From Candidatus Melainabacteria bacterium 17Bon1m (lineage in GTDB: Bacteria > Cyanobacteriota > Vampirovibrionia > Obscuribacterales > Obscuribacteraceae): DNA of 64,000 nt. A model generated the notes under the pieces. That model was not told the origin of the DNA and searched no databases. It saw only the letters and a program-made list of their open reading frames with translations. The position numbers and the translations under genes were made by a program. Positions 1-64,000 of this stretch are shown piece by piece. How positions within the stretch are numbered: the first letter of the stretch is position 1; each line of letters opens with the position of its first letter. The DNA is taken from positions 224,001-288,000 of the forward strand of contig JAVLKG010000004.1 of the NCBI GenBank assembly GCA_032128875.1. The letters are read 5' to 3'.

Positions 1-926
1 GCCACTCGACCATAAATTAGTGGTCCTTTGGCACCAGGAACGCTTGGTGTTTTGTCTCGCTCGTCGGATACGGTATGTGTTTCTGCAATCTCTACAAAAC
101 GCTCTAAAGATGGAGGCTCCACGCTGCGGCTATTTTCTGTTTGTATAAATTCTGCAACTTCTGCCAGGTAAATCTTTCTGCTCGATGTAAGTTCCAGAAG
201 AGTACTTCGTCCATTGCTTTGAGACACTATTCCACGCACTTGCAAAGGCAGTGCATAGATGACCGCATATCCTTTTGAAGGAACGGTGATCTTGGAGGGC
301 CAGCCGGTTTGGTGGTCCCCACGCAGAAAGTCGTTGGTGATTCTGTCTCCCGGACCGGCGTAGACATTCCCATCGTTATTGTCAGAGATTGCAGGCAGTT
401 TTATAAATGGTGCGTCTGGTTGGCTCACATAACTCGCTGCATTCAAAATACGCACAGTTGCATCGTTATCTTCGGGATTGTAGGCAATCAAGCCGAGGTA
501 TAAAACGCGATCTTGTTTTGGATTGTTGTTGATGTGATGAGTGAAAATTCGAAAACGTCCTTTGAGCGGATAATCAAGATGCGCGTCAGGATATCTCTTG
601 CCTTCTTTTGGCAGAAGGGACAGCAGAACTCCGCTGGTTCTTACAACTTCTGGACTGTTGCTGTTAAACATGGGCACCGTCCCGAGTGAGCCAGGCAGCG
701 CGCGCACTTCAGTGTCCATAAGTACTTTGTTTTCTTTAACTTCTACTGCGCCGGCCATGTTAGCTCCTGAGCCGATACCGAGCACGGATGTGATTGCGAT
801 GAGTGAATACGATAGTAATGCTTTGAATATGCGCTTGCGCGTTGTCCCTCGCACAGCGGCGAGTAAGTTGGCTTCTCGCGTGCGAATTGATGAGACTTCT
901 TGCTTGATTGGCGTGACTTTTAGCAT
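1..926 (-). CDS. DUF3370-family exported protein, runs off the left window edge
   Basis: Manual minus-strand translation from ATG at 926 (absent from the ORF track because no stop is in the window): hydrophobic segment then EVRALPGSLGTVPMFNSNSPEVVRTSGVLLS...AHLDYPLKGRFRIFTHH, resembling the cyanobacterial DUF3370 N-terminus. Start uncertain. Confidence 0.7.
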   Translation of the reverse strand, partial: MLKVTPIKQEVSSIRTREANLLAAVRGTTRKRIFKALLSYSLIAITSVLGIGSGANMAGAVEVKENKVLMDTEVRALPGSLGTVPMFNSNSPEVVRTSGVLLSLLPKEGKRYPDAHLDYPLKGRFRIFTHHINNNPKQDRVLYLGLIAYNPEDNDATVRILNAASYVSQPDAPFIKLPAISDNNDGNVYAGPGDRITNDFLRGDHQTGWPSKITVPSKGYAVIYALPLQVRGIVSQSNGRSTLLELTSSRKIYLAEVAEFIQTENSRSVEPPSLERFVEIAETHTVSDERDKTPSVPGAKGPLIYGRV

Positions 927-950
927 CTACCTTATGTTATCTTGGCTCTT

Positions 951-1703
951 ATGTCTGATCTAGTACTAGAAGTAAAAAATCTACGCAAAGAATACGGCAA
1001 GAAAGTTGCTGTAGAAGATGTCTCCTTTGTTGCAAACCGCGCAGAAGTTGTCGGCCTATTAGGACCGAACGGCGCGGGTAAAACCACGGCAATCCAAATT
1101 CTGCTCGGGTTGGTTACGCCTACATCCGGCACAGTCAATATCTTCGGCATGGCCATACAGAAAGAGCGCGTGAAAATTTTGCAGCGCTGCAATTTTTCGT
1201 CTGCCTACATTTGGCTGCCGGATAATTTGAAAGTTCGTGAGAATCTCAATGTATTTGCGTCTCTTTATCAGGTAAAAAACCCTAAGAAGAAAATTGACGA
1301 ATTGCTGCAGATGTTCGAAATCTCGCATTTAGCTAATACTCTTACAGGCAAGCTCTCATCGGGTGAATCTACAAGGCTCAATCTGTGCAAGTCTTTGCTC
1401 AACGATCCTGAGATGCTCATGCTGGACGAGCCGACTGCAAGTCTTGATCCTGACATTGCCGACAAGGTTCGCAAGCTTATTGTCAAAATTCAAAAAGAGA
1501 AGAACATGACCGTTCTCTACACTTCGCACAACATGAAAGACGTGCAGGAAATGTGCAATCGAGTTGTTTTTATGCAGCTTGGCAAAGTGCGAGCAGAGGG
1601 TACACCGAATCAAATTTTGGAGCAGTTTAATCAGAAGTCTTTGGAGGATGTTTTCATCAGCATTGCGCGTGGCGGCGATATAGTGGAGAAAGAGGAAGAA
1701 TGA
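951..1703 (+). CDS. ABC-2 type transporter ATP-binding protein
   Basis: Walker A GPNGAGKTT, signature LSSGE, Walker B MLMLDEPT, H-loop TSH. Confidence 0.95.
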   Translation: MSDLVLEVKNLRKEYGKKVAVEDVSFVANRAEVVGLLGPNGAGKTTAIQILLGLVTPTSGTVNIFGMAIQKERVKILQRCNFSSAYIWLPDNLKVRENLNVFASLYQVKNPKKKIDELLQMFEISHLANTLTGKLSSGESTRLNLCKSLLNDPEMLMLDEPTASLDPDIADKVRKLIVKIQKEKNMTVLYTSHNMKDVQEMCNRVVFMQLGKVRAEGTPNQILEQFNQKSLEDVFISIARGGDIVEKEEE

Positions 1704-2491
1704 GCATCGCCAGAATCAAAGGACTTCTCCTTCGCTATTACTATTGTTATTCCAGAAGCACATTTAGAATTCTGGACATTGTATTTTGGCCCGTGATGGA
1801 TCTGCTTGTCTGGGGCTTCCTGACGATGTACATGCTCAAGGTGAATGGCTCGGTGCCGGGCGTTTTTACGTTCCTTATCGGTTCGGTGATCATGTGGAAT
1901 GTACTCTATCGCGCGCAACAAGCTGTTAGCGTGTCTTTCCTTGAAGATGTTTGGTCACGCAACTTTATCAATATCTTTGTTGCACCGGTCAGAACATTCG
2001 AGTTTGTCGCCGCAACTTGCATATCTGGGCTTTTGCAGTCTGTCTGCGTTTCGCTGATCATGATCCCGCTGGCATACTGGTTTTATCAATACAATTTCGG
2101 CATGCTCGGATATTGCATGATTCCATTTTTTATCAATCTGCTATTGATGGGCTGGACCATCGGGTTAGTAACAACGGCTGTGATCATTCGATGGGGACAT
2201 CAGGCAGAAGCGCTTGCTTGGGCAATTCCCTTTCTCATCCAGCCGATTTGTTGCGTTTTTTACCCAGTTGATGTGCTTCCGGCATGGCTGCGTGCGATTT
2301 CACTGTGTGTGCCTGCCACATACGTGTTTGAAGGAATGCGAACAGTTCTCAAAGGCGGCAGCTTTGCCGCCAAAGACCTGGCGATGAGTGTTGTCCTTAA
2401 TATCGTCTATGCCTTGCTCGCCGCGTTTCTCTTTGAATATTTATTCAATGAAGCAAGGAAGAACGGCAAGCTCACCAAGATGAATACTTAG
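1700..2491 (+). CDS. ABC-2 type transporter permease
   Basis: About 6 hydrophobic segments, VFYPV..LP motif, ATGA overlap with the ATPase gene. Confidence 0.92.
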   Translation: MSIARIKGLLLRYYYCYSRSTFRILDIVFWPVMDLLVWGFLTMYMLKVNGSVPGVFTFLIGSVIMWNVLYRAQQAVSVSFLEDVWSRNFINIFVAPVRTFEFVAATCISGLLQSVCVSLIMIPLAYWFYQYNFGMLGYCMIPFFINLLLMGWTIGLVTTAVIIRWGHQAEALAWAIPFLIQPICCVFYPVDVLPAWLRAISLCVPATYVFEGMRTVLKGGSFAAKDLAMSVVLNIVYALLAAFLFEYLFNEARKNGKLTKMNT

Positions 2492-2496
2492 CAAAC

Positions 2497-3792
2497 CTAC
2501 TTCTTGAGTATGTCGTTGAGCTCTTTGGTGAAGCTCTCCTTCAAATCAGGTGAAAAGCCGATGTGTACTTCCGCTACGTTGCCATCTTTTCCGACGATAA
2601 CTGTTTGCGGAATGCCGCGCACTTGATACATCTCAGCGACCTTTCCTTCGCTGTCGAGTCCGACGGAAACCTTCAAATTCTTCTTTTCGAGGAATTCTTT
2701 GATTTGAGCTGGTGTCTCTTGAATGTTGACTGCGAGGAAAACAACATCTTTGTCCTTGAGTGAGCTGGTCACTTCAGTAATGATCGGCAATGCCATTGTG
2801 CATGGACCGCACCATGTCGCCCAGAAATCTAGTACCACCACCTTGCCTTTCTGTGCAGCAAGATTGAACTTAGCGCCGTCTACTGTTTCTAGGTCAAAGG
2901 AAGGAGCCGGTTTGTTGACCAGTGGGTGGACAGCCGGCTGCGCCGATTTCTCTTCCAAGAAGCTTTTCACTTCCTGTGCGCCTTCTGGTTTTGCAAACGT
3001 CAGAAGCTGCGCAGTTGGTTCTACATTTGCTTGTGAATCGGTGTAGCTGCAAGTGAGAACGGCAGTTACGCCCTCAGGAGCGCCAGGCTTGTTAGCCAAA
3101 ATTTTGGACATGTCGGCAGTGACTTTTTGAATCCAAGGCTCTTTGCCCTGGCGAACCCACATGTCCCAGGTGAAATCTTTTTGCGTAAAACGCATGTGGT
3201 CGCAATCGTTGTCGCCGACCTTCTCTACGCCGATATGTTCGACCTTGAGCACATCAGCCATGATCTGTTTGTAGGGATCGGGAGTACACATAGACTCGAT
3301 CAAAGACATGCTGCTGAAGCCGCCTCCCACGATTTGATAATCAATCGTGTCGAATATTTGGCTGAGATTCTCCGGCGCCGGCATGCTCATGTATTTGTTG
3401 AGCACGGGGGTGTAGAGATAAGCGGTTTTGCCGTCGCAGATCATTTGACCGCCCATTTTGCCGCTTTCAAGTTTGAGGTAAAACTTGTTGGGGCGGCCGA
3501 AGGACACCTTGAATACCGAAGTCATCGCGGTTTGCTTATCTGCTGCGGATATTTTCATCTCTGTTGACATGGTTTGGGTGAAACCCTTCATGTCTTTGTA
3601 AAACGTGCCAACGCCTTTCATTATCTGGCTCGACTTTGCATCTATCTGTGTCGCTGGAGCTGCCGAAGGTGCAGAATCCTTGGCTGGAGCCGCAGCATAA
3701 GCTGGGCTTGTCAGGACGCCTGCTGGCGCTGAGGCGGCTAGAAGGCAGACCAGAGCACCGTTAAGGAGATTTTTGGATTTGGCAGTATTCAT
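2497..3792 (-). CDS. Exported DUF2092/LolA-like domain fused to a TlpA-type thioredoxin (redoxin)
   Basis: Signal peptide; C-terminal LDFWATWCGPC and GIPQT motifs; N-terminal beta-rich LolA-like region. Confidence 0.85.
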   Translation of the reverse strand: MNTAKSKNLLNGALVCLLAASAPAGVLTSPAYAAAPAKDSAPSAAPATQIDAKSSQIMKGVGTFYKDMKGFTQTMSTEMKISAADKQTAMTSVFKVSFGRPNKFYLKLESGKMGGQMICDGKTAYLYTPVLNKYMSMPAPENLSQIFDTIDYQIVGGGFSSMSLIESMCTPDPYKQIMADVLKVEHIGVEKVGDNDCDHMRFTQKDFTWDMWVRQGKEPWIQKVTADMSKILANKPGAPEGVTAVLTCSYTDSQANVEPTAQLLTFAKPEGAQEVKSFLEEKSAQPAVHPLVNKPAPSFDLETVDGAKFNLAAQKGKVVVLDFWATWCGPCTMALPIITEVTSSLKDKDVVFLAVNIQETPAQIKEFLEKKNLKVSVGLDSEGKVAEMYQVRGIPQTVIVGKDGNVAEVHIGFSPDLKESFTKELNDILKK

Positions 3793-3871
3793 TTAAAAGA
3801 CCGGGTCAGGGAAGGCAAAGGCCACATAGAATGGCAATTGTAATAGATCCTTCGCGCCTCGTCCTGTTTTG

Positions 3872-6800
3872 CTATTTACCGCGTGACTCTTTATCAGTAC
3901 TGAGTTTTTGTATTGCTTCCGTCTCTAGCTTCTGGTCTGACTTCTCTACTGGAGCGGCTTTCTGGGTTTCTTTCTTGAGCGGATCTAACGCCTCGATTTC
4001 ACCTCTCATGCGAGCGAAATTGGTGCGTTTCTTGTCCTCTTCGGTAATCCAATAAATGATGCGCTTCGCCACGTCATTAGGGTTCTTTTCCAGCGAGCTA
4101 CGCGCCCATGAATATGCGGCAGTCAAATCGCCAAACTTCGTTGCTTCAATAGCGACTCTTGCCATGATTGCTGCGATCTTGTCCTTGGGCAAGTTTCCCC
4201 AGTCCGTATAGCCGGACGGTGTCCCCATGTTTTCCGACAACATGACGCCATTTGAATGTGCAAATGTCATCGATTCATAAGTGCGTCCGATTCTATATTC
4301 CAGAATGTTCAAATCATCGGTATTTGGCTTCGCTTCCTTTGCACAGTAGGTGATGCCGCTGGGTGTCATGGCCATGCGTGAAAGTACCGCTTCCGGTGAG
4401 GTTATCTGTGCTTTGTCGAGCGCGCGAACTATGTAGGGGTTTTCGAATACTTCTTGCAACGCCTTATAGTCTGCGCGAATTGGAGTTTGACTGGCCAAAA
4501 CAACAAGATTGGTCGAATCGGAACATAAGGCCAAGCAGTAGTCAAAATTTCGATCGAGCGCAGCCAGGACAGACTTCACCGAATCCGGTGAAACTTCTGC
4601 TAATTGAAGCCAGAGGCTGAGCACCCCATCTGGTGTCAGTCTGTCTTTGACAGTTTTGAAGTACTCCTGTGTGAAAAGGTTGCAGACACCGACTTGCCAT
4701 GGATTTGACGGTTCGGATACGATGATGTCGTATTTCTGAGTGGTCGCAAGCAAGAAGTTGCGGCCATCGTTGATTTCCACTTTTACGCGGGGATTTTTTT
4801 CCGGCTCATTTGTATATTTATTGAAGACTTTTGCCGCCTCAATTACCGCAGGTTCTAACTCAACGGCGGTCACGCTGGTGATTGGGAAGTTCAAAAGCTC
4901 GCTAATAGTAACGCCCGAGCCCCAGCCAATTACACAAGCTCTGCGCGCATTCGGGCGGAATAGCATAGGATAGCTAGCAAGCAAGACTTGTTGCGACATA
5001 TCTGCTCCGTCGCTGGCATCCACACAACCATTGGTCAAAAGAGAGTAATTACCAATCTTGTCACCGTCTGCAAACCTGAGAACTGCAACGTTAGAACAAG
5101 GACCATCTTTGTAGAAGACGAGTTTTGTCCGATCTATGGAAGATCTCCAAGGACTGTCTTTTTTGAAAACGTCATAGCCGTCTCTCATCGCTCTGCGCGC
5201 GGATTGTGCAACGAGGAGCTGTTTTCTATCCTCAGCCGAATTTGGATTGGCTATGAAACCAATAAAGACCAATGCGCCGAAGATAACATAGGTCATCTTA
5301 TGAGAAAGTTTTGCATCGCTCTGGGCGAAAACCATGATGGTCCCCACAACCATGTTTACGCCGGTGGCGATTAGCAGCGTCTTTTCTACCCCAAATTGTG
5401 GTATCAGAACAAAACCCGCGACAACCGAGCCAATGATCGCGCCCATAGTGTTGGCACTGTATACGGTGCCTACCGAGCTGGCAATGTGCTTAATATCGGA
5501 TGTGGTGCATTTGATTACGATTGGAAACAGCGCACCGAGAAAGAGCGTGAGAGGCAGCAAAATTGCCTCTGCCAGGAGAAAACGAATCCACACTGAAAAT
5601 GCGGCATTGGGGAAAAGCGCATTGAGTTGCAGGTTCCACATTGGCAATTGTCTACATAAAAAAATAGATACGATGCAGCCAATGCCTACATATATTTGAA
5701 TCGCACCGAAAGCCAGAAATGGTTGCTTGAATTTGTCGACAACTTTCGCGCAGAAAATACTGCCCAAGAAGATTCCTGAAAGGAAGGTCGAGAGCATGAC
5801 TGTGAATGCATATGTGCTGCCACCAATAACCAGTGACAGCGTGCGTGTCCAGCAGACTTCGTAGATCATGGCGGCGGCGCCGGAGATGGCTATTGCAGCC
5901 AGGGCTAAATACACCTGACTTGGCACCTTGGCAGCAACTGCAACGGGTGGAGTTTCTACTTTCTGTTCACTTTGCTCGGCAACGCTAGCTGCTACTGTCT
6001 GCGTTTTTTCTGTTGCTTCATCTCGAATCGTTTCGGGCTGCAATTCTGCCGCAGAGGATGCAGTAGAAGCTGCCGCTGCTATCTTGTGTTTCCCTTTCTT
6101 CTTTTTCTTCTTTGATTTTGATGTTTCGGCACTAGAAGCTTCTGAGTCAGTTTTTCGTTCTTCAAAAGCTTCGGAGCTCCGGGAATTGTCAGCGGCTTTG
6201 GCTTGCTCCTTTTTTGCCTTCTCTTTTGCATTTTCGAGTGCTGTTTTTTGCAGTTTGTTTCTCTCTCGGCGCTCGATGTTCAATGAGACAAATAAAACTA
6301 TGAGGCATAAAACAAAGTTGACGCCTGCGGCAATTAGTGTCGTGTTGGATAGACCAATTCCGGGAAGAAGTATCAGACCTGATTGGGCTGCACCACATAC
6401 GGCGCCTAAAGTATTTACGGCATAGACTGTGCCCACTCTGTCACCAACTGTCGCTAGACTGTCGGTTACGAACTTGGATAGCAGCGGCAAAGTGGCGCCC
6501 ATCAAGGTCGTTGGCAGGAGTAGGATAACCGCTGCCAGAGCCAATCTTAACAAGCTGAAGGAAAAGAAGTCGAAATGGGTTAATTCCCAGATGACTCTAT
6601 AACTTGATATTGATATGTCTAGAAGAAATGGAACGGCAAGTGCCCAGGCACCGATGATTCCTTCTAATATGCCGTACCAGAGAAACGGGCGCTCAACCTT
6701 GTCGGCGACACGTCCGGCAAAATAGCTGCCCAGCGCCAGCCCGCCCATGAAAACAGCAAGCACCGTCGACGTTGCCAGTGTTGTAGAGCCGAAAATGAGC

Positions 6801-6922
6801 ACCAAGTGTCTGGTCCAAACAACCTGATAAATGAGGCTGCTGAACCCAGATGCAAAGAAGAGCGCAAGGACGAGCAAGAACATTTCTCTATGAAATGACT
6901 TGGACTCGCTCAGTGCGCTCAT
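3872..6922 (-). CDS. Fused MFS-like membrane domain / spermidine synthase-like protein
   Basis: Repeated SG..LIY.VVW.R.L...GS membrane halves; C-terminal IGWGSG, VELEP, DGRNF and DIIVSEPSNPW motifs. Confidence 0.9.
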   Translation of the reverse strand: MSALSESKSFHREMFLLVLALFFASGFSSLIYQVVWTRHLVLIFGSTTLATSTVLAVFMGGLALGSYFAGRVADKVERPFLWYGILEGIIGAWALAVPFLLDISISSYRVIWELTHFDFFSFSLLRLALAAVILLLPTTLMGATLPLLSKFVTDSLATVGDRVGTVYAVNTLGAVCGAAQSGLILLPGIGLSNTTLIAAGVNFVLCLIVLFVSLNIERRERNKLQKTALENAKEKAKKEQAKAADNSRSSEAFEERKTDSEASSAETSKSKKKKKKGKHKIAAAASTASSAAELQPETIRDEATEKTQTVAASVAEQSEQKVETPPVAVAAKVPSQVYLALAAIAISGAAAMIYEVCWTRTLSLVIGGSTYAFTVMLSTFLSGIFLGSIFCAKVVDKFKQPFLAFGAIQIYVGIGCIVSIFLCRQLPMWNLQLNALFPNAAFSVWIRFLLAEAILLPLTLFLGALFPIVIKCTTSDIKHIASSVGTVYSANTMGAIIGSVVAGFVLIPQFGVEKTLLIATGVNMVVGTIMVFAQSDAKLSHKMTYVIFGALVFIGFIANPNSAEDRKQLLVAQSARRAMRDGYDVFKKDSPWRSSIDRTKLVFYKDGPCSNVAVLRFADGDKIGNYSLLTNGCVDASDGADMSQQVLLASYPMLFRPNARRACVIGWGSGVTISELLNFPITSVTAVELEPAVIEAAKVFNKYTNEPEKNPRVKVEINDGRNFLLATTQKYDIIVSEPSNPWQVGVCNLFTQEYFKTVKDRLTPDGVLSLWLQLAEVSPDSVKSVLAALDRNFDYCLALCSDSTNLVVLASQTPIRADYKALQEVFENPYIVRALDKAQITSPEAVLSRMAMTPSGITYCAKEAKPNTDDLNILEYRIGRTYESMTFAHSNGVMLSENMGTPSGYTDWGNLPKDKIAAIMARVAIEATKFGDLTAAYSWARSSLEKNPNDVAKRIIYWITEEDKKRTNFARMRGEIEALDPLKKETQKAAPVEKSDQKLETEAIQKLSTDKESRGK

Positions 6923-6940
6923 CCCGTAATTGTAACTTGA

Positions 6941-8878
6941 TTAGTTGGCGATATCCGCATCGATAATGTCGTCGTCGCCTTTGCCGCCAGCTTTGCTGGA
7001 GGACGATGACGAGCTGCTGGCATCTCCCGATGCAGCTTCCGACTCGGTTCCGCCGCCGCCTGCTCTGGCGCCTGCGGGCTGTCTTTGTGCGTCTTGTGAA
7101 ATCAAGACGAGCACGCCGCGCAGCTCTTCTAGCAACGGCTTAAGCGTGTCCGCATCGGCGCGTTGTTCGATCTTCAGGCGAATGTCGGCAATCAAGCTTT
7201 CTGCCTTGTTACGGTTGCCGCTGGTGAGAGCGTCACCGGCTTCAGTCATCTGGCGCTCCACCGTGTAGCAGAGATTGTCTGCTTCGTTTCTAGCATCAGC
7301 ACTTGCTTTTGCTTTCAAGTCTTCGGCGGCGTGACCTTCTGCATCTTTGACGAGTTTTTCGATGTCATCTTTGCTCAGGTTGGTTGAAGCCGTAATTGTG
7401 ATCTTCTGCTCTTTGCCAGTGTCTTGGTCTTTTGCTGTTACCGAAACGATGCCGTTGGCGTCGATGTCGAAAGATACTTCGATTTTCGGCATTGCGCGAG
7501 GGGCTGGTCTGATGCCATCCAGGCGGAATGTGCCGAGCATTTTGTTGTCTTTGGCCATCGGACGCTCGCCCTGGAAGATTTGAATATCCACGGCGGGCTG
7601 ATTGTCTTCTGCTGTCGAGAATACTTGCGACTTGTGGGTGGGGATGGTCGTGTTGCGCTCAACCAATTTGGTCAAGACACCGCCCATGGTTTCAATACCA
7701 AGGGAGAGTGGGGTGACGTCGAGCAGCACTACGTCACGAACTTCGCCGCCCAGTACTCCTGCTTGAATAGCGGCGCCGATTGCGACGACTTCGTCAGGGT
7801 TAACCGTTTGGTTTGGCTCTTTGCCGCCGGTCAAGCTCTTCACCAGATCTTGAACTGCAGGAATACGAGTCGAACCACCTACGAGGACAACTTCTTTCAA
7901 GTCTGAAGCTTTGAGACCGGCATCTTCCAGTGCTTGCTCAACCGGCTTGCGGCACTTCTCTACGAGGTGTCTGGTCAATTCATTGAACTTGGAGCGGGTC
8001 AAACGCATATCCAAGTGTTTGGGACCTGTCTCGTTTGCGGTGACGAAAGGCAAGGAGATTGAGCCTTCGGTTACCGAAGACAATTCGATTTTTGCTTTTT
8101 CGGCTGCTTCAGTAAGACGCTGCAAAGCTTGAGGATCTTTTCTCAAGTCGATGCCTTCGGTGCGCTGAAATTCTTCTGCCAACCAGTTAACGAGCACATG
8201 GTCGAAGTCGTCGCCGCCCAGGTGTGTGTCGCCTGCTGTGGATTGCACTTCGAAAACGCCGTCACCTACTTCGAGAATCGAGACGTCGAAAGTACCGCCG
8301 CCCAAGTCGAATACAAGGATGGTTTCGTTTTGCTTCTTATCAATACCGTATGCAAGGGCTGCAGCCGTAGGCTCGTTGATAATGCGCTGAACGTCCAGAC
8401 CGGCAATCAGACCAGCGTTCTTTGTTGACTGTCTTTGTGAGTCATTGAAGTATGCCGGAACAGTGATAACCGCTGACGTTACCTTTTCGCCCAGATATTT
8501 TTCTGCGTCTTCTTTGAGTTTGCGCAGGATTATTGAAGAGATTTCTTCAGGGGTGTAGTCCTTGTCGCCCATGACTACCTTGCAGCCACCGTCCGGGCCT
8601 TCCTTAACTTTGTAAGAGACCATTTTGCGCTCTTGTTCAACTTCGTTGAAACGGCGACCAACAAAGCGCTTGATGGAATAAACGGTGTTTTGCGGATTGA
8701 CAACTGCCTGTCTGCGAGCAAGTTGACCAACCAGGCGCTCACCTGTTTTTGACTGGGCGACCACCGATGGGGTCGTTCTCAGACCTTCCGTATTGGCAAT
8801 CACAGTAGGCTTACCGCCTTCCATCACCGCGACGACCGAGTTTGTTGTGCCGAGATCGATTCCTACAGCCTTACCCAT
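6941..8878 (-). CDS. dnaK: Molecular chaperone DnaK (Hsp70)
   Basis: [19 protein letters not shown] and VGGSTRIP motifs; ATG at 8878 with GGGAG RBS. Confidence 0.98.
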
Positions 8879-9086
8879 AGTTGACTCCCTTGGACGAGAC
8901 GTTACTTCCACTGTGATACACCAGTCGCAAGCTCATTATCAGTAATGCAAGCTTTTATTTAGTAAGCTGGAAATCATAGATAAAGGTGATCCTTAAATAA
9001 GCAGTTTTAAAGCGCACGGCTGCGTCATTGAAATTGCAGGTCGAACCGGCTCTGGTCCGGATTTAAGAACCTCTGCGATATAAAAG

Positions 9087-10073
9087 CTACATTTCGACGG
9101 GCGCTTGGCCTTTCATAACTTCAAGAGTAGTTGACAGCCCATAGCCGAAAAGCACTTTGTCGGTTGTCATTTCTGATGGCAGTATGGAAATTTCTACAGT
9201 ACTGTCCGGTTCCTTATCCATGACTTCGTCAAAAATGGCACCTTTGTCCGAAAATTTCTGTTCGTCCACATGGAAAGTGCCAAAGACTTCGCCCTCATGA
9301 AGGAAAGCCAGGCACATCTCCTTTGTCGATGTTGCTGTGAGTATTGCCGTGTCGTTCTTAAGAGATTTAACCAGCGCATCGAGGTTCTTACTGTCCGCGT
9401 AGTCCTTCTCTAAGACAGGCACGCCAAGGAACATTGCCGACATAGACAAAATGATTTCGTCCGGAAGGTCATAGACTGTCAGCTTTGTCTCGGGCAGAAA
9501 GCTGTCAAGTAAAAGCATTTGAATGGCAGACTCGATCGGATATGGCTCAACCATCGGCTTTTTACCGTAGATGCATCCGACTGCTCTGCCACGGTAAAGT
9601 AAAAGAGCTCCCCGCGAAAGGCGTTCGTCGCAAATCATTTTGACGCAACCGGTTAGTTGTCCTTCCTCTAGGTCGGTAATTAATTTGCCGATATCGTAGT
9701 CGCCGGAGCGCAAGGGAGAAACCGACGAAGAGCTGAGCGGCGGCATGACAATGTCGATTGCTCTTCGCAACTTGTAAGTGCGAGGGTGTGAATCCGCCCA
9801 AACAGCAAAGGCAGTCTCCGGCTCGCTCGGCAGCCCCATCTGGACTCGCTCGGTCGTGCCGATGCGGAATGCAAACGTCATCAACGCTTGGTCTTTACTC
9901 ATACAAACAAAAGTAGCCGGCACGACTTGCCCTTCATTTAATTCTTCTTGGCATGGAAGAAACCCATCGATGCCGCTTGGAACGAGTTTGACCGTGTATC
10001 CGCCTGGCTCGGGTGTGCAGACACGACATTTGACGCTGCTACCTGCTCTCAGTACTGGGTTTTCTTCTTCCAT
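9087..10073 (-). CDS. Hypothetical protein, S1/OB-like N-terminus plus DUF4388-like domain
   Basis: LEEGQLTGCVKM...RGALLLYRGRAVGC resembles DUF4388/PATAN-type domains; start placed at MEEEN to avoid overlap. Confidence 0.6.
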   Translation of the reverse strand: MEEENPVLRAGSSVKCRVCTPEPGGYTVKLVPSGIDGFLPCQEELNEGQVVPATFVCMSKDQALMTFAFRIGTTERVQMGLPSEPETAFAVWADSHPRTYKLRRAIDIVMPPLSSSSVSPLRSGDYDIGKLITDLEEGQLTGCVKMICDERLSRGALLLYRGRAVGCIYGKKPMVEPYPIESAIQMLLLDSFLPETKLTVYDLPDEIILSMSAMFLGVPVLEKDYADSKNLDALVKSLKNDTAILTATSTKEMCLAFLHEGEVFGTFHVDEQKFSDKGAIFDEVMDKEPDSTVEISILPSEMTTDKVLFGYGLSTTLEVMKGQAPVEM

Positions 10074-10114
10074 TTTTGCCGGCCGTCCTTGTATCTCTCT
10101 TGATCTTTGCAAGC

Positions 10115-11158
10115 TTATTCGTGATGGCAACAATCGCCGTTTTGTCGCCCATTCCAATGTTTAACCGCGTCATCCACCAGAGCTAGATATTTTGCTCGTT
10201 CACTGTCTGTCAAAAACGAAGCGTGGAATGAATTACGTGCAAGAGTTTCCAACTCATCCTGATTCAGCTCCAGTGCGCTTTGCGCCGCTCTAAAGTTGTC
10301 CGAGACATAGCCACCGAAATAGGCAGGATCGTCCGAGTTGATTGTTGCCCTGATGCCCAACTCAAGCATCTTCTTCAAATTGTGTTGTTTTAAATGCTCA
10401 AAAACTTTCAAGCGCACATTGGAAAGCGGGCAGACAGTCAACGGCATTTGATGTTCAACCAAATGATTCGTCAAATTGGAATCTTCGAGACTTCTTACAC
10501 CGTGATCAATGCGGCTAACTTTGAGAATCTTAAGCGCTTCCCAGACATATTCCGGCGGACCTTCTTCGCCGGCATGAGCGACTGTGAGCCAGCCGTTGGC
10601 GCGCGCTTTATCGAAAACTTCCTTGAACTTTTGCGGCGGGTTGCCGACTTCTGCGGAGTCCAGTCCTACAGCGACAATACGATCGCCGTACTTGAGCGCG
10701 CTGTTGAGCGTTTGCATCGCAGACTCTGCACTTTGATCGCGCAAAAAGCACATAATCAGCTTGCTTGAAATACCGTACTTTTCTTTGCTTTCATGAGCGG
10801 CTTTGGACAAACCTTCGATAACAACCTCAAATGGAATGCCGCGTGCTGTGTGCGCTTGAGGATCGAAAAATATTTCGGCATGGACAACATTCTGTGCGTG
10901 TGCTTTTTCGAAATACGCAGCGGCAAGATCATGAAAATCCTGCTGTGTGCGTAAAACATTCATGCCCGCGTAATAAAGATCGAGAAAGGACTGCAAGTCC
11001 TGAAACTCATAAGCGGCTCTGAGTGCTTCTACGGACTGGAAAGGGACTTTGATTTTGTTGCGTTCGGCAATTGAAAAGATGAGTTCGGGCTCGAAGGTGC
11101 CTTCAATGTGAAGGTGTAGCTCTGCTTTGGGCAAAGAACCAGCCAGTTTTTCTACCAT
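10115..11158 (-). CDS. add: Adenosine/adenine deaminase
   Basis: PKAELHLHIEG, VAHAGEEG, RIDHG and NSDDPAYFGG motifs; GAGGAG RBS before ATG at 11158. Confidence 0.95.
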   Translation of the reverse strand: MVEKLAGSLPKAELHLHIEGTFEPELIFSIAERNKIKVPFQSVEALRAAYEFQDLQSFLDLYYAGMNVLRTQQDFHDLAAAYFEKAHAQNVVHAEIFFDPQAHTARGIPFEVVIEGLSKAAHESKEKYGISSKLIMCFLRDQSAESAMQTLNSALKYGDRIVAVGLDSAEVGNPPQKFKEVFDKARANGWLTVAHAGEEGPPEYVWEALKILKVSRIDHGVRSLEDSNLTNHLVEHQMPLTVCPLSNVRLKVFEHLKQHNLKKMLELGIRATINSDDPAYFGGYVSDNFRAAQSALELNQDELETLARNSFHASFLTDSERAKYLALVDDAVKHWNGRQNGDCCHHE

Positions 11159-11333
11159 CAAGTGCTCCTCGAAGACATGAAGTCCAAAAACTGCGCCCCA
11201 GTCAGCGTTGTCCGAGCCGAATGCAGTAGCTTTTAAATATACCGGATTCATCTTATGTTGTCTCATATCACGGCTGATATGATGGACAGGTCCGAGCGTT
11301 TGCAAGTAGAAAAGAAAACAGGTCTGGCTTTCG

Positions 11334-11822
11334 ATGAAAGTTTTGGTAGCCGTTGAAGACGAGCAGTTTTTGGGAGAGTTGAGTTCTTTTATGGCGGCGT
11401 ATCCGTGGCCGTCTGAGAGCGAGTTTCACATTTTGCATGTAGTTATGCCTGTGAAAATCGGCAGCTTTATGAGTGTTTTGCCGTCTCCTCTTTTGGAAAA
11501 CATAACAAAGGAAAGGCAAAAGGCCGGTGAGCTGATTGTCGATCAGGTAAAAAACGCTATTGATAGTGTGCAAAACAGTTCTAAGATCACTGTTGAAGTC
11601 ACAGAAGGTTTGCCGAAAGAAGAAATTTTGGATCGCGCTGTCAAACTCAAAGCATCACTGATTGTGATGGGCTCGCATAAGCGCAGCGTGAGCGATTTGA
11701 TGGTTGGAAACGTCACACAGGCGGTCGTGTCCAACGCGCCTTGCTGCGTCCTTGTTATTCCATTGCCCCACAAGAAGGGCAATGAAAAGAGCGGCGGAAA
11801 AGAGCCGCACAAGGTAATCTAA
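11334..11822 (+). CDS. Universal stress protein
   Basis: MKVLVAV start; LIVMGSH...VGNVTQAVV.NAPCCVLVI. Confidence 0.92.
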   Translation: MKVLVAVEDEQFLGELSSFMAAYPWPSESEFHILHVVMPVKIGSFMSVLPSPLLENITKERQKAGELIVDQVKNAIDSVQNSSKITVEVTEGLPKEEILDRAVKLKASLIVMGSHKRSVSDLMVGNVTQAVVSNAPCCVLVIPLPHKKGNEKSGGKEPHKVI

Positions 11823-11824
11823 AA

Positions 11825-12280
11825 CTATTTGCAGACAGTTTCGCGAATAATTTCAACCGAGCACGGAGCAGTCGCTGCCACCACCCGCGATACTTCACCA
11901 AGCATATTGTGCGCACAAGTACCATGCCCCTGCGCTCCAATCAATATTCTGTCTGCACCAAATTCGATGGCACTCTCAACGATTTCCTTTTTCGGAGAGC
12001 CATCTTTTACCGTGAATTCAACGGCTAAATTCTTCGATGCGAGTTGTTTTTTCAATTTATCGCTGATTTTTTCTACGAGAGTTTTAGCAGTTTGGCGTCT
12101 TTTCTGAGTGCCTTCTTCCACGAGGGCACGCATGTCTGTGCGAGATTCACAATCAAATGGAATAGGCTCGAGCACAGTCAAAATCAAGACTTCCGTATTC
12201 TGAGGCCAATCACGTTTGACCGCGCTGTCTATTACAGCTTCGGAATAAGGTGAATCATCAACTGCAATAAGTACTTTCAC
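11825..12280 (-). CDS. Universal stress protein
   Basis: KVLIAVDDS; ILIGAQG...LGEVSRVVAATAPCSVEII. Confidence 0.92.
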   Translation of the reverse strand: MKVLIAVDDSPYSEAVIDSAVKRDWPQNTEVLILTVLEPIPFDCESRTDMRALVEEGTQKRRQTAKTLVEKISDKLKKQLASKNLAVEFTVKDGSPKKEIVESAIEFGADRILIGAQGHGTCAHNMLGEVSRVVAATAPCSVEIIRETVCK

Positions 12281-12424
12281 ACCGGGGTCTCCAAGAAAGG
12301 CTTCAATTTATTTGTATCGCACGCAGAGTCGAAATGGCGTCATTTTGACGGATCTTTACGATGATCGACGCCAATCCGTATCAAACCAAGTCAATGCGCG
12401 CCTACCCGTGACTAAAAGCACCAT

Positions 12425-13147
12425 CTATACTAGGCCGCGGCGCATGGCTTGCACTGCTGCCTGCGTGCGATCGTCGACAGCCAGTTTATTCAGTATGTTT
12501 CGAACGTGAGTCTTTGCGGTCGCCAACGAAATCACCAACCGGTTGGCGATTTCCTGATTGCTGCAACCTTCTACCAGCAATTTGAGTACTTCCAGCTCAC
12601 GGTTGGACAAAGGCTCCGGAAGTGAAGGCAGTTCTTCGCCCTGCGAATGCCCATTCGACTCAGCGGGGGGCTCTGGTGGTTTTCTTATGGTGATATTTTT
12701 CTGGGCCGCGTAATGTGCTACGACCTTGTGTGCGATTGCAGAGTCTAGCCAGAAGTCCCCATTATGAATACTTCGAACCGCTATGTAGAGTCGGTCGGGA
12801 GCCACGTCTTTAAGACAATATCCACCCGCTCCTGCCGAAATTGCAGCAAAAATATCTTCTTCACTGTCATGAGAGGTCAGCATAATTATGCGCTGCATAG
12901 GATTTTCCGAGCAAATTTGACGCGCTGCTTCTATTCCGTCAAGCAGAGGCATACCTACGTCCATCAAGACTACATCAGGCTTTAGCTGGCGAACAAGCTC
13001 GACGGCAATGGCGCCGTTTTCTGCCTCGCCAATCACCTTAATGTCGGGTGTTCTCTCCAGCACTGTACGAAGGCCAATTCTTGTCAGAAGGTGATCTTCG
13101 ACAAGCACCACTCTTATTTCGTTCGTATTTGAGTGACCGTTTTCCAT
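12425..13147 (-). CDS. NarL/LuxR-family response regulator
   Basis: REC domain (VEDH, DVVLMD, GYCLK) plus LSNRELEVL...TAKTHVRNILNKL HTH. Confidence 0.95.
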   Translation of the reverse strand: MENGHSNTNEIRVVLVEDHLLTRIGLRTVLERTPDIKVIGEAENGAIAVELVRQLKPDVVLMDVGMPLLDGIEAARQICSENPMQRIIMLTSHDSEEDIFAAISAGAGGYCLKDVAPDRLYIAVRSIHNGDFWLDSAIAHKVVAHYAAQKNITIRKPPEPPAESNGHSQGEELPSLPEPLSNRELEVLKLLVEGCSNQEIANRLVISLATAKTHVRNILNKLAVDDRTQAAVQAMRRGLV

Positions 13148-13255
13148 TCGCAATGTATTTAAGAACACAGCTCTACTGGCCTTTAAGTATTATTTTGTAA
13201 CCAGGGATTGAAATTGATTTTAGTAACCGGAATGCAAGTACTTGTCTTCTAAGAA

Positions 13256-13396
13256 TCATCCTAAAGGATGAGCGCTATTTTGTCCTCTTGGAAGGGAAAA
13301 ATTTACCCCTGCTTGATCCATAGAGAATAGGAATTTGCGTGTACTAATCCCTATTATCCGTAAGAGTGATGGCATAGGCGTCACTCGAAAGGGTGG
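13256..13396. promoter_or_regulatory. Three 6-4-6 inverted-repeat boxes, candidate NarL/LuxR binding sites
   Basis: TCATCC-taaa-GGATGA (13256, perfect), TTATCC-gtaa-GAGTGA (13354), TCACTC-gaaa-GGGTGG (13381), lying between the divergent regulator and sigma genes. Confidence 0.5.
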
Positions 13397-13609
13397 GTTC
13401 TACCTATACCTACGCATAAATCTTTTGATTTAGGCGGTCTTCTGACAACCGTTACGATTTAATTAAGACAGGAACGTATGTATGGTGCCATACGTCATGC
13501 TGGGTATATTGCAAATAGGAAAGAGAGAAATCGCGCTCTGGAATCGGCAAAATCCTGTCGCAGCCAGGCTCGTAGGTTACCCAAAAAGCTTACTCGATAA
13601 GTAATTTAT

Positions 13610-14629
13610 ATGAACAAAACAGGCCTTCAACCAAGACCAAAACTGAATACAACTAAAGGCAAAGGCAAGCGCGCCAACGGATCTGGGGAATATGCATTCC
13701 CGCTAGAAGCCGACTCATCCGCCTTTGAAGATCTTGGCTGGGATCCAGAAAACGATTCCACTCAAGAATCTGAGTCAGGCGAAGGCACATATATTGAAAA
13801 AGGCGATCCTAACGCCCTGTCTTTCTACTTGAAAGAAATCGGAAAACACAAGCTGCTCAAAGGGTCTGAGGAGATAGACCTGGCTCGCCGGTTAAAATCC
13901 GGTGATATGGATGCCAAAAATGCGCTTGTTAGAGCCAATCTTCGTTTGGTGGTGAGTATTGCGAAGCGGTACCGCAACCGCGGTATGTGTTTTGAGGATC
14001 TCATTCAAGAGGGAAGCGTCGGTCTCATTCGGGCCGCCGAAAAGTTTGATGCCGAGAAGGGTTTCAAGTTTTCGACCTATGCCACCTGGTGGATTCGTCA
14101 AGCCATAACTCGCGCGCTGGCAGACAAGTCGCGCACGATTAGAGTGCCAGTGCACATGATCGAAACGCGCAGCCTGGTGCGCAAAACAACCAAGATCTTC
14201 TTTGACCAACACGGAAGATTGCCCTCAATTGACGAGATAGCGGAGCTTTCCGGGCTCGAGAAAGAGAAGGTCCAAACTGCGCTTACAGCGGACAAGACCC
14301 TTGTCTCCCTTGACCTCAAGGTGGGCGAGGACCAAGATACTTCACTTTCCGAAATGATTCCGGATGAAGATAGCTCTTCACCTGACCAAAAGGTAAGCGC
14401 GCAGCTGGTTTCAAGGCAGGTAGCCAGCTTGCTCGAGCATCTCAACACCAATGAGAAAGCTCTTGTAGAGCTTCGTTACGGGCTTAAGGACGGCACGCCG
14501 CTCAGCTTGGAGCAGTGCGGACAGCGCATGGGAATGAGCCGGGAGCGTGTAAGACAGATTGAGAGCAAGGCTTTTAAGAAGTTGAGAAACAGTAAGGATC
14601 TTTTTGAGCTAAGGGACCTGTTAAATTAG
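13610..14629 (+). CDS. RpoD/SigA-family sigma-70 factor (group 2-like, no region 1.1)
   Basis: [33 protein letters not shown] and SRERVRQIE motifs. Confidence 0.95.
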
Positions 14630-14725
14630 TTTCGACAAGCTTCTAAAGATCAGGCCATCGGGCGAGGCAAACCGTTTTCCAAAGTGGTGTAATAGAAACC
14701 GTTTTTGGTATCCACGGAAATCCTA

Positions 14726-15055
14726 ATGACCGGTACTTCACTTAAGCCCCAGGACGCACAGCTAGTTGAGAGTGGCCTCAACTCACTCAGTCCACGTTGG
14801 ACAACTGCCATATTGATTCAGCTTTCGGGCGGCACAAGACGCACGACTCATTTGATGCGTTCTCTGCCCGGATTGTCTGCCAAGACTCTCACCGAGCGGC
14901 TGCGCAAACTGCAGAAGCTCGGTCTTGTCACACGCGAAACTTTCAGAGAAGTTCCGCCTAGAGTCGAGTACACACTTACTACCGAAGGTGAGGAAGTAGT
15001 TACTCTGCTCGGCAAGATCAAAGAAGTTTGTCCGAAGTGGGCCGACCTCGGTTAG
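14726..15055 (+). CDS. HxlR-family winged-helix regulator
   Basis: LSAKTLTERLRKL...EVPPRVEYTLT. Confidence 0.9.
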   Translation: MTGTSLKPQDAQLVESGLNSLSPRWTTAILIQLSGGTRRTTHLMRSLPGLSAKTLTERLRKLQKLGLVTRETFREVPPRVEYTLTTEGEEVVTLLGKIKEVCPKWADLG

Positions 15056-15102
15056 AACGATTTGCCGCGTAACGGCATTTGTTCGCACTGAGAAAAGGTT
15101 GA

Positions 15103-15510
15103 CTAAGCGGATTTGCTTGAATTCTCTTCGTAAATCGAAGGGTAGATTTTGAACGTCGGCTTTATCACGGGTAGCAAGGCGAGTGCCTTGTGTACCGGTC
15201 CTTTGCTGACTATTCTTCCTTGCAGTAGTGCCACCGCAGGTGGTTCTTTTCCCAGCCAGAAATTATGTGCAACGTCTGACTTCATCGTCATCTCGACGTC
15301 TGGCACAATTCCGCATTCACCGAAATGAAAGCGCAACTCTTGCCCGTCACTTCCGTCGATTGTGAGTACACCATCCGGGTCTTTGTATTTGAATCGGACC
15401 ACAAGCTTTGAATGTAGTAATTTTCCGCTGATCTCTTCTTCTGATTTGATATACGACCACAGCCGCTCCATCACTGTATAGAGCTCGTCTGTGTTGGTGA
15501 AATATGGCAT
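15103..15510 (-). CDS. SCP2 sterol-carrier-like protein
   Basis: PDVEMTM..D.A..FW.G....AL..G.I...G pattern typical of SCP2 folds. Confidence 0.7.
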   Translation of the reverse strand: MPYFTNTDELYTVMERLWSYIKSEEEISGKLLHSKLVVRFKYKDPDGVLTIDGSDGQELRFHFGECGIVPDVEMTMKSDVAHNFWLGKEPPAVALLQGRIVSKGPVHKALALLPVIKPTFKIYPSIYEENSSKSA

Positions 15511-15567
15511 CCTAGACCCCCCTGAATATCCTAAAAAACGTGACCTCCTAAAACTACTTTACAACGC

Positions 15568-16077
15568 TTAATCCAATTCGACTATAGTTCCTGATATAGA
15601 GCCGCTCGCGATATCCAAGGTTCCCATGGTGTGTTTGGGTTGACGTCGTCTGTCCGTTGCGGATCCAGGATTGAAGAGAAGAATCCCTTCCTCCAGTGAA
15701 TTCATTGGAATATGCGAGTGTCCAAAAATGACTGCATCGGCTTGCGGGAAGAGCCTTTTCATTCTGCCTGCTCGGCCTTTACTGTCTCCAGAGTCGTGAA
15801 TAATCGCCAGCTTTACGCCATCTACCTCAATTTCCAGCTTCTCGGGCAAGTCGAGTCCGATATCGTTGTTGCCCAAAACTGCAAAGAGTGGAAGCATTTT
15901 GCTCAGATAGTCGAGAAAATCCCCGGTCAAAATGTCGCCGGCATGTATGAGCATGTCCGACTTTTCGATGATATCCAGCGCTTTTGCTGGTAGTCCTCGG
16001 GCTCTTTTAGGTATGTGAGTGTCGGCAAGGACAGCTATCTTCAAGCTCCGGTTTCCTGTTGCACTAAGTAGTGCCAT
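15568..16077 (-). CDS. YfcE/MJ0936-like metallophosphoesterase
   Basis: DTH, HAGD, GNND, FGHSH and NPGS motifs; start uncertain. Confidence 0.92.
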   Translation of the reverse strand: MALLSATGNRSLKIAVLADTHIPKRARGLPAKALDIIEKSDMLIHAGDILTGDFLDYLSKMLPLFAVLGNNDIGLDLPEKLEIEVDGVKLAIIHDSGDSKGRAGRMKRLFPQADAVIFGHSHIPMNSLEEGILLFNPGSATDRRRQPKHTMGTLDIASGSISGTIVELD

Positions 16078-16165
16078 TCTACCGATGGTCACAAGGATTT
16101 AGGCGGAAGCGCGAAAGTCCCTGCCGCATGCCTGCAGCCAGAATGCGGCAGCCAACATATTGAGT

Positions 16166-16915
16166 CTAGCGATTAGTGACCATTTGCAGTCTGCTATTTC
16201 TGCCAGCACGATATCCGTGGCTGTCTGATAGCGGCAAATAACCTTGATTGTTGTGAGCAGGCATGGCTGCAAATGTAGTGGCGGTGATGGCGTGCGGTGG
16301 ATCAGCTATAGGCTGCATGACCGGCAATTGAGCATTCGCCATCGGGACAGCGGCTCCGGCTGCGCCTGGTGCGTATGGATTTGAGGGAGGTGTTGCAGGG
16401 ACAAAATGTTGTGTCGGTGCAAATTGTTGATGAGGGTGTTGTGGAACTTGATTGACGAGCGGTGCCGGAACATTGGTATTCAATGGCGCCGGGACGCTAT
16501 TACTGAGTGGTGCAGGAACGCTAGTGCTGATCGGAGCATGAGACGCAGGTGCGAAATCGACAGCTCTGGGTGTTCCGAAAGTAGGATGATGTCCGGGTTT
16601 GCGGTTGTGAATCGGGACGACTTTCTTGAGTCCTGAAATCAACATTTGATCCGTTTCTACTGAAGGCGTTCCTTCCAGGCCCTGAGCCGAATATTCAGAG
16701 TGGTCGGGATTGAACATCAAATAGATTCCAAATCCGAGGCTAATTCCTAGAGCACTCATGAGCATTCCGCTCACGACGTAAGTGCGCATAGGAGTCTTGG
16801 GTCTTTGAGAAAAAGAAATCGCCATCAGGTTTTCCTTACTGCCACGCGCCATTTGTGCAATGGTCGGTATCTCCGGCTTCGGGGATTCGCTGTGCGTGCT
16901 GTCGGTGTCAACCAT
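16166..16915 (-). CDS. Single-pass membrane protein with Pro-rich tail (VPAPL 8-aa repeats)
   Basis: One hydrophobic segment; SVPAPLSN-SVPAPLNT-NVPAPLVN. Confidence 0.7.
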   Translation of the reverse strand: MVDTDSTHSESPKPEIPTIAQMARGSKENLMAISFSQRPKTPMRTYVVSGMLMSALGISLGFGIYLMFNPDHSEYSAQGLEGTPSVETDQMLISGLKKVVPIHNRKPGHHPTFGTPRAVDFAPASHAPISTSVPAPLSNSVPAPLNTNVPAPLVNQVPQHPHQQFAPTQHFVPATPPSNPYAPGAAGAAVPMANAQLPVMQPIADPPHAITATTFAAMPAHNNQGYLPLSDSHGYRAGRNSRLQMVTNR

Positions 16916-17252
16916 GAATGTAACTTCTAGAACCTGGTTATCAACAGATCTTATTAAACATTTAGTTCAATCGTTGCGATAGGGGAAGAATACGAGCTTT
17001 CAGATAAAACAAAATACCTCGGTACGCAGGCTTTGCCGAACCTGAAAAACCATACGGCTGCTAGGTTTTGGGATGTGTGCTTAGGACAGCGTTTTGAAAG
17101 CTCGATTTTTGAAATGTTAAGCAAGTTAGGTGGCTCTAACGTTTGAAACACTGATGGTTGCTGAGTTTTAGCTCATTCTCGGGAGTCTCCTTCTGAGACG
17201 CAAGCTATTATGGAAGTGAAACCGACGGTGGTGGCAAATAGAGTGTTGGCGA

Positions 17253-17504
17253 ATGTTTAGAGATTCAGCTCAATCAAAGGCTGCTTTGCGTTTTCTACGG
17301 CTGCTTTTCTATGCGCGGCAAGATGATCGCAATGGTGGAGGGCTCAAACCGCAAGATTTGTTCGAGCGCTCTGGAATGAGTAATGTGCGTGAAATGGAAG
17401 AAGTGGTGAAGATTTTGCGCGCAAATAAGATGATGGGTGCTTCCAATCGTGCCTTTGTCATTACTCAAGAAGGTATCGATTACCTCCTAAGAAACGAGCA
17501 TTGA
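17253..17504 (+). CDS. Small hypothetical protein, winged-helix-like
   Basis: 83 aa; C-terminal FVITQEGIDYL wing-like motif. Confidence 0.6.
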   Translation: MFRDSAQSKAALRFLRLLFYARQDDRNGGGLKPQDLFERSGMSNVREMEEVVKILRANKMMGASNRAFVITQEGIDYLLRNEH

Positions 17505-17551
17505 TTACTGGAGTGACCTTGATTGCTTAGGAGAAACGAGCAATTGCTTAG

Positions 17552-17581
17552 AAAAAGAAGGTCGCCGGAGTGCCGGCGACC
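17552..17581 (-). terminator. Intrinsic terminator after the csp-like gene
   Basis: GGTCGCCGG-4nt-CCGGCGACC stem followed by a U-rich tract on the minus strand. Confidence 0.7.
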
Positions 17582-17644
17582 CTCGCTCTATCTGTGGTTT
17601 CGAACTTTGGTTTGTGCCTCAGTTTGAAACGTTTTTTTGATTGC

Positions 17645-18091
17645 TTACTTGCAGCAGTCCTTGCCGCCACCGGCTTTCACCGTGTTGGTGCAAGCGTCTG
17701 CGCAAACATTGCACTGATCGATGCAGTCCTTGAGGGCTTCATCTTTCTGATCTGCACACACCTTGGCGCACTTCTTGCAGGCTTCTGCGCAAGCAGAGGC
17801 GAGTTTGGTTGCCAGTGAAGATCCACGAGTTTTTAGATCTGCGCTGGCTTTGCACAAAGTGATGCAATCTTTGACTGTGTTTATTGTGGCTTCGCTCGCA
17901 CCCTTGCTTTTCAAATGTTCTAATGCCTTTTCGCAGGCTTCGGCGCATTTGTTGCATTCAGTTGCGCAGGTTGCGTGTTTTGCAGCATCTGCAATCTTGA
18001 TGCCGTTGCTGTTGCCGCTGTTGGCAAACGCTACGGATGTTGTGAAAAACGCCATGGCCAAAGCCAATACGGTCAAATAAAAGCCTTTCAT
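17645..18091 (-). CDS. Four-helix-bundle copper storage protein (Csp/DUF326-like) with signal peptide
   Basis: 16 Cys, mostly in CxxxCxxCxxxC repeats; AFA cleavage site; AGGAG RBS 7 nt upstream. Confidence 0.88.
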   Translation of the reverse strand: MKGFYLTVLALAMAFFTTSVAFANSGNSNGIKIADAAKHATCATECNKCAEACEKALEHLKSKGASEATINTVKDCITLCKASADLKTRGSSLATKLASACAEACKKCAKVCADQKDEALKDCIDQCNVCADACTNTVKAGGGKDCCK

Positions 18092-18099
18092 TGCTTTTC

Positions 18100-18165
18100 T
18101 CCTTTTGAATGAATATTTAGAGAGTGACTGTCTGTGGAGGTTTTCAGCTCTCTAAATCAAAAGGA
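18100..18165 (-). promoter_or_regulatory. SD-sequestering stem-loop spanning the upstream ORF stop and the csp RBS
   Basis: Plus-strand TCCTTTTGA (18100-08) / TCAAAAGGA (18157-65) and ATTTAGAGAG (18115-24) / CTCTCTAAAT (18148-57) are exact reverse complements. Confidence 0.7.
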
Positions 18166-18553
18166 CCCTCAGCTCGAGGTACCGCTTGTTTTTCGAATGC
18201 ACCTGTTTTACTGGTTTTCTAAAGATTGGTTGAACCGCAGCAAGGCGAACCATGTGCGCGGTAGGCGTCCAAACGGGCGCGTTATATGGTACTTGCGCGT
18301 TTTTAGCTTGTTTGACTGTGACATCAGTGCGATCGACTGCCAGATTTGTCGGGCTGGACTCCTGACAGCAGTCCGCCATTTGCGAGCACATGCAGCTATC
18401 GGATTCTGAAGCAGACTGTGCCGCTGTCGCAGACTCAACTGCCGGCTTTATGCAGCAAGAATTCTGACTTGCCACAGCAGGCAGTATCGTCAAACTGAGA
18501 AAACTCAGTAACGCTAGTAAGAAGTTGATGCTCGGTCTTGTGATGTTGTTCAT
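18152..18553 (-). CDS. Cys-rich secreted-type leader protein (candidate metal-sensing uORF)
   Basis: Signal peptide; CC, CMC and CC motifs; C-terminus KRYLELRVLLI; 60 nt upstream of the csp-like gene. Confidence 0.75.
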   Translation of the reverse strand: MNNITRPSINFLLALLSFLSLTILPAVASQNSCCIKPAVESATAAQSASESDSCMCSQMADCCQESSPTNLAVDRTDVTVKQAKNAQVPYNAPVWTPTAHMVRLAAVQPIFRKPVKQVHSKNKRYLELRVLLI

Positions 18554-18775
18554 GAAATCCGAACGGACGTAATCCGAGTGACGAGATTCCTGTCTTCATG
18601 ATACCCGCCGAAAGCCCAATTTTTGTAGCTTTCTGGCGATTGGTTGTCTTGGCATCATGGGGCTGAGCTGACGACCACCTGAGCATATGTAGATGCAGGG
18701 TTTTTCGAACATGTTCCCGCCCTGTAAACTAGCGAGATCGAATAATGGAATTCCTTAGACCGAGGGAGTCGCCGT

Positions 18776-20323
18776 ATGGGATTTTTGTGCTTGCGTCCGA
18801 TAAAGTCCGTTTTGCCGGTATTGCTGGCTGTCGGCGCAGTCACTGTCACGCTGCCTGCCGCCTCAGGGCAGCCGATTACTCCTTCTGATATTGAAGCTGG
18901 CGCTTCCTCTCTCGACCAGCAAGCCGTATTTCAACGGCAGACTACAAGCTCTAACCCCGGAACCACCGGCGGAGGCAGCGCTACGGATAGCGACAATGCT
19001 ATTGAAGTTGGGGATTATGCTCGTGCTGAGTCAGTCGCCTCGGAGCGATTAAAAACGGTGAAAGGCGGTGTTGCTGAAATAGCTTTGCGTTTGTCCCTTA
19101 TCGAAGCAAGAATGTGGCAAGGCAAATTTCAGACTCTGCCGAAAGAATTGAAGATTGTCAGTTCTATGCTCAGCAAGACTGAAAATGTTTCTCCAAATTT
19201 GATAGCGCGTTACCTGGATGATCAATCGTGGATAACGCAGATTGGCGGAGATCCTGTGAAGGCAGAAGCGCAGGCTCGAGAGGCTATCGACAATTGGAAG
19301 AAGGCGCAGCAAACCGACGTCTCTTTTCTTTGTGGTGGCATCGATCACCTAGCTCAGTTGCTTGAAGACAGAGGTGCATTTGCTGAAGCGGCAAAGTGGT
19401 ATCAAGAATCCTTAGCACTGCATTCGAAAGTGCAAGGACCACGTTCTGTCGCTGCAGCCAATCAAATGGAAAAACTTGGAGCACTTGCTTTTAGAAACGG
19501 CAATCAGGCTTTAGCGCAAAAGATGTATGGCGATGCGCTATCAATCAAGGAAGGCACGAGAGCAGTTTTTCAACAGTTTGCTCCGCAAAGAGCAGAAGAT
19601 GCCGTCTTCTATAGATTTCTGCCGGGCGCCCCCAACGCCTCTCGCGAGACAGCAGACGGTGTTACACGCGAGAAAATAACTGCCAATGGAGTCACTGTCG
19701 AAGCTGCGCTTCTGACTAAAGGGGCTGATGTGCTGAAGAACTGCAAAGCAATGGTGCGTATTACTAATAATGGTGACTCGCCAATTAGCGTTCTTCCTCA
19801 AGGACCGGATTTGATCATTTTGAAGCCGAAGATTCAGCTGGCAAGGCAAGTACAAGGTGAGTCGCTTGCACAATCTATCGAGAAGAAAGGTGAGGGAAAA
19901 GCGAAATGGATTCGCTTTTGGGGCTCGCAAGCGACCACGACATCAACAACCAATATTCTCGCAAACGGCGGAGGATTCTACCCCTACGGCGGATTTATGT
20001 CGCCGAATTTTGGCTATGGCGGTCCAATGGGCTACGGAGGCAACTCCTGGTACAACAACAGCGGCGGCATGACGACAATGGTTACGAGCGTTCCGGACTT
20101 TCAAGCTCGTGAGCGTGCTTATCAACGCGCGCAGGCAGTATCGGAGCAAACGCAGCGTCAGGCCGCAGATGTTCGGGACAGCCAGTTGGGACCTACAACA
20201 TTGAATCCGATGGGGCGCATTGTCGGTTGTCTGTACTATGACCAGAACAATTTCGATGAGGCGACTCTGCGTATTCCCGTTGGAAAAGCAGTGTTCGAGT
20301 TCAGGTTCTACCATTTGCGATAA
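18776..20323 (+). CDS. Exported TPR protein with Gly/Tyr-rich insert
   Basis: Signal peptide; TPR-like helices; GGFYPYGG...YGGNSWY segment. Confidence 0.8.
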   Translation: MGFLCLRPIKSVLPVLLAVGAVTVTLPAASGQPITPSDIEAGASSLDQQAVFQRQTTSSNPGTTGGGSATDSDNAIEVGDYARAESVASERLKTVKGGVAEIALRLSLIEARMWQGKFQTLPKELKIVSSMLSKTENVSPNLIARYLDDQSWITQIGGDPVKAEAQAREAIDNWKKAQQTDVSFLCGGIDHLAQLLEDRGAFAEAAKWYQESLALHSKVQGPRSVAAANQMEKLGALAFRNGNQALAQKMYGDALSIKEGTRAVFQQFAPQRAEDAVFYRFLPGAPNASRETADGVTREKITANGVTVEAALLTKGADVLKNCKAMVRITNNGDSPISVLPQGPDLIILKPKIQLARQVQGESLAQSIEKKGEGKAKWIRFWGSQATTTSTTNILANGGGFYPYGGFMSPNFGYGGPMGYGGNSWYNNSGGMTTMVTSVPDFQARERAYQRAQAVSEQTQRQAADVRDSQLGPTTLNPMGRIVGCLYYDQNNFDEATLRIPVGKAVFEFRFYHLR

Positions 20324-20514
20324 ACGCCGAAAACGCTGCAGCCATAACCGTTTTACATAGGTAACGTTGATAGTTATGTGGCAAGTGAGTTGCTGGTAAG
20401 TAACGTTATCGCTTGAGAGCGTATGCAACCGCACATTAATCTGCCAAACTAAAGACGGCCTGAATGTGGGTCGTTTGAGCGTCCTCTCTGTCCCCCGGCT
20501 CAAAGCCCCGCTCA

Positions 20515-21219
20515 ATGGAGATGGAAATGAATCCGTTATTCCTGCTTGGCGCAGCCACCGTCGGTGTTGTCGGCTATACGCTGAAGACGTTGGGACGCAA
20601 TGATGTCCTGGAAAACCCTTTTCCAATTCGGGTTTGCGGTGATAGAGACGCCGTATTCAAGGCTGTCGAAGAAGCCCTGAAGAATTTCGGCGGTAACGCC
20701 TGGGTGTGGACAATCGTAGAGAAAAGCGCGCCGGCTGGCATTCTGAAAGCCGAATGTCTTTGCACACAAAGGGATGAGCGCCCAATCAAGCTCGCTGTTA
20801 ATTTCGACAAAACAACGTCTTCCATTTTATTGAAGTTCGAAGTGCAAGCATTGTTCAATCGAAACAATGCCAATAAAGTTCTAGAGCGCACGCAAAAGGC
20901 GATTATGTTTTCGCTCGATTCTATGTTCGACGAACACATCAATGATCCTATGCTTTCGATAGAAAAGCTTTTGCTCCTTTTGCAAGAGAATATTGGCGGC
21001 AAGCGTCTCTTGTCTGATCGCCAGTATGCAGACGTGAAGCTGGAGATCGAGCATCGAGCACAAGCGACTCTTTCGCCGGGTGCTGAAATTACAGTCGGTA
21101 ACTATTGCGTCAAAGTGCTCTCCAATAGAAGAGTGCGCGTAGGTAAAGTGCGACCGATAAAGGTTGAAGAGCCTGTGAAAGAAGCTGATGAGTCAGCTAT
21201 TCCTTCGTCAAAACACTAA
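20515..21219 (+). CDS. Hypothetical protein with N-terminal membrane anchor
   Basis: 234-aa ORF filling the gap; hydrophobic N-terminus. Confidence 0.7.
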   Translation: MEMEMNPLFLLGAATVGVVGYTLKTLGRNDVLENPFPIRVCGDRDAVFKAVEEALKNFGGNAWVWTIVEKSAPAGILKAECLCTQRDERPIKLAVNFDKTTSSILLKFEVQALFNRNNANKVLERTQKAIMFSLDSMFDEHINDPMLSIEKLLLLLQENIGGKRLLSDRQYADVKLEIEHRAQATLSPGAEITVGNYCVKVLSNRRVRVGKVRPIKVEEPVKEADESAIPSSKH

Positions 21220-21227
21220 GAGTCTGC

Positions 21228-21923
21228 TTAGCGTTCAATGTAATTGAAGGAAGAGTCTTCGCTTTGGCTGCGGAAGCTCATTATCTTCACGAGTATGAGT
21301 CCGGCAATAAAGCCGCCAACGTGTGCCCACCATGCCACGCCACCCTCTTCCCCTGGCTCTTTTGCGATACTCGCAAAGCCGGTGAAAAACTGCGAAATGA
21401 ACCAAAAGCCCAGATAGACTGAGGCGGGAATTTCGACCAGTCGAATAACGATGAAAATGGGAATCGCTGTGAGAACTCTGGCGGTTGGATAACTGATGAT
21501 ATAACCGCCCAGCACTCCGGCGATCGCGCCTGAGGCACCAATCGTCGGAACTGCGCTCCCTTGCGACATAAATACCTGTGTCAGACCAGCACAAACGCCG
21601 CACAGCAGGTAGAAAATGAAATATCCGAAGTGTCCGAGCTTGTCTTCTATGTTGTCGCCAAAAATAAATAGCGCCCACATGTTGCTAATCAGGTGCATCC
21701 AGCCACCATGCAGGAACATACAACTGAAGAGCGTGAAGACTTGATAGGGACCGAATTGTTGGAGAAAATCTTCCGGCACGAGCCCGAAATTTTTGAGAAA
21801 AGCGCTCAAGTCCTGGTCGCCAAGCGAAACCTCAAAGAGGAACAAGAGCACATTGATCGCGATGATCAAGTAGGTGACGAAAGGAATTGTGCCCGAGGGC
21901 TGTGAGTCTCTGAGCGGAAACAT
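21228..21923 (-). CDS. Rhomboid intramembrane serine protease
   Basis: FLHGGWMHL..N, GASG and AHVGG motifs. Confidence 0.95.
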   Translation of the reverse strand: MFPLRDSQPSGTIPFVTYLIIAINVLLFLFEVSLGDQDLSAFLKNFGLVPEDFLQQFGPYQVFTLFSCMFLHGGWMHLISNMWALFIFGDNIEDKLGHFGYFIFYLLCGVCAGLTQVFMSQGSAVPTIGASGAIAGVLGGYIISYPTARVLTAIPIFIVIRLVEIPASVYLGFWFISQFFTGFASIAKEPGEEGGVAWWAHVGGFIAGLILVKIMSFRSQSEDSSFNYIER

Positions 21924-22059
21924 TGCAGGTGATAATTGGGCCAAACTGTTTATTCAAAGACTACAGCATTAGGATGCTTTGGAGTAGAATTGGCGACCTG
22001 TCTAACTGTTTAACTGTTACCTGCCTATCTGACTATTTGCCTAAAGAGGACCACGCGCT

Positions 22060-23715
22060 ATGGTTGCCAGTGAAAAGCTTGTGCACACGAGTGACACGCA
22101 TACCGTCACCAATCAACCACCGGCTTTGCAAGATTACAATCTTTATTCGAGAGACAAGGCGCTCGTCGAGTGTATGACGAAAGAAGGCGCCGGGTGGGCG
22201 GACGAACGACTAAAAGCTTTCGGACAGCTGATTGGAAGAGAAGAGACAATCAAACTGGGTTATCTGGCAAACGAGCATACGCCAGTTTTGAAAACTCACG
22301 ATCGTTTTGGGCATCGCATCGATGAAGTCGAGTTTCATCCAGCGTGGCATCAATTGCTTTCGATGTCGCTAGAGAATCGTCTGACTAATTTGCCTTGGGT
22401 TGAGCCGAAATCTGGTGCGCATGTGGCACGCGCTGCGATGATGTATTTGATGGTGCAAGTGGAAGCCGGGCACATGTGTCCTGTTTCTATGACCTTTTCG
22501 TGTGTACCGGCTTTGAAGAAGCAGCCGGATGTTTTGGCTGCTTTTGAGTCGGCTCTTATGTCCAACCAATACGATTCGCGATTCATTCCTGCCGGTCAGA
22601 AGCGCGGACTGCTTGTTGGCATGTCGATGACTGAGAAGCAGGGTGGCTCTGACGTTCGCGCCAATACTACTGAAGCCAAGCCGGTCAACTCCAGAGGTCC
22701 AGGGCAGTTGTATGAACTGAAAGGACACAAGTGGTTTTGCTCGCATCCAATGTCGGATGCCTTCGTTATGCTGGCGCAGACTGAAGGCGGGCTTTCTTGC
22801 TTTCTTGTCCCCAGATTTTCTCCTTCAGGGGAGCGCAACCAAATACGGTTGCAGCGCTTGAAGAGCAAATTAGGAAATAGATCCAACGCCAGTGCGGAAA
22901 TAGAGCTCGAGAATGCTCAAGGTTGGCTTATAAACGAAGAAGGCAGAGGTGTTGCCACCATTATTGAAATGGTCAGTCACACCCGCCTGGATTGCGCCCT
23001 GTCATCAGCCGGTTTGATGCGCCAGGCTTTGACTCAGGCGTTGCACCATGTTCAATACCGCTCGGCGTTTAAAAAACGCTTGATAGAGCATGAATTGATG
23101 CGCAATGTTTTGTGTGATCTTGCTTTGGAATCCGAGGCGGCGACAGTTCTTACGATGCGCTTGGCTCGTGCTTATGATGCCGGTCAATCTGATAAGAAAG
23201 AAGGTCTCTTTCGCAGAATTGCAACCGCTGTTGCGAAGTATTGGATTTGCAAGCGTGCTCCTTCACATGTCTATGAATGTTTGGAAACACTTGGTGGCAA
23301 TGGATATGTCGAGGAATCTCTGATGCCACGACTTTATCGCGAAGCGCCGGTCAATTCTGTTTGGGAAGGTTCGGGCAATGTTATTTGTCTGGACGTTCTG
23401 CGCGCGCTGACGAATGAGCCTGAAACTGCTGTAGTCCTTCTGGACGAGATAAAGCAAGTTGCCGGACAAAACAAAGAGCTTGATGCACAAATCACAAAGG
23501 CCGAATTACTAATAGCCCGCAAATCTGAACGAGAAGCCCGTCAGATGGTTGAGCAATTGGCGGTTTTACTCCAAGCTAAGCTTTTAATCGAGTCGGCTCC
23601 CAGTCCTGTTGCTGACGCTTTCATCGAAAGTCGAATAAAGGGTGGTTGGGGCAGAACATTTGGCACGCTTTCGTCCCATACAGAAACTGCAGCCATACTT
23701 GAGCGCGCGTTTTGA
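22060..23715 (+). CDS. aidB: AidB-like acyl-CoA dehydrogenase
   Basis: THTVTNQPP, MTEKQGGSDV, GHKWFCS and REAPVNSVWEGSGN motifs. Confidence 0.92.
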   Translation: MVASEKLVHTSDTHTVTNQPPALQDYNLYSRDKALVECMTKEGAGWADERLKAFGQLIGREETIKLGYLANEHTPVLKTHDRFGHRIDEVEFHPAWHQLLSMSLENRLTNLPWVEPKSGAHVARAAMMYLMVQVEAGHMCPVSMTFSCVPALKKQPDVLAAFESALMSNQYDSRFIPAGQKRGLLVGMSMTEKQGGSDVRANTTEAKPVNSRGPGQLYELKGHKWFCSHPMSDAFVMLAQTEGGLSCFLVPRFSPSGERNQIRLQRLKSKLGNRSNASAEIELENAQGWLINEEGRGVATIIEMVSHTRLDCALSSAGLMRQALTQALHHVQYRSAFKKRLIEHELMRNVLCDLALESEAATVLTMRLARAYDAGQSDKKEGLFRRIATAVAKYWICKRAPSHVYECLETLGGNGYVEESLMPRLYREAPVNSVWEGSGNVICLDVLRALTNEPETAVVLLDEIKQVAGQNKELDAQITKAELLIARKSEREARQMVEQLAVLLQAKLLIESAPSPVADAFIESRIKGGWGRTFGTLSSHTETAAILERAF

Positions 23716-23761
23716 TGCTCGTCCTAATCTAGTCTAATCAAACTACCCTAACTAAAACTAG

Positions 23762-25180
23762 CTAATCTAAACCGAACTTTTGGCGCGACTGCACGCACGC
23801 TTTGATCAAGTTTGCTAAATCTTGTGCCTCATGGGGGCAACCAGCAACGCCGATTGAAAAACCCACAGTCTCTAAAGATGGTCCGCTCACCAAGACTTCA
23901 ATCAGTCGGCTGGCAAATCGTCTTGCCAAAATGCTATCTGTTTCGGGCAAGATCAAAGCAAAACAATTTGTTTGATAGTGCCCGAGAATATCAGGCTTGC
24001 GTTTTAGTTTTGAAATCAGATTGACCAACTCACGGGCGGCTTGCTGCGGCAGTGGTGAGAGTTTTCCCGAACCATCTTGTGCTTTTGTGCCGATTTGCAA
24101 AAGTAAAAAGCTAAAGGGCTTTCCATACCGCGAACTGCGGTTATATTCCATTTCCAGAAAATACAACAATGCCGGATAACCATAAGCGCCAGTGTCGGCA
24201 CGGATAAGCGAGCGATCGACAGCTTGAGTCATTGTCCAATCGGCTGTTGCTAGCGCCGTGTCCTCACTATTGAGTGGTATTTCTGGTGGTGCAACTAGTT
24301 TTTTCTTGATCAGATTATGCAGAGCAGGCATCCACTCCGCTTTAGTCACATTGAGAGCGACAATGATGTTTTGAACTTGATTGCTTCCATCAATCAACTC
24401 GAAAATATTCTTCTGCAAAGTCCTGCTTATGCCTTGTTCGTTCTGCACCAGCGCCATAAAGTCTTCTTGGCTGATCTCAGCTACCGCGCGCTTCAGCACA
24501 GTCTCGGGAGTCAAGCCCATTTTCGTCAGTTCTACAACGTGGTCATTGAGATATGTGCCTTCCATGATGAGAAGGTCGATGTTCTTCGTCACTGTAATTT
24601 CGGACGAGCCAGGTCCCAGTGCAAATTTGAAATTGCCATTTTGCCAGCCGACCAGTTCGAGAAATGCGTAATCCCCTGTCGTTGAGCCAATTACGCAATG
24701 TGACGGCATGCCTTCGTTGAAGTATAAAACCGCATTTTCTTCTTGCTGTCCTACAATTCGCGAAAGTTCGAGGCAACCGGATGCGTGGTCCGTTGCGATC
24801 AGTCTAACCAAATTGGCGAACTGAAGGCGGCGCAAATCACCGTTGGTGTAGAGCTTAGTCGTGGGCAAAGGCAGGTTGTGACCGGAAGTCGTCTGTTGCC
24901 TTTCTTGTGAAATTTCGTTCCAGTTTTTGAAATCACTGGAGAGCTGCTGCAAGATAACGCGTTGATCGCTGGAGGAGATATTCCAGATGAGAATGGCAGA
25001 ATCGCCATCCAATTTGCGCAGTGTCCATGTGCAAATCGAACCGTTGGGGTCTTTGAAGGAGACGAGCGAATAGGCTTTTGTAGAATTACCAAAGCAAATT
25101 TCACTCGCCGTCCCAGGCGCACGCATTGCATCACGCACCATGTCTGCTAATTGTTCGGCATTGGGCGGGAAGTTCTGCAT
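23762..25180 (-). CDS. DUF4388 domain plus degenerate GGDEF-like domain protein
   Basis: SGCLEL...LYFNEG..H...G..AF.EL.GW..G.F; C-terminal DTGAY...EYNRS.RY...DILGHYQTNCFALILPET with no GGDEF motif. Confidence 0.8.
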   Translation of the reverse strand: MQNFPPNAEQLADMVRDAMRAPGTASEICFGNSTKAYSLVSFKDPNGSICTWTLRKLDGDSAILIWNISSSDQRVILQQLSSDFKNWNEISQERQQTTSGHNLPLPTTKLYTNGDLRRLQFANLVRLIATDHASGCLELSRIVGQQEENAVLYFNEGMPSHCVIGSTTGDYAFLELVGWQNGNFKFALGPGSSEITVTKNIDLLIMEGTYLNDHVVELTKMGLTPETVLKRAVAEISQEDFMALVQNEQGISRTLQKNIFELIDGSNQVQNIIVALNVTKAEWMPALHNLIKKKLVAPPEIPLNSEDTALATADWTMTQAVDRSLIRADTGAYGYPALLYFLEMEYNRSSRYGKPFSFLLLQIGTKAQDGSGKLSPLPQQAARELVNLISKLKRKPDILGHYQTNCFALILPETDSILARRFASRLIEVLVSGPSLETVGFSIGVAGCPHEAQDLANLIKACVQSRQKFGLD

Positions 25181-25460
25181 TTTGTTCTGTTGGTGCGCTT
25201 AAGCGCTTGGCAACGCGATTTGTGTTGGGAAAGGCGGGAAATCCTAATCCGGGCGACTGTTTAGCAGTAAGCTTGTGAATCCAGTTTAGCTCAAATTTGA
25301 AAGGAAGGGCGGAAAACTCGCGGCAGTGCGCCACTGGCGCTCTTGACTAGTGGGTGGATGAAAACCTTATCCAGGGTGCTTTTTCAGGTCGCATCTTCAC
25401 AGCCTGTCCTGATTCAGACTACAATGATGCTGTTAAATTCTGGAATCTGGTTACCGAAAT

Positions 25461-26039
25461 ATGAGTCGCGAAATTCTCCCCTGGAGAAAAATTGAGTCCC
25501 ACAAGATAGCCGACTGCAAGGTATTCTCACTCGAACGCAATCGGGCGCTGATGCCGACCGGCGAAGCTAACAGGGCATTTGACTTTTATGTTCTGCACCC
25601 GTCGCATTGGTGCAATGTAATTCCGATAACCGACGATGGACGCGTTGTTTTCATCGAACAGTACCGGCACGGTATCGAAAAAATCACTCTGGAAATTCCT
25701 GGCGGCGCCGTAGATCCCGAAGATCCAAGCTCACAACACGCGGCAGCGCGTGAGCTTTTCGAAGAAACCGGTTATGTCGCAGACGAATTGACATTCATCG
25801 GTCGCAATCATCCCAACCCGGCTTTGCAAAGCAATTTTTGCGACACCTATATTGCACGTGGTGCACAACAGATATGCGAACCGACTTTTAAGGGTGCGGA
25901 AGACATCAAAATTAGGCTCGTCGAGATGGACGAGGTTCCGCATCTGATCGCTTCTGGAACCATCACGCACGCCCTGGTGCTGGTCGCGTTTTATTTCAAA
26001 CAGATTCACGATTTGAAAATTGGCACGCCAAAGATTTAG
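25461..26039 (+). CDS. NUDIX hydrolase (ADP-ribose pyrophosphatase-like)
   Basis: QYR, EIPGG...AARELFEETG Nudix box. Confidence 0.93.
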   Translation: MSREILPWRKIESHKIADCKVFSLERNRALMPTGEANRAFDFYVLHPSHWCNVIPITDDGRVVFIEQYRHGIEKITLEIPGGAVDPEDPSSQHAAARELFEETGYVADELTFIGRNHPNPALQSNFCDTYIARGAQQICEPTFKGAEDIKIRLVEMDEVPHLIASGTITHALVLVAFYFKQIHDLKIGTPKI

Positions 26040-26806
26040 TCGTTACGCTCAGCTGAATATACTGCCACTGTATATTTGAGAGATACTTCGCCGCCCTTTT
26101 GGAAGCGTGCGAAAGCGGTATTGAGCATTTCCTTTAAACGGTTGGCAATGCCGGTTTCTTTTGGTGCATATGATGCGGAGAACGCTCTCAATATCAGAGC
26201 CTCTCGATCCAATATCTGTTCGTTTTCAAAGTGGGTGAGCTCGCCCTTGCAAAAATATTCTGAAGTGAGCAGTGGTACTCCTGATGCGCCGTGCCTGCCT
26301 TCAATTCGGTCGATTTCGGTGAGTTTTCTAAATGCGTCACCATAGGCGCGTGTGAATGGGTCGCTTTCGTCGCGTTCGTTCCAGATAAGTACCGTCCAGC
26401 CTTGTGGTTTCAAGATTCTGTAAAACTCTCTCAACGCCAGATCCGGTTTGAACCAATGAAAAGCTTGAGCGCATAGCACTGCGTCGACGGAGCAATTCTC
26501 CAGGGTGGTGTCTTCTGCTGTTCCATCCACCAATTTGAGAGTACCGGATTTTAATGAATCGACCAGTTCGGCTGCTTTTTGGCGCATATCGAAATTCGGC
26601 TCAACACCGATGACGTTAAGACCGCGCTCTGCAAACAATTGACTCGAAATACCTGTGCCGCAGCCTACATCGGCTAATGAAGAACCTCTGCTCAATTTGC
26701 AGATATCCACAATATAGTTAATCGCATCATCTGGATATGTCGGTCGCGCTTTTGCATAAACGTCGGCCAATCCGGTAAAGCGTTTGGTATTGTCGATTCC
26801 CATCAT
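26036..26806 (-). CDS. Class I SAM-dependent methyltransferase
   Basis: Y...RPTYP, DVGCGTG and AQAFHWF motifs. Confidence 0.93.
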   Translation of the reverse strand: MMGIDNTKRFTGLADVYAKARPTYPDDAINYIVDICKLSRGSSLADVGCGTGISSQLFAERGLNVIGVEPNFDMRQKAAELVDSLKSGTLKLVDGTAEDTTLENCSVDAVLCAQAFHWFKPDLALREFYRILKPQGWTVLIWNERDESDPFTRAYGDAFRKLTEIDRIEGRHGASGVPLLTSEYFCKGELTHFENEQILDREALILRAFSASYAPKETGIANRLKEMLNTAFARFQKGGEVSLKYTVAVYSAERND

Positions 26807-26997
26807 CAGTGCGTCCCCCGGTATACCCTGGGTAATAAAATCGGTTGCGTATTGGCATCATACAGAATCTTGTCTCCAATGAAAACAAGCGAAACTCGCT
26901 TAATTCGTCGCCCACAATCTTTAATGGAAAATACAAGACACCAGCTTTTGGATTTCTCCAGAAGCTGGCTCCTGTTTGGCTGTTCAACTCAACCCGG

Positions 26998-27759
26998 TTA
27001 AATTCCCCGTTTAAATATCCTCAGCATTTGAGTGGCGCCTCTTATGTCCTTCATCATTACTGATTCAAATTGCATGTCGTACGGGAAGAACGATTCGTCA
27101 TTCAACAATTGCTCAATAAACGGATGAGTTTTCTTGTTTGGTCCGACGACCGGATAAATGCGGACTTCCTGGCGAGCGATTCGAAGCATCTCGTGCAGCG
27201 CACGATGATGAAAGAGATAATCAAAATTCGAATTTTCGAGTATGCCTCCTGTTTCAACATTGCTATAGAGAAATAGCAAGTTACCGCAAAGAACCATGTC
27301 GAAACTGTCATCATAGAATGGAAGATGAGGGAAGGAAGCGGCTACGTAGCGTCTGCATGCGTCCATCCTTCTGTAGTCATTGGCGAATGTCGTGAGCGCT
27401 TTTAGCTTCTCATTCAGAAAGGTGATGTCATCGTCGTTGGTCTGGCGCATGAAGAGCGACCTGTGTCGCTGTGTTTCGCGTATGCAAGCAGGTATGTCGC
27501 GTTGTGCACTTTCCATAATGTCGTCAATTTGCTTGGAATAAATCGGATCGCAGGCAACAACTTTTAAGTCTAATTTCTGTGCTTCCGCAGCGAACGATGC
27601 AGGCCCCGACGCGCAATCCAGAATGCTTTTGCCTTTTAAATTTTCCAGATCGAGGTTGAACATTTCGACGTATTCATTCATTGTTCTGCCGAAACATGCA
27701 ACACGATCGAGTTGAAATGGGTCATCCATTCGATTCTGGTTTGGATTGAACGTCATCAT
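26998..27759 (-). CDS. SAM-dependent methyltransferase-like protein
   Basis: ILDCASGPASF, LPF.DDSFD and EVRIYP motifs. Confidence 0.85.
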   Translation of the reverse strand: MMTFNPNQNRMDDPFQLDRVACFGRTMNEYVEMFNLDLENLKGKSILDCASGPASFAAEAQKLDLKVVACDPIYSKQIDDIMESAQRDIPACIRETQRHRSLFMRQTNDDDITFLNEKLKALTTFANDYRRMDACRRYVAASFPHLPFYDDSFDMVLCGNLLFLYSNVETGGILENSNFDYLFHHRALHEMLRIARQEVRIYPVVGPNKKTHPFIEQLLNDESFFPYDMQFESVMMKDIRGATQMLRIFKRGI

Positions 27760-27867
27760 TTCGCTTCCTCCTTGTGTGCTTGTTTATTGGATTGGCGTCG
27801 TTCTAACTTAGTATTTTGATTGGCGACAGCAGTTTGTTCGGCGCTCACATTACAAGACTAAGGAGAT

Positions 27868-27886
27868 TGTGTGAGAGGTGTGTGAG
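27868..27886. promoter_or_regulatory. 11-bp-period direct repeat (candidate OmpR/PhoB box)
   Basis: TGTGTGAG at 27868 and 27879. Confidence 0.4.
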
Positions 27887-27958
27887 GACTGGAATCGCCC
27901 GTTTATTCGGACGTTTGAGAATTACCCCTGCCGGCTTCGATAGGGTAAAATTGGACAA

Positions 27959-29797
27959 ATGCGACTGAACCTTACACTCTCGCGCAAGGCCATAATTTTG
28001 GTTTCCGTGCCTTTGGTCATTGAACTGGCACTGGTTTGTTTTCTTATGACGCTATTGCAACAGGCTGAGAAAGAGCGAGAGATGGAAGCGCATTCTCGTG
28101 AAATTTCCAACGAGATAAACGGCGCAATGCGCTGCCTAATCAATGCTGGCACGAATACTGTTATTTATCATGTAAGCGGATCTAGAGATTCGCTCAAGTT
28201 ATACAAGCAATCTGTTCGCGAGTTTCCCCAGGTTGTTGAGCGCCTTTCTCGGATGGTAAAGGGACGAGAGGAAGAAGAGGACAATCTGCTTAGAATGGTC
28301 TCTTTGTACAACAGGGCCAATCAAAATCTTGTGGAAGGGCACCGTAAGCTTGAGGCCGGTGATCGTATCGGTTCGATGAAACCGTACGCAAATCTCAACA
28401 AGTCCATGGCAGAACTCTACGTTGTTGCGGACAAAATTCAGAGCCGACAAAATGAGATTCAAGAAAAGCAAAAAGCTGCGCAAGCTGCCACAAGAGAGCA
28501 GATTAAGTGGCTTGTCGTTGCCGGTGCTTTGTTGAATGTTTTAGCAGCGGTTGGGCTCGTGCTTTATTTCAATCGCGGCACCGCCAATCGTTTTAATGTG
28601 CTTCTCGACAATACCATGCGCCTTGCATCGGGAGAGCCTCTTAACGCGCCACTTTCCGGCGCAGATGAAATTGCTCGATTGGACAGGGTTTTTCGAAAAA
28701 TGGCCAATTCTTTGGCTGCGGCGACTCAAAAGGAGCGTGCGGTACTTCAAAACGCAGCAGACGTCATTTGTTCAATTGACGATGATTTTAAGTTTGCCGC
28801 TATGAATCCTGCTGTTGAAAAGGTTCTTGGTTACACGCCAGACGAGATGATTGGTGCGCGCCTTGTTCAATACCTTTATGCGGACGATGTTGAAAAAACG
28901 CTTGATGCTTTGAAGAAAAACATTCAAGAAAAGGGCGAGCTCGCATTGGAAAATCGAATGGTTCGCAAAGATGGTACGACCGTGGACATGCTGTGGTCAT
29001 TGCACTGGACAGAAGCGGAGAAATCGACGATTTGCGTTCTGCACGATATCACCTACAGGAAAGAGTTAGAACGATTGAAGCGTGACTTTGTCGCGATGGT
29101 GAGCCACGATCTGCGCACTCCTCTTACATCAATATCCGGCTTCCTGAGCCTACTTCGGACCGGCAAGTACAATCAGCTTTCGCCTGATGGGCTCGAGAGT
29201 CTTAAGAGTGCAGATGCAAGTGTTGGCAGATTGATGAGCATGGTCAATGATTTGTTGGACATCGAGCGTGTTGAGTCGGGAAGATTAGATCTCAATCTTG
29301 GCCCGCTTACCATTGAAGGGCTTCTCGAGAGCGTTTTCGGCATGCTTGAGCCGATTGCCAAAGAGAAAAAAATAGAGCTCGTATCTCCCAAGCACAAGGA
29401 AATAGAATTCGTCGGTGATGCCGATCGTTTGAACCAAGTACTTGTAAATCTGGTGTCGAATGCAATCAAATTTTCAGAGCCGAATTCAAAGATTGTGGTT
29501 GAAGCGATTGAAAACCCGACCAGCGTTCGCGTCGAAGTTCGAGATACGGGAAGAGGCGTACCCGATCACTTAAAACAAGCGGTATTCGAACGTTTTAAAC
29601 AAGTCGATCCGGCTGATGCCGCAAAGCGTAAAGGCACGGGCCTTGGGCTTGCGATTTCTAAGGCGATAGTAGAGCGTCACGGTGGTTGCATCGGGGTAGA
29701 AGATAATAAATCGGAGTCTGCAGATGGAAATATAGGGTCAGTTTTCTGGTTCACTGTGCCTACCACCGATGCCCAATCTCATTTTGATCAAACTTGA
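27959..29797 (+). CDS. Membrane sensor histidine kinase (periplasmic sensor-HAMP-PAS-HisKA-HATPase)
   Basis: Two TM segments; SHDLRTPL, NLVSNAIKF, DTGRG and GTGLGL motifs. Confidence 0.95.
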   Translation: MRLNLTLSRKAIILVSVPLVIELALVCFLMTLLQQAEKEREMEAHSREISNEINGAMRCLINAGTNTVIYHVSGSRDSLKLYKQSVREFPQVVERLSRMVKGREEEEDNLLRMVSLYNRANQNLVEGHRKLEAGDRIGSMKPYANLNKSMAELYVVADKIQSRQNEIQEKQKAAQAATREQIKWLVVAGALLNVLAAVGLVLYFNRGTANRFNVLLDNTMRLASGEPLNAPLSGADEIARLDRVFRKMANSLAAATQKERAVLQNAADVICSIDDDFKFAAMNPAVEKVLGYTPDEMIGARLVQYLYADDVEKTLDALKKNIQEKGELALENRMVRKDGTTVDMLWSLHWTEAEKSTICVLHDITYRKELERLKRDFVAMVSHDLRTPLTSISGFLSLLRTGKYNQLSPDGLESLKSADASVGRLMSMVNDLLDIERVESGRLDLNLGPLTIEGLLESVFGMLEPIAKEKKIELVSPKHKEIEFVGDADRLNQVLVNLVSNAIKFSEPNSKIVVEAIENPTSVRVEVRDTGRGVPDHLKQAVFERFKQVDPADAAKRKGTGLGLAISKAIVERHGGCIGVEDNKSESADGNIGSVFWFTVPTTDAQSHFDQT

Positions 29798-30815
29798 GCC
29801 TCCACGGCGAATCAGTGCGCTTTCTCACTCGCTTCTCTTCTCGGCTGTGCTCGTTTGTCTAGTATCGTTTTCCACACCAGCATTTTCTGCAGACTTTACG
29901 CCGTTTCAAATTCAGAATTTTGTTGCTCGTGCCCGCGCCCTTGGTTCTGGTTCCAGCTCGAACTCGCAAGAAGCAGCGCAGCTAACAAGCGCTGCCAGTC
30001 TGATGTACAAGCAAGGAAACGTGCGCGAATCGCGTGAAATACTCTCAATAATATGTAATTCAAAGTACGTTGATTGCGTCTCTTTGTGCTCGCTGGCAGA
30101 TCATTACATCGATCAAGTTGGCGAAACAGACAAAGTACATTCAGGAGAAAAACTGCTACAGCGCGCTGCAAAATTGGACCCTAATTGTGGTCGAGCCTGG
30201 ACTACCCTGGCTGATTTGGCATTCAAGGACAGCAATCTAAGTTTGGCGCTCAAGTATTCGGATAAGTCGTTGAGCGTTATGCCGAAATCGAGGATGAATA
30301 GGCTTTCTTATATGGTGAGGGCGTCCATCCTGGCACAAATGAAGCGATACGACGAAGCTCTCGAGTGCGTGCGAAAGGCAGAGAGACCGGCTGGTTATAG
30401 AGCAGAACTTTGGCGTATAAAGGCGAGTATTCTTGAAAATTTGAATCGATACGCCGAGGCTGCAGCAGCCTATCGCACTGCTCTGTCAAAGAGTAAGCAA
30501 AACAAAGATTGGATGGTCTTTCAAATCGTCAGGTGCCTGGAGAAGCAAAACCTGAACAAAGAAGCTATCGGGGAGCTTGGGCAGCTCATTAAGACTAATC
30601 CTTCAGATGCCGAAGCTTACCGAATTCGTTCTGCCATCAAAACCAAAATCAATGATTTGAATGGTGCCATTGCAGATCTTTCCAAGGTTCTGGAATTGGA
30701 GCCGACGACAAAGAGTTTTACCGAGAGGGCAAAACTCTATAAGCGATTAGGCAAAAACGACCTGGCGAGAAAGGATGAGCGAGCGGCAGAAAAGCTCAAG
30801 GCAAGCCCGTTTTAA
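29769..30815 (+). CDS. Exported TPR protein
   Basis: Signal-like segment and multiple TPR motifs; start uncertain. Confidence 0.8.
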   Translation: MPNLILIKLEPPRRISALSHSLLFSAVLVCLVSFSTPAFSADFTPFQIQNFVARARALGSGSSSNSQEAAQLTSAASLMYKQGNVRESREILSIICNSKYVDCVSLCSLADHYIDQVGETDKVHSGEKLLQRAAKLDPNCGRAWTTLADLAFKDSNLSLALKYSDKSLSVMPKSRMNRLSYMVRASILAQMKRYDEALECVRKAERPAGYRAELWRIKASILENLNRYAEAAAAYRTALSKSKQNKDWMVFQIVRCLEKQNLNKEAIGELGQLIKTNPSDAEAYRIRSAIKTKINDLNGAIADLSKVLELEPTTKSFTERAKLYKRLGKNDLARKDERAAEKLKASPF

Positions 30816-31561
30816 TAACCAAGCAAGAGCTTTAGGCCTAAGACACTGCCGATGGTGATAAAGAGACCTTTGACGAAGCGAGTGCCCTTCTTTGCACCAA
30901 TGTGTGAGCCGATATAGGCACCACATACAGCGCCAATTACTGAGGGAATAATCAACGATAATTTCCAATTGCCGCGTGAGCCATACATTACTGATGCGAA
31001 TAAACACCAGAAAAATGACATAACATATGAGTAGCCGAGCGCTTCCAGCAGTTTGAATCCGCGTGTTTTTGTCAATATCGCGCTTGTAATGAGACTGTTT
31101 CCCGAGCCAAAAAACGATTCATAAAATCCTAAAGGAAATCCTGCCAGGCTCGTCAGCCAGCGGCTGGTGGTTGGTTCTTTCTTTTCGAGGCCGAACTCTT
31201 TTTTGAAAAAGGTGTAAGCAACTAGAGAAAGAATAATCACACCAATAACTCTCTGCATGTCTTTCGGATTGCTGTGCATCACGACTTGCGCCCCGAAAAA
31301 TGCGCCAATCAGACCGCACACTACCATGCAGCCTACCAGGCGCCAATCGACTTCGTGTCCGCGTAAGTAATTACGCGCAGCCACTAGCGTCCACATGGCG
31401 CCGGCAAGGGTGTTGGTCGCCATCGCAACGGGAAGAGGAAACCCCATCATCAGCCAAAAAGGAGTCGAAATCATATTGGAGCCGCCTCCGCACATCGAAC
31501 TTATCAGTGTCGACCCAAATGCGACTGCTGCAATTGCTGCGAATTGTGCGACGTCAACCAA
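30812..31561 (-). CDS. TauE/SafE-family (TSUP) membrane protein
   Basis: GGG...P, A.ATN and GFY..FFG.G motifs; about 8 TM segments. Confidence 0.88.
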   Translation of the reverse strand: MVDVAQFAAIAAVAFGSTLISSMCGGGSNMISTPFWLMMGFPLPVAMATNTLAGAMWTLVAARNYLRGHEVDWRLVGCMVVCGLIGAFFGAQVVMHSNPKDMQRVIGVIILSLVAYTFFKKEFGLEKKEPTTSRWLTSLAGFPLGFYESFFGSGNSLITSAILTKTRGFKLLEALGYSYVMSFFWCLFASVMYGSRGNWKLSLIIPSVIGAVCGAYIGSHIGAKKGTRFVKGLFITIGSVLGLKLLLGY

Positions 31562-31648
31562 TGACTATTCACCGGATTTCAAGACATTAAAGCGTATCAG
31601 ATGCTGTAAATTATTCTATGGACGTTTTCGGGTAGTTGAAGTTCGGCT

Positions 31649-32326
31649 ATGGCCAAGATTCTTGTCGTTGAAGATGATGAAAGCCTCTCGCGGATGGTAT
31701 CCGAGTGGTTGTCTGGCGAGCACCACAATGTAGAGTGCAGCTTTGATGGTGCCGATGCCAGTGAGCGCTTGAGATTCTATGAGTTCGACCTGGTTATTCT
31801 CGATCTCAATTTGCCGAGCATGGGTGGCATCAAGATCTTGCGTGAGTTTCGCGCGGCCGGCAGAACGACACCGGTGCTGATACTTACTGGACAAGACCGT
31901 ATTGAAGATAAGGAAATTGGTTTAGACAGCGGCGCTGATGATTATTTGACCAAGCCTTTCAATATGAAAGAGCTTTCCGCGCGCGTTAGAGCAATATTGC
32001 GCAGACCAAGCAGTTATGCCGGCAACAAGCTGGTTTCACGTGGTCTCGAGCTGGACACAGGCAACCATTCTGTCAAAGTGAACGGCAATGATGTTGCGCT
32101 TTTGCCAAAAGAATTTCAACTTTTAGAATTTCTGATGCGCCATCCTGATCAGGTTTTTAGCGCTGATGCTTTGCTAAATCGTGTTTGGGCTTCTGCATCG
32201 GATTCGAGTATTGATGCATTGACTACCTGCGTGAAGCGTCTGCGCAAGAAAATCGACGTTGATGGATCGCCGTCATTCATAAAAACAGTTCATGGTGTCG
32301 GATATAAGTTGTTTACCGGCGACTAG
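31649..32326 (+). CDS. OmpR-family response regulator
   Basis: REC domain (LD..LP, GADDYLTKPF) plus winged helix (IKTVHGVGY). Confidence 0.95.
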   Translation: MAKILVVEDDESLSRMVSEWLSGEHHNVECSFDGADASERLRFYEFDLVILDLNLPSMGGIKILREFRAAGRTTPVLILTGQDRIEDKEIGLDSGADDYLTKPFNMKELSARVRAILRRPSSYAGNKLVSRGLELDTGNHSVKVNGNDVALLPKEFQLLEFLMRHPDQVFSADALLNRVWASASDSSIDALTTCVKRLRKKIDVDGSPSFIKTVHGVGYKLFTGD

Positions 32327-32377
32327 TTCAAAAACATCAGTCTATAACTTAGTTTGTAACCGTATTCCAAAAAGATT

Positions 32378-32406
32378 GAAGGGGAGCCGCGTGAAAGCTC
32401 CCCTTC
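32378..32406. terminator. Hairpin between convergent genes, likely terminator
   Basis: GAAGGGGAGC...GCTCCCCTTC 10-bp stem. Confidence 0.6.
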
Positions 32407-32447
32407 GAGTAAGTAGTTTTGGATGAATGAAAGTTATTTGGTAGCTG

Positions 32448-33026
32448 TTATTTTCCTTTTCCGTAGATTTGAGCTTTCACAGATGTCTTGGTCGTTCTTG
32501 AGCTACCTCCTATAGCTTGACCGTATGCGCTTTCTGCATTGTTTCCATAACTCAGAACACCGAAGCAGTCTTGCGATGATCCGCGCACTGCCGATGCTAA
32601 TTGACCTTGGGCTTGATTGAACCTCAGTTTGGCACTGACACCAGTGCTGCGTGAAGCCATCTCTTCGGCCGAATATTGAGCTCTGTGGTTTTCAGGCAAG
32701 GGCGCAGACTTGCATCTCATGCTTGAGTGACTGCGATATATAGGTAGAGGGGCGGCGTTATTGGTGCCCTTTCCTGTCCGGTGAGAGCTGGTCATTTGCG
32801 AGTAGCGGGTTTGTGGGTCCCAATAGAATTGGCCAAGGTTTGGAGAAGTTCTGACCAAACCTGTTTCCCAACCCGCGACTCTGTAGGCGGTGCGTTGTGA
32901 ATGAGTTACTACAACATCTTCCGCTTGCTGCGCAAAAGCTGGAGCGGCGATGAGTACGAGGCCGAAGCCTGCAAATATAGAGAGGATTGCGAAGCAAAGC
33001 TTGCGCTTAGTATCGTGCACACTCAT
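32448..33026 (-). CDS. Secreted hypothetical protein
   Basis: Signal peptide ending AFA; AAGGA RBS. Confidence 0.75.
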   Translation of the reverse strand: MSVHDTKRKLCFAILSIFAGFGLVLIAAPAFAQQAEDVVVTHSQRTAYRVAGWETGLVRTSPNLGQFYWDPQTRYSQMTSSHRTGKGTNNAAPLPIYRSHSSMRCKSAPLPENHRAQYSAEEMASRSTGVSAKLRFNQAQGQLASAVRGSSQDCFGVLSYGNNAESAYGQAIGGSSRTTKTSVKAQIYGKGK

Positions 33027-33172
33027 TTAGTTTTTCCTTTAGTAATTAGAATCTGACGGGGGCGGTTTAATGCGGAAAGAGTGCGATTTCCTGAATCATG
33101 CCACTGAAAGATTGCAAACTTGTTTCAACGAAGAGGCTGGGTCTAGCTTTAGATTAAATGTAAAGGGGTGGG

Positions 33173-33189
33173 CGTGAAAACATCGTGAA
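33173..33189. promoter_or_regulatory. 11-bp-period direct repeat (candidate OmpR/PhoB box)
   Basis: CGTGAA at 33173 and 33184. Confidence 0.35.
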
Positions 33190-33371
33190 CACGAACGCCC
33201 GCCTGAAAAAAGCTCAGTTGACAGAAACGCCAATTGGTGGGAGTGGTCGGGTTTTTAAAGGAGAAATGGCGTGAAACTCTGACCGCCCGATCCCTTACTA
33301 AGCCAAATTTCGACTAAAATTGTTCTGCTGTCTCGGCCCGGCCGAGTTTACTACCTATCTTAGAATCCCAA

Positions 33372-35558
33372 ATGCGCATTTTACCTGGCAAGCCACATCC
33401 CTTAGGAGCAACATGGGACGGGCTCGGCGTCAATTTTGCTATCTTCTCGGAGAATGCCTCCCGGGTCGAGCTATGCCTTTTCGACTCGCCGGACGATAAG
33501 CACGAGTCAATTCGCATTGAGATGCCCGAGTACAACAACCAGGTCTATCACGTCTATTTGAAAGACATTCGTCCGGGTCAAATATATGGATACCGAGTGC
33601 ACGGCGCATATGACCCGGAAAATGGTCTGCGCTTCAATTCCAATAAAATCTTGCTCGATCCTTATGCCAAGTCCATTGCTCGTGACCTTATCTGGGACGA
33701 CAGTCTTTTTCCGTACATTGTCGGCAACAAAAAAGAAGACATGGTGCGCGACGATCGCGATAATGCCGCGTTTGCGCCTCTCGGTGCCGTAGTCGACCAT
33801 TCATTTACCTGGGGCGACGACAGGTTGCTCCAAACACCATGGCACCAAACGGTCATTTATGAAGCACATGTAAAAGGGCTTACCGCGCTGCACCCTGAAC
33901 TGCCTAAGGATATTCGCGGCACGTATGCAGCCATTGCGTCTGAGCCAATCATCAAGCATTTGAAAAGCCTCGGCGTCACTGCGATTGAATTGATGCCGAT
34001 ACATCATCGCGTCGATAATCAAAACCTTGTGAAGGCCGGCCTCGCCAATTACTGGGGCTATAACACCCTTTCTTACTTTGCTCCGGACATCAGATACTCT
34101 CACTATAAAGGTAGTGTCGATGCTGTCCGCGAGTTCAAAATGATGGTGCGAGCACTGCACGCCGCGGGCATCGAAGTGATACTGGATGTGGTGTATAACC
34201 ACACGGCTGAGGGCAACCACCTTGGACCGACACTCTCCTTTCGGGGCATCGACAACACTTGCTATTACCGCACGATGGCGAAAGACCAGCGCTTTTACAT
34301 GGACTACACCGGCTGCGGCAACACGCTCAACATGATGCATCCGCGCGTGCTCCAATTGATCATGGATAGCTTGCGTTATTGGATCCAAGAAATGCACGTT
34401 GATGGTTTCCGCTTTGACCTCGCCAGTGCGCTTGCTCGCGAACTTTATGACGTCGACAAGTTGAGCGCTTTCTTTGATGTTATTCAGCAAGACCCGGTTG
34501 TTTCGCAGGTCAAGCTCATTGCAGAGCCCTGGGATATCGGCGAAGGTGGATATCAGGTTGGAAATTTCCCGGTTTTGTGGACTGAATGGAACGGCAAATA
34601 TCGCGATTCTGTTCGTCAGTATTGGCGCGGCGATCCGAATATGCTCGGGCAGATGGCGACCAGACTGACCGGCTCCAGCGATCTATATGCTCACAGCGGT
34701 CGCAGCCCGCACGCTTCCATCAATTTTGTCACTTGCCACGATGGTTTTACGCTTCGAGATCTAGTCAGCTATAACGAGAAGCATAATATCGCCAATTTGG
34801 AAAACAACCGCGACGGTGAAAACCATAACATCGGTTGGAACATGGGTGTCGAAGGCGAAACCGACGATGAAGATATCATCAACCTGCGTTTGCAGCAGCG
34901 AAGGAATTTCTTCGCTACCCTGATGCTTTCCCTCGGTGTGCCGATGATTAGCGGTGGTGATGAAGTTGGCCGGACGCAGAAAGGCAACAATAACGCTTAT
35001 TGCCAGGACAACGAGATCAGTTGGACAAATTGGGATTACAGCGAGAAAGAGAAAGAGTTTCTGAGCTTTGTTCAAAAGCTTGCTGCAATCAGAACATCCC
35101 AACCTGTGCTTCAACGGCGCAAGTTTTTCAAAGGACAAATCCGAGTCGGTCCTTCTCAAACGAAAGACATCATATGGTTGAATGCCGACGGCACAGAGAT
35201 GAAGCAAATTGATTGGGATGACGAAGAAAGACGGCATCTAGCGGTCATCTTCGAAGGTGGTCATATGGAGGAGATGGATGACGAAGGCAACGAGGTCACT
35301 GGTGACACGTTGTTGCTTTTGCTCAATTCTCACTGGAAGGAAAAAAACTTTCACTTGCCGCCCAGCCAGGTCGACAAATATTGGCGAATGTTCGCGCCAC
35401 AAATGATGGACAAGACATGGAAGCTTTTGATCGAAACGACGGGCATCATGAGTCCCAGCTGCTGGGAGCCGCAGAGCCAATTTAAGCTTGGTCCTCGGAG
35501 TATGGCGCTGTTTATGCTGCAAGATAAGGATGAAAACACGCTGCCGGATGCACTCTAG
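33372..35558 (+). CDS. glgX: Glycogen debranching enzyme
   Basis: PLGATWDG.GVNF, NYWGY, DVVYNHTAEG, DGFRFDLA and GNNNAYCQDN motifs. Confidence 0.97.
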   Translation: MRILPGKPHPLGATWDGLGVNFAIFSENASRVELCLFDSPDDKHESIRIEMPEYNNQVYHVYLKDIRPGQIYGYRVHGAYDPENGLRFNSNKILLDPYAKSIARDLIWDDSLFPYIVGNKKEDMVRDDRDNAAFAPLGAVVDHSFTWGDDRLLQTPWHQTVIYEAHVKGLTALHPELPKDIRGTYAAIASEPIIKHLKSLGVTAIELMPIHHRVDNQNLVKAGLANYWGYNTLSYFAPDIRYSHYKGSVDAVREFKMMVRALHAAGIEVILDVVYNHTAEGNHLGPTLSFRGIDNTCYYRTMAKDQRFYMDYTGCGNTLNMMHPRVLQLIMDSLRYWIQEMHVDGFRFDLASALARELYDVDKLSAFFDVIQQDPVVSQVKLIAEPWDIGEGGYQVGNFPVLWTEWNGKYRDSVRQYWRGDPNMLGQMATRLTGSSDLYAHSGRSPHASINFVTCHDGFTLRDLVSYNEKHNIANLENNRDGENHNIGWNMGVEGETDDEDIINLRLQQRRNFFATLMLSLGVPMISGGDEVGRTQKGNNNAYCQDNEISWTNWDYSEKEKEFLSFVQKLAAIRTSQPVLQRRKFFKGQIRVGPSQTKDIIWLNADGTEMKQIDWDDEERRHLAVIFEGGHMEEMDDEGNEVTGDTLLLLLNSHWKEKNFHLPPSQVDKYWRMFAPQMMDKTWKLLIETTGIMSPSCWEPQSQFKLGPRSMALFMLQDKDENTLPDAL

Positions 35559-35596
35559 GTGAGCGTGAGCCGCAAATTCCAGTGAGGTAGATAGAC

Positions 35597-36442
35597 GTGA
35601 AAACCTACAATGATTTGTTTGTTCCAAACTTCATGTACGGAACCGCGTGGAAGAAAGATGCGACGAAAGGTCTGGTAGAACTTGCAGTCGAATCAGGATT
35701 CACCGCCATTGATACCGCAAATCAACTTCGTCACTACTATGAAATTGGCGTTGGTGAGGCATTGTTGGAACTTGCAAAGAAAGGCATCAAGCGCGAATCC
35801 TTGTTTCTCCAGACGAAGTTCACTTCCATTGATGGACAGGGCGATCACACACCCTATGATCCAAAGGCAAATCTGACCACTCAAGTAAACCAATCAATTG
35901 ATAGTTCTTTGCAGCACCTTCATACCGATGTTCTCGATTCCTACGTTTTGCACGGTCCTTATACTCGCTACGGGCTAAGCGATTCTGATTGGGAAGTATG
36001 GGCGGCAATTGAGGAGCAATATCAGAAAGGTAAAACGAAATCGATTGGCGTCAGTAATGTCTCTGCCGATCAACTTGCGTTGCTGGTGTCAAAGGCTAAA
36101 GTAAAACCGATGTTCTGCCAGAATCGCTGCTATGCGGTGCGAGGTTGGGATAAGGAAACTCGCAAGATTTGCCTGGCAGAAAACATCATCTATCAAGGCT
36201 TTTCTCTGCTCACTGCTAACGCTCGGGAAATGGCCGACCCCGCGGTACGCGCAATTGCAAAACGTTTGGGTACCGGAGTAGAGCAGGTGATATTCAAGTT
36301 CTCCTCGCAAATTGGCATGCTGCCATTGACTGGCACATCCAATGCAAGTCATATGAAAGATGATCTCGCGTCAGAGAAACTCACTTTGACGGATGAAGAC
36401 ATGAATCTGATTGAAAATATCGGACTCTCTGCTCTTCGTTAA
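35597..36442 (+). CDS. Aldo/keto reductase
   Basis: YGTAW, IDTA...Y, LQTKF and IGVSN motifs. Confidence 0.9.
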   Translation: MKTYNDLFVPNFMYGTAWKKDATKGLVELAVESGFTAIDTANQLRHYYEIGVGEALLELAKKGIKRESLFLQTKFTSIDGQGDHTPYDPKANLTTQVNQSIDSSLQHLHTDVLDSYVLHGPYTRYGLSDSDWEVWAAIEEQYQKGKTKSIGVSNVSADQLALLVSKAKVKPMFCQNRCYAVRGWDKETRKICLAENIIYQGFSLLTANAREMADPAVRAIAKRLGTGVEQVIFKFSSQIGMLPLTGTSNASHMKDDLASEKLTLTDEDMNLIENIGLSALR

Positions 36443-36445
36443 AGC

Positions 36446-36527
36446 ATCGTGGGGGCGCGTTGCATGCGCCCGTTTTGTAGGGGCGATGCCATGCATCGCC
36501 CTCGGTCGGCATGAATGCCGCCCCTAC
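36446..36527. repeat. Cluster of three GTAG/GTGG-type REP-like palindromes
   Basis: GTGG-GGGCGCGTTGCATGCGCCC, GTAG-GGGCGATGCCATGCATCGCCC and an inverted unit ending GCCCCTAC. Confidence 0.75.
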
Positions 36528-36727
36528 ACCGGAGAGAGTCTAAGCATTCTTTTTCTCTATATTCATTTGCTATCTGACTCTTGCAAAAAAGTTAAACCTG
36601 TCAAAGAACGGGAAACTTTTGGAGGTCAGACAGTCTAGTTATTCATCAAGTAAACGCTGAGTTGGGCTGTAAAGCTCATGATAACTTTGCCGTAAAGACC
36701 AGTTGCTATCTTAGTAGGGAAAAGAAT

Positions 36728-37120
36728 ATGGAAACGCGAGGCTCGTCGAATGCCGGTGAAATGGCTGGCGAAATTGTCAGAAGAATTGGCGACAGCATTT
36801 TGGAAGAATATGGAATGTTGAATGCTGAGCTGATGGAATTGCCAAAACCATTTCGCAGTGTTCGTTCACTCGACGCAGTGCGACAAACGAAAGTCAGTGG
36901 TCGTGTCAACCGCGAAACGGCATTCATCAATAAAGATGGCGTGTTGATCGTTCATTACTGGTCTAAGCTGGGGCATCTTATTGCTGAAGCCTGGGACCAT
37001 ATCGAGCCTACGCAACCGCACTATCTGGAGATTTGCTTTAAGCACGGTCTAAAGCAAGTTGGCGATCGCAATGTGATTGCGCTCGAATGGAATAACGGCG
37101 GCTGGAAGAAAGTCGCTTAG
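36728..37120 (+). CDS. Hypothetical protein
   Basis: ORF from METRG with purine-rich upstream sequence. Confidence 0.6.
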   Translation: METRGSSNAGEMAGEIVRRIGDSILEEYGMLNAELMELPKPFRSVRSLDAVRQTKVSGRVNRETAFINKDGVLIVHYWSKLGHLIAEAWDHIEPTQPHYLEICFKHGLKQVGDRNVIALEWNNGGWKKVA

Positions 37121-37134
37121 AGTTTCAATTCTGT

Positions 37135-37187
37135 GTAAGGGACGCGTACGCGCGTCCCTGGCAGGGAGCCGCATGCGGCTCGCCTAC
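37135..37187. repeat. REP-like doublet
   Basis: GTAA-GGGACGCG-tacg-CGCGTCCC and GAGCCGCATGCGGCTC-GCCTAC. Confidence 0.6.
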
Positions 37188-37253
37188 ACGACATTTTGGC
37201 AACAATTTTTTTCGCGTGCTTTACTCAATGTACCTCACAAGGAGGGCAAGAGT

Positions 37254-38276
37254 ATGGAAAGCGCGAGAGTATACCAAGTATTCAATGATGAACCTGCTGA
37301 GCTAAATGCCGCAATTGCCGCTCCAGGTCTAGATGTTCAGTATGCGGATTCGGAGTTGCTGGATTCGTATTCCAAGACTATTATTTCTTCGCTCGATCGC
37401 GTCTCTCCTGCAGTCGTTTATATCGAGGTGACAAAGGAAGGGCGACGCGGTCAGCAAACCGGCGGTGGGTCTGGGTTTATCTTCACCCCTGACGGCTACA
37501 TATTCACCAATAGTCATGTTGTTCATGGCGCCAAAGAAATCAATGTTTCTTTAGCAGATGGACGCACAGTATCCGGCAGGCTCATTGGTGAGGACGAAGA
37601 TACTGATCTGGCGGTCGTTCAGATATGGGCACCAAATGCGGAGCCTGTGAAACTAGGAGACTCGCAAGCACTGACACCAGGACAAGTCGTAATCGCTATC
37701 GGGAATCCGTTCGGGTTTCAGAGCACTGTTACTGCAGGCATAATCAGTGCGCTTGGGCGCTCGATGCGGGCCGAATCAGGACGGTTGATCGACAACATCA
37801 TTCAGACAGACGCCGCGCTCAATCCCGGCAACTCCGGCGGTCCATTGGTCAATTCGCGCGGAGAAGTGATCGGCGTGAATACAGCAGTGATCCTTCCAGC
37901 GCAAGGAATCTGTCTTGCTGTTCCTATCAACACAGCTAAATCAGTGGCTTTTGCACTGATGCGCGATGGTTTTGTCAGAAGAGGTTGGCTTGGTGTTGCC
38001 GCACAAACAATAGCTGTACGCACTCGTTTGTCGCGTTTCCACCAGATATTCAATACAGGAGCAGTCTTGCTCATCGGCATCGAGCCCGACTCCCCAGCCA
38101 AACGTGCAGGGCTTCGTGAAGGCGATGCGCTTGTGAGCATCAACGGTCAAACAGTCAATTCAGTTGATGACTTACACCGAATGATGCTCACTATTCAGAC
38201 TGATAAGGACAGCACAATAAATGTAATCCGTCATTCTGAGCTGCTTTCTATACCGGTCACTCCGGTTCTGAAATAG
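37254..38276 (+). CDS. HtrA/DegP-like S1C serine protease with one PDZ domain, no signal peptide
   Basis: TNSHVV, DLAVV and NPGNSGGPL triad motifs; GGAGG RBS before ATG 37254. Confidence 0.93.
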   Translation: MESARVYQVFNDEPAELNAAIAAPGLDVQYADSELLDSYSKTIISSLDRVSPAVVYIEVTKEGRRGQQTGGGSGFIFTPDGYIFTNSHVVHGAKEINVSLADGRTVSGRLIGEDEDTDLAVVQIWAPNAEPVKLGDSQALTPGQVVIAIGNPFGFQSTVTAGIISALGRSMRAESGRLIDNIIQTDAALNPGNSGGPLVNSRGEVIGVNTAVILPAQGICLAVPINTAKSVAFALMRDGFVRRGWLGVAAQTIAVRTRLSRFHQIFNTGAVLLIGIEPDSPAKRAGLREGDALVSINGQTVNSVDDLHRMMLTIQTDKDSTINVIRHSELLSIPVTPVLK

Positions 38277-38327
38277 CTCTAGATGCGCTGAGCGCTCTCA
38301 GGAGAGAACGGCTCGTGACGATTGCTG

Positions 38328-38486
38328 TCAGCGACGATTGAAATTGGAAAAGAAGGAATAAACCGGCGTGTGGAAATCGTGCTGATACACAGGCTTGTGC
38401 ATATCATGCTCTTGTTCGTTGACACTTACTTTAGCTTCTTCTTGAATTTGGGCGGACTCTTGGGGTTTGAGAGTTTGCTCTGGCAT
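38328..38486 (-). CDS. Small 52-aa protein with duplicated HDxHxPVY motif
   Basis: Manual translation MPEQTLKPQESAQIQEEAKVSVNEQEHDMHKPVYQHDFHTPVYSFFSNFNRR; AGGAG RBS 9 nt upstream. Confidence 0.6.
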   Translation of the reverse strand: MPEQTLKPQESAQIQEEAKVSVNEQEHDMHKPVYQHDFHTPVYSFFSNFNRR

Positions 38487-38763
38487 AGTAATGGCTCCTG
38501 GGGAGGCAAGAACGTTCTAACACAAGACCAGGGTGGGCTTTGCGTAAGACCTGGGGAGATTGGGAGGGATTTCCTTATGACAACACCATAACTCACAAAT
38601 GTTTCAACATTGTTGCTGGCTGAAACGATGCGCCAGCTAGCCTTGCCGGATTTCATAGGGAGAGCGGACGCTCCAAATGCCACAACATTAAACGCCTCGT
38701 GAGGGGCCGCGAGCGTTCGGAAGTGCAGCATTTAAAGACCCAGGGTTCCGGCCTGGCGAGAAC

Positions 38764-40797
38764 CTATTCTCTTATTTCTTGGTGTTTTACGATGTTTATC
38801 ACAGTCACGTTCGGCATTTGTTTTTGTAGTTTTTGAAAGTCTTGCGGGCTCATGTCAGAAATTTGCAGATGCTTGAGATGTTTGAATGACTTTAGTGTAT
38901 CTGCGCATTTTGGCGTGATGTCGCACCCCATAGCGTACAGAGAAGTGAGATTAGTCAGCGGTTTTAAAAGAGCGATTGTTTCATCATTTACTACTTTGTT
39001 GCCGCTAATCGATAAATTGGTGAGGTACTTCATCTTCGCAATCTTCTTTAGATTGTCCACAGTCAGATTATTGTCATCAATTCTTAGATCGCGAATCTTT
39101 GATTCAGGCAGCCTCTCGATCAGCTGTTGTGCGTTAGGAATAGCCTTGCAACTGAGCTGCGTAAGGTATGCAAAACGCTTCATTCCGGCAAGCGATTTGC
39201 CGCTGAATTTACCATGCGAGACTTGTAGCATCGTAAGATTGGGAACAGCATCTATATAGTGGAATGCATTCTCGCTCACATCCATCATGACCTTAATAGA
39301 TTCCAGCCGTGTGAAGCGAGGAATAACGGAAAGCACACTCGGATTTGATTGAAACTCGTCGAGCAGCTCGAGCATTGTAATATCGTCATCTGCGAAACGA
39401 TTGAGAGTGTCTGGAGACTGCATATGCCTTGGCGAGAGTTGGAAGAGCACTGGTGCGTTTTTCGGCAAGCTCATGCGTCCCAGCGCAGGCTGGAAAAACG
39501 AGCGACCAACATTAATCCGGCCAATCGGATTTCCCGGATCACTGGGAAAAGTGAAGATTCGGGTCTTACCGTCCGCACTAATTTTCGAAATTGGCTCGCG
39601 AGAAACTTTTAAAGGCGGTAGCGTTTCTTCAGGATGAGGAGATGTCCATGCGCTCTCGAATGCCTTTTTGTCAGGGACGGCGGCGCTTGTTGGCGGTGGT
39701 GCAAATATCTTGCTTGTAGCAAACCCGAGCAGGAATGCTCCCACGGCAAAAATGGCAACTGCTATGTTTTGCGAGAGAAAGACTTTATTAGAGACCTGCG
39801 CAACGAGCGTTTTTGGTGACGTCTTGAATGATGCAGAATCAGCCGGGTATCCGCTTTCGGTGAACAGTTGATCTATTTGAACCAAGTCGTGCGTAAGTAG
39901 CTGTGCGTTTTGATACCGCTTTTCTGGATCTTTCTCGAGCAATCGTGCAACGAGTCTTTCAATTTCTGGCGGAAAGAAAATTCCCATAGATGCTTCTTTC
40001 AAAGAAAGCGGCTTTTCCATTTGATGCTTCATCATTGTCGAGAGCGCATTCTCGCCAATCATTGGTGGTGCTCCGGTTAGCGCTTCAAACATCGAGCAAC
40101 CGAGGGAATAGAGATCTGTTCTTGTGTCGACCGGAATTCCCAGACATTGCTCAGGGCTCATGTAGAGAGGGCTGCCGAAGATTTCGCCGGTTTTAGTCAG
40201 GGTTTGTTGGTTGAATTCATCAATGCCGGTCAGTTTGGCGATGCCGAGATCTACGACTTTGACCGCGCTTATTAGAGAACCGCTTTCATCCTTGGTGATC
40301 ATGATGTTGCTTGGTTTGAGGTCTCGGTGGATGACTCCGTTTTCGTGTGCGTATGAGAGCGCAAATCCAACCTGAATGAAAACCTTGATGACCTTTGGCA
40401 GAGGCAAGCGCCCTGACTTCTTAATCAGGTCAGCCAGCGTTTCGCCTTTCACCATTTCCATGATGAAAAATGGCTGCCCGTCGGGTAGAAGCCCTGATTC
40501 ATAAACCTTGATCAAATTGGGATGGTCCATTCGACTGGCTGTTTTCGCTTCGTTATCGAAACGCCGCCAGGATGTCTCATCGGATTGCCTTGATAGGACC
40601 TTGAGAGCGAATTCACATCCTGATTCGATATGGCGAATTTGAAAGACACTGCCCATGCCGCCTTTGCCCAGCAGCCCGAGAACTTGGTATCGTTCGAGAA
40701 CTATTGAATCTTTGGCGAAATAGGCGCTGCCATCTGCGGCAACCAACTCAGTGCCGGAAGTTACCTCTTGCCGATCAGAAGTATTCCAGTCAGTCAT
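38764..40797 (-). CDS. Membrane Ser/Thr protein kinase with C-terminal leucine-rich repeats
   Basis: GKGGMG, HRDLKPSN, DLG and YMSPEQ motifs; one TM; LxxLxxLxI repeats. Confidence 0.92.
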   Translation of the reverse strand: MTDWNTSDRQEVTSGTELVAADGSAYFAKDSIVLERYQVLGLLGKGGMGSVFQIRHIESGCEFALKVLSRQSDETSWRRFDNEAKTASRMDHPNLIKVYESGLLPDGQPFFIMEMVKGETLADLIKKSGRLPLPKVIKVFIQVGFALSYAHENGVIHRDLKPSNIMITKDESGSLISAVKVVDLGIAKLTGIDEFNQQTLTKTGEIFGSPLYMSPEQCLGIPVDTRTDLYSLGCSMFEALTGAPPMIGENALSTMMKHQMEKPLSLKEASMGIFFPPEIERLVARLLEKDPEKRYQNAQLLTHDLVQIDQLFTESGYPADSASFKTSPKTLVAQVSNKVFLSQNIAVAIFAVGAFLLGFATSKIFAPPPTSAAVPDKKAFESAWTSPHPEETLPPLKVSREPISKISADGKTRIFTFPSDPGNPIGRINVGRSFFQPALGRMSLPKNAPVLFQLSPRHMQSPDTLNRFADDDITMLELLDEFQSNPSVLSVIPRFTRLESIKVMMDVSENAFHYIDAVPNLTMLQVSHGKFSGKSLAGMKRFAYLTQLSCKAIPNAQQLIERLPESKIRDLRIDDNNLTVDNLKKIAKMKYLTNLSISGNKVVNDETIALLKPLTNLTSLYAMGCDITPKCADTLKSFKHLKHLQISDMSPQDFQKLQKQMPNVTVINIVKHQEIRE

Positions 40798-40801
40798 TGC
40801 G

Positions 40802-42436
40802 CTATTTAGCTAGCGAAACGTGACGCTCCAAAACTTCTGCAAAGAAGTCATCACCTTTGTCGTTGATGACGATGAATGCTGGAAAGTCTTCGATTTCGAT
40901 CTTAAACACAGCTTCCATTCCCAACTCAGGATAGTCGATTGTTTCAACTTTCTTGATCGAGTCTTGTGCCAGTCGAGCGGCTGCACCACCAATAGTGCCT
41001 AAGTAGAAGCCGCCCCATCTGCCGCACGCTTCGCGAACGTTTTTGCCTCTGTTGCCTTTAGCCAACGTAATCAAGCTTGCACCTCTGGACATCAGTAAAT
41101 CAGCATATGAATCCATGCGACCTGCTGTTGTCGGTCCGAAAGAACCTGAAGCATAACCTTCGGGAGTTTTTGCCGGGCCCGCATAATAGATAGGATGCTT
41201 ATAAATGTAATCCGGCAATTCTTTGCCTGATTCAATGACTTCTTTCCATTTCGCGTGGGCGATGTCGCGCGCAACGAGCATAGTTCCGGTCAGCAAAAGA
41301 CGAGTGCCTGGTGGCTTGCCGGAAAGCTTTTTGCGAATTTCTTCCATTGACTCGCTGAGGTCGACTCTGAGAGACTGATCGGGGAGATCTTTCTCTTCTG
41401 TCTCTGGAAGGAAACGCGCCGGGTCTGTTTCGAGCTGTTCGAGCCAGACTCCGTCTTTGTCGATGCGGGCGAGAATTTGTCTGTCCGCGCTGCAAGATAC
41501 GCCCAGACCGATAGGAAGACTGGCGCCGTGGCGTGGCAAGCGAACAACGCGCACGTCGTGGCAGAAATACTTGCCACCGAATTGAGCGCCGATGCCGAGG
41601 TTGCGTGTGATCTCGAGGATTTCCTTTTCAAGTTCCAAGTCCCGGAATGCGCGTCCTGTTTTATCACCTTCTGTGGGCAATGTGTCGAGGTAATGCGTGC
41701 TGGCGAGCTTGACTGTTTTCAGAGTCATCTCTGCCGACAGTCCGCCGATTACTACGGCGAGGTGATAAGGAGGGCAGGCTGATGTGCCGAGTCCAGCGAT
41801 TTTTTCGGTTAGCAGCTTCTTCAGAGATTCAGTGTTGAGCACTGATTTTGTCTCTTGATACAGATAGGTTTTGTTTGCCGACCCACCGCCTTTGGCGATG
41901 AAGAGGAATTCGTACTTGTCGCCCGGATCTGAATAGATTTCAATCTGCGCCGGTAAATTGCTGCCCGTATTTGACTCCTGATACATGGTTATGGGCGCCA
42001 TCTGACTGTAGCGAAGATTGCACTCGTTGTAGGTTTTCTTCACACCATCGGACAGCGCTTGCGCATCGTCCGCTCCGGTGAAGACTTGTTCTCCCTTATG
42101 GGCCATCACAATCGCCGTGCCTGTATCCTGGCACATTGGCAGTGTGCCACCAGCAGCGATGCTGGCGTTTTTCAATAGTTCGAGCGCGACAAACTTATCG
42201 TTGTCGGACGCATCTTTGTCATCAAGGATGCTTTTGAGCATTTCCAGGTGACTGGTGCGCAGCAAGTGGGAGACGTCTGTGAAAGCTTGTTTCGCAAGTT
42301 TTGTCAAAACTTCCGGCTTTACCACCAAGACCTTTTTGCCTTGAAAGGTCTCTTCGGAAATTCCTTCTTTGCCCAAATTCTTGTATTGAGTAGTGTCTTT
42401 TCCGAGTTGGAAAATGCTGCTCACACTTGCGGACAT
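40802..42436 (-). CDS. fumA: Class I (Fe-S) fumarate hydratase
   Basis: PMCQDTG, KGGGSAN, GTSACPP and GPTTAGRMD motifs. Confidence 0.95.
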
Positions 42437-42472
42437 AAGATGCTGACCTCCTTTGAGAAACGCTTGCGGCGC

Positions 42473-44392
42473 TTATTTATCTGCTTTTAGAACAACCATC
42501 GAAAGTGGTGGCAATGTAATTGAGATTGAATAAGGATGACCGTGGTGCTGCCACTCGTCACTATGCAATCCGCCGAAGTTACCCAGTCCGCTGCCACCAT
42601 AATCGGAGGCATCGCTGTTGAGTATTTCGCGATAGAAGGCATGTGATTGCACGCCTATACGGTAGTTGTAGCGCGGCACCGGTGTGAAATTGCAAGCGAC
42701 TACAACTGTTTCGCCAGGCGCTTGTCCTTGTCTGGAGTAGGCAAGAATGCATTGGTCATGATCTTGACAGTCAATCCATGAAAAACCGCGAGGGTCGCAA
42801 TCGAGTTCGAACAGCGCCGGATTTTCTTTGTAGACCCGATTGAGGTCCGACACCCAACGTTGCATACCTGCGTGCAGCGGGTATTCGAGCAAATGCCAAT
42901 CGAGGCTTTGTGCGTCGTTCCACTCAATCCATTGTCCGAATTCGCCGCCCATAAAGAGCAATTTTTTGCCGGGCAAAGTCCATTGATAGCCTAGCAACAG
43001 GCGCAAGTTAGCAAACTTTTGCCAGTGGTCGCCGGGCATCTTGTTCAGCAACGAGCACTTTCCGTGCACTACTTCATCGTGAGAGAGCGGCATTACGAAG
43101 TTTTCTGAAAACTGATAAAGACCGCGGAAAGTGAGATTGTTGTGGTGATAACGGCGATAAATGGGATCGAGCGCCATGTACTTGAGCGTGTCGTTCATCC
43201 AGCCCATGTCCCACTTGAGGCCAAAACCGAGACCACCTAGGTAAGTAGGTCTAGCCACTTGCGGCCAGGCTGTCGATTCTTCGGCAATCATCAGCGCGTG
43301 ATCGTATTTGCTGTAAACGACTTCATTCAGAGTACGCAAAAGTGAAATAGCTTCGAGGTTTTCTCTGCCGCCAAAATCGTTGGCGACCCACTCGCCGTCT
43401 TTACGAGCGTAGTTGAGATAGAGCATCGAGGCTACAGCATCGACTCTCAGTCCATCAATGTGATACTTGTCGAACCAGAAAAGCGCATTGCTGATGAGGA
43501 AGTTTCTTACTTCGTGGCGTCCGAAGTTGAATACGTATGTGCCCCACTCGTGGTGCATGCCCTGACGCGGGTCTGCGTGTTCATAAAGATGTGAGCCGTC
43601 GAAAAGTCCCAGACCGTGTCCATCTTTCGGAAAGTGTGCGGGCACCCAATCGAGAATCACGCCAATGCCTGCTTGATGCAATTTGTCGACGAGGAACATA
43701 AAATCTTCTGGTGTTCCAAATCTGCTGGTGGCGGCAAAGTAGCCTGTGATTTGATAACCCCACGACATATCGAGCGGGTGCTCTGCAACCGGCAAAAATT
43801 CGACGTGCGTGAAACCTGTGTTTTCCAAGTATGCAACGAGCTTGTCTGCGAGTTCTCGGTAAGTCAGCCAGCGGTTTTCTTCTTCTGGCACCAGCATCCA
43901 TGAGCCGAGGTGCACTTCGTAAATGGAGATTGGAGCATCGAGCCCGTTACGCTTCTTGCGCTCCTTTACCCATTTTTCATCGTTCCATTTATATTTGTCG
44001 AGGTCGTAAACGATTGATGCTGTTTTCGGTCTGACTTCATTGAAGAAGCCAAACGGATCAACCTTTTCTGCACCGCCGATTGCATCTGAGGAGATGTGAT
44101 ACTTATACAGCGTGCCTTCCAGCAACCCTGGAATGAATAGAGTCCAAACTCCTGAGCCGCTCATCATTGACATTTTGTTGGCGGACGAATCCCATTTGTT
44201 AAAGTCGCCAATGACGGAAACAGCTTTGGCATTTGGCGCCCAGACAGCAAAGTGCGTGCCTTCTTTTCCGTTGACGGTCGCTTTGTGCGCGCCCATCTTT
44301 TCGTAGATTTTGTAGTTGGTCCCCTCACCAAACAGATGCAAATCGAAGTCTGTGATGATTGGTTCTGAATCCTTTAGCTCTTTTGTAGACAC
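42473..44392 (-). CDS. glgB: 1,4-alpha-glucan branching enzyme
   Basis: FAVWAPNA, SWGYQ, DWVPAHF, DGLRVDAVASM, AEES and LSHDEVVH motifs. Confidence 0.97.
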   Translation of the reverse strand: MSTKELKDSEPIITDFDLHLFGEGTNYKIYEKMGAHKATVNGKEGTHFAVWAPNAKAVSVIGDFNKWDSSANKMSMMSGSGVWTLFIPGLLEGTLYKYHISSDAIGGAEKVDPFGFFNEVRPKTASIVYDLDKYKWNDEKWVKERKKRNGLDAPISIYEVHLGSWMLVPEEENRWLTYRELADKLVAYLENTGFTHVEFLPVAEHPLDMSWGYQITGYFAATSRFGTPEDFMFLVDKLHQAGIGVILDWVPAHFPKDGHGLGLFDGSHLYEHADPRQGMHHEWGTYVFNFGRHEVRNFLISNALFWFDKYHIDGLRVDAVASMLYLNYARKDGEWVANDFGGRENLEAISLLRTLNEVVYSKYDHALMIAEESTAWPQVARPTYLGGLGFGLKWDMGWMNDTLKYMALDPIYRRYHHNNLTFRGLYQFSENFVMPLSHDEVVHGKCSLLNKMPGDHWQKFANLRLLLGYQWTLPGKKLLFMGGEFGQWIEWNDAQSLDWHLLEYPLHAGMQRWVSDLNRVYKENPALFELDCDPRGFSWIDCQDHDQCILAYSRQGQAPGETVVVACNFTPVPRYNYRIGVQSHAFYREILNSDASDYGGSGLGNFGGLHSDEWQHHGHPYSISITLPPLSMVVLKADK

Positions 44393-44488
44393 TCTTTCAT
44401 CTCTCTAAAATTCCAATGCGGCTTATTTTCGCATGTAAGCCGCGCCAATAGTGGAATTGGCGTGTTTTTGCCGTAATAAGAAGTCACG

Positions 44489-45325
44489 TCAAGCAGTTGC
44501 TGTAGCCAATACTGATGACATCGGTATCTTGACCTCGCCCGCATCCTTGTATTCAGCGGCACAGGCGGCTATGGCTGTCTTGATTGCTGTCAGCTTGTCT
44601 TCTTCCTGCGCCCGTAAAAGTCCGCCGGTTCTTGGCGTGCCGGTGAAAAATGCGTAAAAGAGGTCTTCTTCCCTTTTCAAGACCCATGTCATTCTGATTT
44701 CTTGAATTTTGACCGATTTAAAACCAGCCTCAAGCAAGGACTTTCGCATCTCTGCGTGGTCTGAAAACCGGAAGAAAGGGGGACCAACCGGGATTGGCAC
44801 ACTAGAATCGCCATATTGATTGACGGAATCGACCACACGCTTGAATGCGACTGCTTTATCAGGCGTCGACCAAACGGTGAGGGCGAATTTCCCGCCCGGG
44901 CTTGTCACCCGAAAAGCTTCCTTTAATGCCTTTTCCGGCTGTTCTAAATGCAAAAGTCCGAAATTCATTGTCACGAAATCGAAGCTCTTGTCCGCAAAAG
45001 TGAGCGCCTCCGCGTCTCCTTCTTGAAAATCTATGCCTGAGTAAAGCGACTTGGCGCGCTCGACCATTTCATTCGAGAAGTCAACAGCCGTGACTAGATA
45101 TCCTTTCTGTCGAGCGGATTCGGCTACATATCCTGGCCCTGTCGCGATATCCAGAAGTTTGCAGCCTTGATTTTGCCCGCTTGCTCCAAGCGAATTGAGC
45201 ATGGGCTCTATTGTTTGCCGCGTCAGCGAGCCAAAATGGTCATGGTAGCCGCCGGCCACGGCTTCCCAGCCCTCATGCTCGAATTCCTTGAAGGTCTGAT
45301 TTTTAAGGTTGTTCTGATTTGTCAT
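44489..45325 (-). CDS. Class I SAM-dependent methyltransferase
   Basis: LDIATGPG, GDAEAL.F.D.SFD and PGG motifs. Confidence 0.92.
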   Translation of the reverse strand: MTNQNNLKNQTFKEFEHEGWEAVAGGYHDHFGSLTRQTIEPMLNSLGASGQNQGCKLLDIATGPGYVAESARQKGYLVTAVDFSNEMVERAKSLYSGIDFQEGDAEALTFADKSFDFVTMNFGLLHLEQPEKALKEAFRVTSPGGKFALTVWSTPDKAVAFKRVVDSVNQYGDSSVPIPVGPPFFRFSDHAEMRKSLLEAGFKSVKIQEIRMTWVLKREEDLFYAFFTGTPRTGGLLRAQEEDKLTAIKTAIAACAAEYKDAGEVKIPMSSVLATATA

Positions 45326-45528
45326 GCCTGAAGAACCGGTCCTAATTGGTGACTTGGCGCTTTCACGGAAATTTCAGTCGAGTGCCCCATACTTATAGAA
45401 CAGACGTCCCTTCTCGGGTCATCCTTTAAGAGGCGCGACGTCCTTACTAGTCTTTCGGGAACCCCACGACCGAACTCCGGGTCTCAAATCATATAGGCAA
45501 CCCCGGTAGTGCGGCAAAGAAGGTAAAA

Positions 45529-45606
45529 ATGAAGAAGCAGATTATGTTTGTAGGCATCTACACATTGTTCTTGGTAGCCATGCTTCGGAATTTTCTTCCT
45601 CAGTAG
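45529..45606 (+). CDS. Putative 25-aa single-helix membrane peptide
   Basis: MKKQIMFVGIYTLFLVAMLRNFLPQ, preceded by GAAGGT; sits in a 355-nt intergenic gap. Confidence 0.4.
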   Translation: MKKQIMFVGIYTLFLVAMLRNFLPQ

Positions 45607-45680
45607 TTTCAGGTTACTAGAAGTTTTCTATGTGACGGCCCGGTCGCGTGGTATTTGAGCGAGCGCAGCGCTTTCCCGTG

Positions 45681-46574
45681 CTAGACGTCTTCTGCTTCCA
45701 GAATTTTGCGGGCTTCTTGCAATTTCAACTTACGCGCCTTGTCCACTGTCGGATACGCAAGGTCTAAACCGCGCAATGTGTTGCCGACCAGGTGTGCCAC
45801 CACAAGACGTGTAAATGGTTTGTAGTCTGCCGGCACGATATGCCACGGGGCCCATGTGGTGCTGGTCGCGCTCAACGCTTCGTCATAAGCTTGTATGTAC
45901 TGCTTCCAGTGTTCGCGCTCTGATACATCGCTCATCGCGAATTTCCAATTTTTCTCCGGCTTATCTATGCGCTCTAAGAAGCGCTTCAGCTGTTCTTCCT
46001 TCGAGACGTGCAGGAAGATCTTCAGCACGATGATGCCGTTTTCGACTAAATACTTCTCGAAGTTATTGATTTGCTCAAAACGTTGTTTCCAAAGGTTTTT
46101 CAAATTGGTGGTCGGCGGCAATTTTTGTCGCACAATCAATTCTGGATGAACACGAGCGATCAAGACTTCCTCGTAATAGGATCGATTGAAGATGCCGATG
46201 CGGCCCTTCTCCGGGAGAGCTTTCGAGCAACGCCATAGATAGTCGTGATCGAGCTCTTCATCAGAAGGTGGTTTGAAACTCGTTACCTGGCAGCCTTGAG
46301 GATTCAAACCCGACATTACGTGTTTTATGGTGCCATCTTTGCCTGCCGCGTCCATCGCTTGAATAATTACGAGCAGACCGTAGATGTCTTGCGCGTACAG
46401 TTTGTCTTGCAATTCAGCAAGTTCGATGATGCCGTCGGAAAGCATCTCGCGCGCATTTACTTTATTGAGACTCTCTGGACGATAGCTTGGATCGTAGTCT
46501 TTGCTGAGCGAGATTTTTTTGCCGGGCGGTACTTGAATCTTTTTGAGGAGTTTCTGCTCTTCGCCCTTTTTCAT
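45681..46574 (-). CDS. ppk2: Polyphosphate kinase 2 family (class III-like)
   Basis: QAMDAAGKDG, FNRSYYE and PWHIVPAD.K motifs. Confidence 0.93.
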   Translation of the reverse strand: MKKGEEQKLLKKIQVPPGKKISLSKDYDPSYRPESLNKVNAREMLSDGIIELAELQDKLYAQDIYGLLVIIQAMDAAGKDGTIKHVMSGLNPQGCQVTSFKPPSDEELDHDYLWRCSKALPEKGRIGIFNRSYYEEVLIARVHPELIVRQKLPPTTNLKNLWKQRFEQINNFEKYLVENGIIVLKIFLHVSKEEQLKRFLERIDKPEKNWKFAMSDVSEREHWKQYIQAYDEALSATSTTWAPWHIVPADYKPFTRLVVAHLVGNTLRGLDLAYPTVDKARKLKLQEARKILEAEDV

Positions 46575-46618
46575 CGCTTCAATTCCTCAAGTGTCTGATT
46601 GTTCGTGAGTGCGCTGCG

Positions 46619-47632
46619 TCAATAGGACCAGCGCATCAAAGCTGCACCAGCACTAAATCCTGCTCCCACCGAAGCGAACAATACCAGCGAGCCCTTCTTC
46701 AAGCGTCCATCAGCCAAAGCTGATTGCAAGGCAAGCGGAAGAGTTCCTGCTGTAGTGTTGCCGTACTCATCGATGTTTACGACAACTTTGTCCATGTCCA
46801 GACCGATGCGTTCTGCAGAGTAGGTGATGATGCGAAGATTGGCTTGGTGAGGGACAAAAAGGTCAACGTCTTTGCCTGTCAGTCCGTTGCGCTCGAGCAG
46901 TTTTAAACACAGCTCTGACATTTTTCTGGTGGCGAATTTGAATACGACTTGTCCGTCTTGATGGACAAAGTGCATTCTCTTTTCCAAGGTATCTGCACTG
47001 GCCGGATTGCGGCTGCCACCCCCCGGCAGGCAGAGAGCCGGACCGCCTGAGCCGTCGACTTCATAGATGTAGTCGATCATTCCTGGGGTTTCACCATCTT
47101 CGGTGCGCTGTACGACAGCCGCGCCGCCACCATCACCAAATATGATGCAGGTGGTACGGTCAGTGTAATCAATGATTGACGACATTACGTCAAGACCGAT
47201 TACCAGAACATTTTTGTGTGCGCCGGTGGTGACGAATTGGCAAGCAATCTGCAATGCGTACAGGAAGCCGGAGCATGCGATCGAAATGTCGAAGCCCCAG
47301 GCACCGGTGGCGCCGATTTTGTCTTGCACCAGGCAGGCAGTTGCCGGCAGTATCATATCCGGTGTTATGGTGGCAACAATAATAAGCTCGATGTCGGTTG
47401 GTTTGAGTCCAGCCTTTTCGATGGCTTGAATGGCAGCTTCCGCCGCCAAATCAGAAGTGGCAATGCCCTTGTCGGCAAGGTGTCGCTGTTTGATGCCGGT
47501 TCTTTCCGTAATCCACTGGTCGGTGGTATCGACCATTTTCTCCAGGTCGTTGTTCGTTAACAGACCAGGTGGAACGGCAGTTCCGATTGAGACGATTTTT
47601 GCAGCGTATGGACTCTTTAAAGCAGGCGCCAT
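46619..47632 (-). CDS. fabH: 3-oxoacyl-ACP synthase III
   Basis: ACSGF, FGDG, PHQAN.RI and GNT motifs. Confidence 0.96.
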   Translation of the reverse strand: MAPALKSPYAAKIVSIGTAVPPGLLTNNDLEKMVDTTDQWITERTGIKQRHLADKGIATSDLAAEAAIQAIEKAGLKPTDIELIIVATITPDMILPATACLVQDKIGATGAWGFDISIACSGFLYALQIACQFVTTGAHKNVLVIGLDVMSSIIDYTDRTTCIIFGDGGGAAVVQRTEDGETPGMIDYIYEVDGSGGPALCLPGGGSRNPASADTLEKRMHFVHQDGQVVFKFATRKMSELCLKLLERNGLTGKDVDLFVPHQANLRIITYSAERIGLDMDKVVVNIDEYGNTTAGTLPLALQSALADGRLKKGSLVLFASVGAGFSAGAALMRWSY

Positions 47633-47894
47633 TTCTTACCTCGGAACGCTTTATTAGGCTCTTGAAAGGGTCGCTCGGCGCGGCAAAGTAAGTGCCCGCT
47701 AAGCAACTGGGTCATCTATTTTAGGGGATCAGCCCGGACCTTTTAATCACTTTGCGAAGCCGACTTCACAAGCCCATATGGCAAACATGTTTTCTTTTGG
47801 CGCTAAATTGCTCCTATTTCCCTGACCGGCGCCGCATAAAGCGAAATGCGGCCCTTATTAAAGGACCGCAAAACTTACTCAAGCTTCCGAATTT

Positions 47895-48431
47895 TTAAGC
47901 CTGGGCGACTTTGCGGAAGTTAAGGTTTTCCGGCATCAAGCTGCTTGTCTGAATTCGAGCGCTCAATGACGTTTTTGGGATGTGCACGTCCGGTTGTGCC
48001 TTGGTCTCTTCGATTTCCGGTCCGGTCATCTTGTTGTGGATGTAGCCCGAAAGTACTCCCACGCCCAATCCGACAAGTTTTGCGTATGGGCTGCCGCCAG
48101 AAAGAACATATTTGCCGAGCAAACTATAGCCAGCCCAGCCGCCTACCGTCATTCCTGCCCCGACACCCAAACTCTTCAATCCGTTGAAGATGCTTTTGGC
48201 GCGTAGGTCTTGCTCGTTGTTGTGGATAATAAATTCGTCCTCTTTCTCTTCGACAAAGGCTCCCCGTCTGGTTCCATAGAGGCTGTCGTCGACTGTATAT
48301 TTCTTGGCGATTGCCTGCCAATCTTCTAGTTGGACGTCTTTGATAAGGTCTTTGGCTTCCCGGTGGGTGACAATGTCATCACCCTTCGCCTTGTCGAACA
48401 AGGCTATGGCTGCGTTATCAGCTTCGCTCAT
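47895..48431 (-). CDS. Hypothetical protein with two Gly-rich hydrophobic segments
   Basis: 178-aa ORF; GAGGT RBS. Confidence 0.7.
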   Translation of the reverse strand: MSEADNAAIALFDKAKGDDIVTHREAKDLIKDVQLEDWQAIAKKYTVDDSLYGTRRGAFVEEKEDEFIIHNNEQDLRAKSIFNGLKSLGVGAGMTVGGWAGYSLLGKYVLSGGSPYAKLVGLGVGVLSGYIHNKMTGPEIEETKAQPDVHIPKTSLSARIQTSSLMPENLNFRKVAQA

Positions 48432-48652
48432 GGCGGGACCTCAAATTGTGCTGCAAGGGATGCTTAACAATATCTCAGCTCACCGCCTGCCGTCAGTGGG
48501 GAATTTACGAAGCGATGCTTAATCCTCCCGCCTTTTTCGAGGACATTTCTATTTTCGGCTGAAACGCGAGCCGGACAAGCTTTTCGCCCGAGGGGTGACG
48601 GCGTGCTGAAATGTCCTGATATAGTGGATTTTAACCAGCTCAGTGATCCCAA

Positions 48653-50011
48653 ATGCCCAACACAAGCGCTCATGAGAGAGGCAAGGCTGCTTATGCCGCC
48701 GGGCGTTACCTCGAAGCCAATGATGAATACACGCTTGCTGCAGAAGAGATGGCGCAAACCGGTGCGTCCGTTTTAGAAAAGCTCGCTTGTGCTGCGGATC
48801 ATGGGCGAACGCTTCGGCGACTCGGGCGATATGAAAAGGCTGAGTCGGCACTGAAGGCTGCTTTGGATACGTTGCTTTCGTCAGACACCGATTGCGATGT
48901 CTCGAAAGCCAATGCGCTGGAAGAATTAGGGCTAGTCTATATTGAGCAAGCTCGTTTCGAGGATGCTGAAAAGTCCCTGCAGGAAGCACTTTCGATTCGC
49001 AAGGCAAAGCTGGACGAGAATCATGCGGACATGGCCGAATCCTTCAATGATCTAGGTCTTCTCGAATGGAGCCGTGGCGAGGATGCCAAAGCACTGGAGT
49101 TTTACCTGAAGGCGTTGACCATGCGCCGAAAGTCGGTTGGCGAGAAAGACGCCGCATATGCTGAAACGCTCGACAATCTGGGCGCGTTGTACCAAAGGAC
49201 AGATCGCCTGGATGATGCTGAGAAAGCTCATGCTGATGCGCTTTCCATTCGTGAGGCCACTTTGGGTGTTGAACATCCCGAGGTGGGCTACAGCCTGGTC
49301 AACCTTGCCGAGGTCAATCGAAGGAATAATCGCCCCGAAAAGGTCCAGCAGCTATTGGAGCGGGCTATTCAAATTTGGACGAAAAGTCTTGGCGAGGAAC
49401 ACCATCATCTGGCGGTCGCAATCAACAATCTCGGCGGATATTACCTGGAACTCGAAAAATTCGATCAAGCCGCGCCGCTCTTCGAGCGCGCTCTCTCCAT
49501 TCTCGAGAATGCTTTGGGCGCGTCCAATCCCGCACTGATTATTCATGTCTACAATCTTTCTACTGTATATAAGGTTCAGCGCCGTATTAAGGAAGCGATG
49601 GAGCTGGAAGAACGAGCCCACGCTTTGATATTGAAGAAGCTGAGCACGGAGGGCAATTCCGGCACGCAAAACCTGCTCCTTCACGCTCATAGTCTGCAAG
49701 TCGACAATCAGTATGAAAAGGCGCATGGTTATTTGCTTCAAGCCCTGGCAATAGCCGAATCAGAATTCGGCAAACATAGCCTTCGTGCCGCGCACATTCT
49801 GGACTTTCTCGGGACCAACAGCTTAAAAATGAAAGATGCCAATCAATCGGCACAGTATTTCACTCGTAGTCTGTCTATAAAACGCGCACTGCTGCCCGAT
49901 GGACACGAAGACCTCGCCGCCACCGAGCAGAATTTGAAATTTCTCGCTGCGCTGAAAGGCGATAAGACCGCGATGAATATGTTCTTTCCGCCGGATGAGA
50001 GTTTGAATTAA
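48653..50011 (+). CDS. TPR protein (42-aa kinesin-light-chain-like repeats)
   Basis: Repeated A.S.N.LG.L......AE..H..ALSIR...LG..HP. Confidence 0.92.
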   Translation: MPNTSAHERGKAAYAAGRYLEANDEYTLAAEEMAQTGASVLEKLACAADHGRTLRRLGRYEKAESALKAALDTLLSSDTDCDVSKANALEELGLVYIEQARFEDAEKSLQEALSIRKAKLDENHADMAESFNDLGLLEWSRGEDAKALEFYLKALTMRRKSVGEKDAAYAETLDNLGALYQRTDRLDDAEKAHADALSIREATLGVEHPEVGYSLVNLAEVNRRNNRPEKVQQLLERAIQIWTKSLGEEHHHLAVAINNLGGYYLELEKFDQAAPLFERALSILENALGASNPALIIHVYNLSTVYKVQRRIKEAMELEERAHALILKKLSTEGNSGTQNLLLHAHSLQVDNQYEKAHGYLLQALAIAESEFGKHSLRAAHILDFLGTNSLKMKDANQSAQYFTRSLSIKRALLPDGHEDLAATEQNLKFLAALKGDKTAMNMFFPPDESLN

Positions 50012-50123
50012 ACGAAAGATCCAGGGGTTTTTCCTGTGGTTTTTGCATGTCTCAAATTCAAAAATAGATAGTAGGAATCAGTAGTTCGTTTGGTTACTAC
50101 AGTCACGCCGTAGGAGAGCAGCC

Positions 50124-51014
50124 ATGGCCAGTGGTCGTTCGAAGAATCCGTTTGCGCATATTCTCAGATTTGTCTATTTCACACTTTCCGCTTGCAGCCT
50201 TGTCTGGATGCTTGCAAGTTATGGTGGCGTGAACTTTCTTTCCACAATGATTCTCTTGCCTGCGTTTGGTTATCTTGCGCTGCATCTCATTTCACTAATC
50301 AACGTAGTGAAAAAAGACAAATTCCTTGTCGGCAGCTCGGTTGACGTGCTCAGTCTCGGCGCGCAAAAAATGATTCACAGAATCGGACTGATCTTGCCGC
50401 TTCCGATTCTTCTTTATGTCGCCACCTTTGGACTCTGTGTCTTTACATACAATGAGGCTGATGCGACCAGCACCGCTCGTGTCAATGAATTCTCTGGGTG
50501 CGAACAGGCTATGTTTGGCAAATCAGTTATCTGGCGCTATCTAAGTGATCGAGCGATTTGCAGAATGCCCGAAGTCACAGCTGCAGCAGTTGCTTTAGAA
50601 CCTGTCCCTGCCGAACCCGCCGCAGCAGCCGAGCCTGTGGATAATGTTCGTGGTGACATCGATTATCAACCCTGGATGAATGATCTGGAAAAAAGAGTCA
50701 AGCGCTCGTGGTTTCCACCAAAATGCAGCGAAAGTGAACATGCCACAGTTGCTTTCAAAGTCTCGCGTAATGGACATGTTTCCGAACTCAAGATCATCTC
50801 TCACTCTTCAACGAAATTTTCTGATGAAGCCGCGCTTAAAGCTGTGAAAAATGCACAGCCATTCCGCCCGCTTCCTGAAGGCTCCAGTGAAAAAGTCGAT
50901 GTCGAGTTTTCTTTTAACTACAACGTTCTTCACGCGGACGACACTGTGGACACCGACGAGACTCGCGATCAGTTCACATCGTACGGTATCGAATCACAGA
51001 CTATTTCAAACTAG
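50124..51014 (+). CDS. Membrane protein with TonB/TolA C-terminal domain
   Basis: Three TM segments; LEKRVKRSW.PP...DEAALKAV..AQPF.PLP. Confidence 0.8.
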   Translation: MASGRSKNPFAHILRFVYFTLSACSLVWMLASYGGVNFLSTMILLPAFGYLALHLISLINVVKKDKFLVGSSVDVLSLGAQKMIHRIGLILPLPILLYVATFGLCVFTYNEADATSTARVNEFSGCEQAMFGKSVIWRYLSDRAICRMPEVTAAAVALEPVPAEPAAAAEPVDNVRGDIDYQPWMNDLEKRVKRSWFPPKCSESEHATVAFKVSRNGHVSELKIISHSSTKFSDEAALKAVKNAQPFRPLPEGSSEKVDVEFSFNYNVLHADDTVDTDETRDQFTSYGIESQTISN

Positions 51015-51021
51015 CTAATCA

Positions 51022-51600
51022 CTAATTCGCCGAAGAAATCTTCTTAAGGGTGGCAATCGCTTCAGTCACGTGCTTCTCGCCTTCCATTTGAGAGTTGAAT
51101 ACGTGTTTGACGATGCCATTCTTGTCGATGACGTATGTAACTCGGCCAGGAATGACACCCATGGTTGAAGGTACACCATACACTTTTCTCAACTTGCCAC
51201 CATCATCGGACAGCAATGTATAAGGCAGCTTATGATGTTCGGCAAAGCCTTTGTGCGATTCTTCCGAATCCGAGCTCACACCAATGACCTCAGCTCCAAG
51301 ATCTTTGAATACCTGAAATTGATCGCGGAATGCACATGCTTCTTTTGTGCAAACTGACGTTTCGTCCTTTGGATAAAAGAAAAGGACGACAGATTTTTTG
51401 CCTTTGAAATCGGCGAGATTGACTGTCTTCCCTTCGCCGGATTTAAGAGCAAAATCGGGAGCTGTGTCGCCCACCTTAACCGCGTGAGACTTTGTTTCTT
51501 TCACCTTGGATTCCTCTTTGGCGCCTGCTGAAGGTGCCACGTTGCTCAGCAGCAAAATTGAGGCAAACAGAGTCAGCGAAAGGCTTTTAAAACTGATCAT
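51022..51600 (-). CDS. bcp: BCP/PrxQ peroxiredoxin with signal peptide
   Basis: FFYPKDETSVCTKEAC and RVTYVID motifs. Confidence 0.92.
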   Translation of the reverse strand: MISFKSLSLTLFASILLLSNVAPSAGAKEESKVKETKSHAVKVGDTAPDFALKSGEGKTVNLADFKGKKSVVLFFYPKDETSVCTKEACAFRDQFQVFKDLGAEVIGVSSDSEESHKGFAEHHKLPYTLLSDDGGKLRKVYGVPSTMGVIPGRVTYVIDKNGIVKHVFNSQMEGEKHVTEAIATLKKISSAN

Positions 51601-51646
51601 TGAAGAAACTCCATCTAAGATGGCTAGATCATCGCAGATTTCATCA

Positions 51647-52942
51647 TTAACTGGCTACTGTTTTAAGTGTCGCTTCAAAGTCCTCAATCAATGCTTGAGC
51701 TGCCCGTCGGCCGGCGGACAAAGCACCTTGAATGGAGGCGGTGTCGCGGTGATCTCCGCATACATAGGTGCCCTTTTCAATTCTTGCCGGCTTTTCGACT
51801 TCGCCCAGAGCCGGTACTGAATAGTCCGGCAAGCCTAGCTTGATATTGTACGTGCGCAAGTGAGTCCAATTCCGTACATCCTTTCCGAACCAGGACTCCA
51901 ATTGCGAAACGACTGCTTCACGCAATCCATCGTCAGGAAGGTCGTCACGCCCAACTACGCTGACGCTGATTAAATGTTTGCCTTGAGGTGCATATGATTC
52001 ATTTACATTGCTCGGTACGCATAGATTATTTATTAGTTCTGAGCGTTCACCATTGAGCACCAGTATTGGTGTGCTGAGTGGTGCCTTTTCCGCCGCAAAA
52101 TACAAACACCGCACAGATCGCATCTGTGCCACCATTGATCTCTTCAATAATTTTGCCGACTCGGGGCCTTCTGTCGCAACGACAACGGCATCTGTTTGAA
52201 TAACAGCACCGCCCTCTAGAGTTATCGAGGTGCCATCAATTTCTTCCACTCTGCAGTTCAACTGTATTTTGGCATGTCCAACCTTTTCAGCGAGTTGATT
52301 TGAGATAGCACCCATGCCGCCGGTAGGTATGGTCGTATCGCCGGTTGAGAACATGCGAAATGTGAAGTCGAACATTTTGCATGATGTGTTGAGTGATCTG
52401 TCGAAGAAAACACCGCCGAAAAACGGACGGAAGAAGCGGTCAATAATATTGCTCGAAAAGCCGAATTGTCTAAGTCGCTCTAAAGTGCTCTGTTCTTTTC
52501 TTTCGTAGAGAGCTTTTAAAGAGCCTGCAGTGACATTTTGCCGCAGCTTGCCAATCAGCAATTTGTCTTTGAGTGTTCCAATCGGATTGAGAACAGACTT
52601 CAGGCAATCAGAAGGACGGCGCCAGGGATCTGCAACGGTGTGAAACTCTCCGTTAAAGCGCACCATCGCACCTGGTATGAACGATTTCAGTTTGAGCTTA
52701 TCGTAATCAAGCAATTCGCGCGCTTCCGGATAAGCGGTCAGGAAAACTTGAAATCCGCGGTCCAGCACAAACCCGTCGACGATATCCGAGCGAACTCTGC
52801 CTCCGACACCATCAGATGCTTCCAAGACGGTAAAATCTATGCCGGCTTTCTTCAAGTGATATGCGCACGCCAGACCTGATAGACCGGCGCCAATGATTAC
52901 CGCGTGCGCTGGTCGGTTCATTTTGGATTCCAATATGTTCAT
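51647..52942 (-). CDS. FAD-dependent oxidoreductase (amine oxidase family)
   Basis: IGAGLSGL, EASDGVGGR, DRGFQV and GD...SIQGA..GR motifs; start uncertain. Confidence 0.9.
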   Translation of the reverse strand: MNILESKMNRPAHAVIIGAGLSGLACAYHLKKAGIDFTVLEASDGVGGRVRSDIVDGFVLDRGFQVFLTAYPEARELLDYDKLKLKSFIPGAMVRFNGEFHTVADPWRRPSDCLKSVLNPIGTLKDKLLIGKLRQNVTAGSLKALYERKEQSTLERLRQFGFSSNIIDRFFRPFFGGVFFDRSLNTSCKMFDFTFRMFSTGDTTIPTGGMGAISNQLAEKVGHAKIQLNCRVEEIDGTSITLEGGAVIQTDAVVVATEGPESAKLLKRSMVAQMRSVRCLYFAAEKAPLSTPILVLNGERSELINNLCVPSNVNESYAPQGKHLISVSVVGRDDLPDDGLREAVVSQLESWFGKDVRNWTHLRTYNIKLGLPDYSVPALGEVEKPARIEKGTYVCGDHRDTASIQGALSAGRRAAQALIEDFEATLKTVAS

Positions 52943-53029
52943 GAATCTATCCGTCTCTGCCAAAGTGCCTTGATCTAAATTATTGTGACTTTTGGGCCCG
53001 GGGAGCCCCTTTTAAAATTAGACCTTTAC

Positions 53030-53048
53030 TGTGAACAGGATGTGAACA
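53030..53048. promoter_or_regulatory. 11-bp-period direct repeat (candidate OmpR/PhoB box)
   Basis: TGTGAACA at 53030 and 53041, upstream of an OmpR-family gene. Confidence 0.5.
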
Positions 53049-53132
53049 CAGTCCTAGTGGAGCCTTGCAGGGTTTTTATTCTTTTCTCTCAGTGAAATTC
53101 GCACCGTCCTCTTCCTCGCTGTAAAATAAAGT

Positions 53133-53837
53133 ATGGCCAAGATTCTTGTAGTTGAAGATGACGCTGATCTGTCTGAGGTTTTGCGCATCACACTCTCCAA
53201 CAAAGGGCATTCTGTGAAGGCTTTAAGTGGAGGCAAAGATGCGTTGCCGATGCTGCGTGTTTATAAATATGACCTGATAATCCTCGATTGGATGATGCCG
53301 GATGTCAGTGGAGTTGATGTTTTAAAAGCCTTTCGGGAGAGTGGTGGCAAAACTCCTGTTCTTATGTTGACCGCGAAGACTACCGTTGATGATAAGGAAA
53401 AAGCTCTCGATCTTGGCGCTGACGACTATTTGACAAAACCCTTTCACGCCCGTGAGCTTCTTGCTCGGGTGCGTGCGCTTTTGCGCAGACCACAGTCAAT
53501 GGCGCAAACGATTTTGCGCGCTGGTGATCTGGAGTTGGACCCTGTCAGTTGTACTGTGCTAAAGGATGGAAAGCCTCTGAAGCTGCGCCCAAAGGTCTAC
53601 AGCATGTTGGAATTCTTCATGCGTCATCCTAACCAGGTCTTTAGTCCTGAAGCAATTCTGGATCGTGTTTGGATGGATGATTCTACTGCTTCACCAGATA
53701 CGGTGCGTACGCATATCAAGCTCTTGCGGCGCTCAATTGACAGTTCGGATGGCGAATCTTTCATTGAGAATGTGCGTAATCGCGGATATCTCATGAGAAT
53801 TGAGGGCGCTGTTAGTGAAAGCCCGGACATCTCCTAG
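53133..53837 (+). CDS. OmpR-family response regulator
   Basis: LDWMMP, GADDYLTKPF and IENVRNRGY motifs. Confidence 0.95.
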   Translation: MAKILVVEDDADLSEVLRITLSNKGHSVKALSGGKDALPMLRVYKYDLIILDWMMPDVSGVDVLKAFRESGGKTPVLMLTAKTTVDDKEKALDLGADDYLTKPFHARELLARVRALLRRPQSMAQTILRAGDLELDPVSCTVLKDGKPLKLRPKVYSMLEFFMRHPNQVFSPEAILDRVWMDDSTASPDTVRTHIKLLRRSIDSSDGESFIENVRNRGYLMRIEGAVSESPDIS

Positions 53838-53855
53838 AGTTGGCGGTTTGGTTCG

Positions 53856-54989
53856 TTATCCAAAGATTTCAAACCAGAATGACGAGCCTTCGCCGACAAC
53901 GCTCGAAACACCGATGTTTCCGCCGTGTAATTCGACAATTGCTTTACAGATGGCTAGTCCTAATCCAGAGCCGCCTTTCTTTCTTGTATCGGAAGAATCT
54001 AGCTGTTGAAAGCGAACGAACAGCTTATCCATTTGCTCGCTGGGAATACCAGGACCCCTATCGCTTACTGAAAAACGAATGGTATCAGGAGCGGGAGCTT
54101 CCAAGGTGATGATAACGCGGCTGTTTGGAGGCGAAAATTTGATCGCGTTTGCCGTCAAATTGCTCAGTACTTGAATGATGCGATCTTGATCGGCAAAAAG
54201 ATCGTGATGTGTCATTATCCGTGGTTCAAGCACAATGCCTTTTGCTTCTGCCGTCGCTTGAAGTTCGTTGATTGCAGACACGATCGCCTGTGCCGGATCG
54301 AAAGTCGCCAGGCTGAGTTTGAACTTCCCGGCTTCCAGCTTTTTCCAATCCAGAATGTCGTTTATCAACCGCATTAGCCTGTTGGAATTATCTACGGCGA
54401 TTCGCACCAAGCGCATCACTTGCGCATTGACTTTTCCTGCGGTCCCGTCTTCAACAGCAGTAAGTGCACCATGAATAGATGAAAGTGGTGTGCGCAGTTC
54501 ATGAGAGATTACTGAGTAAAACTCTTGCACTCGTTTTTCGGAATCAATGCGCGCGGTTACATCGTTTTGCACGCCGACAAAGTTGATGACGCGCCCGTTT
54601 TCATCCTTCACCGGCGAGATGGTTAGTTCGTTCCAAAAAAGTGTTCCGTTTCTTTTGTAGTTTCTTAAAATGGTCGTGATAGGCATTTCTTTGCTGATTG
54701 CCTCACGTACCTCTTTGACTGCAACTTGTTCTCTGTCGTCACGTTGCAAAAACCTGCAGTTCCGCCCAATTATTTGCTCGGACGCATATCCCGTCAATTG
54801 AGAAAATGCAGGATTTGAGTAGATAATCGGATTGTCAGTGCGCAGCGGATCGGTGATTACGATTCCATTCCTAGCGCACTCCACCGCGCGAAACAACAGC
54901 GGCAAATGATCTTTACGTCCAGGCAAAAAGTCGGTGTGACTGTTTTCGTTGAACGTTTTTGCTTTCAATTCACCGTTTTCTTCCGGCAC
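53856..54989 (-). CDS. Soluble LOV-domain histidine kinase
   Basis: DNPIIY.N.AF..LTGY, GRNCRFLQ, NYKRNG, FWN and GVQ; SHELRTPL, NAIKF and GSGLGL. Confidence 0.93.
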   Translation of the reverse strand: MPEENGELKAKTFNENSHTDFLPGRKDHLPLLFRAVECARNGIVITDPLRTDNPIIYSNPAFSQLTGYASEQIIGRNCRFLQRDDREQVAVKEVREAISKEMPITTILRNYKRNGTLFWNELTISPVKDENGRVINFVGVQNDVTARIDSEKRVQEFYSVISHELRTPLSSIHGALTAVEDGTAGKVNAQVMRLVRIAVDNSNRLMRLINDILDWKKLEAGKFKLSLATFDPAQAIVSAINELQATAEAKGIVLEPRIMTHHDLFADQDRIIQVLSNLTANAIKFSPPNSRVIITLEAPAPDTIRFSVSDRGPGIPSEQMDKLFVRFQQLDSSDTRKKGGSGLGLAICKAIVELHGGNIGVSSVVGEGSSFWFEIFG

Positions 54990-55081
54990 GTGAAGTAATC
55001 CTATTTGTCTTTCTTCTGTTCTCGATCTTTTCTATGTTCTCTATCTTTTCTATCTTTTGTTCACTCTTTGCGTACTTTGGT

Positions 55082-55978
55082 CTAATTTAGCTCGTGTTTT
55101 AAAGCTGATTCCAGATCGGGGTAAGTGAACTTAAAGCCCGAAGTTACCAGCTTGTTTGCACTTACACGGTTGCTGGAAAGAAGCAGTTCTTCGCCCATTT
55201 CGCCAAAGAGCACTTTGACACCAATTGTTGGCACAGGGAAAAATGCCGGGCGATGAATGACCTTTGCGAGCGTCTTCGTGAAGTTTGCATTTGTCTCCGG
55301 ATTTGGTGCTACCAAATTCACCGCACCGCTGGTTTTTCCTACCGTCGCCAGGTATATGAATGCTTTTGCCGCGTCATCTAGATCGATCCAACTCATATAT
55401 TGCTTTCCATCTCCGAGCGGCCCGCCGGCTCCCATAAGAAACGGTGGCAACATCATTTTGAGCGCGCCGCCTTCTTTGCTTAGTACCACTCCCAGTCTAG
55501 CGTGCACTACTCGAAGTCCCTTGGACTCAGCATCGCGCGTGGCATCTTCCCACTCGCGGCAGACTGAGGCCAGAAATCCTTCACCGGTTTTGCTCTCTTC
55601 AGTGAGCATCTCTGCGCCGCGATCACCATAAAACCCGATCGCTGATGCACTGACGAGAACGCATGGTGGATTGTCCATTGCAGCAAGGGTGCTGGCGATT
55701 AGTTTGGTGCCTTTGACTCGACTTTGCTTGATCTTCATTTTCTGTTCTGAAGACCAACGCTTGGACGCAATGCTTTCACCCGCGAGGTGAATAACTGCAT
55801 CTACGCCTTCAAAAGCTTTTGCATCAATTTTCTCGGTGTCTGGATTCCACGAGAATTCATTCTCTGCGTTGCTAACCTTGCGGACGAGCTTGACTACTTG
55901 ATGCCCAGCTGCTTTCAACTCGGCTGTAATTTTTTTGCCTACGAGTCCCGTAGACCCTGTAACTGCGATTTTCATCAC
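55082..55978 (-). CDS. TIGR01777-family NAD-dependent epimerase
   Basis: TGSTGLVG, HLAGE, SASAIGFYG, C.EWE and G.QYMSWI motifs. Confidence 0.93.
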   Translation of the reverse strand: MMKIAVTGSTGLVGKKITAELKAAGHQVVKLVRKVSNAENEFSWNPDTEKIDAKAFEGVDAVIHLAGESIASKRWSSEQKMKIKQSRVKGTKLIASTLAAMDNPPCVLVSASAIGFYGDRGAEMLTEESKTGEGFLASVCREWEDATRDAESKGLRVVHARLGVVLSKEGGALKMMLPPFLMGAGGPLGDGKQYMSWIDLDDAAKAFIYLATVGKTSGAVNLVAPNPETNANFTKTLAKVIHRPAFFPVPTIGVKVLFGEMGEELLLSSNRVSANKLVTSGFKFTYPDLESALKHELN

Positions 55979-56060
55979 GCACCTCCGAACTCTAGATGCC
56001 GGTAGTTGGCCATCCTAATATGTTAGTACATCTAGTTAATGAACAATGCGTGAACCGGCT

Positions 56061-57872
56061 TCACACGGCAGCGGTTTCCCGGAATTGAGTTTTGTACAAG
56101 CGGTTATAGAGCCCATCTTTTTGGATCAATTCTTCATGAGTGCCCATTTCGGCAATGCGACCATCGTCTACGACCAAAATTAAATCCGCCTGAATGATGG
56201 TCGACAACCTGTGAGCGATAACCAAGCTCGTGCGCCCCTTTATGAGCGGAGTAAGCGCTTCTTGTATCAATGCCTCATTCTCTGAGTCCAGTGATGACGT
56301 TGCCTCGTCCAGAATCAATATATGAGGATTCTTGAGCAGCACGCGCGCGATGGCCAAGCGTTGGCGTTCGCCTCCACTTAGTTTGTGACCGCGTTCACCA
56401 ACTGTAGTGTCATATCCGTTTTGCAATTTTTCGATGAAACCGTGAATGTTCGCAGCCTTGCAAGCTGCTATCACTTCTTCTTTTGTCGCAGTTGGTCGAG
56501 CATATACAAGGTTGTTGAATATCGTGTCATGGAACAGGTAGGTCTCCTGTGTGACGATGCCGATATTTTCTCGCAGCGAAGAAAGTCTCACATTTCGCAC
56601 GTCTTGTCCGTCTATTGTGATAGTGCCTTCTTGCTGTATATAGAAGCGAGGAAGGAGCATGCTGAGGGTTGTTTTTCCTGCGCCGGACGGACCAACAAGC
56701 GCAACCATCTGTCCTGGTTTCGCCAGGAAAGAAACATCTAGAATTGCCTGTCTGCCATTTGGATAGGTAAAGCTCACATGGTCAAAACGAATCTCGCCGG
56801 CGTCGGCTCTAAGCCTCGGTAAATTTGAATTGTCTTTTTCTTCTTCCATGTCGAGATAGTCGAAGATGCGCTCGAAAACAGCAAGTGCGCTCATCACTTG
56901 AATCTGCACCCCTGCAAGTGATGCGACGGGAGTGTACAACCGACTCAGTAGTGAGACGAAAGTTACTACCAATCCCACCGTGATACCAGAATGAATGCAC
57001 AACCACCCGCCATACAGCCAGATGCAGGCTGGACCCAATATCACCATTGCACTAATCAGTGCCATAAACCAGCGACCGACCATCGCTAGTTTGATTTCCG
57101 ACTTCATCAAGTCAGTACCGAGACGATGATACCGATCATGTTCGAATATTTCGCGGTTAAATGATTTGAGCAAAACAATTCCAGAAACCGAAAGAGTCTC
57201 TTGCCCGATTGCCTGCATTTCATCGCGTTTTTCGCGTGTCGCTTTTCGAATTTCATACATGCGACGACCAACCGGCCAGAGCGGAGCGACCATAAATGGA
57301 AGCACTACCAGTGACATCAAAGACAGTCGCCAATCAAGTAAGAAAATCGTGACGAGGGTTGTGATGATCACTGAGATGTTGATCAGAATCATCACCAATG
57401 TCCCGGACACCAAGCCGTCAATGCTGTCGACATCATTGGTAACACGGTTGATGACTTCACCCGTTTTCGTGCTCGTGAAAAAATCAAGCGGCATTTTGTG
57501 CATGTGCGTCATTAGTTGAATTCGCAAGTCGCGCATGATGCTTTCGCCGACAAAAGAATTCATATAGCCCTGTAGCGCACTGATTCCAGCAGAGACAAGT
57601 GCTGCAACTGCCATGGCTCCAACGATTAAGACCACTGATTGGAAGTTGCCGGAAGGAATGGCTTTATCGATGAGGTTCATTGTCAGGACAGGCGGCAATA
57701 GTCCAAGCAACGCAACTAGAGTTATGCAGCCGATAACTATCGCTTCTTGTTTCCAATACGGCAGGAAGAGACGCCCGAGGCGCTTCCAGTCGACCGCCTT
57801 TTGAACCTTTGGACGTTTTGGGTCGAACATGTTCGACCACATCAGATGTACAGGAGGAACGCCGCTAAACAT
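56061..57872 (-). CDS. ABC exporter, fused permease/ATPase
   Basis: TM domain plus GPSGAGKT, LSGGERQR and LDEATS; start uncertain (57872 or 57830). Confidence 0.95.
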   Translation of the reverse strand: MFSGVPPVHLMWSNMFDPKRPKVQKAVDWKRLGRLFLPYWKQEAIVIGCITLVALLGLLPPVLTMNLIDKAIPSGNFQSVVLIVGAMAVAALVSAGISALQGYMNSFVGESIMRDLRIQLMTHMHKMPLDFFTSTKTGEVINRVTNDVDSIDGLVSGTLVMILINISVIITTLVTIFLLDWRLSLMSLVVLPFMVAPLWPVGRRMYEIRKATREKRDEMQAIGQETLSVSGIVLLKSFNREIFEHDRYHRLGTDLMKSEIKLAMVGRWFMALISAMVILGPACIWLYGGWLCIHSGITVGLVVTFVSLLSRLYTPVASLAGVQIQVMSALAVFERIFDYLDMEEEKDNSNLPRLRADAGEIRFDHVSFTYPNGRQAILDVSFLAKPGQMVALVGPSGAGKTTLSMLLPRFYIQQEGTITIDGQDVRNVRLSSLRENIGIVTQETYLFHDTIFNNLVYARPTATKEEVIAACKAANIHGFIEKLQNGYDTTVGERGHKLSGGERQRLAIARVLLKNPHILILDEATSSLDSENEALIQEALTPLIKGRTSLVIAHRLSTIIQADLILVVDDGRIAEMGTHEELIQKDGLYNRLYKTQFRETAAV

Positions 57873-58071
57873 CGAAAAACCCGGGCAACAGCTATAAGCA
57901 AGGAACAACCACTCATTATTATCCGTTTTTACTCAGATTTGCCGCTTTTTGCCGTCGCGACAGGTGTTATCAGATTCAAAACATTAAGTTGTCAAGCGCA
58001 GTGGTATGAATTAAGGTAATATATCTGGAAATATCCTCAAACCTGGAGTCTGCGTGCCTCTCCGGTCGGAA

Positions 58072-59058
58072 ATGAAGAAATCGGTGACTGCGCTGCGCAT
58101 TATCTGCGTAACGCTCTTGTTTTGTGTGGGATCTGTCGTTGCTATTCCCCGAGCTATTGCAGGGGCGCTGGAGGACGGTGTCGAGCAGTATTACTACAAG
58201 CGATTCCATACCGCAGCCATGTTCTTCGAAGAGGCTTGCGCGAAAGATCCGATGAATTGGAAGCCTCACTTCTACTTAGCCCGTACGCTTGAGCAGTTGC
58301 GGGAGTATGAGGCTGCAAAGGCTGAATTCGAGTATTGCTTTCGCCTCAATCCCTTCAGCAAGGAAGGTCGCCTGGCAAAGCAGGCTGTGTTGGACCTCGC
58401 CACGGATAGAGAGCGCCGCAAAGTCGTTGCCGATGACCCAATGATTGTCCAGCAGGCGCTGCGCCTGTTAAATGCGCAATCGGCTGACGCCAAAAGTCGG
58501 ATTCGCTCAGCTTCGGAACGGACTGCGACCGAACGCATGAGGCTTGCCGCCGAAAGATTGAATATGCGGGTTGAAACCAACCCCAATCGCTACAGGCGTT
58601 GGTATTACCGACCCGATGAGGAGGTCAGCGGTCGAAGCTATATCCAGAACAGTTGGCATCGCAATGATGCCATGCGAGAAGCCGCACTGGCGCGCATGGA
58701 AGGGGTACGTAGGGCGGCGGAAATTCAAAAGTCGGCAAACAATCTGAAGTTGCTGATTGCTGATCCCAGCCACAAGCCCGGCAATGCCAAATTGCGAGCA
58801 CTGGGGACGAACCTGTATGTGCGCTTTTATGGCTCTCCGGAGCGGGACGATGTGCCCGGCGAGGATAAGCCGCTGGAACTTCGAGCAAGGGCGGGGCTGT
58901 TGTCGGACCTGAATTTGAAGTCTGCCAATCCGATAAGAGAGGCGCTCAATGGCATGGGATTTGCCACTCCGAGCAAAGCCAATTTCAAACCGGCACCTCC
59001 TGCGAAGCCAGTCGTACGTCGTGACCCCCGTGCTTACCATCATTTTGGCGATTGGTAA
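58072..59058 (+). CDS. Exported TPR-containing hypothetical protein
   Basis: Signal peptide and two to three TPR-like motifs. Confidence 0.75.
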   Translation: MKKSVTALRIICVTLLFCVGSVVAIPRAIAGALEDGVEQYYYKRFHTAAMFFEEACAKDPMNWKPHFYLARTLEQLREYEAAKAEFEYCFRLNPFSKEGRLAKQAVLDLATDRERRKVVADDPMIVQQALRLLNAQSADAKSRIRSASERTATERMRLAAERLNMRVETNPNRYRRWYYRPDEEVSGRSYIQNSWHRNDAMREAALARMEGVRRAAEIQKSANNLKLLIADPSHKPGNAKLRALGTNLYVRFYGSPERDDVPGEDKPLELRARAGLLSDLNLKSANPIREALNGMGFATPSKANFKPAPPAKPVVRRDPRAYHHFGDW

Positions 59059-59136
59059 CTTGCGCCTGGAGGTGCAAAATAACTTACCAACATGATTCAA
59101 TTCACTAAAGAAAGCTGCGCCTATGGAGAACGGACA

Positions 59137-60387
59137 ATGAAAAGAATGCCGGCTGTCGCTTTGTCGATGATTATTGCGCCGCCTTTGGCGATGGCGCTGT
59201 CATTGGCGGCAATGAGCTCTAGTAATGAGATTCATGCGACGTGTCGAACTCAATCAGCGAATGCAACATCCCAGAGCTGCTGCTCGAAGGCATCTGCGGT
59301 CGGTGCCGCTCTTGATGACGATACTTATCGCAAACTGCAACCGGGTCGGCTCGAAACAGCACGGGAAATCAAGGATGCTGCAGATGCTTTTATTTTGAAA
59401 GGGCGTGATCTGAGCACCAGAATGAACGCTCAGATTGCAGAAGCTGAAAAACTTCAGAAAGAAGCGCACAAGCTTCAAAGCGAAGCAGCGAAGCTGAAAG
59501 CAGAACATCTCGTTTTGATTGCTCAACAGTCGGCTAGTGATAATAAACCATCAGCAGAAATAAAAACCACAAGCGATTTGCCTGCACCTGCTGCGTCAAG
59601 TGAAAAATCTGCTGGTACCGCGGGTGATGCGTCTACAGCGCCGCCGAGTGCAACACCGACCAACGCAACTGTTACCCCTGCCGAAGCACAATTAGGCGAC
59701 GTAAAGCCCGGAGATGCGAAGGCAGGAGATGCAAAGCCAGTCGATGCAAAAATCGGCGATAAAGACGAAAAGCTGACTGGACGCGCATCGACGTTGCAAA
59801 CCAATACGATGCCGAATATTCCATTGATCAGATTGAAAGGTCCTCAATTGCAGCAAGCAATGCGTCAATACAATGTTGATGTTGAGCAATTCAAAATTCA
59901 CGCCGCGGATTACAACAAGCACTACAATTTGTTCAAGTCTCAAATTGGGGAGTGTCACGCAGCAAGAGCAGCTTTTGACGAGCTGCACAAGAAGTACGAG
60001 ATGCACTGCACTGCGTATCATCTCAACAACATCCCACCACCCAGATTGTGCCCACCAATGGCTGGAAGTGTCGCAGAGGCGAACAGTATCGCTGGACAAC
60101 TGAGAAGTGATCAAATGCGCGCGTTACGAGCAGAAGGTCAGCTTCGTCAAGAAGAGGGCAGATTGCGAGAGTTGGAGAATATGCAAGGCACCGCTGACGC
60201 ACTTGTTGTGAAATCGGGAGAGCGCGATCGCCGCGAACGTGAAATCGCGGGTATGTTTGGTCGCTTAAGGCAAGAGTACGATCTGCTCGAAATCGAGCGC
60301 AAGACAATCGAACACAGCAAAAGCGGCAAGCCGGCTGCTCCGATTGCCCGTCCTTCAGTGAAAGGGCAGATCAAGAAAGGCAAGTAG
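59137..60387 (+). CDS. Exported coiled-coil hypothetical protein
   Basis: GGAG RBS, signal peptide, heptad-rich helices and GDAK 5-aa repeats. Confidence 0.75.
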   Translation: MKRMPAVALSMIIAPPLAMALSLAAMSSSNEIHATCRTQSANATSQSCCSKASAVGAALDDDTYRKLQPGRLETAREIKDAADAFILKGRDLSTRMNAQIAEAEKLQKEAHKLQSEAAKLKAEHLVLIAQQSASDNKPSAEIKTTSDLPAPAASSEKSAGTAGDASTAPPSATPTNATVTPAEAQLGDVKPGDAKAGDAKPVDAKIGDKDEKLTGRASTLQTNTMPNIPLIRLKGPQLQQAMRQYNVDVEQFKIHAADYNKHYNLFKSQIGECHAARAAFDELHKKYEMHCTAYHLNNIPPPRLCPPMAGSVAEANSIAGQLRSDQMRALRAEGQLRQEEGRLRELENMQGTADALVVKSGERDRREREIAGMFGRLRQEYDLLEIERKTIEHSKSGKPAAPIARPSVKGQIKKGK

Positions 60388-60463
60388 TGACTCCCGATTG
60401 GGAGACAGTTTAAAATACGAGGGCGGTGCACGGCATCGCCCTTTTAACTTAGGAGAGAATTTC

Positions 60464-61642
60464 GTGACCAGCTCAAAGAGAGTCGAAACAAAGTTGATTC
60501 ACGCTGGAGAGTTGCGCCCACGCGTTGCTGGTGCAGTCAACTTGCCAATCTTCCAGTCCGCCACTTATGAGTATGGTGGTGAAGATAACTATCACGATAT
60601 TCGCTACATTCGACTCAACAACACCCCTAATCACATCGTTCTGGGAGAAAAACTTGCAGCAATCGAAGGTGCGGAAGCTGCGATGGTAGCCGCGAGCGGA
60701 ATGGCTGCAATCTCGACTGCGCTGCTCAGTATTCTCAGAGAAGGCGATCATATTTTGCTTCAAGATTGCCTCTATGGTGGCACTCATGATTTCGTCACCA
60801 AAGATCTCCCTGATTTAGGAATTAAATACGATTTCATCGACGCAAGTGATCCCGCATCATGGGAAAAGAAAATTCGAAAAGAGACAAAAGCTATCTATGT
60901 CGAGACGATTGCCAATCCGCTTATGGATGTGCCAGAACTCGCTGCAATAGTCGAGTTTGCACGCAATCACAAGATAATTTCAATTGTCGACAATACATTC
61001 GCCAGCCCGATCAACTTTCGACCAGCAGAAATGGGTTTTGATCTTTCAGTGCATAGTTGCACCAAATATTTGAATGGACACTCTGATATTGTCGGCGGTG
61101 CCTGTATCGGTAAAGCAACATTGGTGAAAAACATCACCAGAAAACTAAATCATCTTGGTGGCACCATGGACCCTCATGCTGCGTTTCTCCTGCATAGAGG
61201 TATGAAAACGCTCGCACTTAGAGTTCGACATCAAAATGAAAGTGCATTGAAAATCGCACGGTATTTGGAGAAACATTCTGCAATTGGCAAAGTAAATTAT
61301 CCAGGTTTGGAAAGTCATCCGGCGCATGCGCGTGCTGCGAAATGGTTCGATGGTTTTGGTGGCATGCTTAGTTTTGTACTTAAAGAGGAAAATGCAGCGA
61401 TTGCAGATAGATTTCTCAAAGCACTTCACTATCCGATTTCCGCGCCAAGTCTAGGAGGCGTGGAAAGTTTGATTACTCGCCCGGCGACAACCTCGCATCT
61501 TGGACTGAGCAAGGACGATAGAAAGAGCATTGGTATCAGTGATTCTTTGATTCGTTTTTCTACAGGAATAGAAGCAACTGAAGACCTTATTGAAGATTTT
61601 GAACAAGCGCTGAAGAAGGCTTCTGCCAAGGTAACGAGTTAA
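60464..61642 (+). CDS. PLP-dependent Cys/Met metabolism lyase (cystathionine/methionine gamma-lyase family)
   Basis: ASGMAAI, YGGT, DNTFA, HSCTKYLNGHSD and SLGGVES motifs; AGGAG before GTG at 60464. Confidence 0.93.
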   Translation: MTSSKRVETKLIHAGELRPRVAGAVNLPIFQSATYEYGGEDNYHDIRYIRLNNTPNHIVLGEKLAAIEGAEAAMVAASGMAAISTALLSILREGDHILLQDCLYGGTHDFVTKDLPDLGIKYDFIDASDPASWEKKIRKETKAIYVETIANPLMDVPELAAIVEFARNHKIISIVDNTFASPINFRPAEMGFDLSVHSCTKYLNGHSDIVGGACIGKATLVKNITRKLNHLGGTMDPHAAFLLHRGMKTLALRVRHQNESALKIARYLEKHSAIGKVNYPGLESHPAHARAAKWFDGFGGMLSFVLKEENAAIADRFLKALHYPISAPSLGGVESLITRPATTSHLGLSKDDRKSIGISDSLIRFSTGIEATEDLIEDFEQALKKASAKVTS

Positions 61643-61821
61643 CCAGATTTTGGAAACAAAAATCGGCAGACACAAGTTAGGCCGCTAGCGGGAACATTTC
61701 AAAGCGAGAAGATTCAATTACCTAGTGATCTGAATTTGTATCTCAGTTCATACAAGTAATTTTCGTCTTAGAGATCTAGATATAAAGCCGCTCGCTGTGC
61801 AGGCGATGAGGAAATTCCCCG

Positions 61822-61851
61822 TTGACAAAAACGGATGGCGGTGTATAGACT
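61822..61851 (+). promoter_or_regulatory. Sigma-70-like promoter of the tRNA-array transcript
   Basis: TTGACA-18nt-TAGACT; CCGTT/AACGG inverted repeat overlapping the -35 box. Confidence 0.6.
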
Positions 61852-61954
61852 GGAAAGACGGGCGGCAATGTGCCGCCTCATTCGTCAGTACAGATCTCTA
61901 TAAATCTCTATTAGATCTGTGCTTGAAGAGAATAGATAACCAAAGGTGATCGAC

Positions 61955-62086
61955 GTGTTTCGCACACTCCTCCAACAACAAGATTATAGAAAGCAGCCGC
62001 AGGGGCTGCATCTTGTGCTGGAAGCAAATTTAGGAGTAGTGCACGATCATGAATATCTTTATCTTCAACATCGACTTTTTAGCTAA
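61955..62086 (+). CDS. Putative 43-aa leader peptide upstream of the tRNA array
   Basis: AGGTGAT SD then GTG; MFRTLLQQQDYRKQPQGLHLVLEANLGVVHDHEYLYLQHRLFS. Confidence 0.55.
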   Translation: MFRTLLQQQDYRKQPQGLHLVLEANLGVVHDHEYLYLQHRLFS

Positions 62087-62271
62087 GTTTTCAAACGCCA
62101 ATATTCAAGCAATTGCCGCGCACATTGCGGGCGTTGCAGCGTTTTGTGCGTTCGCAGCATGCTTTTTCGCATTTGATGCTCTGTTCTACGCAACAGCGGC
62201 AACATTCGTAGCGTTTTCAGCTGTTGCACTAACTTCGGAGTTTACTTCCGCGAAAGCGGAAGTGAGCACGT

Positions 62272-62347
62272 GGTGCTGTAACTCAGTGGACAGAGTGCTG
62301 CGTTGTCAGCGCAGAAGCCGGGGGTTCAATTCCCCCCAGCATCGCCA
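62272..62347 (+). tRNA. trnD: tRNA-Asp(GUC)
   Basis: Acceptor GGTGCTG/CAGCATC, anticodon arm CTGCG-TTGTCAG-CGCAG, T-loop TTCAATT, G73, encoded CCA. Confidence 0.92.
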
Positions 62348-62348
62348 T

Positions 62349-62424
62349 GGGATAGGTCGTCCAGCGGCTAGGACATTGGTTTGTGAGACCGAAGACACGG
62401 GTTCGATTCCCGTCCAATCCCCCA
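62349..62424 (+). tRNA. trnH: tRNA-His(GUG)
   Basis: G-1:C73, anticodon arm TTGGT-TTGTGAG-ACCGA, T-loop TTCGATT, CCA; one A-A acceptor mismatch. Confidence 0.9.
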
Positions 62425-62427
62425 TAT

Positions 62428-62502
62428 CTGGGCGTAGCTCAGCAGCAGAGCGCTCGTTTTGGAAGCGAGAGGCCGGACGGGCAGCACGTCCCGCCCAGAC
62501 CA
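62428..62502 (+). tRNA. trnP: tRNA-Pro(UGG), non-canonical D and T loops
   Basis: CTGGGCG/CGCCCAG, CTCGT-TTTGGAA-GCGAG, T-arm GGACG-GGCAGCA-CGTCC, A73, CCA. Confidence 0.85.
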
Positions 62503-62508
62503 ACTTAG

Positions 62509-62534
62509 ATCGTGGGGGCGCGTTGCACGCGCCC
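62509..62534. repeat. REP-like palindrome inside the tRNA array
   Basis: 25 of 26 nt identical to 36446-36471. Confidence 0.75.
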
Positions 62535-62564
62535 TCCTAAAAAGAGAACTTTCAGAACCAGTTT

Positions 62565-62650
62565 GGGAGTGTGGGTGAGTAGACAAAGCCACCTGCCTGT
62601 AAAGCAGACGCCGCAAGGCTTCGCTGGTGCAAATCCAGCCGCTCCCACCA
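62565..62650 (+). tRNA. trnY: tRNA-Tyr(GUA), non-canonical T loop
   Basis: GGGAGTG/CGCTCCC, loop CTGTAAA, variable arm GCC-GCAA-GGC, T-loop TGCAAAT, A73, CCA. Confidence 0.88.
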
Positions 62651-62653
62651 TAT

Positions 62654-62730
62654 GCCCGGGTAGTCCAATCGGCAGAGACGCTTGTCTTAGAAACAAGAGG
62701 TTAGTGGTTCAAATCCACTGCCGGGCACCA
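62654..62730 (+). tRNA. trnL: tRNA-Leu(UAG) with short variable loop
   Basis: CTTGT-CTTAGAA-ACAAG, 5-nt variable loop, T-loop TTCAAAT, A73, CCA; G7-G66 mismatch. Confidence 0.85.
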
Positions 62731-62733
62731 TAA

Positions 62734-62804
62734 TCCGAGGTCGTCTAATGGTAGGACACGACGCTTTGAACGTTGGAACGGTGGTTCGAATCCATCTCTC
62801 GGAG
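62734..62804 (+). tRNA. trnQ: tRNA-Gln(UUG), CCA not encoded
   Basis: TCCGAGG/TCTCGGA, CGACG-CTTTGAA-CGTTG, T-loop TTCGAAT, G73. Confidence 0.9.
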
Positions 62805-62837
62805 ATTACTTTCTTGAAGGTGCACTGCAGTCAAAAC

Positions 62838-62858
62838 GGGCGACGCATGGCGTCGCTC
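62838..62858. repeat. REP-like or terminator-like hairpin after the array
   Basis: GGGCGACGC-ATG-GCGTCGCTC; no clear U-tract. Confidence 0.5.
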
Positions 62859-62869
62859 CTCCGTGACAC

Positions 62870-63220
62870 TTATTTTGCGTATGATTCTAAAAAGCCGCAT
62901 GCCTTGCAGCGCTTAGTCACAACAGGTGATGCGGGCTCTTCATTCACTCCGGCGCCGTCCACCTTGGGACTGCCTTGTACCCAGGTTGTTACATGAACGG
63001 ATGATCTCGATCTATCAAGCAAAAAGCCATTTTCGAACTGTCCGCCGCACTTCGGGCAGTTGCTATCAAGGACACGTCTTTGAATTTCCTCATATCTCTG
63101 AATTTCAGTATTTATGTCACCGCTTTTGTTATTCATGTCGTGTATCAGAAGGTAACCACCGAGAATGGTGTTGACGACTAGGATGGAAATAACAAGGACT
63201 TTTGAATTTGGACTCTTCAT
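62870..63220 (-). CDS. Membrane-anchored zinc-ribbon protein (DUF6487-like)
   Basis: TM segment; CPKCGG.FE.GF and RCKACGFLESYA. Confidence 0.75.
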   Translation of the reverse strand: MKSPNSKVLVISILVVNTILGGYLLIHDMNNKSGDINTEIQRYEEIQRRVLDSNCPKCGGQFENGFLLDRSRSSVHVTTWVQGSPKVDGAGVNEEPASPVVTKRCKACGFLESYAK

Positions 63221-63231
63221 TTTTAGCAATC

Positions 63232-63954
63232 TTACCTAATTGTTTTGTCCATTATAGCTTTCAGCTCTACCGGCAAAGCTCTCGATTCATAGGGCTTTCC
63301 GTGACCAGCAAGTAAACGTGTGACATCAAGGTTTTGATACTTTTGAAGACAGCTATCTCTGGTCGCTTTATTCAGAGTGAACCACTCATGTCCCATAACG
63401 GGTTTGCGAAACATGGTGTGTAAATTGTCACCGCAAAAAAGTGCGCGTGTCATAGGGTCGAACAGACTAATGCTGCCAGGCGTATGACCTGGAGTATGGA
63501 TAATCTTTATATCTGCTAGTTCTTGCTGATCTTGAAGTGGTAAACAGTTTTCAACCTTTGGAATAACAAATCCCGTTCTATCACCGATCCACAGAATGCA
63601 TCTGCAGATGAGAGAACCAACTTCAGCGCTAACTGCCTTAGTGCCTTTTAGAAAGCCGATCTCTTCTTCATGTGCGAAGACAGGTATGTTTAGCGCTCTT
63701 GAAATTGCCGCGGCTGCTCCAGCATGGTCTGGATGTCCATGTGTGATGATGATTCTCTTTATTTCTCCGAAATCACGACTGGCAGTTATTATTTCTTCGC
63801 CATGCGATGAACAACCACAGTCAATTAGAGTTAGACCGTCTTCGCCATTCAACAGCCAGCAGTTGGTTTCCATCCCAATGACAGGTGGAAATCGTAATGT
63901 GATTTGCCACAGCTTATCGGGTTGGATGGTGATTATGTTTGGTTTGATCAATTT
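63232..63954 (-). CDS. Metallo-beta-lactamase-fold hydrolase
   Basis: LIDCG, THGHPDH, TPGHTPG, GD and GHG motifs; start uncertain. Confidence 0.92.
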   Translation of the reverse strand, partial: KLIKPNIITIQPDKLWQITLRFPPVIGMETNCWLLNGEDGLTLIDCGCSSHGEEIITASRDFGEIKRIIITHGHPDHAGAAAAISRALNIPVFAHEEEIGFLKGTKAVSAEVGSLICRCILWIGDRTGFVIPKVENCLPLQDQQELADIKIIHTPGHTPGSISLFDPMTRALFCGDNLHTMFRKPVMGHEWFTLNKATRDSCLQKYQNLDVTRLLAGHGKPYESRALPVELKAIMDKTIR

Positions 63955-64000
63955 CCGATCCAAGTACCGGCAGGATTCCGGCGCTCCCACTAAAGAGCCG

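What the first reader, a model, noticed from the sequence alone, without database searches (positions are those of the whole stretch)
61819..62804. Candidate self-sensing tRNA supply operon: leader peptide codons match the six tRNAs encoded downstream
Seen: promoter-like TTGACA-18-TAGACT, two 5' hairpins, then an SD-equipped 43-codon ORF containing 9 Leu, 6 Gln, 4 His, 3 Tyr, 2 Asp and 1 Pro (25 of 43). It has runs LLQQQDY and HDHEYLYLQH, and 8 of 9 Leu codons are CUN. About 185 nt later come tRNAs for exactly Asp, His, Pro, Tyr, Leu(UAG) and Gln. Established: attenuator leader peptides sense charged tRNA through cognate codons, and the Anabaena trn array is induced by translational stress but via a protein repressor. 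Inference: stalling on these codons turns on backup tRNAs; I know no description of this for a tRNA operon. Caveat: one short ORF, and part of the bias could come from the overlapping +1 ORF.
Basis: partly seen in the sequence, partly recalled or inferred. Interest (0 to 1): 0.88.

Follow-up and report, generated by a model that had tools for sequence, protein, structure and literature searches.

The report
Codon-matched leader before spare tRNA array
A short translated reading frame in front of six spare tRNA genes is written largely in the codons those tRNAs read, and in related bacteria its wording changes with the tRNA set, so it probably senses a shortage of exactly those tRNAs, a control logic known for amino-acid operons.

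Summary
Observation confirmed. Window 61822-62804 holds a conserved promoter, 5' hairpins and an SD-led 43-codon ORF (61955-62086). Of its 42 post-start codons, 24 are read by the six tRNAs encoded 185 nt downstream: Asp, His, an odd Pro(UGG), Tyr, Leu(UAG), Gln. Only 0.04% of 33,022 similar-sized ORFs of this Obscuribacteraceae genome score as high. The tRNAs duplicate diverged housekeeping genes.

A second array in the genome has its own 38-codon leader: 26/37 codons in its own set, 3/37 in this one's. A terminator/antiterminator follows it.

Across 19 leader-array pairs from 10 genera, leader wording follows array content. Asn, Glu, Cys, Trp, ATA and AGA codons appear with their tRNAs. A 24-tRNA array has a leader using all 20 amino acids.

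This array's leader has no terminator. Instead, ORF1's 5' part pairs with the start site of an overlapping +1 ORF. That ORF avoids the array's codons, has no stop and reads into the tRNAs.

Best reading: a hungry-codon sensor for spare tRNAs. The output step here is unresolved, and there are no expression data. My searches found no publication. Earlier unchecked notes of this scan report the same logic on other DNA, mostly phages.

The parts
61822..61851 (+). Promoter-like site: TTGACA, 18 nt, TAGACT
   Evidence: 10 of 12 matches. Conserved in 9 of the 10 genus loci (the tenth is cut at its contig start) and seen in genera g42 and g4. The TSS is not mapped.
61860..61877 (+). 5'-terminal hairpin GGGCGGCA..TGCCGCC(T)C
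   Evidence: dG -14.2, z -3.9, 0 of 200 shuffles fold as well. 85% of cells are paired in the genus, with one pair changed on both sides (helix 1).
61890..61920 (+). Second 5' hairpin (inverted repeat ACAGATCT..AGATCTGT)
   Evidence: The arms are kept in most genus members; loop length varies.
61945..61957 (+). SD-like GGTGATC plus GTG start of ORF1. This is also the 5' arm of the long hairpin.
   Evidence: Invariant in 10 of 10 genus loci. The start column is GTG or ATG in 21 of 21 loci. It pairs with 62044-62050.
61955..62086 (+). ORF1, the 43-codon leader (sensor). Cognate-codon clusters LLQQQDY..QPQ.LHL.L and HDH.YLYLQH.
   Evidence: 24 of 42 codons are cognate (P 3.9e-4). The ORF is intact in all loci, with in-frame indels. 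Its composition follows array content across genera.
61993..62009 (+). Hairpin inside ORF1 (GCAGCC..GGCTGC, over codons Q-P-x-x-L)
   Evidence: helix 5, 93% paired. Other genera keep a hairpin here with different arms: CAGGCT/AGCCTG, GCAGGT/ACCTGC, CAGCT/AGCTG. Possibly a pause hairpin (inference).
62033..62051 (+). Start region of ORF2 (GGAG, 12 nt, ATG 62049). It forms the 3' arm of the long hairpin and pairs with ORF1's SD, start and codons 4-6.
   Evidence: helices 2-4, 92-98% paired; dG -38.7, z -4.0. In 16 of 16 loci from 8 genera, 12-17 of 19 nt pair with the ORF1 5' window, against 3-5 in shuffles.
62049..62540 (+). ORF2 in the +1 frame. It has 74 codons before tRNA-Asp, no stop before the tRNA, and reads through Asp, His and Pro to TAA 62538.
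   Evidence: changes by codon position 23/27/66; open in 13 of 13 loci; ATG conserved; depleted of array-cognate residues, 6 of 61, P 3e-4.
62109..62137 (+). Covarying hairpin inside ORF2 (GCAAT..CCGCG-CACAT-TGCGG..GTTGC)
   Evidence: helices 6-7: 4 of 5 inner pairs changed on both sides. Not exceptional in energy (z -1.0). Function unknown.
62245..62262 (+). Hairpin CTTCCGC-GAAA-GCGGAAG, ending 9 nt before tRNA-Asp
   Evidence: helix 8: 3 of 7 pairs changed on both sides. Hairpins of other sequence sit at the same place in g42 and g13.
62272..62347 (+). tRNA-Asp(GUC)
   Evidence: 64.9 bits. 68% identical to the housekeeping copy.
62350..62424 (+). tRNA-His(GUG)
   Evidence: 55.7 bits. 66% identical to the housekeeping copy.
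62428..62503 (+). tRNA-Pro(UGG) with a non-canonical T-loop (GGCAGCA) and a D-loop without GG
   Evidence: 45.6 bits; missed by ARAGORN. The anticodon was read. The same odd T-loop occurs in 5 genera, with compensatory T-stem changes.
62507..62536 (.). GC-rich palindromic repeat between Pro and Tyr; not a terminator here
   Evidence: Copies occur on other contigs of the same assemblies (table 8). A related copy in the C1 array is followed by a T-run.
62565..62650 (+). tRNA-Tyr(GUA)
   Evidence: 46.2 bits.
62654..62730 (+). tRNA-Leu(UAG)
   Evidence: 55.6 bits.
62734..62804 (+). tRNA-Gln(UUG)
   Evidence: 57.5 bits.

Best explanation
The leader is a cis-acting sensor of the supply of six particular tRNAs. 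It sits in front of a spare set of genes for those tRNAs.

Shown by sequence and comparison:
- ORF1 is a conserved, SD-led short ORF. It is enriched in the codons read by the array.
- Its wording changes between genera as tRNAs enter or leave the array.
- ORF1's ribosome-binding site and first codons pair with the start site of an overlapping +1 ORF (ORF2).
- ORF2 is poor in the array's codons, has no stop codon, and reads into the first tRNA genes.
- A sister array in the same genome has the same kind of leader, coupled to an intrinsic terminator and an antiterminator.

Inferred model: when one of the six charged tRNAs runs short, for instance after tRNA cleavage or damage, the ribosome on ORF1 stalls in the first codon cluster. 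That holds the 5' arm of the hairpin and frees the ORF2 start. ORF2 does not need the scarce tRNAs, so it is translated into the array, and this raises the output of mature tRNAs. With ample tRNA, ORF1 is read through, the hairpin closes again and ORF2 stays silent.

The last step, how ORF2 translation helps tRNA output, is not known. The logic is that of leader-peptide attenuation, with an erm/cat-like relay in place of a terminator.
For: **Enrichment in this genome.** 24 of 42 leader codons are cognate to the array. The empirical P is 3.9e-4 among 33,022 genomic ORFs of 33-50 codons; the binomial P is 1.6e-5.

**Reciprocal control in the same genome.** The C1 array's leader has 26 of 37 codons in its own set (P 4.5e-4) and 3 of 37 in this array's set. 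This leader has 11 of 42 in the C1 set.

**Spare set.** Housekeeping Asp, His, Tyr, Leu(UAG), Gln and Pro(UGG) genes exist elsewhere. They are only 56-68% identical to the array copies.

**Conservation.**
- ORF1 is intact in 10 of 10 genus loci, at 41-43 codons, with indels in threes.
- A homologous ORF1 of 36-48 codons is present in all 21 loci aligned, from 8 genera.

**Tracking over 19 leader-array pairs** (11 of this type, 8 of the C1 type; 10 genera).
- 452 leader residues have their tRNA in their own array. Re-dealing arrays within type gives 389.9 +/- 10.9 (0 of 20,000 reach 452).
- With one pair per genus and type (14 pairs), the figures are 339 against 293 +/- 9.4 (0 of 20,000).
- 18 of 20 amino acids are commoner in leaders whose array holds their tRNA. 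The exceptions are Phe and Val. Trp occurs only where tRNA-Trp is present.
- Examples: 7 Asn in the leader of the array that starts with tRNA-Asn. 6-8 Glu where tRNA-Glu leads. No Asp where tRNA-Asp is missing.
- Codon level: ATA is in 6 of 6 leaders whose array has Ile(UAU), against 2 of 13 without. AGA/AGG is in 6 of 6 C1-type leaders with Arg(UCU).
- A single 24-tRNA array has a 43-codon leader with all 20 amino acids. Only 71 of 11,850 ORFs of 40-46 codons do so.

**The sister type is a classic attenuator.** The stop lies 26-29 nt before a conserved hairpin plus T-run in 14 of 14 loci. The leader's CCCAGG equals the terminator's 3' arm and pairs with its 5' arm in the nascent RNA.

**The relay in this array.**
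- The long hairpin has dG -38.7, z -4.0.
- RBS1:RBS2 pairing is seen in 16 of 16 loci, with at most 3% of shuffles reaching it.
- The named structure is 89% paired, against 30-54% when partners are slid.
- ORF2 is coding in the genus: changes by codon position are 23/27/66.
- ORF2 stays open 178-754 nt past ORF1's stop in 13 of 13 loci. The +2 frame stays open only 8-122 nt.
- ORF2 reads into the first tRNA in 12 of 13 loci.
- ORF2 is depleted of array-cognate residues in 4 of 5 long-spacer loci: 6/61, 5/109, 15/122 and 5/61 against 0.26-0.29 expected. The fifth, 23/100, is not depleted.
Against: **No expression data.**
- No evidence of transcription, translation or regulation.
- The four 'RNA' runs that hold the locus carry it on 37-50 kb contigs of even depth, so they say nothing.

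**No way yet to turn stalling into tRNA output.**
- No intrinsic terminator lies between leader and tRNAs in this window.
- No Rho gene is found: best hit 34.6 bits against a cut-off of 509, in a 93%-complete genome.
- In four genera the leader's stop lies only 11-36 nt before the first tRNA.

**Weak points in the two ORFs.**
- ORF1 shows only a weak third-position excess (9/9/14).
- The second cognate cluster (HDH.YLYLQH) lies on top of the ORF2 start. A ribosome stalled there would block ORF2, not free it.
- Part of that cluster may be forced by complementarity to the SD region.
- In genus g34, two close ORF2 copies differ at positions 6/3/4, so no coding signal is seen there. That is only 13 changes.

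**Weak points in the statistics.**
- The set His, Gln, Tyr, Asp, Pro, Leu(CUN) lies close together in the codon table. A nucleotide bias could therefore raise them jointly.
- Related genomes are not independent, so the permutation P values overstate.
- The RBS1:RBS2 helices hardly vary within the genus, so they carry little covariation.
Confidence: 0.6

Rival explanations
1. Same sensor, opposite relay. ORF2 translation through the tRNAs is the OFF state, because ribosomes keep the precursor unfolded or send it to non-stop decay. A ribosome stalled in the second cluster, which covers the ORF2 start, switches the array ON by blocking ORF2.
For: The densest and best conserved cognate cluster surrounds the ORF2 ATG in all 11 representative leaders. 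ORF2 has no stop, so after RNase P cleavage it would be a non-stop message. tmRNA is present.
Against: If ORF2 only needs to run when tRNAs are plentiful, its depletion of array-cognate residues (4 of 5 loci) has no reason. A ribosome stalled in the first cluster would then act the wrong way. Translation through a tRNA should only delay its folding.
Confidence: 0.15
2. General translation-stress sensor. Any slowing of ribosomes on ORF1 (antibiotics, ribosome damage) switches the array on, as in the stress-induced Anabaena trn operon. The codon match is secondary.
For: Spare tRNA arrays are induced by translation inhibitors in Anabaena (PMC8421152 passages; PMC10272220 abstract). A hairpin relay of the erm/cat kind responds to stalled ribosomes whatever the cause.
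Against: It does not explain why leaders gain Asn, Glu, Cys, Trp, ATA or AGA codons together with the matching tRNA genes. It does not explain why two arrays in one genome carry complementary leaders.
Confidence: 0.1
3. ORF1 and ORF2 encode small proteins with a function of their own, for example a membrane peptide. They are merely co-transcribed with the tRNAs, and their composition is adapted to, or helped by, the co-expressed tRNAs.
For: ORF2 is hydrophobic and under amino-acid-level constraint within the genus.
Against: ORF2 has no stop codon and its sequence is not conserved between genera. In four genera it consists mostly of translated tRNA sequence. ORF1 shows little amino-acid constraint. 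Pfam has no family for either. Co-adaptation would predict that ORF2 is also rich in array codons, but it is poor in them.
Confidence: 0.07
4. A purely structural RNA leader (processing or stability element of the tRNA precursor). The ORFs are by-products of conserved structure and base composition.
For: Several covarying hairpins are present. The long hairpin is far more stable than shuffles. The enriched codons are neighbours in the codon table.
Against: Indels come in threes. The start, SD and frame are kept in 21 of 21 loci. There is third-position excess in ORF2. The +1 frame stays open for 59-251 codons in 13 of 13 loci while the +2 frame closes within 8-122 nt. Composition follows the tRNA set.
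Confidence: 0.06

Closest known systems
Leader-peptide transcription attenuators of amino-acid operons (trp, his, leu, thr, ilv, pheA; named from my own knowledge, not from a call)
   Same: A short SD-led ORF in the 5' leader is enriched in the codons whose decoding reports on the product of the operon. The multivalent ilv-type leaders with several amino acids are the nearest. The sister C1-type array of this genome has the full anatomy: leader, antiterminator and hairpin plus T-run.
   Different: The regulated genes are tRNA genes, so the product that relieves stalling is the tRNA itself, not the amino acid. The leader of this window has no terminator behind it. The leaders are long (33-48 codons), and the cognate codons are spread over two clusters rather than one tight run.
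Translation attenuation of erm and cat/cmlA resistance genes (recalled; PMC5499644 seen only in the search listing)
   Same: A ribosome stalled in a leader ORF that forms one arm of a hairpin frees the ribosome-binding site of the next ORF. Here ORF1's 5' part pairs with the ORF2 start in 16 of 16 loci.
   Different: The stall would come from a missing tRNA, not from a drug and a nascent-peptide motif. The downstream ORF overlaps the leader in the +1 frame, has no stop and encodes no conserved protein. It runs into tRNA genes.
Anabaena sp. PCC 7120 trn operon, a long spare tRNA array under the repressor TrcR (PMC8421152, passages read; PMC10272220, abstract)
   Same: A supernumerary tRNA array beside a full housekeeping set, in the same phylum in the broad sense (Melainabacteria are sisters of the photosynthetic cyanobacteria). 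It is thought to serve under translational trouble.
   Different: Control there is by a protein binding direct repeats over the -10 box and TSS. The words leader, attenuat and terminator do not occur in that paper. Its repeat signature is not found at this promoter with up to 2 mismatches; window-wide matches equal chance.
T-box riboswitches (recalled)
   Same: Cis-acting leaders that read the state of one specific tRNA.
   Different: T-boxes bind uncharged tRNA directly and control synthetase or amino-acid genes. No Rfam family other than tRNA scores in 61000-64000 above chance level.

Membership tests
Leader-peptide (ribosome-mediated) transcription attenuator | Short ORF with a ribosome-binding site in the 5' leader, conserved as an ORF | tested here: met
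   SD plus GTG at 61945-61957. The ORF is intact in 10 of 10 genus loci and in 21 of 21 loci of 8 genera. Translation itself is not shown.
Leader-peptide (ribosome-mediated) transcription attenuator | Regulatory codons that report on the operon's product are enriched in the leader | tested here: met
   24 of 42, P 3.9e-4. Composition follows array content.
Leader-peptide (ribosome-mediated) transcription attenuator | Intrinsic terminator between the leader ORF and the regulated genes | tested here: not met
   None on the + strand between 62087 and 62271. My looser scan also found none in this locus and no consistently placed one in 10 relatives. It is met in the sister C1-type array (14 of 14 loci).
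Leader-peptide (ribosome-mediated) transcription attenuator | Antiterminator that overlaps the leader ORF and excludes the terminator | tested here: not met
   There is no terminator to exclude here. In the C1 type, the leader's CCCAGG pairs with the terminator's 5' arm.
erm/cat-type translation attenuation | Hairpin that pairs leader-ORF sequence with the ribosome-binding site of the next ORF | tested here: met
   16 of 16 loci; helices 2-4, 92-98% paired; z -4.0. Covariation within the genus is slight because both arms are nearly invariant.
erm/cat-type translation attenuation | The downstream ORF encodes the regulated protein | tested here: not met
   ORF2 has no stop before the tRNAs, and its sequence is not conserved between genera.
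erm/cat-type translation attenuation | Stall caused by drug plus nascent peptide | not testable with these tools
   Needs toeprinting or structures.
Supernumerary tRNA array (L-array in the sense of PMC8421152) | Cluster of tRNA genes that duplicates a complete housekeeping set | tested here: met
Supernumerary tRNA array (L-array in the sense of PMC8421152) | Long array (tens of genes) | tested here: not met
   Six genes here. Related genera hold 16-25 in one array, so this looks like a fragment of such an array.
TrcR-type repressor control (Anabaena trn operon) | Direct-repeat signature over the -10 box and TSS | tested here: not met
   Neither published signature matches at 61800-61870 with up to 2 mismatches. 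There are 13 and 19 matches in the whole window against 16.7 and 17.0 expected. A trcR gene was not searched for.
T-box riboswitch | Match to the T-box covariance model | tested here: not met
   One search lists only tRNA hits and three sub-threshold chance-level hits.

The most novel reading that the evidence does not exclude
A terminator-less, Rho-less relay. Shortage of any of six tRNAs stalls the ribosome on ORF1. That unmasks the start of a stop-less ORF2, which is purged of those six codon families. ORF2's ribosomes then translate into the tRNA genes themselves, and this act of translating tRNA sequence is what licenses tRNA production. Possible routes are pushing RNA polymerase through the array, or coupling leader removal to non-stop rescue. 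Together with the complementary attenuator on the sister array, the cell would hold a split, self-tuning reserve tRNA pool, each half switched on by the codons it serves. The likely use is as cover against tRNA-cleaving toxins.
Probability: 0.3. Interest if true: 0.9.

Novelty: new variant of a known kind. Interest (0 to 1): 0.82.

Why it matters
Spare tRNA arrays are common in bacteria, plasmids and phages. How they are kept silent and when they are called up is known for one case only, a protein repressor in Anabaena.

A leader that reads its own array's codons would give each array a direct and specific measure of the tRNAs it can replace. That fits a role in surviving tRNA loss, such as anticodon nucleases, tRNA damage or phage attack, better than a general stress signal does.

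The family studied here is a natural experiment. Arrays have split, gained and lost tRNAs, and the leaders followed. That makes the idea testable by swapping codons.

The variant in this window adds an unexplained element: a conserved reading frame that runs into tRNA genes.

Tried and rejected
**Expression evidence.** Four runs labelled RNA-Seq hold the whole stretch, but as 37-50 kb contigs of even depth (about 12-23). That is DNA-like, so they give no starts, ends or levels.

**Intrinsic terminator in the spacer.** The tool's scan found none on the + strand before the tRNAs. My looser scan (hairpin dG <= -7 followed by a tail with >= 6 U of 9) found none in this locus and nothing consistently placed in 10 relatives. 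The T-rich flank after the first tRNA-Glu of genus g13 (6-10 U of 12) is not general.

**Rho-dependent polarity.** No rho gene over the cut-off.

**Spacer pairs with and hides tRNA-Asp.** The MFE fold suggested this. But natural upstream sequence disturbs the acceptor stem no more than shuffled sequence in 17 loci; the fraction of shuffles at or below the natural value is mostly 0.6-1.0.

**Shared 11-mer.** One 11-mer is shared between this spacer and the flank of tRNA-Glu in one g47 locus. It occurs in only 1 of 6 g47 loci, and by my estimate an 11-mer could match by chance in this much sequence.

**RNAalifold on 21 loci of 8 genera.** It gave no consensus structure, because the alignment is too diverged. 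I used per-sequence pairing probabilities instead.

**ORF2 coding test in genus g34.**
- Three of 7 loci were mis-anchored by my pattern, which makes the 7-locus and 3-locus counts meaningless. I disregard them.
- The close pair L051/L052 gave 6/3/4 changes, i.e. no signal, with low power.

**Pfam.** No family for ORF1 or ORF2.

**Anabaena repeat signature.** Absent at the promoter.

**Earlier notes of this scan.** Nothing for this genome or for look-alike DNA.
Full report
**What is there.**
- A promoter-like TTGACA-18-TAGACT lies at 61822-61851. By itself it is no more than chance there: 1 found, 1.8 expected.
- Two hairpins follow: 61860-61877 (dG -14.2, z -3.9) and the inverted repeat 61890-61920.
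- An SD-like GGTGATC lies 3 nt before GTG 61955.
- The ORF has 43 codons and ends at TAA 62084-62086.
- It holds 9 Leu (8 of them CUN), 6 Gln, 4 His, 3 Tyr, 2 Asp and 1 Pro.
- tRNA-Asp starts 185 nt later. The order is Asp, His, Tyr, Leu(UAG), Gln by ARAGORN, plus a sixth Rfam tRNA hit at 62428-62499 (45.6 bits).
- That sixth hit has anticodon UGG and an unusual T-loop.

**Organism and setting.**
- The closest copies of the neighbouring Cys/Met-metabolism gene (83-94% identity) lie on records titled Candidatus Obscuribacterales, Obscuribacteraceae or Melainabacteria.
- The assembly has 7.55 Mb, 35 contigs and 68 tRNA genes.
- All six array tRNAs also exist as single genes elsewhere. Those copies are only 56-68% identical to the array copies. 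The array is therefore a diverged spare set.
- The genome has two more arrays. One is on contig C1: Ala-like/Cys, Val, Ile, Gly, Arg(ACG), Lys, Thr, Cys, Trp, Phe. The other, on C3, is phage-like.

**Is the match more than chance?**
- I took the CUN, Gln, His, Tyr, Asp and Pro codons as the array's set. The leader has 24 of 42 post-start codons in it.
- Among 33,022 ORFs of 33-50 codons from all six frames of the genome, the mean is 0.23. Only 0.039% reach 24/42. Against codon usage of long ORFs the binomial P is 1.6e-5.
- The C1 array gives an independent control. Upstream of it stands an SD-led 38-codon ORF with 26 of 37 codons in the C1 set (P 4.5e-4) and 3 of 37 in the present set.
- The present leader has only 11 of 42 in the C1 set. 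The two leaders are thus reciprocal.

**Conservation in the genus.**
- The leader DNA is found in 10 of 13 genomes of the genus, and in none of 28 more distant ones by DNA search.
- All 10 carry the same array.
- The promoter hexamers, SD, start and ORF1 are kept. ORF1 has 41-43 codons, with indels in threes.
- A second ORF starts at ATG 62049 inside ORF1, in the +1 frame. It encodes about 74 hydrophobic residues and has no stop before tRNA-Asp in any of the 10.
- In seven well-aligned genomes, substitutions in the ORF2-only part fall 23/27/66 on codon positions 1/2/3. That is the mark of a translated frame. In the ORF1-only part the counts are 9/9/14, which is weak.
- A structure I named from the folds is 89% paired over the 10 sequences, against 30-54% when partners are slid. 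Eleven pairs are changed on both sides, against 3.4 +/- 1.4 in shuffles.
- The compensatory changes lie mainly in a hairpin inside ORF2 (62116-62130) and in the hairpin just before tRNA-Asp (62245-62262). The helices that join ORF1's SD, start and codons 4-6 to the ORF2 start are 92-98% paired but almost invariant.
- That long hairpin (61943-62056) folds at -38.7 kcal/mol, z -4.0.

**Other genera: does the leader follow the array?**
- The array DNA is present in 34 of 104 genomes of the family (7 of 37 genera). The C1-type array is in 24 of 104 (9 of 37 genera).
- His plus the odd Pro tRNA were found in 23 of 96 other genomes of the family, and in none of 205 genomes of ten other families of the class.
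- From 32 loci of the present type and about 25 of the C1 type I took one or two per genus: 19 pairs, 10 genera. The rest are close relatives of these, duplicates of the same place, or cut by contig ends.
- Homologous leaders exist in all of them, and their wording moves with the tRNA set:
  - The array that begins with tRNA-Asn has 7 Asn in its leader.
  - Arrays led by tRNA-Glu have Glu-rich leaders.
  - The array without tRNA-Asp has no Asp, and has Cys together with tRNA-Cys.
  - Pro, Tyr, Gln and Leu counts rise and fall with their tRNAs.
- In all, 452 leader residues have their tRNA in their own array. Re-dealing arrays among leaders of the same type gives 389.9 +/- 10.9 (0 of 20,000 reach 452).
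- With one pair per genus and type, the figures are 339 against 293 +/- 9.4 (0 of 20,000).
- For 18 of 20 amino acids the leader frequency is higher where the tRNA is present. Phe and Val are the exceptions. Trp is seen only with tRNA-Trp.
- At codon level, ATA stands in 6 of 6 leaders whose array has Ile(UAU) and in 2 of 13 others. AGA/AGG stands in 6 of 6 C1-type leaders with Arg(UCU).
- One genus has a single array of 24 tRNAs. Its 43-codon leader uses all 20 amino acids, as do only 71 of 11,850 genomic ORFs of 40-46 codons.
- Related genomes are not independent, so these P values overstate. The direction is nonetheless consistent over several separate gains and losses.

**Mechanism: the sister type.**
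- In 14 of 14 C1-type loci the leader's stop lies 26-29 nt before a strongly conserved hairpin plus T-run. The same holds in further genera.
- The last codons of the leader contain CCCAGG, the same words as the terminator's 3' arm.
- In folds of the nascent RNA, this segment pairs with the terminator's 5' arm in two of three loci folded. In the third, another leader segment does so.
- This is the anatomy of a classic ribosome-mediated attenuator. A ribosome that reaches the stop covers the antiterminator strand. One that stalls earlier leaves it free.

**Mechanism: this array.**
- There is no such terminator here, and no rho gene.
- What is conserved instead is the two-ORF arrangement. In 13 of 13 loci from 8 genera the +1 frame carries an ATG 85-106 nt into ORF1. 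It stays open 178-754 nt beyond ORF1's stop, while the +2 frame closes after 8-122 nt.
- In 12 of 13 loci the +1 frame runs into the first tRNA gene, whichever tRNA that is.
- In 16 of 16 loci, 12-17 of the 19 nt around the ORF2 start are predicted to pair with ORF1's ribosome-binding site and first ten codons. Shuffles give 3-5.
- Beyond ORF1's stop, ORF2 is poor in the array's own amino acids in 4 of 5 long-spacer loci: 6/61, 5/109, 15/122 and 5/61 against 26-29% expected. The fifth, 23/100, is not depleted.
- Where the array lacks tRNA-Leu, ORF2 is rich in Leu.
- So ORF1 is written in the scarce codons and ORF2 avoids them. This is what one expects if ORF2 must be translated exactly when ORF1 stalls.
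- I therefore read the leader as an erm/cat-like relay. Stalling in the first cluster frees the ORF2 start, and ORF2's ribosomes run into the array.
- How that raises tRNA output I cannot say. The second cognate cluster lies on the ORF2 start, which fits the opposite polarity better. I keep that as the main rival.

**What failed.**
- The 'RNA' runs are DNA-like.
- The idea that the spacer hides tRNA-Asp is not borne out.
- A shared 11-mer with another genus may be chance.
- ORF2 shows no coding signal in a close pair of genus g34, with only 13 changes.

**Comparison with what is known.**
- The logic is that of leader-peptide attenuators of amino-acid operons. The hairpin relay resembles erm/cat translation attenuation. 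Both are named from my own knowledge.
- The only spare tRNA array whose control I found described is the Anabaena trn operon. Direct repeats at its promoter are bound by the repressor TrcR (PMC8421152, passages; PMC10272220, abstract).
- That paper does not contain the words leader, attenuat or terminator. Its repeat signature is absent from this promoter.
- Four full-text searches found no account of leader-peptide control of tRNA genes. Their terms covered tRNA gene or array with leader peptide and attenuation; trn operon and tRNA gene cluster; tRNA array, Melainabacteria and ribosome stalling; and tRNA operon, transcription attenuation and tRNA depletion. These are search listings only.
- Within this scan, earlier AI notes report codon-matched leader attenuators before tRNA arrays on other DNA, mostly phages. 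I did not check them, and they are not independent support.

**Verdict.**
The sensor reading is well supported by comparison. Regulation itself and the output step in this array are inferred.
- I file it as a new variant of a known kind. It is leader-peptide sensing applied to tRNA genes, here with a stop-less relay ORF in place of a terminator.

Noticed in passing
window 62428-62503, and the same tRNA in L044, L045, L049, L051, L055, L058, L060: The array's tRNA-Pro(UGG) has a T-loop GGCAGCA instead of the usual T-loop, and a D-loop without the GG pair. The oddity is kept in 5 genera, with compensatory changes in the T-stem (GGACG/CGTCC versus GAGGG/CCTTC). It is therefore probably a working, non-canonical tRNA. 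ARAGORN misses it.
   Followed up: partly
G000 contig C3:1007950-1010320 (locus L013, about 2450-4830): The third tRNA array of the genome is phage-like. Between its tRNAs lies a 69-aa ORF with an Acb2/Tad1 hairpin domain (E 1e-14), a family of phage sponges for defence signals. Next to the array lies an RNA ligase (PF09414, E 1.4e-16). This links tRNA arrays here with counter-defence and tRNA repair.
   Followed up: partly
G000 contig C1:269233-270810 (locus L012/L014): The sister array has a 38-codon leader, a conserved terminator, and an internal hairpin plus T-run between tRNA-Arg and tRNA-Lys. That internal element may split the array into two transcription units.
   Followed up: partly
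window 62507-62536 and 62831-62860: GC-rich palindromic elements recur on other contigs of the same assemblies (loose ends and short pieces). A related copy sits in the C1 array. They look like REP-type dispersed repeats.
   Followed up: no
array tRNAs versus housekeeping tRNAs of G000: Array His, Leu(UAG) and Gln tRNAs have A at position 37 where the housekeeping ones have G. Positions 32 and 38 also differ in Asp, His and Gln. Anticodon-loop differences of this kind would matter if the spare set serves to escape anticodon nucleases.
   Followed up: no
loci L016, L027, L107-L110: ARAGORN calls several array tRNAs 'Cys(aca)'. By their loops, two of them (L016, L027) are Val(UAC); L016 has C in place of U33. 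The first tRNA of the C1 array in G000 looks like an Ala(UGC) tRNA with an altered loop.
   Followed up: partly
locus L057 1290-1390 (genus g13): The spacer between tRNA-Glu and tRNA-Asp holds tandem 15-nt repeats. In the ORF2 frame they read as repeated Ala-Lys-Ala-Pro-Phe. The unit is a multiple of three, in keeping with a translated frame.
   Followed up: no
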